Sequence record: DRR723986_6244
DNA length: 34,929 nt
Strand: one strand, 5' to 3'
A program made the translations under genes and the position numbers. The stretch's first letter is position 1; each line of letters opens with the position of its first letter. Below the pieces are notes generated by a model, which made no database searches, had not been told where the DNA came from, and worked only from the letters and a program-made list of their open reading frames with translations. This document shows positions 1 to 34,929 of this stretch, piece after piece.

Positions 1-1
1 G

Positions 2-376
2 CTGGAAAATCCGGCAGAGCCTGCCGCCCGGGCAGCAATAGGCATGGCCCGTGCCATCAGGGCGGACAACACGGCACGCGTTGCCCGCGGTGAAGCGCCT
101 GTGCGAATTCGCATCGGCCTTCACATGGGACCGCTCGTGGTCGGCGATATCGGTGCACCGGAGCGGGTTAACTACACGGTCATCGGCGACACAGTGAACG
201 CCGCTTCCCGGCTGGAGAGCCTCGGCAAGGAGATCGACGGCAGCTCCGATGTGGTGATCCTCATCTCCAGCGAGATCGCCAAGCGACTTGGCAACACCGT
301 TGAGTACCGGTCCATCGGCCAGCATCAGGTAAAAGGCAGAGTTGAGCCCCTGGAGGTGGTCCGGCTCATCGATTGA
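2..376 (+). CDS. Class III adenylate/guanylate cyclase, C-terminal part (5' end outside window)
   Basis: Cyclase motifs [29 protein letters not shown] and VKGR; frame open from the window edge. Confidence 0.92.
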
Positions 377-427
377 CGCTCGCCACTGGAGGAAGCGGCC
401 AGCGCTACCCAGCACTGGCTGTTCGGT

Positions 428-997
428 TCAGAGGATTCGGTAGAGTGTCCGGTCACGCCTCAGAACGTGGTGGAACAGTACCGCGCCAATGTGAAGGGCA
501 AACAGTGCCAGCAACGCCCATGCACTCCAGGAATGAATGGCCGACAGTGTCCCCGCAATGTCTGGTGACTTGCCGATCGGGCTCCAGACCGGAACCAGGC
601 CGAACCAGCTCAACGGAAATCCGTGGGCGTTTGTTGCCAGAAACCCGCTGACCGGCATGACGATCAGGAACAGATAGAGAAGCCCGTGAACGACGCTGGC
701 CGCCAGTCGTTCCAGAGCCGGGCCCTCCTCCGCCGGCTTTCGAGCAACAAGCTTGTTGCCGACACGAACCAGCATCAGCCAGAGCACCAGAAAGCCGAAA
801 CTTTCGTGCAGCAGGTAGAAATCCAGGGACACATCGCTTTTCACGAACTTGATCACGTAACCCAGTGGCCATGTCGCCAGAACCAAAGCGGCAATCATCC
901 AGTGCAGGATCCTGGTGGTCCCCGCATGACGGCTTTCCGGTCCAAGGGGATGCGCATCGGTTCGCGAAGTCGTTTCCATGGAATTCAGCACTGTCAT
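428..997 (-). CDS. Cytochrome b561 family (CybB/YceJ-like) membrane protein
   Basis: Four hydrophobic helices with heme-ligand His motifs RILHW, LHESFG, VHGLLY..PVSG, IHSW, HIGAVLFHH; alternative start at 979. Confidence 0.9.
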   Translation of the reverse strand: MTVLNSMETTSRTDAHPLGPESRHAGTTRILHWMIAALVLATWPLGYVIKFVKSDVSLDFYLLHESFGFLVLWLMLVRVGNKLVARKPAEEGPALERLAASVVHGLLYLFLIVMPVSGFLATNAHGFPLSWFGLVPVWSPIGKSPDIAGTLSAIHSWSAWALLALFALHIGAVLFHHVLRRDRTLYRIL

Positions 998-1054
998 TGT
1001 CCTTTTTATGCCTCAACAGCCCGGGTTCGTTTTGCGCCCGGTTCTTTCACGGTC

Positions 1055-1115
1055 GGCTGCCCGTCAGGTTCGGGTAGATGGCAACCGTTGTCACCAGCGT
1101 TTGAACCTGACACGA
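1055..1115 (-). ncRNA. sul1-like cis-regulatory RNA motif in the 5' leader of the cytochrome b561 gene
   Basis: Perfect 9-bp stem GUCAGGUUC (1111-1103) / GAACCUGAC (1071-1063); 3' side reads AUCUACCCGAACCUGACGGGCAGCC, matching my recollection of the alphaproteobacterial sul1 motif (not confirmed by Infernal). Confidence 0.5.
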
Positions 1116-1310
1116 GCCCTGTCACCGTCTCTTGTTAGCTCATCCCCTTCCCGGCCTCCTGTGACCAGCGACACTGCCCGAACAGCAGGCGCAAACGGTC
1201 TTGACATGAACCGGAGGAAACAACGCAAGGCGGCCCGGGTCCGGCAAGATCAGCGACAACGGATCCAGTATAAATCTGTCAGGCATTCCGGATGGCAAGA
1301 GCTTCGCAGG

Positions 1311-2450
1311 TCAGCGAAGTCGGAAGAAGCAGAACCGCTCGACCAGCCGCAAAAGGTCTTTCTGCGAGCGGCAGTTGGCCTTGGCCATTGTATTCTTCAA
1401 GTGTTTTCTTGCGGTGTCGAGTGAGATGCCGCGCTCAATGCAATGTTGCGACAGATCCTGCCCGGACGCGATTGCGCCAACCACAAGCTCCTCGGAAGGT
1501 GTCAGGCGGAACAATCCGGCAAATTGCCTGATCTCCGATGGGTCCGGCCCATGCTGCATGTGGAGCGGAATACACAGGACAGCCAGCATCGAACCGCCAC
1601 CACCGATCCCTCCGGGAACGGGCAGGAAGCGGACCCCGATCTGATGATCCGTTGTATCGGTGAGCGTAACGGTCTCGCCCGAAGGAACGCTCGAACGGAA
1701 GTGAAGGGCGTCCAGTGCAAGTGCAAGACGCCGGTTCAAGGCCCTGTCCCGGAAGACAAGACCCCGGCTGCTCATTTTCAGAACCTGTTCTTGCTGCAAG
1801 GCTTCGGCCTGATCGTTCGCGAAGACGATCCTGCCCCCTGCGGTCACCAGGATTATCCCTTGCCCGCGTGCCGTCAGGAGATTGCCGAGCGTTTCCGTAT
1901 TCGCTTTTGCTTCAGCCAGTGTCAGATGGATCCGCAAGGCCTGCCGGGTATGGCCGAGGATCATCTGCTGAGCCTCGAGCTGATCTTTTTCCCAAGGCTC
2001 CTCTTCATAGAGAGAAAAGCCAAGCCAGCTCAAGCGATCGGGCATGGCGAGCTGGGCGCCAGTTACCTCGTAGAGTTCGAAAGGCAGCAGGTTCTCGTGA
2101 TAGACGGGACTGGCCATCCGCTCTTCGTCGGTCCACAGGAGATCTCCGTGCAGAACTCTTCCGACCGGTGCATCCAGGATGCGCGGATACCTGACATCAA
2201 GCTCTGCGTAAGTGCCCATGTAATCCTTGTGAAAATCAGGATCCATGCGAACCGTGACGAAGAGGTCGTCCCCCGCATCTGTCAGGTTGTTGGAGAAGAA
2301 GTGACAACTCTTTGCCTGGAGGGCGTCGGTCACCTCTTCCATCGCCGGCTTCCAGAGCTCCGCCGTAACCGCGGCCTCATAAAGGCCCCGGATGGCAGCG
2401 TTCAGTCTTGCCTGATCGACTTTCACCTTGCCCTCGCCGAATGGTTGCAC
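1311..2450 (-). CDS. Transcriptional regulator with N-terminal sensor (GAF/PAS-like) region and C-terminal LuxR-type HTH
   Basis: C-terminal LTPSE...GISLDTARKHLKNTMAKANCRSQKDL HTH; PAS-like GRIVFANDQAE; GTG start at 2450, or at 2426 after GAGG. Confidence 0.85.
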   Translation of the reverse strand: MQPFGEGKVKVDQARLNAAIRGLYEAAVTAELWKPAMEEVTDALQAKSCHFFSNNLTDAGDDLFVTVRMDPDFHKDYMGTYAELDVRYPRILDAPVGRVLHGDLLWTDEERMASPVYHENLLPFELYEVTGAQLAMPDRLSWLGFSLYEEEPWEKDQLEAQQMILGHTRQALRIHLTLAEAKANTETLGNLLTARGQGIILVTAGGRIVFANDQAEALQQEQVLKMSSRGLVFRDRALNRRLALALDALHFRSSVPSGETVTLTDTTDHQIGVRFLPVPGGIGGGGSMLAVLCIPLHMQHGPDPSEIRQFAGLFRLTPSEELVVGAIASGQDLSQHCIERGISLDTARKHLKNTMAKANCRSQKDLLRLVERFCFFRLR

Positions 2451-2545
2451 CCTATGACGTATATTCTGCCAAGATCTATTTCAAGAATGTTATGTAGATC
2501 ACAAAGTTTTCGCGTTCGGCGACTTTTCGAATTCCAACAAACAAC

Positions 2546-2574
2546 AAAAAAGCCGCCGGAGTTATCCGGCGGCT
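2546..2574 (-). terminator. Rho-independent terminator of hss
   Basis: 10-bp stem AGCCGCCGGA/TCCGGCGGCT followed by a U-tract on the minus strand, 27 bp after the hss stop. Confidence 0.85.
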
Positions 2575-2601
2575 ATATTCACCAAAGGTTGCCCTTTTTC
2601 G

Positions 2602-4572
2602 CTATCGCACCAGAATGTTACGGAATTGCCAGGGATCCTTGGTGTCGATATCTTCCTTGTAGAAGCCAGGCCGCCCCTCCAGAGGTGTCCAGTCCGTATA
2701 ATAGCCCTTGACCGGGCCAAGATACGGCAGCTGGATTTCGAGGCAGCGCTTGTAGTCCATCTCGTCCGTCTCGACGATGCCCGCTTCCGGGTTCTCCAAC
2801 GCCCAGACCATTCCGGCCAGAACGGCCGAAGTCACCTGCAGACCGGTCGCGTTCTGATACGGCGCAAGGTCCCGGGCCTCCTCGACAGACAGCTGGGAGC
2901 CATACCAATAGGCGTTTTTCTTGTGACCGTAGAGCAGAACACCGAGTTCATCGATGCCGTCCTGCAGTTCACTTTCGTCGAGAACGTGTAGCGTCTCCTG
3001 AACCTTTCCTGCGGAGCCGAACAGTTCATGCAGCGAGAGCACGGCTACGTTCGCCGGATGATAGGCATAGTGGCATGTCGGGCGGTAGCTGACCTTCTTG
3101 CCGTCGCTCACGGAGAAGTAGTCGGCGATGGAGATTGCTTCATTGTGCGTGACAAGGAAGCCATATTGCGCGCCTGGCGTCGGGCACCAGGTCCGCACAC
3201 GGGTGTTGGCGCCCGGCTGTTCCAGATAGATCGCTGCCTTGCAGCCTTTCTTGTGCTTCTTGGCATTCGCAGGCTTCCAGGTTTCATGCGTGCCCCAGCC
3301 GAGTTCCGCAGGCTGGAAACCTTCGGAAAGGAAACCTTCCACCGACCAGGTGTTCCAGAACTCGCCGAATGGTTTCGGTTCTTTGGCCCGCTGAGTGTCA
3401 CGCTCGGCAATATGGATGCCTTTGACACCCACCTTTTTCATCAGTTTGGCCCAGCCCTTCTGGCTGGACGGTTCCTTGAACTTGACGCCGGTATCGGTCG
3501 CGATATCCACCAGCGCCTTCTTCACGAACCAGGAGACCATGCCGGGATTGGCGCCGCAGCAGGAAACTGCCGTAGTACCACCAGGATGTTTCTTCTTTTC
3601 GCGTCGTACGGCCTCACGAAGTGCATAATTGGTCCGGTCAGCTGCCGTTGCGGTGTCGTCGAAGTAGAACCCCGGCCAGGGTTCGACCACCGTGTCGATA
3701 TAGAGCACGCCAAGCTTGCGGCAGAATTTCATCAGGTCCAGCGATGAAGTGTCGACAGACAGATTAACGACAAACCCCTGCCCCTCGCCCTCCGTGAGCA
3801 AAGGCGTGAGTATGTCCTTGTAGTTTTCAGGCGTCAGGGCGACTTTTTCGAACCGGTATCCCCGGTCGGTCACCAGCTTGGCATCACTGTCAACCGGGTC
3901 GATGACGGTAAACCGGCTCTTGTCGAATTTGAAATGACGCTCGATCAGCGGCAGCGTTCCCTTGCCGATGGAACCAAGACCGATCATCACAAGCGGGCCG
4001 GTGATTGTTCCGTGAACAGCGCCAGCTGATGCTGTGGAACCTGCTTTCGGTTCAGCGGCCTTCGAAGCTGCTGCCTTCGGTGCAGAAGCTTTAGGAGCGG
4101 CTGTCTTCGCCTTAGACGCATTCGCTGCTTCCGGTTTCACCGGAGCCGCCTTTTTGGCAGCCGGCTTGGCCGCAGTCTTGGCCTCAGTCTTGGTCTGCGT
4201 TTTTGCAGCAGCAGGTTTCGGTGTCCTGCTTGTCGAAGGTTTTGTGGCCGCCACAGACTTTGCGGGCGCTTTCGCGTCAGCTGCCTTGGTAGCGGAGGTT
4301 GTCGGCTTTTTGGTTGCGGGTTTCGCAGCAGCAGGTTTTGCAGAGGCCGTTTTGGCCGGAGATTTTGCAGCAGCCGGTTTGGCGGGCGCAGCCTTGGCTG
4401 CTGCTGGCTTCGCCGACGATGATTTGGCAGGTGTCGAATTGGAGCTTGCCGGCTTTGCCGATGCGGCTCTGGAAGCGGACGTACGCGATGTGGTCTTGCG
4501 CCGTGTTGTTGGCTTTGCGGCAGCTTTTACCGCCGGCTTCTTCGGCGCACCGTCGTTGGTGTCGTCGGTCAT
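2602..4572 (-). CDS. hss: Homospermidine synthase with ~185-aa Ala/Lys/Pro-rich N-terminal extension
   Basis: GPLVMIGLGSIGKGTLPLIERHF Rossmann start, CCGANPGMVSWFVK, NTWSVEGF, PAELGWGTHE, NATGLQV, DPWQF; ATG at 4572 with GGAG SD at 4581-4584. Confidence 0.95.
   Translation of the reverse strand: MTDDTNDGAPKKPAVKAAAKPTTRRKTTSRTSASRAASAKPASSNSTPAKSSSAKPAAAKAAPAKPAAAKSPAKTASAKPAAAKPATKKPTTSATKAADAKAPAKSVAATKPSTSRTPKPAAAKTQTKTEAKTAAKPAAKKAAPVKPEAANASKAKTAAPKASAPKAAASKAAEPKAGSTASAGAVHGTITGPLVMIGLGSIGKGTLPLIERHFKFDKSRFTVIDPVDSDAKLVTDRGYRFEKVALTPENYKDILTPLLTEGEGQGFVVNLSVDTSSLDLMKFCRKLGVLYIDTVVEPWPGFYFDDTATAADRTNYALREAVRREKKKHPGGTTAVSCCGANPGMVSWFVKKALVDIATDTGVKFKEPSSQKGWAKLMKKVGVKGIHIAERDTQRAKEPKPFGEFWNTWSVEGFLSEGFQPAELGWGTHETWKPANAKKHKKGCKAAIYLEQPGANTRVRTWCPTPGAQYGFLVTHNEAISIADYFSVSDGKKVSYRPTCHYAYHPANVAVLSLHELFGSAGKVQETLHVLDESELQDGIDELGVLLYGHKKNAYWYGSQLSVEEARDLAPYQNATGLQVTSAVLAGMVWALENPEAGIVETDEMDYKRCLEIQLPYLGPVKGYYTDWTPLEGRPGFYKEDIDTKDPWQFRNILVR
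4021..4545 (-). repeat. Low-complexity KPAA/KPAAAK repeat region encoding a histone H1/AlgP-like tail
   Basis: Repeats such as AKPAAAK, KAAP, KPAAKK in frame with hss; about 34 Lys and 5 Arg in the first 185 aa; no aromatic residues. Confidence 0.9.
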
Positions 4573-4789
4573 ATGCGTAACTCCAATCCTATCCGATATG
4601 CCGCCCACATCGCTTCCAGAGGGTCCGGCCCGTTGGGAAATCCTTCAAACAGCAAAGCGCACTTATTGCGCCTTTGTTAGGTGTGGCTGGTTTCTGCAGG
4701 AATTTCAAGTCTTCTCGATGAAAGCCCGTTCAAGGAAAGACAAATGACCGTCTCAACCCTGTTATTTTTAAACAAACAAGCCTGTGCTT

Positions 4790-4830
4790 AAAAAACAAGA
4801 GACGGCGGCGAAAAACTTCGCCGCCGTCTC
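4790..4830 (-). terminator. Rho-independent terminator after odc-GNAT
   Basis: 14-bp stem GAGACGGCGGCGAA/TTCGCCGCCGTCTC followed by TTGTTTTTT on the minus strand. Confidence 0.85.
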
Positions 4831-4843
4831 CAAGTCTAAAGCT

Positions 4844-5395
4844 TCAAATTGCTTGCGAAACCGAGAAGACGTCTTCCCGGGCAGCCGGCACTGCCATCGG
4901 ATCCAGTACACCGGATGCCGAAAGCACACCCTCCAGGCCGTCAATGTGCCCTGGAGTGAACTCCAGTGCGAGGAAACGGTGATAGTCCACCGGTCCCGGC
5001 ATCCCGACCTTGTCGAGAAGGCCCGCAGCAAAACCGAAGCGGGTATAATACGGCTGATCGCCGACCAGGATCACGGATCCATGGCCAAGCACGGCAGCCT
5101 GGTTGAGGGCGTGCCGCATCAGGCGGTCTCCGACCTTCAGACCCCGGCAAGCCGGATCGACGGCAAGGGGTCCGAGCAACAGGCTTTGCGAGCCGTTGCG
5201 GTCCGCCACAGACCAGAGCCTTACCGTGCCAACGAGCTTGCCAGATTCGTCGATTGCAGAAAATGCGAAGACCGGAAGCCGGCCTTCACGCAGACGCTCG
5301 GAGGTTTTCCTGAAGCGGTCCTCGCCGAAACAAAGGTCAAGCAGACCCTCGCGGGCGCCAGTGTGATCCGGCGCCTCGTCCACAATATCAATCAT
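4844..5395 (-). CDS. GNAT family N-acetyltransferase (YhbS-like)
   Basis: LLLGPLAVDP..RGLKVG acetyl-CoA motif, VILVGD.PYY.RFGF; ATG at 5395 with GAGG SD overlapping the odc stop. Confidence 0.9.
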   Translation of the reverse strand: MIDIVDEAPDHTGAREGLLDLCFGEDRFRKTSERLREGRLPVFAFSAIDESGKLVGTVRLWSVADRNGSQSLLLGPLAVDPACRGLKVGDRLMRHALNQAAVLGHGSVILVGDQPYYTRFGFAAGLLDKVGMPGPVDYHRFLALEFTPGHIDGLEGVLSASGVLDPMAVPAAREDVFSVSQAI

Positions 5396-5405
5396 GGCAC
5401 TTGCC

Positions 5406-6536
5406 TCAGATGACGAAGGACGCCAGCGGCGCGAAGCCGTTGAAGCCGACCGTGGAATAGGTCGTGGTGTAGGCACCACAAGCCTCGATCAGCACCTTGT
5501 CGCCAATGGACAGGCTCACCGGCAGTTCGTACGGCGTCTTTTCGTAAAGAACGTCCACGCTGTCGCAGGTCGGGCCGGCCAGCACGCAAGGTGCGGTGGT
5601 GTCGCCGTCGCGCGGGGTGCGGATCGGATAACGGATCGCCTCGTCCATGGTTTCGGCCAGGCCGTGGAACTTGCCGATATCGAGATAGACCCAGCGCACT
5701 TCGTCGTTTGCGGATTTGCGGGAAATCAGCACGACTTCAGCTTCGATCATGCCGGCATTGCCGACCATGCCGCGGCCGGGCTCGATGATGGTGGACGGCA
5801 GACGGTTGCCGAAGTGCTTGCACAGCGCCTGGAAGATCGCTTCGCCGTATGTCGAAACGCCCGGGACGTCCTTCAGGTAACGGGTCGGGAAGCCCCCACC
5901 CATGTTGACCATTTTCAGTTCGATGCCGCGGAGCGCCATTTCCTGGAAAACGCCTGCTGCCATGGCGAGAGCGAGATCCCACGCCGTGAGGTTGGCTTGC
6001 TGGGAGCCGACATGGAAGGAAACGCCATGGGCGACAAGGCCGAGCCGGTGCCCGTGTTCGAGCACGTCGGGCGCCATTTCGGGGTCGCAGCCGAATTTGC
6101 GGGAGAGCGGCCACTCGGCGCCGACGCCGTCGCACAGGACGCGGCAGAAGATTTTGGAGCCAGGGGCAACGCGGGCGATTTTTTCAACTTCTTCGACGCA
6201 GTCGACGGCGAAGAGGCGGACGCCATACTGATAGGCACGCGCAATATCCTTCTCCTTCTTGATCGTGTTGCCGTAGGAAATGCGGTCGGCGGATGCGCCG
6301 GTTGCCAGCACCATTTCGATTTCGCCGACGGAGGCGCAATCGAAGGAGGAGCCGAGGCTTTCCAGGAGCGACAGGATTTCAGGTGCCGGGTTGGCTTTCA
6401 CTGCGTAGTAGACGGAGGTGTCCGGCAGGGACTTGGCAAAAGCTTCAAAGTTGTCGCGCACGATGTCGAGATCGACAACAACGCACGGGCCATCTTCGTC
6501 ACGTCGGCGGAGGAAATCGCGGATACGGTCGCTCAT
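5406..6536 (-). CDS. odc: Ornithine (lysine/ornithine) decarboxylase, fold-type III PLP enzyme
   Basis: YYAVKANP (PLP Lys), FDCASVGE, KFG, SFHVGSQ, MGGG, IEPGR, GPTCDS.D, GAYT; ATG at 6536 after GAGGGGAG. Confidence 0.93.
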   Translation of the reverse strand: MSDRIRDFLRRRDEDGPCVVVDLDIVRDNFEAFAKSLPDTSVYYAVKANPAPEILSLLESLGSSFDCASVGEIEMVLATGASADRISYGNTIKKEKDIARAYQYGVRLFAVDCVEEVEKIARVAPGSKIFCRVLCDGVGAEWPLSRKFGCDPEMAPDVLEHGHRLGLVAHGVSFHVGSQQANLTAWDLALAMAAGVFQEMALRGIELKMVNMGGGFPTRYLKDVPGVSTYGEAIFQALCKHFGNRLPSTIIEPGRGMVGNAGMIEAEVVLISRKSANDEVRWVYLDIGKFHGLAETMDEAIRYPIRTPRDGDTTAPCVLAGPTCDSVDVLYEKTPYELPVSLSIGDKVLIEACGAYTTTYSTVGFNGFAPLASFVI

Positions 6537-6749
6537 TGGGGGGCTCCCCTCTTTCTCAATCTCAGCCGCAGGCGCGCTAATCCTTGGCGTGCGCGCTGCG
6601 TTCACGTCGCAGGGTGCTGCAATGCGCACCGGGCCTCCCCCGGGATGGAACCGGAGGCCGGGTTGACTGCAGCGACGGTTGGGCTATGCGACTGCCAAGC
6701 AGCACAAAGCTTTCCCGCGTCGGGAAATGCCGTTGATTGGATCGGGAGA

Positions 6750-6860
6750 ACCGAACCGCACGTCGGGCAATGATGTAACAAGTGCCTCTTCAGTGACGCC
6801 GGAGGTTGGAAACCCCGGCAGAGACCAAAAAAGCCCTCTTACGTCGTTGCTTTAAGCCGT
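6750..6860 (-). ncRNA. speF leader RNA motif upstream of ornithine decarboxylase
   Basis: Minus strand CTTAAAGCAACGACG..GGGCTTTTTTGGTCTCTGCCGG..CCGG..GAAGAGGCAC..CATTGCCCGACGTGCGG resembles the rhizobial speF leader as I recall it, at its expected position 5' of odc; boundaries approximate. Confidence 0.7.
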
Positions 6861-6973
6861 CCGGATCTCAACTGCCCCGCCCCTTGGCGGATTGTCTGGC
6901 AGCGGCCCCTTAAGAGATGTCTTGTTGAACATCCCATGGACGACCACGGGCACGTGCGAATTTGGGCAAGGCG

Positions 6974-7002
6974 TATATGCGCCCGTTCGCCCCCCGATGC
7001 AA
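6974..7002 (-). promoter_or_regulatory. Putative sigma70 promoter for the odc leader
   Basis: TTGCAT-N17-CATATA on the minus strand, implying a ~430-nt 5' leader. Confidence 0.5.
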
Positions 7003-7241
7003 TAGGAAATTTTCAGTTGCAGAAGGTTTTTTTCACGCTGAACCGGACGAGTGGTCTTCAGAGCCGAAAGCCTTGCCCAACCTTAACTATTTGCTAAAAA
7101 TTGTGACAGTCCCGGCAGGCGTTTTACGGTGCCTTGCCCGGTTCCTTGGATGCCGACCGGCATTGACTTGCCAGCCCTCGAGGGTCAGACAGCAAATCAC
7201 CACTTACCGGACCAAACGGACCGCTCGGGAAAGGCCAGCGC

Positions 7242-7622
7242 ATGAAGATCGGAAAGCTTGACCACGTCAATCTTCGCACCACGCGGCTCGACGAACTGAT
7301 CGCCTGGTATGGTGACATTCTCGGGATGGAACCTGGACCGCGTCCCGATTTTCCCTTTCCAGGCGCCTGGCTCTACGCGGGTAACGATGCTGCCATTCAT
7401 CTGGTCGGCGTTGAGGGGCCGGAAGCGACCGGATCCGAAGCAAAGCTGAAACTGGAACATTTCGCCTTTACCGCTTCCGGTCTGGAGGCTTTCGAAGCAA
7501 GACTGAACGAGCGCGGCGAACGTTATCGCCGCTCCGTTCAGCCCGGCACGGGGACGGTTGCCATCAATGTCTGGGACCCGGACGGCAACCATATCCATGT
7601 CGACTTCACCCCGGAAGGTTGA
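7242..7622 (+). CDS. VOC/glyoxalase family protein
   Basis: LDHVNL, GAWL, IHL, LEHFAF, DPDGNHI motifs. Confidence 0.9.
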   Translation: MKIGKLDHVNLRTTRLDELIAWYGDILGMEPGPRPDFPFPGAWLYAGNDAAIHLVGVEGPEATGSEAKLKLEHFAFTASGLEAFEARLNERGERYRRSVQPGTGTVAINVWDPDGNHIHVDFTPEG

Positions 7623-7650
7623 CGACCGGACTGAAACGCCCGGATCGCCC

Positions 7651-9303
7651 TCAAAAGGCTTCGAAGTGGATCCTCTCCTGCGAAACACCGAGCTGTTCCA
7701 GCCCGGACTTCAGATCAGCCAGGAAGGCAGACGGACCGCACAGGAAGTATTGCGTCTGCAGTGTGGGTGACAAGTCCAGCAGATCTTGTGCCGTTATCCG
7801 GCCGACCGCATCATAATCCCGACCTGAAACGTCCGAAGGCTGGGGGCGGCTATAACGGATCTCGTGCTGAATGTTCGGCCTCCCCGCCGTCAGGCTTTCG
7901 ACTTCCTGCCGGAAGGGATGATGATCGCCATCCCTGACACTCTGGACAAACCACACGGGACGGCTCCCGTCCTCACCTGCCAGATGATGCAGCATGCTCA
8001 GGAGCGGCGTGATACCGATACCCGCACTTGCCAGCACCACCGAGTCTTTCGTCTCCGGCAGCGCAAAATCACCAGCCGGCCTTCCAGCGTCTATGTATCC
8101 GCCAACCTGAAGCACATCATGCAGGAGACGCGAGACAAGTCCGCTCGGCTCACGCTTCACGGATATTCGATAGCAGCCTTCGGAAGGATCACCGGAAAGC
8201 GAATAGCTTCGCTGGATCTTGCCATGGCCGGCAGGAAGGCTGAGTTCGATCGGCAAATGCTGACCGGCCTTGAACGAAGGCAAAGCCCCCTCGTCGCGAG
8301 CCTTGAACACAAATGACGTCACGTCGGAACTTTCCCGGATTTTCTCGGCGAGCCGCAACGACCGGATTGCCGACGCTTCTTTCTGCCAGCGCAAATGCAA
8401 GACCGACGTCAGTTCAACGATCTCATCGACCTCGAAGGACACGAGTTGACGTGCACCAGGCACTTTCGACACTTCTTCCGCATCCCAAACGATTGTTGCT
8501 CGGCCGGTCATCTGCAACAGGCTGCCGCTTGCAAAATCCAGGAACAACAGCCCTGTTCGCGCATCCGCCAGAATGTTGCCGAGCGTGTTGTAGAACCTGT
8601 TGCCCGCATAGTCGGGGAAGATCAACCGGCGATCATCCAGAACTTGCACGAAGCCGCGTTCACCACCCCGGTGAGACACGTCCATGCCGAAGGCCTCGTC
8701 ATCGCCCTCTCCCCGGTAGCCGGTTGCGATGAAGAACGTATCGGCGGACCTGATCCACGCCGTTTGCGTCGCGCTCAGACGTGATCCACGAACAGCTTCT
8801 CCCGAGACAGCTTCCGTGCTCCAGCGCACATCCCGTGCCCGGATATATTGCGGGCAATTTCCGAACGACTGCCCGACAGCAAACCGGAACCCGTCGGACC
8901 CTGCGGAGGCGACTGTCCCGTTGACGCGGTTGCGCCGCCGCGTCGCGAGTTCGATCCCGATGAACCCGACATCCGCGCCTTCGACAAATGCCTCTTCCAG
9001 GGCGTCTCCTGCGACAGGACGCGCTGAAATCGTCAACGACGCGGGATCGGGTGAGCGTACAAATCCGGGCCAGCCCTCCAGCACGGTCGCCCAGGGGCGA
9101 CCGGCAGCATCGCGCGCCGAGGCGATCATGAATGGCTGATCCTCGAAGAAGGCCCGATGCTGATCAGGCATGAAGCCGCGGATGGCACCACGCGCCCAGC
9201 GCTCCACGTCCCTGTCGCCAAGTCGTTCTTGCACCTGGCGTTCGCCGTCATGAAACGGAGAAGGGATGACCGTCCGGTTTGCAGTCTCATCGATCTCAGC
9301 CAT
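7651..9303 (-). CDS. Pyridoxamine 5'-phosphate oxidase-like / FAD-NAD(P)H reductase fusion
   Basis: N-terminal PFHDGE, RRRNRVNG, FGNCPQYI, DVSHRGG, PDYAGN; C-terminal FNR-like RSYSLS, GIGITP, FLCGP, HFEAF; ATG at 9303 after AAAGGA. Confidence 0.88.
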   Translation of the reverse strand: MAEIDETANRTVIPSPFHDGERQVQERLGDRDVERWARGAIRGFMPDQHRAFFEDQPFMIASARDAAGRPWATVLEGWPGFVRSPDPASLTISARPVAGDALEEAFVEGADVGFIGIELATRRRNRVNGTVASAGSDGFRFAVGQSFGNCPQYIRARDVRWSTEAVSGEAVRGSRLSATQTAWIRSADTFFIATGYRGEGDDEAFGMDVSHRGGERGFVQVLDDRRLIFPDYAGNRFYNTLGNILADARTGLLFLDFASGSLLQMTGRATIVWDAEEVSKVPGARQLVSFEVDEIVELTSVLHLRWQKEASAIRSLRLAEKIRESSDVTSFVFKARDEGALPSFKAGQHLPIELSLPAGHGKIQRSYSLSGDPSEGCYRISVKREPSGLVSRLLHDVLQVGGYIDAGRPAGDFALPETKDSVVLASAGIGITPLLSMLHHLAGEDGSRPVWFVQSVRDGDHHPFRQEVESLTAGRPNIQHEIRYSRPQPSDVSGRDYDAVGRITAQDLLDLSPTLQTQYFLCGPSAFLADLKSGLEQLGVSQERIHFEAF

Positions 9304-9379
9304 CGTCAAATCCTTTCGGTACCTTCGAGAACGCCAGACGCAGGCCCTTGCTCGCAAGGACCTGCAGTTCGGGGAAACG

Positions 9380-10000
9380 TTACGCGGCAAGGCCTGCCTT
9401 GGTCGCCGGCATGGCCACAAATCCCGGCAAATCCTCAATGCGCTTCAAAAGACCGCGGATGCGCGGATAGGGCTCCAGCGAAACGTTGCCTTCCGGCGCA
9501 TGCGCCGTGTAGCTGTAGATGGCGATGTCGGCGATCGTCGGCCGATCGCCAACGAGCCACTCGCGGCCATCGAGATGGGCTTCCAGATTATCGAAAGCCA
9601 CCTTGGCGACAGACTTCGCGCGTTCCGGATCAAGCGGCCGTCCGAAGACCGTGATCAACCGCGCCGCACCCGGGCCGCTTGCAAGTTCACCGGCGGCAAA
9701 GGCCAGGAAGCGATGGACTTCCGCTTCCAGATACGGATCTGTCGGCAGCCAGTCCGGCGCATATTTGCGGGCCAGGTAGACGAGGATCGCATTGGAATCC
9801 GAGAGTACGGTCGAACCATCTTCGATGACCGGAACCAGGCCCACCGGATTGAGTTTCAGGAACGGATCGCGTTTGTGCTCGCCATTGGCCAGGTCGACCT
9901 CGACCAGCTCGTAATTGATGCCGGTGAGGCTGGAAAAGAGTTCCACCCGGTGGCAGTGACCGGAGAGCGGAAAACGGTGGATCTTGATTGCGTTGGACAT
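9380..10000 (-). CDS. Glutathione S-transferase
   Basis: SGHCHRV, LNPVGLVPV, DSNAILVYLA, TIADIA; ATG at 10000 after GAGGAAG. Confidence 0.93.
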   Translation of the reverse strand: MSNAIKIHRFPLSGHCHRVELFSSLTGINYELVEVDLANGEHKRDPFLKLNPVGLVPVIEDGSTVLSDSNAILVYLARKYAPDWLPTDPYLEAEVHRFLAFAAGELASGPGAARLITVFGRPLDPERAKSVAKVAFDNLEAHLDGREWLVGDRPTIADIAIYSYTAHAPEGNVSLEPYPRIRGLLKRIEDLPGFVAMPATKAGLAA

Positions 10001-10083
10001 CGCCAGCTTCCTCTTGCCTTGAAGGATCTTCCTGCGGCCGAAGCGTCTTGGTCCGGTCCGCTGCCTGCAATATGCCTCCTGAC

Positions 10084-10138
10084 TTGAATGGAAATAATCT
10101 TCGAATTCATTCAATGATTATGTACAAATAGGGGATAA
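10084..10138. promoter_or_regulatory. AT-rich divergent promoter with likely LysR operator
   Basis: TTAT-N13-ATAA at 10118-10138 and TTGAATG/CATTCAA inverted repeat at 10084-10114, between GST and LysR. Confidence 0.35.
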
Positions 10139-10176
10139 AGAGCTGACGAAAGCAGGACCCGCAGAGGACAATTGTG

Positions 10177-11073
10177 ATGGACAAGATCGAAACCATGCGA
10201 GCCTTCATCGCCGTCGCGCAGGAAGGATCCTTTACAAGCGCGGGGCGACGGCTGGGCCTGTCGACCAAACTTGTCAGCAAATATGTCCAGCATCTGGAAG
10301 GCCAGTTGAAGACCCAGCTTTTCAACCGGACCACGCGCAGTGTGTCCCTGACCGACGTCGGCGCTGCCTATCTGGAACATTGCCGACCGATCCTGGAGCA
10401 GATCGATGATCTGGATTCGCTTGTGCGTGAACGTCAGGGCGCCCTGGCCGGCCAGATCAGGCTGACGGCACCGACAGGCTTCGGCAGCACGAGGCTAAGC
10501 GAGGCGCTTGTCCCTTTCCTGCGCAAGCATCCGGATGTCGAGGTGGATATGCGCCTGACCGATCACCGGCTTGCCCTGGTGGAGGAAGGCCTCGACCTGG
10601 CGATCCGCATCGGAGCCTTGCGGGATTCCACCCTGATCGCTCGCAAGCTGGCCGGCATGCCGCTGGTTCTTTGTGCCTCACCGGATTATCTGAAGCGGCA
10701 CGGCAGACCGCAGGACCCAAGAGCCCTTTCAACCCATGTCTGCCTTGTCGACAGCAATCAGACCGAACTCAACACCTGGCGGTTTCATTCCGGGGATGAA
10801 GAGCAGGTCATCCGGCTGCATGGTGCCGTCCGCTCCAACTCGCCCGGAGCCCTGGCCCGTATGGCAATGGGAGGTCTCGGCCTCACCATCGCGCCGCTCT
10901 ATGCCATCGAGGACGCCCTGGCAAACGGACGACTTGAGCACGTGCTGCCGGAATACAAGACCGACACGTTCGGCCTCTATGCACTCTACCCGCCCAACCG
11001 GCACCTGACCCGCCGTGTGCGTGCACTGCTCGATCATCTGGCCGCAGTGTTCAGCTCCCGCTGGCCGGACTAA
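10177..11073 (+). CDS. LysR family transcriptional regulator
   Basis: GSFTSAGRRLG, LFNRTTRSVSLT, EEGLDLAIRIG; GAGGA SD; divergent from the GST operon. Confidence 0.95.
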   Translation: MDKIETMRAFIAVAQEGSFTSAGRRLGLSTKLVSKYVQHLEGQLKTQLFNRTTRSVSLTDVGAAYLEHCRPILEQIDDLDSLVRERQGALAGQIRLTAPTGFGSTRLSEALVPFLRKHPDVEVDMRLTDHRLALVEEGLDLAIRIGALRDSTLIARKLAGMPLVLCASPDYLKRHGRPQDPRALSTHVCLVDSNQTELNTWRFHSGDEEQVIRLHGAVRSNSPGALARMAMGGLGLTIAPLYAIEDALANGRLEHVLPEYKTDTFGLYALYPPNRHLTRRVRALLDHLAAVFSSRWPD

Positions 11074-12682
11074 TGGCAGGTGGCCTCACCGGAAAGAAGA
11101 GTTCGAAAGTAGCACCGTCGGCACCCGACAGCAGTCGGATCGCTGCACCATGGGCCTTCAGGAGCGCCTGGACGATGCCAAGCCCCATGCCGGTGCCCCC
11201 GCTTTGCCGCCGGGTGGTGAAGAAGAGTTCGAAGACCTGGTCCTGATTGCCTTCGGAAATGCCCTCGCCATCGTCTTGCACCTGAACTGTCAGGCCTTTC
11301 TCGTCGGGCACAGCAACAATCGACACCCTGGACGCCGCGTGGCGGCGGGAGTTGTCGATCAGGTTTTCAAAAACGATCCGGGCGTTTTCCGCCGACATCG
11401 GCAGATCCGCATCGCCGGACAGGTCGATTTCCAGCCCTTCGAAGCGTCTCCTGAGCGCGGTGGCAACTTCGCTCAGCCGACAACTCCCGCCGATCTCGAC
11501 GCTGTCGGCCCGGGCGAGATCTCGAAGTCGGTTCAAGAGCTTCGAGGCACGTTCGGTATCGTGCAGGATATTGCCCAGGAACTTCTCCCTGTCCGCTTCG
11601 CTCAGCTCTGCCCCTTCGTCCTTCAACAGCTCCGCCGCACCCTGGATAGAGGTCAGCGGCGTCTTCAGCTCGTGTGTCACGTGGTTGGCGAAGGTGGAGA
11701 TATAGTCATTCCGATCGAACAGCTTGCGCGACATGTCCAGCATGCTTTCTGAAAGCGCATGGATCTCGCGGTTGCCGTGAATGGCAAGCGGCACCAATGC
11801 CTCCCGCTCGCCATTACCGATCGCCAGAGAACGCCGTGTCAGTGCCTTGATTGGTCCGGTGATGGCGCGCGCGAAAATGAAACCGACGACAAAAGTCGCA
11901 GCCAGCACAAAGACCACGACCCAGAAGACGGCCTCGCGCTTAACGAACATTTCCTTGAGAATATTGCTGGGTGTGCGCGAGGCATAGACAACGCCCGCGA
12001 CCCGGTCGCTCACGATAATCGGCATCGCGACAAAAACGCGAACGCTGGTTCCCCGGCTGATGGAATAGATCGGCTGCGGATTGTCGACGATGCGCTCGCG
12101 CAGCGCACTGGCATAATGACCTGAAAGCGCTCTTTTGATCTCCTCCACATGGGCAAGCGACAGGCCGATATCCTCACGTCCGGCGATGATCACACCATTG
12201 AAATCCAGCACCCGGAATCCGGCCAGGGTCTTCTTCTGAGTTTCCTGCAGGATGCGGTCCACGGCTTGCCCGGCACTCAGGTATTCGAGAAGTGGTGGTT
12301 CGGCAGCCGGCCGTGGCGCCCCTCTTCCGGGCAAAACATTCGTGCGTGTCAGATCGAGTTCCGGAAGTTGGGGCGTCCAGCTTCCGCCCGGGTTCCGCAG
12401 ATAGATGCTGCGACTGCCGGGCACCTCCGTAGCCTTCGCAACTTCCGGCCCCAAAGGCAGGTCGGCGCCACCAATCTCCTCAAGGCGCTGCGCCATTGCC
12501 GCGGCAATTGCCGCCGACTGCCCGATCAGCTCCGCTTCTGTCGTCTCGATGAGCTGGTTTTCATAGACGCGAAAGAAGGCGACACCTGCGAGAGGCACCA
12601 GCAGCATGATGCCAAGAACACCCGCCACCACGAGCGACAGTGGCGGACGCCATTTGTCTCGGAAGGTGCGCGACAGGATCAT
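11051..12682 (-). CDS. Membrane sensor histidine kinase (CreC-like)
   Basis: Two TM segments, HAMP, H-box HVTHELKTPL, N-box NLIDNS, DDGEG, FFTT, GTGMGL; ATGA overlap with the response regulator. Confidence 0.92.
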   Translation of the reverse strand: MILSRTFRDKWRPPLSLVVAGVLGIMLLVPLAGVAFFRVYENQLIETTEAELIGQSAAIAAAMAQRLEEIGGADLPLGPEVAKATEVPGSRSIYLRNPGGSWTPQLPELDLTRTNVLPGRGAPRPAAEPPLLEYLSAGQAVDRILQETQKKTLAGFRVLDFNGVIIAGREDIGLSLAHVEEIKRALSGHYASALRERIVDNPQPIYSISRGTSVRVFVAMPIIVSDRVAGVVYASRTPSNILKEMFVKREAVFWVVVFVLAATFVVGFIFARAITGPIKALTRRSLAIGNGEREALVPLAIHGNREIHALSESMLDMSRKLFDRNDYISTFANHVTHELKTPLTSIQGAAELLKDEGAELSEADREKFLGNILHDTERASKLLNRLRDLARADSVEIGGSCRLSEVATALRRRFEGLEIDLSGDADLPMSAENARIVFENLIDNSRRHAASRVSIVAVPDEKGLTVQVQDDGEGISEGNQDQVFELFFTTRRQSGGTGMGLGIVQALLKAHGAAIRLLSGADGATFELFFPVRPPAISPASGS

Positions 12683-13401
12683 CCGCCGTTTCCATTCTCG
12701 ACCCGGCAGGGCCCAAGCCGGAATCCGACGCCGTGCACGGTCTCGATGGCATCGCCGCATCCAGCGGTTCCAAGCTTGGCGCGGATGTTGCGGATGTGGC
12801 TGTCGATGGTGCGATCGGAGACGTGGATATTGTCCCGGTAGGCATTCTGGAGGATCTGCTCGCGGGTAAAGACGATCTTCGGCCGGGCCAGCAGGGTAGC
12901 CAGGATATCGAACTCGATGGCCGTCAGCGTGACAGGCGTTCCATCGACTGTCACATGGCGCTGCGACCGGTCAAGTTCGACCGCACCGAAACGCAGCGCA
13001 GGCAAGTCTTCAACTATTTCGGCAGCCGCAGGGGCGCCATAGCGCTTCAGGATCGCGCCGACGCGGGCGATCAGTTCGCGCGGGCTGAAAGGTTTGGTCA
13101 CATAGTCATCGGCGCCCAGTTCCAGACCGACGATCCTGTCGATCTCGTCATCGCGTGCCGACAGAAACAGGATCGGCACTTCCGACGTGCGGCGCAGATG
13201 CCGGCAGACATCCAGCCCGTCCATTTCCGGCAGGCCGATGTCCAGAACGATCAGGGACGGATTGCATAAAAGCGCCTTGTCGAGCGCTTCCTTCCCGTCA
13301 GCGGCAACTTCGAACACATAGGACGCTTTTTGAAGCGCGAAACAGATGACGTCCCGGATATGCGGGTCGTCATCGACAACAAGAATGGTTTGACCTGGCA
13401 A
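12679..13401 (-). CDS. OmpR-family response regulator (CreB-like)
   Basis: ILVVDDD, LDIGLP, GADDYVTKPFSPREL, winged helix DRTIDSHIRNIRAKL..TVHGVGFRL; TTG start. Confidence 0.93.
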   Translation of the reverse strand: MPGQTILVVDDDPHIRDVICFALQKASYVFEVAADGKEALDKALLCNPSLIVLDIGLPEMDGLDVCRHLRRTSEVPILFLSARDDEIDRIVGLELGADDYVTKPFSPRELIARVGAILKRYGAPAAAEIVEDLPALRFGAVELDRSQRHVTVDGTPVTLTAIEFDILATLLARPKIVFTREQILQNAYRDNIHVSDRTIDSHIRNIRAKLGTAGCGDAIETVHGVGFRLGPCRVENGNGG

Positions 13402-13467
13402 ATGTCTCTTCCCGAAAAATGGCCCCCGCAGTTGCCTGCGAGAGCGTTACCAATAGCGAAGCACGGA

Positions 13468-15798
13468 TCAGGTTTCCAGCCACCAACCATCCCGGCGCAA
13501 CGTACGGGGCAAGGCAAGATCCAGCTCGCCAGACGCAGCTTCCTCGTCGCGTGACCGGAACCCCCGAACCCTTTCCCGCAACTTGCGGAAGCTATTTGCC
13601 AGTTTAAGCCGGAACCGGGCAGCCACAGCCAGGAGGACCAGCATCACTCCCAATATGCCTTCCGGTTCCGGCGCGGAACTGCCGGAAAGGTTCAAGGACG
13701 GATAGGCATTGGTCGAAACGCCTGCAACCTGCGGCAAGGGCGCGTTTCGGTGAGAGGCGGTTGCCGGTGCGCCGTTCACCACCTTTTCTGAGACGGCGAC
13801 AAAGGACGTGAACCGGGTCTGAAGCGAATAGGTCAGGCCCAGATCGACGATTTCGTGCTTCAGTTGCGTGTCAGCGCTGCCACCGATCGTATAGGCACGC
13901 TCCTTGTCGAATATCTGCTCGCGCGCCCAGATCAGCGGCAGGGCCCGGCTGGAAACCGCACTGCCATCGACAGAAGACTTCAGGTCGACTTCAAGCGGCA
14001 GTCTGGCGGCATGTCCGTTGACCAGACCGTTGATGAAAATCGTGTGCTTGCCGCCGGCAGCGTATCGCCCCATCACGCGCACCGAGCTGCCTTCGAACAG
14101 ATCGGGTATCCTGGCCGGGCTCTGTCCCTCGACCTTGAGACCGTTCCAGTCGATGGTGATGTCTGTCAGGAGCGGTGTCTTCAGGTTTGCGGCAAGGCTT
14201 TTGGCAGCTTCGCCCGCGTCTTCTCCCAAAGCCACATAGCGGGCATAGCCCCTGCCCTCCGTGGCCATCGCATCCAGCAGAAACCGGTTGACCGAGTTGC
14301 CGACCCCGAAGGCATAGATACGCGCCTTGCCAATACGGCTCGCGACACTCGAGATCACGGTCGCCTCGTCGCCGATATAACCGTCGGTCAGAAAGACAAC
14401 GATGCGTGTGGTGTTTTCCGGTTGTGCCTGATCAAAGGCGGTGTTTACGGCCTGGTTGATTTCCGTCCCGCCACCGGTCGAAAGGCCAGCCACGAACTTC
14501 ACGGCCTGCCGCTTGTTTCGCTCCGTTGCCAGAACGGCATTTCCGGCAAATTGGGAAGTGTTATTGGAAAAGCGGAGGATACGGAAATAGTCATCAGGGC
14601 GCAGAGACTTGATCGCTGCCGTCATGAAGGTCTTGCTCGCTTCGATCGGCTGCCCGCTCATGGACCCGGATGTATCCAGCACGAAGACAAGCTCGCGCTG
14701 GCCAATCATGTCTTCAGCCGGCAGTTTCGGCGGCTCGATCAGCAGCGAAAAATAGCCCCCGCCATCGGCTTCGTACCGGGACGAGACACCGGCAGCAACA
14801 TCGCTCTGTGCGGCAAGCTCGTAACGCAAAACGAAATCCCGATTGTCGATGGCCCTGCCGGCCTTGAAGCGAACTGTCCGCATTTCGCCCTGGCTTGAAA
14901 CCTCCAGTGCATGGGTATCGCTCGACAGCCGCGAGACAGGCATCGGTGCCTTGAGAGCAAGTTCCAGCGACACCCGCCTCGGATCGATTTCCTTCGGAGC
15001 ATTCTGCCCGATGACCTCCGGATAGGCCGGAAGCTTGTCGATCTGCCAACCGGAGACTGTTTCACTATGCTTGAAGGCAGCAGGTTTCGCTAAGACGGGT
15101 TCATCGCTCGCATATTCGGTATCGCCGTATCCTGGACTGTCGTCCTCCGGCACACTCTTGTCCGCGATGTATTGCGAGTGTTTCAGGGCGGCTTGCCCGC
15201 CCGGCCCCTCGTAACGCGGCCCCACCACCATCGGCATTACAAGCTCATAGGCGCCGTCGATCTTGGGGACGGTCTGGGCGTATTCCAGTGTCACCTTCAC
15301 CGGGCGACCGGGCATCAGATGCGCAATATCCTGGGTGAACATGTTGGGCCGGAGCTGCGTCAGAAGGGCGGCGGCCTTGCCTTCCCGCTTCGCCTTCTCG
15401 AAGGTTGCCTTGGCATCTTCCTTCTTCTTCATCCGCGCCACGATGGTCTCGCCGTCGAGATCCATCCGCATGGCGTGAATGGCCGCCTTCTGGTTCAGCG
15501 GAAACAGGTAGGTCGCATTGAGCGGCAGCTTGGTCGGGTTCAGGAAGGTCTGCGTCAGTTCCACATGGGCAACATCGCCGTCAACCTCGACCCTGTAATC
15601 GGCCTTCAGAAGCGGCAGATGGATCTCCTTGCCATCGGCTGTGGCAACCACCGTGCCGGACAAATCGTCGAGGTCTGGCTCTGCTGAAGCCGGCAGCGCT
15701 GAAAGCGTGCCAAAGACGATGGCCAGTGAGGCTGCCAAAGTGGCTTTCAGAGTTGGTTTTAGAGAACTGGCAGACGCCAATGGGGACAGGAACGTCAT
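13468..15798 (-). CDS. Secreted VIT + vWA domain protein with PEP-CTERM-type sorting signal (exosortase target)
   Basis: Signal-peptide-like N-terminus; VIT (QTFLNP..ATYLFPL); MIDAS DTSGSM and LTDG; C-terminal SAPEPEG + TM helix + basic cluster; ATGA-coupled to the exosortase. Confidence 0.9.
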   Translation of the reverse strand: MTFLSPLASASSLKPTLKATLAASLAIVFGTLSALPASAEPDLDDLSGTVVATADGKEIHLPLLKADYRVEVDGDVAHVELTQTFLNPTKLPLNATYLFPLNQKAAIHAMRMDLDGETIVARMKKKEDAKATFEKAKREGKAAALLTQLRPNMFTQDIAHLMPGRPVKVTLEYAQTVPKIDGAYELVMPMVVGPRYEGPGGQAALKHSQYIADKSVPEDDSPGYGDTEYASDEPVLAKPAAFKHSETVSGWQIDKLPAYPEVIGQNAPKEIDPRRVSLELALKAPMPVSRLSSDTHALEVSSQGEMRTVRFKAGRAIDNRDFVLRYELAAQSDVAAGVSSRYEADGGGYFSLLIEPPKLPAEDMIGQRELVFVLDTSGSMSGQPIEASKTFMTAAIKSLRPDDYFRILRFSNNTSQFAGNAVLATERNKRQAVKFVAGLSTGGGTEINQAVNTAFDQAQPENTTRIVVFLTDGYIGDEATVISSVASRIGKARIYAFGVGNSVNRFLLDAMATEGRGYARYVALGEDAGEAAKSLAANLKTPLLTDITIDWNGLKVEGQSPARIPDLFEGSSVRVMGRYAAGGKHTIFINGLVNGHAARLPLEVDLKSSVDGSAVSSRALPLIWAREQIFDKERAYTIGGSADTQLKHEIVDLGLTYSLQTRFTSFVAVSEKVVNGAPATASHRNAPLPQVAGVSTNAYPSLNLSGSSAPEPEGILGVMLVLLAVAARFRLKLANSFRKLRERVRGFRSRDEEAASGELDLALPRTLRRDGWWLET

Positions 15799-17291
15799 AT
15801 GCGTTTCTCCTTTTGGGCAGGGAAAATACCGGAAGTGCGGGTGTTGAGATCGAGCGCAACCCCTGCGGCGGCCTCAAAGGCGGCGCGTTGCGGCTCGTCT
15901 AGTGTCCACGGGGTAATTCGCTGAATGCTGGTCCAGGTGGTGCCGGGCCGTTTCAGCCACAGCCAGATCGCCTCGGCGATGTTGTGGGTCGTCTCGCCGG
16001 TGCTGGAGGTAAAGGTGACGGCAACGCGCCAGTCTCCTCCGGTTTTCGACCGGGCCCGGTAGAGCGCTGTCGGAACCGGTTCGAAACGGCTGCCGAGAAA
16101 GGTCACGTCGAAGCCGAGTCCGCGCAGGCAATCGTCCGGGGTGTGCAAATGGCGCAGCGGCGAAGAGGTGTGCACCAGCGTCAATGCCATCGGCCCGTAG
16201 CGCCGCTTCTGGGCGTGACCACCATATTGCAGGAAGTATTGCTCCTCGATCGGCAACAGCGCCTCGTCGACACCGACCTCACCCGCCAGTGTCAAAGGCA
16301 ATGGCTGCGGCCTGGTCGAAGAAGAAACATCAAGCGCGTGCCGCGGCAGGCTGATGATGAACAAGGCAAGGCTCAGGAACACCAGTGCAGACATCTTCTG
16401 CAAGGGCCGCGACATCACCGGCAAGCTGAAGACAGCCTGGGCAGCTCGCCACTCAGCGGGACGTGGCTTGTAAAACGCCAGCACCGGTGCCATCGACAGA
16501 AGAAGCGTCAGATAACCGATAATGTCGTGGAGCGGCTGCGCCATGACATCGGCCTCAAGGACACTTTCCGGATAGGCAATACCGACGGCAAGCAAAGCGA
16601 TGCGCAGAGAATTGCCGATCAGAGCCAGGCCAAGCGCGATGCCAATCCAGAGCACGGCAGTCAGCAGGTTCGGCCGGTAAAGCGCAGTCAGGATGACCAG
16701 GAAGGCCATGGCGAGCATCAGCCCGGATGTGCCCGAGCAAGGCAGGTCCACCAGAACGTCCTTGCCGGCAAGACCGATCCGGATGCCTGAGCACGAGAGG
16801 TCCGAAAAGAAGAGGCCGAGACCGCCGCAGGAAAGCTTGGCCGACAGTTCCTGCAGCGGATAGCCGAGCAGCCGTTGCAGAATGCGCTCGACCGGCAGAG
16901 TGAACAGAAACAGGACGGACAGCCAGAAGGGGGAAACGGCACGCTGCCTCTCCCCTGTCCGCAAAAGGGTCGCCAGCGCGAAGACATCAATTGCCAGCGC
17001 CACCCCGCCGATCACGTTGATCGCCAGAACCTGGCTTGTCAGCCGGATCAGCGCCGCCCCCAACAGGAGCAGCACTGCCATTTGCCGGTGCCCGATCGAG
17101 TTCTGCCGAACCGGGCTCGTCATCGACCAGAGCACCAGGGCTGCCACCGCGATCAGATAGAGCGCGCCGGTCGATGGGTAGGACGGGTCAGTCCATGTGC
17201 CGACCAGCCAGCGTAGCGGCTCATAGGCAAGGATCAGCGAGGCCAGGAGGAAGGCCAGTGAGGTCGGGGAAGAGGTTGCCAGGCGGGTCAT
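15795..17291 (-). CDS. xrtT: Exosortase (likely exosortase T type) with C-terminal EpsI-like region
   Basis: Multi-TM; catalytic Cys/Arg/His motifs VDLPCSG, GNSLRI, PLHDIIG; C-terminal HLHTPDDCLRGLG; subtype inferred from context. Confidence 0.8.
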   Translation of the reverse strand: MTRLATSSPTSLAFLLASLILAYEPLRWLVGTWTDPSYPSTGALYLIAVAALVLWSMTSPVRQNSIGHRQMAVLLLLGAALIRLTSQVLAINVIGGVALAIDVFALATLLRTGERQRAVSPFWLSVLFLFTLPVERILQRLLGYPLQELSAKLSCGGLGLFFSDLSCSGIRIGLAGKDVLVDLPCSGTSGLMLAMAFLVILTALYRPNLLTAVLWIGIALGLALIGNSLRIALLAVGIAYPESVLEADVMAQPLHDIIGYLTLLLSMAPVLAFYKPRPAEWRAAQAVFSLPVMSRPLQKMSALVFLSLALFIISLPRHALDVSSSTRPQPLPLTLAGEVGVDEALLPIEEQYFLQYGGHAQKRRYGPMALTLVHTSSPLRHLHTPDDCLRGLGFDVTFLGSRFEPVPTALYRARSKTGGDWRVAVTFTSSTGETTHNIAEAIWLWLKRPGTTWTSIQRITPWTLDEPQRAAFEAAAGVALDLNTRTSGIFPAQKEKRI

Positions 17292-17332
17292 GGCACCTGT
17301 TGTGCCAAGCCCGCTTGCAGGCCTTTGTCAGC

Positions 17333-18175
17333 CTATGTGCAGATTTTGCGCATTTTGCCGGACGACAGGCCGGAAACGCCCGCGCCGGTGGCCTTGCCCC
17401 AGGAAACGATGACCGGTCGTTCCAACCCGTCCAGGGGCATGATCCTGCAGGCGATGTCAAATACGGAAGAGACGGTCGCTTCCGTCAGCACCTCCGTTGT
17501 CGGCCCGTTGGCGGCGATCCGTCCCTTTTCGAAAAGCACAACGTGATCGGCGTAGCGCATGGCCATGTTGAGATCATGCAGGACAATGACGAAGCTTCGG
17601 TTCTCGGAGCGGCTCAGGTGCTTGACGAGGTCCAGCAACTCAAACGCATGGGCAATGTCCAGATGGTTGGTCGGCTCGTCCAGGAAGATCCGGGGCGCAT
17701 CCTGCGCCAGTGTCATGGCAACCCAGGCACGTTGCAGCTGCCCGCCGGAAAGCTGGGCGAGAGCCCGGGTTTTCAGCTCGGTCATTTCGGTGATTTCAAG
17801 TGCACGGTCGCAGGCGGCCCTGTCCGCTGCCGATGGCCCGCCGAACCGGCTTCGATGCGCAAACCGCCCCATCAGCACCAGATCCTCAACCGAAAGATCC
17901 GACGGTGCATCGGGCGACTGGGACAACATGGCGACCTGGCGCGCAAGATCCTTCTGCGACCAGTCGCCAAGCGCCCTGCCTGCGATTTCAACATTGCCGG
18001 CATCCGGCCGGTGCAGACCGCGCATCACTTTCAGGGCCGTCGATTTGCCGCTGCCGTTCGGTCCGCAAAAGGCAATGATCCTGCCGTCGGGCAGGTCGAG
18101 ACAGACCTCGTTCAGCGCAAGAGCGCCGTCATATGCGGCACTGACACGATCGAGACTGGCCAGAGTGTCAGGCAT
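17333..18175 (-). CDS. Iron-siderophore ABC transporter ATP-binding protein (FhuC/FecE-like)
   Basis: Walker A GPNGSGKS, LSGGQ, LDEPTNHLD, VLHDLN. Confidence 0.95.
   Translation of the reverse strand: MPDTLASLDRVSAAYDGALALNEVCLDLPDGRIIAFCGPNGSGKSTALKVMRGLHRPDAGNVEIAGRALGDWSQKDLARQVAMLSQSPDAPSDLSVEDLVLMGRFAHRSRFGGPSAADRAACDRALEITEMTELKTRALAQLSGGQLQRAWVAMTLAQDAPRIFLDEPTNHLDIAHAFELLDLVKHLSRSENRSFVIVLHDLNMAMRYADHVVLFEKGRIAANGPTTEVLTEATVSSVFDIACRIMPLDGLERPVIVSWGKATGAGVSGLSSGKMRKICT
17337..17352 (-). promoter_or_regulatory. Candidate cre-tag-like response-regulator box upstream of the exosortase
   Basis: TGCGC-N6-TGCAC direct repeat with the spacing of the CreB TTCAC-N6-TTCAC site, 45 bp before the ATG. 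Confidence 0.3.
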
Positions 18176-19190
18176 GGGATTGCCGTCCTTTTACAAGCAG
18201 ATAGAGAAACAGCGGCGCACCGACGAGCGCAGTCAACGCGCCTGCGGGCAATTCCAGCGGCGGTGCGATGATCCGGGCCAGCGTATCGGCTGCCAGCACC
18301 AGGAAGCTCCCGGTCAGAGCCACGGAAACCAGATAACCGGACCGGAACTGACCGTGGAAGATCCGTGCAACATGCGGCGCGACCAGACCGACAAAACCGA
18401 TGGCACCGACATGGGCCGTTGCGATGGCCGTCAGGAAAACGGCAACTGCCAGCAGGCAGAACTGGGCCTTGTCCAGCGACAGACCGGTCACGGCAGCGCT
18501 TTGAGGATCAAGTACGAGTTGCCGAAGTGTGAGCCGTTGCCACAGCAACACCGGGATGGTTGCGACAAGGCCGAGACCGACCGCCAGAACGTCCTGCCAG
18601 TGGGCTGCACCAACCGAGCCCGTCAGCCAGGTCAGTGCCTGACTTGCCCTGTAGACAGGCCCGAGAATAATCAACAGCGTGACCGCGGCCTTTGCGAGTG
18701 CTGCCAGGGCAATACCGTACAAGATGATCTTCAGCGGCTTGCTGCCTGCCCGATCGAGCGATGCCAATGCGATCACCAGGGCACCGAAGACGGCCGCCCC
18801 GGCGATGGCGGCCAGAGGCTGCCAGTGAATGGAGACTGTCAGATTGTTCGCCTGATCGGAAAACAGCCACAAGAACAGCACGACGCCAACCGCCGCGCCG
18901 TCGGTAATGCCCAGAACCGAGGGCGACGCCATGGGATTGCGCACGACCCGCTGCAGCAAGGCACCCGCAAGGGCAAGCACCGCTCCGGCCAGTATGGCAA
19001 GGGCAACACGGGGCAAGCGGAGGGTCCAGACGATTACTTCATCCATGCGGCTGCCTTGCCCGGCCAGCGCCGCGACAACACGTTCCGGCGGCATGAAGCT
19101 GGACCCGATACCCGTTGCTGCCAGTGTCAACGCAAATACGAGCAGCATGACCGGAAGCAGCCTGACAAGAGGAAATGCGCCTGCCATCAC
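18168..19190 (-). CDS. FecCD family iron-siderophore ABC permease
   Basis: LRLPR, RNPMASP, IGFVGLVAPH, GAPLF; GTG 19190 or ATG 19187 overlapping the upstream stop. Confidence 0.93.
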   Translation of the reverse strand: MMAGAFPLVRLLPVMLLVFALTLAATGIGSSFMPPERVVAALAGQGSRMDEVIVWTLRLPRVALAILAGAVLALAGALLQRVVRNPMASPSVLGITDGAAVGVVLFLWLFSDQANNLTVSIHWQPLAAIAGAAVFGALVIALASLDRAGSKPLKIILYGIALAALAKAAVTLLIILGPVYRASQALTWLTGSVGAAHWQDVLAVGLGLVATIPVLLWQRLTLRQLVLDPQSAAVTGLSLDKAQFCLLAVAVFLTAIATAHVGAIGFVGLVAPHVARIFHGQFRSGYLVSVALTGSFLVLAADTLARIIAPPLELPAGALTALVGAPLFLYLLVKGRQSHA

Positions 19191-20176
19191 GTTGCCAGCC
19201 CTTTCCGCCTGTGAAGCAGATGTACCAGCATCGGCACACCGACAAGCGCAAGAACGGCACTCATCGGCGCTTCACCGGGAGCAACGACAATACGCGCAAG
19301 AATATCGGCAAGGACTGCGATCAGGGCACCGGTCAGAAGGGAAAGCATGATCAACTGCCGTGTCGACGGCAGGGCGCCGTCGGTCAGGCGCCGGGCAAGA
19401 TGCGGCGCAACCAGCCCCAGAAACAGCACCGGCCCCGCCATCGCCACCGCGCCCGCCGCAAGCAGGGCCGCAAGCCCGAGCGCCGTCAATCGGACTGCGC
19501 CAACATTGACACCCACTGACCGGGCACTGGCATCGTCGAGGCGCAGCACATCCAGCGGTGTTGCCAGAAGAAGGCTGCCTGCGCCTCCGACGGCAAGCAA
19601 CGGCAACCCGAGTTGCAACAACCCGACCGGCCTGTCGGAAAAACTGCCCGACAGCCAGAACAGCAGTGTCTCAAGAGCGCTTTCGTCGATCAGCAGCAAG
19701 GTCTGCGTGAAGGACGCCAGCAGAGCGGCAACGGTAAATCCGGCCAGCAACGTGGTTGCCGGATTGCCTGCACCGCCAGTGGACGCTGAAATCGAAAACA
19801 CCAGGGCCGTTGCCGCCAGCGCACCCATCACTGCTGCAATGCCGATACCGGCAAGGCTTGCCACGCCGAAGACCGTCACCCCGAGGGTCACGAACAGCGC
19901 ACCGCCTGCATTGACCCCGAGCAGTCCCGGCTCTGCCAGCGGATTGCGCGTAACCGATTGCATCAACAGGCCGGAAAGGCCGAGAGAGGCCCCGCAAACC
20001 ACGCCGATCGCGGTTCTTGGAAGACGCAACGTCGTCACGATCAGCGCATCTGCGCCCTCGCCCCCCAAGAGCGCGGAAAGAACCGTATGAGGCGTATAGA
20101 AGGTCAATCCGGCATGCAGGCTGAAAATGACAGCCGCGCACAGCGCCAGACACAATGCAATCGCCGGCCGCCTCAT
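19187..20176 (-). CDS. FecCD family iron-siderophore ABC permease
   Basis: LRLPR, RNPLAEPGLLGVNAG, FLGLVAPH; ATG at 20176 after GGAGGGGAGAGG. Confidence 0.93.
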   Translation of the reverse strand: MRRPAIALCLALCAAVIFSLHAGLTFYTPHTVLSALLGGEGADALIVTTLRLPRTAIGVVCGASLGLSGLLMQSVTRNPLAEPGLLGVNAGGALFVTLGVTVFGVASLAGIGIAAVMGALAATALVFSISASTGGAGNPATTLLAGFTVAALLASFTQTLLLIDESALETLLFWLSGSFSDRPVGLLQLGLPLLAVGGAGSLLLATPLDVLRLDDASARSVGVNVGAVRLTALGLAALLAAGAVAMAGPVLFLGLVAPHLARRLTDGALPSTRQLIMLSLLTGALIAVLADILARIVVAPGEAPMSAVLALVGVPMLVHLLHRRKGLAT

Positions 20177-20231
20177 GCGCCCTCTCCCCTCCGATTGACA
20201 AATCAACGGCCCGTCCATACACGGGTTTAAT

Positions 20232-20252
20232 ACTGGAGGCAAATATTCAACT
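20232..20252. promoter_or_regulatory. Possible iron-responsive operator (RirA/IRO-like) in the divergent promoter
   Basis: Minus strand TGA-N9-TCC (20249-20235), one mismatch to TGA-N9-TCA; TTGACA at 20195-20200 nearby. Confidence 0.35.
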
Positions 20253-20268
20253 TTTTGGAGTCGTTCTA

Positions 20269-21177
20269 ATGAAGATCTGGTCACGCCTGCTGTGCGCCCT
20301 GCCGCTGTTTGCAATGCTCGCATCAGCCCCTGCGATTGCTCGCGATGTCACCGACAGCATGGGCACCGTCACGGTTCCGGACGCCCCGAAACGGATTGTC
20401 GTCCTTACCAATGAAGGCACGGAAGCGATGCTGGCACTGGGAGTGACGCCAGTGGGCGCGGCCAATTCCTGGAATGGCGATCCCTGGTGGGACCATATTT
20501 CCGATGCCATGGACGGAGCAGAACCTGTCGGCAAGGAAAGCGCGGTGAACCTGGAACTGATCGCGGCTCTGGAGCCCGACCTGATCCTGGCAAACAAGCA
20601 GCGGCACGAGGAAATCTATCCGCAGCTGACTGCAATCGCCCCGACCGTCATGTCCAAGGAGCTTCGTGGTGACTGGAAAATCAACTTCCGCCTCTATGCC
20701 GAAGCGCTCGGTAAGGAGCAGGAAGCGGATGCAGCCATCGACGATTACGATGCTTCAGTCGCAGACCTTCGCGAGAAACTTGGTGACCACCTCAACGAGG
20801 AAGTTTCCGTGATCCGTTTCGTGCCCGGCCAGATCCGCATCTATCAGCTCGACAGTTTCTCCGGTGTGCTTTTGAAAGACATCGGCTTCCACCGGCCGGC
20901 AAACCAGAATGTGGAAGAATTTGCCATCCGCACCGGCAAGGAGAGCATTCCGGATATGGACGGCGACCGGATCTTCTATTTCACCTATGACTCTGGCGAT
21001 GGCAAAGGCACGTCTCTGGAAGAAGAAGTGCTTGCCGATCCGTTGTGGCAGTCCCTGTCCGCCGTCAAGGCGGGCAAGGTGCATCAGGTCAGCGATGCGA
21101 TCTGGAACACCGCCGGTGGCATTCTGGCCGCAAAGCTGATGCTTCACGACATTGCCGGCATTTACGGCCTCGACTAG
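20269..21177 (+). CDS. Iron-siderophore periplasmic substrate-binding protein (FhuD/YfiY-like)
   Basis: Signal peptide, VPDAPKRIVVLTNEGTE, NLELIAALEPDLI, LTAIAPTV, AVKAGKV; GGAG SD. Confidence 0.94.
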   Translation: MKIWSRLLCALPLFAMLASAPAIARDVTDSMGTVTVPDAPKRIVVLTNEGTEAMLALGVTPVGAANSWNGDPWWDHISDAMDGAEPVGKESAVNLELIAALEPDLILANKQRHEEIYPQLTAIAPTVMSKELRGDWKINFRLYAEALGKEQEADAAIDDYDASVADLREKLGDHLNEEVSVIRFVPGQIRIYQLDSFSGVLLKDIGFHRPANQNVEEFAIRTGKESIPDMDGDRIFYFTYDSGDGKGTSLEEEVLADPLWQSLSAVKAGKVHQVSDAIWNTAGGILAAKLMLHDIAGIYGLD

Positions 21178-21186
21178 AAAAACGTT

Positions 21187-21210
21187 CGGCTTCCGCTTGA
21201 ACGGAAGCCG
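21187..21210 (+). terminator. Hairpin after the substrate-binding protein gene (terminator or stabiliser)
   Basis: 9-bp stem CGGCTTCCG/CGGAAGCCG, poor U-tract. Confidence 0.4.
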
Positions 21211-21309
21211 TTCCCCCACAGGCACCGCCCTGAGATTGCGGATAAGCGGGTTCTCACCGGCACCGACCGGTTGCCTTGCTGTCCGTCATTGAAAACAGAA
21301 GGGTAAGCC

Positions 21310-21687
21310 ATGACCACCGACACTTCCTCGCAGCTGCGGCTCGGCCGCATCGCCGCAACACTGGGCGTCAGCGATATTGAACGTTCCCGTACACTCTACC
21401 GGGAAATCTTCGGCCTGGAAAAAGTGTTCGAAAACGGCAGTCCGGTTGGCTTCATGATCCTGAAGAAGGACGAGGCCGAATTGCACCTGACACTCCAGAA
21501 AGGCTACCGGGCTCCGCCATTCAATCAGGCCCACATCATGGTGTCCGACGCTGACGCCGCCTGCCGGGCCTGCGAGCGCCATGGTTTGCGCATCGTCAAG
21601 CGCCTCCAGAACAAGGACTACGGCCTCAGAGCCTTCGTCTTCGCCGATCCGGACGGCAACCGGATCGACGTTGCCGAGGAAATCTGA
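21310..21687 (+). CDS. VOC/glyoxalase family protein
   Basis: VSDIERS, ELHL, DYGLRAFVFADPDGNRI. Confidence 0.9.
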   Translation: MTTDTSSQLRLGRIAATLGVSDIERSRTLYREIFGLEKVFENGSPVGFMILKKDEAELHLTLQKGYRAPPFNQAHIMVSDADAACRACERHGLRIVKRLQNKDYGLRAFVFADPDGNRIDVAEEI

Positions 21688-21700
21688 CCTGGCCGACCTG

Positions 21701-22168
21701 CTATCTGGTTGCCAGCTGGTGGGCGGCGAATTCGCCCATCAGCTTCATGAAGTCTTCCGGCGGCGGAAAGCCTTCATAACGGTGCCTGGCAGGCGTTTCC
21801 GCCCAAGGCAACTTGCTGGCAGTCATTGTTTCCATGAAGGGTTCTGTCCAGTGGAGGTCGTCGAGCAGGACCGAGCGGACATTGACGATTTCGTCGTACC
21901 CGGGAATACGCGTGAACATCCAGGTTTTGCAGTCTGGGCAGAAGTAATGATCCGCCTCAGGTCCCTGCAATCCCCCTTTGACCGGCGTACCTTCGGTCAC
22001 CTTGAACGCGGGTGCCGGCATGATCGCCGTCAGGGAATAGGCGCTGGAACTCATTTGCTGGCACCCTCTGCAATGGCAGGCACAGGTGATCAGCGGCGGC
22101 GCGGATACCTCGAAGCTCGTGTGACCACAACGGCATGTCCCCTTGAGTGAAAAAGTCTCTTGCGTCAT
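21701..22168 (-). CDS. GFA family protein (glutathione-dependent formaldehyde-activating enzyme-like)
   Basis: GTCRCG, CACHCRGCQ, FCPDC zinc motifs; ATG at 22168 with GGAG SD. Confidence 0.9.
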   Translation of the reverse strand: MTQETFSLKGTCRCGHTSFEVSAPPLITCACHCRGCQQMSSSAYSLTAIMPAPAFKVTEGTPVKGGLQGPEADHYFCPDCKTWMFTRIPGYDEIVNVRSVLLDDLHWTEPFMETMTASKLPWAETPARHRYEGFPPPEDFMKLMGEFAAHQLATR

Positions 22169-22240
22169 GTCCGGCTCCATCTGGTTCGGCTGGCCGTTTG
22201 GCCATTGGCGACGGCAACTTGCAGAGGTTCGCGTCTCCTT

Positions 22241-22684
22241 TCAAGTGTCTTCTGGCCTGTGGCAATTGCTGACGAGCCTGGCCAGAACATTCACCACAAG
22301 GCTGTAATCAACCTCGGAGATTCCCTGCATCGCCTTTCTCCGCAAGGCGGTTTGGCGTTCCATCGCGCTTCTGTGGACGTCCCTGCCCTTGTCCGTAAGC
22401 CGCCAGAAATCTTCCTCGGACCGAAGAAGCCGCCGGTCTGCAAGACTGATCAGAACCTTGTGCAGGTCCCTTACCTCCAGCATGGGATCAAAGATCTCTC
22501 TCAGCCGGCCAAACGGCATTCCTGCTGCACTTTCGGCAAGCGTATTGAGCACCTGCCAGTCGGCTCGCTCAAGCCCCAGGTCAGACTGGATGGCCTCGAT
22601 TGCCTTGGTAAGACATCTATCGGCAGAGCGGATCCAGTACCCGATCGGGCGCGTGGAACCCTGCGTTTCAAATGGGATCGTCAT
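22241..22684 (-). CDS. MarR-family winged-helix regulator
   Basis: PIGYW, GLERADWQVL, LTDKGR, GISEVDY; GGGAG SD. Confidence 0.75.
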   Translation of the reverse strand: MTIPFETQGSTRPIGYWIRSADRCLTKAIEAIQSDLGLERADWQVLNTLAESAAGMPFGRLREIFDPMLEVRDLHKVLISLADRRLLRSEEDFWRLTDKGRDVHRSAMERQTALRRKAMQGISEVDYSLVVNVLARLVSNCHRPEDT

Positions 22685-22948
22685 GACATGCTCCCTCGAC
22701 TTCGCAAACGCGAAGGGCGCGGCATCTCCGCCGCCACAGTCGGGGATTCTTGCCGGACGGCGTTTATGCCGCCTGACCGAACAAAGCCTTCACGTGTGAA
22801 GGGACCGGGGCTTACCCGGGCGACAGGCCCAACCGGTCACGCCTTTTTCGACAACCTTCAGGTAACCGGACCGCGGCATCCTTGCAATATTGACGACGTG
22901 CCAAGAAGCCGGGATGGAACAAAAAACGTTGGCTGGCCTGGTACCCGG

Positions 22949-23947
22949 TCAAACTTTTTCCAGCAATGGCCGGAGGGAGGGATGAATGTTCGGGCTTTCT
23001 TCCCGGATGAACCGCAGCAGGGCCTTCTCGTTTTCATGCAGGATACCGTCGCGGCCAATGCGCTCCACCAGCCAGCTGGCTTCGTCTTCCGTCACCACCT
23101 CATTGGCGGCAATCTCCGCAAGCATCTCGTTTCCGCGGGCGGTGAACGGGTCAGGTGTGTCGCCATAGGCGTCACGAATGCCACCGACACCACCGCTGAA
23201 CATCTTCTTGAAAAAACCGCCGAGCCCACCTTCAAATCCGCCGGGCTGTTCCAGCCAGTTTTCACGCTCGAGGGCAATCTTGCGGGAGGGTGGCGTGAAA
23301 CCGGACATCGCCATCATGTAATTGGCGACCGCCTTGGCAAAGAGCTCCGACCAGCCGGGAGCATTTTCCGCCTCTATTGTCGCGTCGTTGAGATCGAACA
23401 GTACCTCGGCTTCAGCCTTCGAAATGGCAACGCCGCGACTGCCGGCACCGGCATAGAGCACCCGGCGCAGTAGCTCCACTTCAGCCTCGGCAATGACGCC
23501 GGGCTTGAGGTCCAGGCCCGAGCGCGTCGGACCTTTCCCCGAAATCACGCTGTCTGCCACAGCCCGTAGTGCAAACTGTTCGAGACTTTCCGGTGCTTCG
23601 CGGGCTTTTTCCAGCACATGCAGCACGGCGTCCAGCTCGGTTTTGCCACAGATATGACCATCCGCCATGATCTGGTTGACCAGCCAGGCTGCCTTGTCCT
23701 CGGAAACATAGCCCTCTGGTTTTGCCTGGTGCACCAGGATATCGAGGATGGCTTCGGGAAAGAGTTCGTACCAGGTGTCGTGATAGGTGATGTCGGCATT
23801 GTTCAGCCGAAAAAGAGCCTCGCCTTCTTCAACGGACACAGCCATGTCGCCGTAAACGTAGCGGCGCACGTTGATGACATCATCCTCACTGAGATTTCCC
23901 GCTGCTATTCTGGCAGTCACGAATTCATTCAACGTCGGTTTGGCCAT
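22949..23947 (-). CDS. Hypothetical protein with duplicated acidic helical (TerB-like/EF-hand-like) domain
   Basis: Long ORF with AGGGGG SD; two homologous halves visible by eye. Confidence 0.8.
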   Translation of the reverse strand: MAKPTLNEFVTARIAAGNLSEDDVINVRRYVYGDMAVSVEEGEALFRLNNADITYHDTWYELFPEAILDILVHQAKPEGYVSEDKAAWLVNQIMADGHICGKTELDAVLHVLEKAREAPESLEQFALRAVADSVISGKGPTRSGLDLKPGVIAEAEVELLRRVLYAGAGSRGVAISKAEAEVLFDLNDATIEAENAPGWSELFAKAVANYMMAMSGFTPPSRKIALERENWLEQPGGFEGGLGGFFKKMFSGGVGGIRDAYGDTPDPFTARGNEMLAEIAANEVVTEDEASWLVERIGRDGILHENEKALLRFIREESPNIHPSLRPLLEKV

Positions 23948-24016
23948 GCTGTCCCCCTTGAAAACCGGAACGACTATTGCCGAAATTTCTTGAAGTTACC
24001 CTAAAACCGAACCGAC

Positions 24017-24048
24017 AAAAAAAGGGAGCCGCGAGGGACGGCTCCCTT
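24017..24048 (-). terminator. Rho-independent terminator of the EF-hand gene
   Basis: 10-bp stem AAGGGAGCCG/CGGCTCCCTT ending in a U7 tract on the minus strand. Confidence 0.85.
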
Positions 24049-24142
24049 ATCCGTTTCCCGTGCGCGGGGTGGGGCCGCCGGGGGTGGGAAACGGCTCCGG
24101 CCGGTGTGATCGGCCGGAGTTTTTCAGGTGTTCTGCGCCAGA

Positions 24143-25294
24143 TCAGCCGCGGTGGTGTTTACCCCATCCCTGACCTTGGCCCTGACCTTGCCCCTGACCA
24201 CGACCTTCGCCATCACCATGGCCGTGACCTTTCTTCCAGCCGTGGCCCTTGTCCGGACCATGGCCACCTTTCCGGCCACCCTTGAAGTCCGCCTTGGTGA
24301 TCACGCCGTCGTTGTTGCGGTCGGCGCGCTCCAGCATGCGGTCCTGGTGTTTGCTCTGTTCTTCCGCGGTAATCCCGAGGCTGCCGTCGGCATCGGCACG
24401 CTGGAACATGTCGACCACCCGGTTCTCGTTGATCGAAAGCCACAGCGGACCGAAATCCTGAAGCGTGAACGAGCCGTTGCCGTTGGTGTCGGCCAGAGCA
24501 AACAATTCACCGCGCCTTGCATCGAATTCCTCGCGGCTCACCTTGCCGTCCGCATCGGTGTCGAACATGCCCAGGAACATGCCTCCCGGGCCGCCGTGAC
24601 CACCACGACCCATGTGGTGTCCGCCTTGTCTCATTTGCGGACCACCGCGCCAGCCGTGCTCACCACGGCCGCCACGCTCTGCTCGCTCTCCACGCTCACC
24701 CCGCTCTGCTCTTTCGCCGCGCGGGCCACGATCATCGTCGTCATCGTCGGCCATAGGGCCACGCGGACCGCGAACACGTTCAACGGTTCCGTTGCCGTCA
24801 CGATCCAGCATGTTGAACATGCGATTGGCAAGAAAATCCGCTTCTTCCTGGGTTACAGTGCCATCGCCGTCACGGTCGAGGAACTGAAATGCCCTGACCA
24901 TGCGGTCATTGGAGCGGGTGAGAAATTCGGCCTTGAATTCCTCCAGACTGATCTCGCCGTTGCCATCTGCATCGGCCGATGTGAACTCCTGCGTCCGAAC
25001 TTCCTCGATTTCAGCCTTGGTGATGACACCGTCTTCATTGACATCGAAACGTTCGAACAACCGCTCGGCGCGTTCCTTGCCACCGCGCATGCCATGACCC
25101 CGGCCGAAGCCGTATCCCGGACCACCGCGCCCATCCATAAGCGCGACACGCTGTCCGTCTGCCTGCTGAATTTGTTGCCCCCCGTCCTGGTTTGCAGTCG
25201 CGTTCTGGGCGGAAGCGGACAGGCCGGCCGTCAGCGCGGTACCCGCGACGCTCGCAGCCAGGGCGGCAATTGCAATCTTCTTGAACGGTTTCAT
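24143..25294 (-). CDS. Secreted multi-EF-hand calcium-binding protein with Gly/His/Arg-rich linkers
   Basis: Sec signal MKPFKKIAIAALAASVA..ASA; eight EF-loop-like motifs (DVNEDG, DADGNG, DRDGDG, DRDGNG, DTDADG, DTNGNG, DADGSLG, DRNNDG); GGAG SD. Confidence 0.9.
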   Translation of the reverse strand: MKPFKKIAIAALAASVAGTALTAGLSASAQNATANQDGGQQIQQADGQRVALMDGRGGPGYGFGRGHGMRGGKERAERLFERFDVNEDGVITKAEIEEVRTQEFTSADADGNGEISLEEFKAEFLTRSNDRMVRAFQFLDRDGDGTVTQEEADFLANRMFNMLDRDGNGTVERVRGPRGPMADDDDDDRGPRGERAERGERGERAERGGRGEHGWRGGPQMRQGGHHMGRGGHGGPGGMFLGMFDTDADGKVSREEFDARRGELFALADTNGNGSFTLQDFGPLWLSINENRVVDMFQRADADGSLGITAEEQSKHQDRMLERADRNNDGVITKADFKGGRKGGHGPDKGHGWKKGHGHGDGEGRGQGQGQGQGQGWGKHHRG

Positions 25295-25340
25295 TCCAAC
25301 AACTCCTTGGTTCGTTGATGAGCTGAAGGTAGGCAGCAAT

Positions 25341-25418
25341 TGTCGCAGGAATACCGTCCGAATGGGCCCGAAGTGTCGCCATCTGTCCCGGATGGGCACT
25401 GCGACACACTTTGTTACA
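25341..25418. promoter_or_regulatory. Repeated TGTCGC/TGTAAC half-sites, likely binding sites for the adjacent OmpR regulator
   Basis: TGTCGC at 25341 and 25374, TGTCCC at 25384, inverted GCGACA at 25401 and GTTACA at 25413. Confidence 0.4.
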
Positions 25419-25529
25419 AGTTCCGGTCGCGCAAGCGCGTTTCGGAGACTATTTTTACCTTAGAAACAGTAGGATCACAGCTCCCGGCCGGTTTGAGACC
25501 ATTCCCGGCAGGCCAGATTGGAGAGACAC

Positions 25530-26258
25530 TTGAGCGATCCGAGCCCGCATATCCTGGTGGTGGACGATCACCGCGACATCCGCGAAACCCTTGCGCGCTA
25601 CCTCGTCAAGAACGGACTGCGCGCAACCGTGGCGGAAAATGCCGCACAGGCGCGCAAGACCCTAAAGGCAGCGTCCATCGATCTTGTCGTGCTGGATATC
25701 ATGATGCCGGGCGAGGACGGACTGTCCCTGTGCCGTCATCTGGTGGAAACCGGCTCCATGCCCGTGATCCTGCTGACCGCGATGGCAGACGACACAGACC
25801 GGGTGATCGGTCTGGAAATCGGTGCCGACGATTATGTTACTAAGCCCTTCAACCCCCGCGAACTGCTCGCGCGCATTCGCGCGGTTCTGCGCCGTACATC
25901 GCTTGTGCCGAAGGAACGCGATCCGATCGAGCACGACAGGCTTCATTTCGACGGTTGGTCGCTGAATGTCTCGCGCCGAGAGCTTCTGGACCCGGAAGGG
26001 ACTTCGGTGGCCCTTTCCAGCGGCGAATTCCAGTTGCTGTGCGCCTTCCTCAAACGTCCGAAAATGGTGCTGAACCGCGACCAGCTGATGGACCTGACAA
26101 CCGGCCGGACGCCCGCTGTCTTCGACAGGTCCATCGACAACCAGGTCTCCCGTCTGCGCCGCAAGATCGAGATCGATCCGAAAGACCCCAAACTCATCAA
26201 GACCGTCTGGGGCGGCGGCTACATGTTCACCGCGGAAGTGAGAGACACGGCCGAATGA
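25530..26258 (+). CDS. OmpR-family response regulator
   Basis: HILVVDD, LDIMMPGEDG, GADDYVTKPFNPREL, FDRSIDNQVSRLRRKIE, TVWGGGY; TTG at 25530 after GGAGAG (alternative 25518). Confidence 0.94.
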   Translation: MSDPSPHILVVDDHRDIRETLARYLVKNGLRATVAENAAQARKTLKAASIDLVVLDIMMPGEDGLSLCRHLVETGSMPVILLTAMADDTDRVIGLEIGADDYVTKPFNPRELLARIRAVLRRTSLVPKERDPIEHDRLHFDGWSLNVSRRELLDPEGTSVALSSGEFQLLCAFLKRPKMVLNRDQLMDLTTGRTPAVFDRSIDNQVSRLRRKIEIDPKDPKLIKTVWGGGYMFTAEVRDTAE

Positions 26259-27700
26259 CGACACGTCCGACGCCCCGCCCGATCCTGTCCCGTCTCTGGC
26301 CGAGCACCCTCGCCTCGCAGCTGATCATTCTGCTGCTCGCAGCCATTGTCGCGGCACAGGCCTTCAGCATCTGGATCTTCCAGGACGAGCGGCGCATCGC
26401 GCTCGTGGCGGCGGCCCGTGACAACCTTCTGTCGCGCGCTGTTTCCCTGGCGGAGCTGATGGAAGATACACCTGCAAACCTGCAGGACAGGATCCTTGTG
26501 GCCAGCAGCAGCCGGTTCGCAGTGTTCTGGCTTGGCGACAAGCCACTGGCACCGGCGCCCGGCAACTCGCGTTTCGAAAAACGCCTGCAGGGCTACATGG
26601 CTGAAAGGCTGGAACACGGCCAGACTGTGCATCTCAACATTCTTGCCGACGAAAAACGTGGACCGCGTGGCCGCGAGGCAGACGACGATGATCATCCGAA
26701 GTGGCGCGACGAGCCGCGGCACGAACGCCCTTCGAAACTGCGCAAGATCATGAACAAGCCGGAAGACCTGTCGCTGTCTATCCAGATGAGTGACGGGCGC
26801 TGGCTGAATGTCGCCACCAGCTATCGCCCGCCAGCCGGTGATTTTCTGCCTCTGGTCGTGCAGCTGTCGATTACCGCCTTGCTGATGGTGCTCATTATCG
26901 GTTTTGCCGTCCGCCGCGTGACCCGGCCCTTGAAGGAACTGTCCGTGGCTGCCGAGAAGTTCGGCCGCGGCGAACAACAGAAGCCACTGACACCCAGCGG
27001 GCCGAGCGAAGTCCGCTCGCTGACGAACGCCTTCAACGACATGCAGGACCGCCTGACACGGTTTGTCAGGGACCGCACACGGATGCTGGCCGCCATCAGT
27101 CACGATCTCAGAACCCCGATCACTTCATTGCGCCTGCGGGCCGAGTTCATCGAGGACGAGGAAAACCGCGACAAGATGATCGAAACCCTGGAAGAAATGG
27201 CCGCAATGACGGAAGCCGCGCTGCGTTTCGCCAGGGACGACGCCCAGGCGGAAACAGCGGAAAACGCCGATCTTGGTGCGATCCTGGAGGCACTTGCAGG
27301 CGACCAGCAGGATCTTGGCCACAAATGCACCGTTGAAACGGAAGAACGGATCGTGCTTCCGTGCCGTCCGGTGGCCTTGAAACGGGCCCTGAGGAACCTG
27401 ATAGAGAACGGGATCCGCTACGGAGACGGCGTCTCGGTCCACGCGGCCAGATCCGCCGGCGAAGCCATCATCCGCATCACCGACAAGGGTCCCGGCATTC
27501 CCGAGGAAAAGTTGAAGGACGTCTTCGAACCCTTTGTCAGGCTTGAAGAATCCCGCAGCGAAGAAACAGGCGGCATCGGTCTGGGTCTGGCGATCACCCG
27601 TTCGATCATCCATGCACATGGCGGCCGGATCGAGTTGAAGAACCGTCCGGAAGGCGGTCTTCAGGCCGACGTCAGATTGCCGCTCGGGGCGGGCAAATAG
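26255..27700 (+). CDS. Sensor histidine kinase (EnvZ/RisS-like)
   Basis: Two TM segments, HAMP, ISHDLRTP, NLIENG, DKGPGI, GIGLGL; ATGA overlap with the regulator. Confidence 0.94.
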   Translation: MTTRPTPRPILSRLWPSTLASQLIILLLAAIVAAQAFSIWIFQDERRIALVAAARDNLLSRAVSLAELMEDTPANLQDRILVASSSRFAVFWLGDKPLAPAPGNSRFEKRLQGYMAERLEHGQTVHLNILADEKRGPRGREADDDDHPKWRDEPRHERPSKLRKIMNKPEDLSLSIQMSDGRWLNVATSYRPPAGDFLPLVVQLSITALLMVLIIGFAVRRVTRPLKELSVAAEKFGRGEQQKPLTPSGPSEVRSLTNAFNDMQDRLTRFVRDRTRMLAAISHDLRTPITSLRLRAEFIEDEENRDKMIETLEEMAAMTEAALRFARDDAQAETAENADLGAILEALAGDQQDLGHKCTVETEERIVLPCRPVALKRALRNLIENGIRYGDGVSVHAARSAGEAIIRITDKGPGIPEEKLKDVFEPFVRLEESRSEETGGIGLGLAITRSIIHAHGGRIELKNRPEGGLQADVRLPLGAGK

Positions 27701-27706
27701 ACTGGA

Positions 27707-28849
27707 TCAAATACCGCGTGGCACAAGCGTTCCAGAGATCAGATGCGACAGCACCGAGGGAACGGGCGGGATCCGGCTGACAGGAAACAGCACATTGTCG
27801 CGCAAAAAGGGCAGCAACCTGCTGTCACTTTGATAGGCTGGCGTGAACATCGCGCTGAACGCCTGATAGACACCCACGTGCCAACGTCTGGCCTTGCCGT
27901 AGGCAGGGAGAGCCTGGTCAAGCGGCAGGGTCTCCAAAGATTTTGCCAGGGCGGCAGCGTCCAGCAGAGCCATGTTCGCGCCCTGCCCGAGCTGCGGGCT
28001 CGCCCGGTGGGCGGCATCACCGACAAAGGCAATCCTGTCACCCCAGGGCTGGCGCAAGGTGCCATGGCTGTAGCGCGCCATGGTCATTTGCTCCGGATCC
28101 GTGATCTGCTCCAGAAAGGGCCCGGCATCGGGCCAGATCGACAGCGCCGTGTCCTTCCAGGCTGCCAGCCCGCCCTTGAGCCAGTCTTCATAAGCGTCCT
28201 GGCGAAGTGACCAGAAGAACGCGGCCTTCCGCCGGTCCTGTCCCGGCATGAGGCCGACAGGCAACACACCAATCATGTGGTCTGCACCGCGATAGCGCTG
28301 GGACAGATGATCCTCGGGCAGACCGCCGGAAACCCAGTCGACAGTTCCCCAGATCGCACCGAACGACAATGCGCGTGCTTTCAGCGGCGACAGAACCGAA
28401 TTTGCGCCCGACGCATCGATGATCAGGTCGAAGGCCTCGGAAAAGCTGCCATCGGCGAAACGCAGTTTCCCGTCCTGGTGACCGGTGATCCGGCAATCCG
28501 TGTGCCAGTAAAGCGCACGGGTCAGTACCTTTTCATAAAGCGCGGAAAACAGCGCGGCCCGGTGGATACCAAGCCCCGGCACTGCGCCATAGTCCACGTC
28601 AAGAACCCGCCTGCCGGTTTGCGATGACCTGCCAAGCACACGCTTGATCGGTGTTGCGTGCTTCAGCACTACATCCGCGACACCAGCCAGCTCCAGGACT
28701 TCAAGCCCGACAGGCTGGATCATCAAGCCCGAACCGATGGGAACCGGTTTGCGGAATTGTTCATACAGGGAAATCCGGTGGCCCAGACGCTCCAGAAGAA
28801 TGGCTGTGGCCAGTCCTCCGATCCCGGCCCCGACAATGGCAATGTTCAT
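27707..28849 (-). CDS. FAD-dependent monooxygenase (aromatic hydroxylase-like)
   Basis: IVGAGIGG, DASGANS, GDAAH..SPQLGQGANMAL. Confidence 0.92.
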   Translation of the reverse strand: MNIAIVGAGIGGLATAILLERLGHRISLYEQFRKPVPIGSGLMIQPVGLEVLELAGVADVVLKHATPIKRVLGRSSQTGRRVLDVDYGAVPGLGIHRAALFSALYEKVLTRALYWHTDCRITGHQDGKLRFADGSFSEAFDLIIDASGANSVLSPLKARALSFGAIWGTVDWVSGGLPEDHLSQRYRGADHMIGVLPVGLMPGQDRRKAAFFWSLRQDAYEDWLKGGLAAWKDTALSIWPDAGPFLEQITDPEQMTMARYSHGTLRQPWGDRIAFVGDAAHRASPQLGQGANMALLDAAALAKSLETLPLDQALPAYGKARRWHVGVYQAFSAMFTPAYQSDSRLLPFLRDNVLFPVSRIPPVPSVLSHLISGTLVPRGI

Positions 28850-28986
28850 CGGGCAATCACTTCATGAATGGATGGGTCCTTTTGACCAGAGTCTGCCGGC
28901 AAGCACAATATGCTCCGGCACCCCGTGCCGCGGATGAACGCAAGGCATTCGCCGAGAGGAGCCGAGGCAACTGCAACACTGGACGC

Positions 28987-29409
28987 TCAACGCCGCGCCT
29001 GAAGGCCACCGGCGTAAGTGGCCTCATCGACCGGTTCGAGCCACTCCGCCGTCGCACCGTCCTGTTCTTCCTGTATGGCCAGATGGACAAGAGACGTGTT
29101 CGGTCCGGCGCCATGCCAATGTTTGACGCCAGGCGGGATCCAGATGACATCACCTGGCAGTATCGACAGTTTCTCCTGCCCCCACAGATGCACAAAACCT
29201 GCCCCTTCCAGTATCTGAAGGGTCTGCCCAAGCGGATGGGTATGCCAGTGGGTACGTGCCCCCGGTTCGAACGTCACCCGCAATGCGCGCACGCGGGCCG
29301 GCGCGGGCGCCTCGATCACCGGGTCCTGCCAGACCGTTCCAGTGAAATAATCCGGATTTGCACGTCGCGATGGCCTGGAACCGGCCTCGAATACGGTCAG
29401 GACACTCAT
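28987..29409 (-). CDS. Cupin domain protein
   Basis: [40 protein letters not shown]. Confidence 0.92.
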
Positions 29410-29484
29410 GGACACCTCCTCGCAAGTCTCTGCCACCATGCGCACGGATCGGGCCGCCAAGTTACCTGCCGGCCAAATGCCCTC

Positions 29485-30405
29485 TTACTTGGCGGCAGAT
29501 ACTGGAGCCGAAACGTCTTGACGCTTCACCGCACGTGGCCAGTTGATCAGAACAACACCGAAAATGGCAAGGCAAATTCCGGCAAAGGTCTCCAGATCCA
29601 GCGTCTCCGACAGGAACACGACACCGAGAAAGACACCTACGCCTGAGCGCAGATAGGCCTGACTGGCCGTCCCCATTGCCCCAAGGGTCGACAGCAGACG
29701 GAAATAGATCAGAAATGCCAGCGCGGTGCATGCAAGCGAGAGCGTCAGCGCGGCAACGATGCCGGTCGTATCCGGCGTCAACTGCCAGGGCCGGTCGACG
29801 ATGAGGCTTGCCGGGACCAGCACAACCGATGCGCAGATGAGCGTTCCCGCAGCCGGCACTATGGGCGGCAGGCCTGCAAAGACACGGCCGCGCAGGGCCG
29901 CGATGCCATAGAGCGCAGCCCCGAACAGGACGACAAGCTGCGGCACAAGGTTCCTGCCGATATCCTCAAGCGCACCGACACCGACGATCAGCACGATACC
30001 GGCAAAGCCGAACAAGGCGCCGGTGAGTTGCCGGGCACCTGGCCTTTCGCCGTGGCTCAGCAGCAGGAACGAAAAGGCGAAGACCCAGAGCGGCGAGGTT
30101 GAATTCAGAACGCTGGAGACGGCCGTCCCGGCATATTGCTGGCCCCACGCCAGCATCAGCCAGGGTCCTGTGCTATTGACCAGGGACTGGATGAAGAACT
30201 GTTTCCAGTTTTGCCTGTCCAGCGGCATGCGAATGCCCCTTGCAGCCATGATGGCCAGCAGCGCCAGCGCAGCAAGAGACACACGGATGGCAATCAGCGT
30301 CGCAGGAGGAAACGATGGCAGCGCCAGGCTGATCCACATGTAGGATGAGCCCCACAGCAGGGCGAGCACGCCCAAAAGCGCCAGTTCGATGGATCTGTTT
30401 TGCAT
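29485..30405 (-). CDS. EamA/DMT family transporter
   Basis: About 10 TM helices, LWGSS, two EamA repeats. Confidence 0.92.
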   Translation of the reverse strand: MQNRSIELALLGVLALLWGSSYMWISLALPSFPPATLIAIRVSLAALALLAIMAARGIRMPLDRQNWKQFFIQSLVNSTGPWLMLAWGQQYAGTAVSSVLNSTSPLWVFAFSFLLLSHGERPGARQLTGALFGFAGIVLIVGVGALEDIGRNLVPQLVVLFGAALYGIAALRGRVFAGLPPIVPAAGTLICASVVLVPASLIVDRPWQLTPDTTGIVAALTLSLACTALAFLIYFRLLSTLGAMGTASQAYLRSGVGVFLGVVFLSETLDLETFAGICLAIFGVVLINWPRAVKRQDVSAPVSAAK

Positions 30406-30415
30406 GGCTGCCGGC

Positions 30416-30760
30416 TTAACCGTTCACGTCGCGGCTGTCGGCGGGAGCCTCGTCGCGCTCGTCCATGCCATAGTCGCGCAGCACCTGCGCCACCCGCAAC
30501 CGGTAGTCCTTGAAATAGCTGTTCCGTCCGGCACGCTGCGCCTTGCGATGCTGCGTGAGCTGCCGCCATTCATTCAGCGCGGCTTCGTCGCGAAAGAAGG
30601 AGACCGACAGTAATTTCTCCGGATTGGTGAGGCTCTGGAATCGCTCGACGGACAGGAACCCGTCGATCTGTTCGACCAGGGGCTTCATCTCGGCAGCCAT
30701 GTCGAGATAAGCCTGTTTCTTGTCCGCATGCGGGATCACTTCGAAGATGACGGCAATCAT
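30416..30760 (-). CDS. Antibiotic biosynthesis monooxygenase (ABM) family protein
   Basis: [31 protein letters not shown]. Confidence 0.9.
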
Positions 30761-31089
30761 TTGAGTTTCTCTCCCATGCCATGCAGTGCGGACGCCAGTT
30801 TCAGAAACGTGCGGTCTTCCCGCAAGATGAATTTTTCCTTCATGGCAAAAGCATAGTTTTCCTGCCCCAACGGGTCCGCGGCAAGCCGCGCCCGGTAGGC
30901 TTCATATGCCGCAAGGTTCTCGATGGAATAAACACCGTACGCCAGCGTCGTCGAGCCTTCGTGGGGTGCAAAATAGCCGATCAGATCCGCACCGCAACGC
31001 GGGATCGCCTGCCCCCAGTTTCGCGCATATTGCTCAAAGGCGGCTTTCTTCGTCGGGTCGATGTGATAGCGGATGAAACAGGTAATCAC
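30757..31089 (-). CDS. NIPSNAP family protein
   Basis: [31 protein letters not shown] start after AGGAG; overlaps the ABM start. Confidence 0.88.
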
Positions 31090-31146
31090 CAAGGTCTCCT
31101 TCAAGGCTGTGTCGATTGCGCTTGTGTGCCACGGTCTATGTCTGCA

Positions 31147-31170
31147 ATGCTTCGACACAGATCGAACCAT
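31147..31170. promoter_or_regulatory. Inverted-repeat operator, probably for the ArsR regulator
   Basis: ATGCTTCGA-N6-TCGAACCAT (8/9 symmetric) between the divergent NIPSNAP and ArsR genes. Confidence 0.6.
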
Positions 31171-31182
31171 GGAGGAGATCTG

Positions 31183-31872
31183 ATGAAGGATGGACCGGAC
31201 ATTGCCCGCATCGGCGCCTTGATGGGTGACCCGGCCCGCGCCAACATTCTGAGCGCGCTGTTAAGCGGCAAGGCCCTGACGGCGACGGAACTGGCAACCG
31301 AAGCCGGCATCACCGGCCAGACCGCCAGTTCGCACCTGAAGAAACTGATGGAAGGCGGCTTGCTGACCCAGGCCAAGCAGGGCCGGCATCGCTATTTCAC
31401 GCTCGCGGGCCCGGAAGTTGGAGCCGTGCTGGAAGCCGTGATGGGCCTTGCCGCCCGCAAGGGTCACCTGCGCACACGCACCGGCCCCAGAGACCCACAG
31501 ATGCGGGCCGCCCGTGTGTGTTATGACCATTTGGCTGGCGATATGGCGGTGCGTATTTTCGACAGCCTGCAGAAGCGCGGGTTCCTTGCCGTCTCGACGG
31601 ACAAGGGCGGCCTCGCCCTGACCGCAGATGGTGAAGGTTTCGTCTCAGGCATCGGCATTGACCTGGATGCCCTCACAGCAAGCCGCCGCCCGATGTGCCG
31701 TGCCTGTCTGGACTGGAGCGAAAGGCGCAATCATCTGGCGGGAGGTCTGGGGGCCGCTCTTCTGACGCGCTTCACCGAAAGCGACTGGCTGCGCCGCGAA
31801 CCGGCGGGACGCATCGTTCATATTTCGCCGAAAGGTGAAGCGGAACTGAAGAAACTGTTTCCGGTACCCTGA
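31183..31872 (+). CDS. ArsR/SmtB family regulator with Cys-containing C-terminal domain
   Basis: [60 protein letters not shown]. Confidence 0.92.
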
Positions 31873-31910
31873 GCAACACCCCCGCCCCTTTCTGCTCATC
31901 CACAGATAAC

Positions 31911-31936
31911 AAAAAACCCGGCCGAAGCCGGGCTTT
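31911..31936 (-). terminator. Rho-independent terminator with cUUCGg tetraloop (possibly bidirectional)
   Basis: Minus strand GCCCGGC-TTCG-GCCGGG-TTTTTT; its main polarity is opposite to ArsR. Confidence 0.8.
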
Positions 31937-32024
31937 GTAAGGAAGTGGGCAGACGCCAGGGGCAAACGAGGCGCCCAGTGATCTTGTTCTTGTTTCTTGG
32001 GGCCAATTTCGGGGTGGGCCCAGC

Positions 32025-32168
32025 TCAAAGAGACCGGATGGTCTCCTGAACCTTCGGAAGGGCTTCACGCCAGGAGCGATAAAGCCGCGCCGGCAACCAC
32101 GCAAGGCGGTCCCGATTGTAATCCTGGCGATGCTGAACCAGCAAAATTCTAGCGATTTGCACAGTCAT
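32025..32168 (-). CDS. Putative 47-aa small protein
   Basis: Strong SD AAAGGAG 8 nt before the ATG; lies between a promoter-like element and a terminator; no recognisable domain. Confidence 0.55.
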   Translation of the reverse strand: MTVQIARILLVQHRQDYNRDRLAWLPARLYRSWREALPKVQETIRSL

Positions 32169-32225
32169 GTTTTTTTCTCCTTTGGTGTGCGCAGAACCTT
32201 TATCGGCGCTCACCTGATAGAGCAT

Positions 32226-32269
32226 ATGTTAGCGCACTGCGTGCACATTACAAGAGTGCACAGTGTGCA
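32226..32269 (-). promoter_or_regulatory. Putative promoter and twin palindromic operators for the small-ORF unit
   Basis: TTGTAA-N16-TAACAT (32253-32226); GCAC-N3-GTGC at 32234-32244 and 32258-32268 flanking the -35. Confidence 0.45.
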
Positions 32270-32318
32270 TATTCTCAAAAATTTGTGTTATTTTCCTTAC
32301 GTCATTTAATTCATTGGA

Positions 32319-32359
32319 GAAAATAAATGGCCTCCCGCGTGCGACACGCGGGAGGCCAT
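32319..32359 (-). terminator. Terminator of metH
   Basis: 15-bp perfect stem ATGGCCTCCCGCGTG/CACGCGGGAGGCCAT followed by TTATTTT. Confidence 0.85.
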
Positions 32360-32390
32360 CTGTTTCCAGTCGGTTTTGGTGGAGCGGACC

Positions 32391-34929
32391 CTACTCGGCA
32401 GCGACCATCCGGGCCGGATCGTAGTTGAGAATCGGAGCCAGCCAGCGTTCCGCGTAGGCCAGATCCCAACCTTTGCGTGCGGCGTAATCCTCCACCTGGT
32501 CCTTCTCGATCTTGCCGACACCGAAATAATGGCTGTCGGCATGACCGAAATAGAGCCCGGAAACGGAAGACCCCGGCAACATGGCCCTGCTCTCTGTCAG
32601 CTGAATGCCTGTCAGGCGTTCCGCATCGAGCAGCCGGAACAGGGTATCCTTTTCCGTATGGTCCGGCTGGGCCGGGTAGCCCGGTGCCGGACGAATGCCC
32701 TGATATTTTTCCGAGATGATATCGTCGACGGACAGGTCTTCGGCGGCGGCGTAGCCCCAAATGTCCTTGCGTACGATCTGGTGCAGCTTCTCGGCAAAGG
32801 CTTCCGCCAGCCGGTCTGCCAGGGCCTGGGAGAGGATCTTGTTGTAGTCGTCCGACTCCCTGGCGTAACGCGCCGCCAGCTCGTCCTCGCCATGACCGGA
32901 GGTAACGGCAAATCCGCCGATCCAGTCGGCAATGCCGCTGGCCTCGGGCGCAACGAAATCGCTGAGGGCGATATTGGCGCGGCCACCCGCAGTCCGGCTC
33001 ATCTGCTGGCGCAGCGTATGGAAGGTCGCCAGCGTTTCGCTCCGGCTTTCGTCGGTGAAGACACGCACATCGTCACCAACCGCATTGGCCGGCCACAGGC
33101 TTGCAACACCGCGTGCCGTCAGCAGTTTCTTTTCAACGATTTCATCGAGCATCCGCCGGGCATCGTCGAAAAGCGCCTTGGCCGCCGGGCCGTAGCGATT
33201 GTCGGTCAGTACCGCCGGATAACGGCCCTTGATCTCCCAGGTGGAGAAGAACGGCGTCCAGTCGATGAACGGCACCAGTTCCTCCAGCGGGAAATCGTCA
33301 TAGACAGTCGTGCCTGGCTTCTTCGGCGCAACCGGCTGTTTGCCCTGGAAGTCGGCCTTGAAGGCATTGTCCCGCGCAGCTTTCAGCGACGTGCGCTGCT
33401 GAGAGCCCCTGCCGGCTGCATGCTTTTCGGCAATATCGGCATATTCGGCACGCACATCGGCATAGTAAGGCGCGCGGCCGCCTTCGCTCATCAGCTTGGA
33501 GGCAACACCGACAGCCCGGCCCGCATCGGTGACATAGATTGCCTGGCCGCGGGCATAGTTCGGGTGGATCTTCACCGCTGTATGGATCTTGGACGTGGTC
33601 GCCCCTCCGATCAGCAGCGGCACATCAAGCCCTTCACGTTCCAGCTCGGCGGCAACGTGGCACATTTCGTCCAGCGACGGTGTGATCAGGCCGGACAGCC
33701 CGATCATGTCGACCTTTTCCTGACGCGCGGTATCGAGGATCTTCGCTGCCGGCACCATGACGCCGAGATCGATCACCTCGAAATTGTTGCACTGGAGCAC
33801 GACGCCGACAATGTTCTTGCCGATGTCATGCACATCGCCCTTGACCGTCGCCATCAGGATCTTGCCGGCGGAAGAATGACCCGTCTGGCCAAGCTCTTCC
33901 TTTTCCTTTTCCATGAACGGCATCAGATAGGCGACCGCCTTCTTCATGACGCGGGCAGACTTGACCACCTGCGGCAGGAACATCTGCCCGGATCCGAAGA
34001 GATCGCCGACGACGTTCATACCGTCCATCAGCGGGCCTTCGATCACGTGCAGCGGCCGGTCGAAGGCCTGGCGGGCTTCTTCGGTGTCTTCTTCAACGTA
34101 ATCGGCAATGCCGTGAACGAGCGCGTGTTCCAGGCGCTTGGCAACACCCCAGGTGCGCCAGGTGAGATCGGCTTCCTTTTTCTTGCCGCCCTCGCCTTTC
34201 CAGCGTTCGGCCGCTTCCAGCAACCGGTCGGTGCTGTCCTGTCGCCGATTGAGGACAACATCCTCGCAAAGCTCGCGCAGTTCGCGATCGAGATCATTAT
34301 AGACCGCAAGCTGACCGGCATTCACGATGCCCATGTCCATGCCGCGCTTGATGGCATGATAGAGGAACACCGAGTGCATCGCTTCGCGCACGGCTTCGTT
34401 GCCGCGGAACGAGAACGACAGGTTCGATACACCGCCCGACACATGGGCGTGCGGCAGGTTCTCGCGGATCCAGCCGGTCGCCTCGATGAAGTCGACGCCG
34501 TAGTTGTTGTGTTCCTCGATGCCTGTCGCGACGGCAAAGATGTTCGGGTCGAAAATGATGTCTTCCGGCGGGAAGCCAACCTTTTCGGTCAGGATCTTGT
34601 AGGACCGCGCGCAGATCTCTGTCTTGCGCTCGAAGGTGTCGGCCTGTCCGCTTTCATCAAACGCCATCACCACAACGGCAGCACCGTAGCGGCGCACCAG
34701 TGTCGCGTGCTTGATGAACTCCTCTTCGCCTTCCTTCATCGAGATGGAGTTCACGACCCCCTTGCCCTGGATACATTTGAGGCCCGCTTCGATGACCGTC
34801 CACTTGGAACTGTCGATCATCACCGGAACCTTGGCGATGTCCGGCTCGGCGGCCACCAGGTTCAGGAAGGTGACCATGGCTTCCTCGGAATCGAGCAGCC
34901 CTTCGTCCATGTTGATGTCGATGATCTGC
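32391..34929 (-). CDS. metH: Cobalamin-dependent methionine synthase (5' part outside window)
   Basis: Pterin domain [32 protein letters not shown]12 motif GDVHDIGKN; activation domain [12 protein letters not shown]. Confidence 0.98.

Follow-up and report, generated by a model that had tools for sequence, protein, structure and literature searches.

Polyamines are the small polycations of the cell, and homospermidine synthase (HSS) is a polyamine enzyme of many bacteria. The solved HSS structures, from B. viridis (BvHSS; 4PLP/4TVB), P. aeruginosa (6Y87) and Legionella (2PH5), have the same domains. Their chains are 471–480 aa long and start only a few residues before the motif WPVHG/VYHRIDGP. 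BvHSS is a dimer, and the first four residues of its chain are untraceable, according to PMC4725965.

The systems closest to the N-terminal tail described here are found on other proteins. AlgP's C-terminal domain in P. aeruginosa and the homologous tail of PhaF are K/P/A-rich, disordered and polycationic, 150–200 aa long, built of KPAA-type units and hypervariable in length. The 154-aa KPAA domain of AlgP has a net charge of +55 and 25 perfect repeats, binds DNA in vitro, localises to polyphosphate granules, and forms a hot spot of mutation, as reported in PMC9239181. The C-terminal domain of histone H1 and the chlamydial protein Hc2 (PF07382) share the Lys/Ala/Pro composition. Low-complexity tails of this kind also occur on folded enzymes, for example as the PAKKA repeats of Ku and the C-terminus of topoisomerase I; the mycobacterial PAKKA tails are described as modulating DNA binding (PMC3553676). 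Ku and topoisomerase I act on DNA, whereas HSS acts on a small diamine.

Here, we describe an HSS gene, hss, in a stretch of 34,929 nt from sequence record DRR723986_6244, the whole of which is called the window. The cell's single HSS is, with high confidence, a 70-kDa protein in which a catalytically intact core follows a 185-aa disordered polycationic tail, and the tail has grown through expansion of triplet repeats, in frame, in the interval from the ancestral N-terminus (MTD...) to the conserved motif WPVHG. In a search of the literature outside subscription journals, nothing was found that ties HSS to a lysine-rich region or to an extended N-terminus, and a 2026 JBC paper on the homospermidine pathway mentions neither of these nor a fused HSS.

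The enzyme core and its locus

The hss product has 656 residues, of which 1–185 form the tail and 186–656 the HSS core. It is a true fusion of a complete HSS with a long polycationic tail, predicted to be disordered, and starts at the ATG at 4572. The first-pass annotation had placed the beginning of the core near 4017, and the first core residue, V186, is encoded there. It had also stated that characterised bacterial HSS proteins are about 480 aa long and tail-less, which agrees with the lengths of the solved chains; relative to these, the protein of the window has 185 additional N-terminal residues, and its relatives up to 415. The features of the locus are collected in Table 1.

Judged from its domain pair, full-length similarity and catalytic residues, the product is a bacterial HSS, with NAD-dependent synthesis of homospermidine from putrescine as its predicted activity. 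Pfam places Sacchrp_dh_NADP at residues 195–336 (122.3 bits, cut-off 25.1) and Sacchrp_dh_C at 340–623 (121.7 bits, cut-off 31). With phmmer, residues 186–656 align end to end with chain residues 8–478 of 4plp_A (E 6.4e-227), and a dimer is expected. The catalytic residues of BvHSS given in PMC8489232 (Glu117, Asn162, Glu210, Trp229, Glu237, His296 and Glu298) are all seven kept, as E297, N342, E390, W409, E417, H476 and E478. The two numberings differ by +180, an offset inferred from the 4plp_A alignment and a 2-residue tag; the last five residues were read directly in the sequence, and E297 and N342 were taken from invariant columns over 26 HSS sequences.

Table 1. Coordinates of the hss locus in the window (all on the minus strand)
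Feature	Position	Strand	Remarks
Intrinsic terminator 3' of hss	2551..2574	(-)	10-bp stem and T run
hss CDS	2602..4572	(-)	656 codons and stop; tail and HSS core
HSS catalytic core, residues 186–656	2605..4017	(-)	Pfam, phmmer, catalytic residues
N-terminal K/A/P/S/T tail, codons 1–185	4018..4572	(-)	Composition, charge-hydropathy, frame conservation, dN/dS
12-nt tandem array in tail	4154..4193	(-)	3.3 copies; site of a 12-nt strain deletion
15-nt tandem array in tail	4319..4380	(-)	4.3 copies; encodes KPAAA repeats; strains differ here by +30 and +60 nt
N-terminal cap MTDDTNDGAPK, codons 1–11	4540..4572	(-)	Position-wise conservation over 38 long tails; synonymous DNA variation
Shine-Dalgarno GGAG	4581..4584	(-)	8 nt 5' of the ATG
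Conserved 7-bp hairpin/palindrome in hss leader	4655..4673	(-)	AGGCGCA-ATAAG-TGCGCTT
Conserved CTTGAA block	4709-4704	(-)	Upstream of the leader hairpin
Strong terminator	4798..4831	(-)	15-bp stem; closes the ODC-GNAT unit upstream and bounds the hss unit at its upper end

A sigma-70 scan gave no convincing minus-strand promoter, and an Rfam search of positions 2400–5000 returned only sub-threshold matches, on the hss terminator.

Translation of the tail

The tail is translated and is not a chance-open leader. In the window, the hss frame stays open in the 5' direction as far as a GTG at 4608, and the sole Shine-Dalgarno (SD) sequence there serves the ATG at 4572, as the first-pass annotation had proposed. 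At the base composition of the window, the probability that a frame of 209 codons is open by chance is about 0.001. No ATG lies between codons 1 and 196. Initiation at an internal GTG had been named as an outcome that would speak against a tail; the GTG codons in this stretch are 107, 145 and 195, all three without an SD sequence ahead of them.

The same arrangement is found among relatives. The genus is Roseibium/Labrenzia, going by the names that sources give to the closest proteins; it is marine and culturable. Exactly one SD-preceded start (GGAG or AGGAG at a distance of 6–11 nt) is present in 40 of the 41 same-genus loci parsed, and the remaining one (L003) has one extra, weak internal GTG candidate. 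The start codon stands at the same position and is mostly ATG, with TTG in L026, L027, L031, L033 and L036 and GTG in L030. The proteins read from these starts open with a cap, [M/L/V]TD[DE]xNGGAPK or, in a looser form, [M/L/V]TD[DE]..G.PK, which is conserved at the protein level while the DNA varies synonymously.

The pattern of change within the tail is likewise that of a coding region. All 15 gap runs among the five closest sequences are multiples of 3. Substitutions between the window and L001 number 2, 0 and 14 at the first, second and third codon positions, and dN/dS is 0.07–0.62 in the tail (mostly about 0.2) and 0.01–0.04 in the core. Contigs from RNA libraries differ between strains by +30, -12, +60 and +60 nt, all within the tandem arrays. 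A 2175-nt contig from a transcriptome run corresponds to window positions 2644–4787 and spans tail and core, although such contigs alone are no proof of transcription or translation.

It could be argued that the protein begins at Met196 and that the open frame upstream is a leader, since in several NCBI/UniRef records from the genus the protein has 461 aa and begins there, with MIGLGSIG. This is hardly credible. No SD sequence precedes codon 196 in the genus loci, and the frame, start codon, SD and cap are conserved upstream of it, with in-frame indels and third-position bias. Furthermore, Met196 lies inside the Rossmann fold, and a start at this residue drops I190, G192 and V195; none of these three varies over the 26 HSS sequences, and they align with ordered positions in 4PLP. 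The public 461-aa entries, of which there are many, need correcting, and expression of the annotated version would yield a truncated enzyme.

Composition and variation of the tail

The tail of the window contains 63 Ala, 34 Lys, 22 Thr, 22 Pro, 21 Ser, 5 Arg, 4 Asp and 3 Glu among its 185 residues, with no bulky hydrophobic residue past Met1. Basic residues (K+R) thus number 39 against 7 acidic ones, a net charge of +32, and the calculated pI is 10.95, compared with 6.5 for the core. These charge counts and the presence of KPAAAK repeats (KPAAAK four times, KPAA five times) match exactly what had been reported on first inspection. From its composition and a charge-hydropathy calculation, the tail is predicted to be disordered.

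Codon choice also differs between the two parts of the gene. A preference of the tail for GCT, GCA, AAA and CCT had been claimed; it holds for alanine (GCT+GCA 37/63 in the tail, 8/35 in the core) and lysine (AAA 16/34 versus 11/37) but fails for proline, in which CCT shows no enrichment (5/22 versus 7/26). Among threonine codons, ACA is the favoured one (10/22 versus 3/33). GC3 is 0.52 in the tail and 0.71 in the core of the window, and averages 0.57 and 0.77 over 38 loci. When codons were resampled, exact 12-mer repeats were fewer than core-type usage predicts in 10 of 12 loci (exceptions, L002 and L031), which is suggestive of even codon use in the tails lowering the number of such repeats. 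In the longest tails (L024 and L031), repeats exceed the expectation from the tails' own usage, and recent DNA repeats are present.

The comparison of HSS lengths across relatives that the first-pass annotation had suggested gave tails of 5–415 aa in the host's family, with 57–415 aa in the genus (only 57–73 aa in some members) and 5–52 aa in sister genera. An open frame of at least 600 aa is present in 49 of the 58 same-genus genomes with hss. The 38 tails of 135–415 aa are alike in their physical properties: net charge is +0.16 to +0.24 per residue, acidic residues are almost absent, and hydrophobic residues number 0–4. Intervals of 4–5 residues make up 68% of the K/R spacings, compared with 19% in shuffled sequences. 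KPAA occurs in every one of the 38 (337 in total), PP motifs are few, and there are no KKK runs. The constant charge density and regular K/R spacing would be consistent with selection on the physics of the tail rather than on its sequence.

A translated tail could nevertheless be devoid of a specific binding function. It could result from slippage-driven low-complexity expansion, or serve as an 'entropic bristle' or solubility appendage, with its composition held solely by selective removal of hydrophobic or toxic variants together with the mutational dynamics of GCN/AAR/CCN repeats. Such an origin would account for the wide range of lengths, which differ even between near-identical strains, for tandem arrays at the indel sites and recent DNA repeats in the longest tails, and for a dN/dS about 10 times that of the core; moreover, HSS works without a tail in most bacteria. 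It accords less well with a dN/dS well under 1, with a charge density held in all 38 long tails to the near exclusion of acidic residues, and with a K/R spacing far from random. The tail also nearly doubles the cost of the protein in some species, and yet it is kept in most genomes of the genus. On balance, this explanation is unlikely, although it deserves serious consideration.

No K/A/P tail was found outside the host's family in the samples searched. Six long upstream open frames from outside the family (578–785 aa) were set aside as chance-open: they are Arg-rich and of the wrong composition, and the true start stands right at MxxWPVHG. Among the best 150 representatives of 50% clusters, the nine with the largest extra sequence include no K/A/P-rich one. 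In the nearest genome (G001), a KPAAAK-coding pattern matched seven times, five of them in hss, compared with none in the control; the other two are a lone KPAAAK in a long unrelated ORF and a match in no K/A/P-rich ORF. A second pattern, AKPAA..K, matched 16 times there, of which five were in hss; the control had 7. With the tail as query, only hss was matched among the 150 of 735 first-look candidates that were scored. The sole PF07382 match in this genome, below the cut-off, is to the Lys-rich C-terminus of TopA (DNA topoisomerase I), a protein that ends in about 45 low-complexity Lys/Ala/Pro residues.

More broadly, Pfam gave no family for residues 1–185 at E<=0.01, PF07382 included, and comparison with proteins of 30–359 aa in a set of 5.8 billion gave no hit at E<=0.001 among the 8000 candidates scored, a count that low-complexity filtering may depress by masking relatives. 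A Protein Atlas search with the tail reached a best score of 0.79, to unnamed clusters, and was uninformative. Some homologous HSS tails (P0007, P0025 and P0045) have a precomputed match to PF07382 or PF02095.

Possible roles of the tail

Several kinds of role can be considered for the tail. One is that its lysines are modified, by acetylation through the neighbouring GNAT or by aminobutylation through HSS itself, which would make the tail a tunable store of charge. The GNAT gene lies 270 nt upstream of hss, and the chemistry of HSS, as described in PMC8489232, moves an aminobutyl group onto an amine. However, the GNAT gene follows closely behind the ornithine decarboxylase (ODC) gene, and a terminator separates it from hss. 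In 45 of 56 loci a GNAT gene lies upstream of hss, and these loci include some without a tail (L041, L046, L064 and L065) and some from other families; the gene therefore goes with the polyamine locus rather than with the tail, and the link between GNAT and tail proposed at first is weakened. According to PMC4725965, HSS has its active site within each subunit, and a backbone-bound lysine would probably have difficulty in reaching it. Modification as the purpose of the tail is thus very improbable.

Another view is that the amount or activity of HSS is regulated through the tail. It could act as a disordered site for initiation of proteolysis, as a sensor of translation rate (hundreds of Ala/Lys/Pro codons, unusually chosen), or as a pseudo-substrate by which the enzyme inhibits itself at its acidic substrate entrance. 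The systematic difference in codon choice between tail and core and the conserved cap are in keeping with this, as is the acidic 'ionic slide' (Asp94, Glu117) that is described as leading to the HSS active site (PMC8489232). However, we identified neither a degron nor a stalling motif or docking site, and KKK runs and PP motifs are absent or few. We regard a regulatory handle as rather improbable.

Tentatively, the tail is most likely an electrostatic tether, similar to those of AlgP, PhaF and H1, of the dimeric HSS to DNA, to RNA or ribosomes, or to polyphosphate. A binding role is inferred by analogy with the known Lys-rich tails, here on a polyamine enzyme. An HSS dimer would present two tails, each with a K/R residue every 4–5 positions in KPAA(A) units, and these may bind polyanions, among them the DNA of the nucleoid, RNA or ribosomes, and polyphosphate. 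Such a tether could place or sequester HSS on the polymers that polyamines neutralise. The tail itself would add macromolecular positive charge, and homospermidine may compete for its binding sites. Condensate formation and release of the enzyme by its product, which the first-pass annotation had also put forward, would likewise be readings by analogy.

The resemblance to the known tails has its limits. In contrast to AlgP and PhaF, the HSS tail is N-terminal, sits on an enzyme and is richer in Ser/Thr. It is less regular, with 5 KPAA in 185 aa versus 25 perfect repeats in 154 aa, and has no detectable sequence homology to either, and its binding is putative. In contrast to H1 and Hc2, it has neither a Pfam match at the above threshold nor S/TPKK motifs, and SPKK occurs in none of the 38 long tails. 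Because homology and Pfam matches are lacking, the link to AlgP, PhaF and H1 is compositional only, a point against a tether.

Two further points weigh against tethering. Small polyamines diffuse fast, so a 'local supply' would be of little obvious benefit. The 3-fold variation of tail length within the genus and between strains, along with the shortest tails of the genus, fits a weak or purely compositional constraint.

A more elaborate and quite improbable extension of the tether is that the tail senses un-neutralised polyanion and thereby puts polyamine synthesis in a feedback loop. While phosphate charge on DNA, RNA or polyphosphate is free, both tails would be bound and the enzyme working. 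As homospermidine builds up, it would displace the tails, whose freed lysines, mimicking half a diamine, could fill the acidic slide and throttle activity or expose HSS to proteolysis. If this reading were true, a metabolic enzyme would directly gauge how charged the polyanions of the cell are.

The protein described here joins a polyamine synthase to a macromolecular polycation like those organising nucleoids and polyphosphate/PHA granules. This opens the question of whether polyamine synthesis is coupled, spatially or electrostatically, to the same polymers that are neutralised by polyamines, and the tails of the genus, from its shortest to its longest, constitute a natural length series.

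The hss gene and its neighborhood

Homospermidine synthase (HSS) is a well-known enzyme, and bacterial proteins with Lys/Ala/Pro tails are known as well. A paper describing their fusion, or its distribution, was not found in the literature searched. The hss gene of the window encodes 656 residues, of which residues 186–656 (the core) are a complete bacterial HSS. The core aligns end to end with the solved Blastochloris viridis enzyme, BvHSS (4plp_A; phmmer, E 6.4e-227), and the P. aeruginosa and Legionella HSS enzymes align to the same residues. Pfam places Sacchrp_dh_NADP at 195–336 and Sacchrp_dh_C at 340–623, both well over cut-off. These matches confirm the first-pass annotation, in which frame 2602..4572 was read as an HSS core behind an N-terminal tail. 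The seven BvHSS catalytic residues listed in PMC8489232 correspond to E297, N342, E390, W409, E417, H476, and E478, with a numbering offset of +180 inferred from the phmmer alignment with 4plp_A and a two-residue tag. All seven are present and, judged by these residues, the core is catalytically intact.

Together with genes for ornithine decarboxylase (ODC) and a GNAT acetyltransferase, hss forms a putrescine-to-homospermidine locus. The nearest solved relatives of the GNAT are the uncharacterised acyltransferases 4rs2 and 4zbg (E ~5e-9). Among 56 loci from several families, 45 have it upstream of hss, some of these being tail-less and two belonging to other families; short flanks may explain the missing cases. 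Since the GNAT also accompanies tail-less hss, it belongs to the polyamine locus and not to the tail. It is very improbable that the tail lysines are a modification substrate.

The hss leader carries two blocks conserved across the genus. Pair variants of its hairpin are C-G, U-G, U-A, and two C-A; it had no match in Rfam and may act as an operator or as a 5' hairpin with a stabilising or regulatory role. Downstream of hss are two long overlapping ORFs, 1311–2450 (minus) and 1443–2711 (plus), neither with a Pfam or NCBIfam match. The minus-strand ORF (379 aa) is conserved, at 86–98%, only in the closest strains (3 of 56 loci) and looks like a strain-specific gene.

Features of the hss locus in the window
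Feature	Position	Strand	Basis or remark
Ornithine decarboxylase	6629..5406	minus	Orn_Arg_deC_N, E 1e-55
GNAT acetyltransferase	5398/5479..4844, probable start ATG 5398	minus	starts a few bases from ODC stop
Terminator closing ODC-GNAT pair, 15-bp stem	4831-4798	minus	terminator prediction
Leader block CTTGAA	4709-4704	minus	conserved across genus
Leader 7-bp hairpin/palindrome AGGCGCA-ATAAG-TGCGCTT	4673-4655	minus	conserved across genus
hss ORF, 656 aa	ATG 4572 to stop 2602-2604	minus	ORF reading
Tail, residues 1-185	4018-4572	minus	composition A63 K34 T22 P22 S21 R5 D4 E3
Tandem array, period 15	4319-4380	minus	TRF
Tandem array, period 12	4154-4193	minus	TRF
hss terminator	2574-2551	minus	terminator prediction

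Translation of the tail

Several independent lines of sequence evidence indicate that the tail is translated. A start-site survey parsed 47 loci (46 related loci and the window), 41 of them in the window's genus, window included. A single start codon lies upstream of the core with GGAG/AGGAG at 6–11 nt in 40 of these 41, and in 40 of 41 the SD-preceded start opens the peptide [M/L/V]TD[DE]..G.PK. The start occupies one shared position, as ATG in most loci, TTG in five, and GTG in one; one related locus, L003, has an extra weak candidate start, an internal GTG. Alignment of the window with its four closest relatives contains 15 gap runs, all divisible by three. Between the window and the related locus L001 there are 16 substitutions: 2 at codon position 1, none at position 2, and 14 at position 3. 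In 11 close pairs, dN/dS is 0.07–0.62 in the tail (mostly ~0.2) and 0.01–0.04 in the core. The start at the SD-ATG at 4572, as called in the first-pass annotation, is borne out by the conserved SD, the in-frame gaps, and dN/dS. The probability that 209 codons stay open by chance here is ~0.001, and a frame of at least 600 aa is found in 49 of 58 same-genus genomes with the gene, two of the nine exceptions being at contig ends.

Relative to the window, strain variants in RNA-library contigs show tail length differences of +30, -12, +60, and +60 nt, both +60 values being our reading of overlapping contig pieces; all strain length differences lie within the two tandem arrays. A transcriptome run yielded a 2175-nt contig that spans exactly window 2644–4787, that is, hss with tail and leader, and sits between the two terminators. 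As contigs cannot prove transcription, it is only supportive of a transcript unit.

Many NCBI/UniRef HSS entries of the genus (P0026, P0027, P0033-P0036, P0038, P0039, and others) have 461 aa and start at Met196, the internal Met of VMIGLGSIG, within the first Rossmann strand. That the protein is not translated in the tail region is hardly credible: same-genus loci have the SD at the conserved upstream site and none before codon 196, and a Met196 start would remove I190, G192, and V195. These three residues do not vary among 26 HSS sequences and have aligned counterparts in the 4plp_A structure. The 461-aa entries probably reflect a systematic error in start calling, brought about by the low-complexity tail. 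Long-form entries are already public; one of 662 aa carries the name homospermidine synthase.

Composition, distribution, and growth of the tail

The window tail has a net charge of +32 and a pI of 10.95 (core, 6.5), contains KPAAAK four times, and lacks F, W, Y, L, I, C, and a second M. By a charge-hydropathy plot, the tail is classed as disordered and the core as folded. Our recount of its residues is identical to the original one. Among 38 tails of at least 100 aa, alignable sequence is scarce and physical properties are common: net charge per residue is +0.16 to +0.24, hydrophobic residues number 0–4 per tail, and composition ranges over A 23–49%, P 10–15%, and K+R ~20%. Successive K/R residues stand 4 or 5 positions apart in 68% of intervals versus 19% in shuffles; KPAA occurs in all 38 and KPAAAK in 34. 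In the cap M-T-D-[DE]-[ST]-N-G-G-A-P-K (first 11 residues), the protein is kept and the DNA varies synonymously. Compositional purifying selection acts on the tail. A tolerated low-complexity expansion, under compositional constraint only, is an unlikely account of it.

GC3 is 0.52 in the window tail versus 0.71 in the core, and is consistently lower in tails of 38 related loci (means 0.57 versus 0.77). The tail codon bias noted at first pass holds for GCT, GCA, and AAA, and ACA is enriched too; CCT is not enriched. Of 12 loci tested, 10 show lower exact DNA repetition with the tail's more even codon use than with core-type usage. Candidate causes of the low GC3 are limits on DNA repetitiveness, mRNA structure, and the origin of the repeats.

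HSS is found, essentially as a single copy, in 92 of 132 genomes of the nearest genome's family. Among parsed loci, its tail is 5 aa in two genera (MTDWPVYG, MSGWPIYG), 32–52 aa in four, 196–266 aa in one, and 57–415 aa in the window's genus, with at least 135 aa in 36 of its 38 parsed loci. Two loci of genus g2 (L047, L049) were not parsable; L035 has a K/A/P tail though the strict motif failed, and the upstream stretch of L048 (genus g7) is Arg-rich and of a different kind. On a core-gene tree with an unreliable root, tail length is clade-structured (308–415 and 135–278 clades) and the second genus's long tails stand apart, which implies more than one expansion, or losses.

Of 401 genomes sampled from the order outside the family, 188 have HSS. 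A comparison of HSS lengths across Stappiaceae and the order, the check proposed at first pass, places long K/A/P tails within Stappiaceae only, in the samples searched. None of the nine longest-extra among the 150 best global cluster representatives has K/A/P-rich extra sequence. Within what was searched, the tail is therefore confined to Stappiaceae, a family name that comes from names given to the closest proteins. The six longest fetched open frames outside the family are chance-open and Arg-rich, with the true start directly at MxxWPVHG.

Tail-less proteins begin MTD/MSD-WPVHG and tailed ones MTD[DE]...tail...WPVHG. From the shared MTD start and WPVHG core, we infer that in-frame repeat expansion within an ancestral N-terminus produced the tail, and that no upstream start was recruited. 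Tail length changes by triplet slippage.

Possible roles of the tail

As read from these genes, these bacteria make their only HSS with an N-terminal tail that is long, disordered, polycationic, and evenly charged. Within G001, the nearest genome, KPAAAK or AKPAA coding repeats cluster only in hss. The only other H1-like signal there (PF07382, sub-threshold) is the ~45-aa Lys-rich C-terminus of topoisomerase I. This DNA topoisomerase I is encoded in L069 (G001:C1:50808-53927) by an ORF ending at 1662, and its Lys-rich tail reads KKKAAAKKPAAKKTATKK....

A Pfam scan of the tail gave no match, and a sequence search detected no homology with AlgP-size proteins. The tail resembles AlgP in possible mode of action, not in family membership. 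A mutational hot spot, the 154-aa KPAA domain of AlgP has a net charge of +55, binds DNA in vitro, and is required for the spacing of polyP granules (PMC9239181). The PAKKA tail of Ku modulates DNA binding (PMC3553676). BvHSS is dimeric and its N-terminus is free (PMC4725965), so the tailed HSS would have two tails per dimer, with a combined charge of about +64. That such a tail serves to regulate HSS stability, translation, or activity is quite improbable. Because domains of such composition bind polyanions, electrostatic tethering of HSS is favored, tentatively and with nearly an even chance of being right. By analogy with AlgP and Ku, the tail would tether HSS to DNA, RNA, or polyP, and homospermidine would be a natural competitor for its binding sites.
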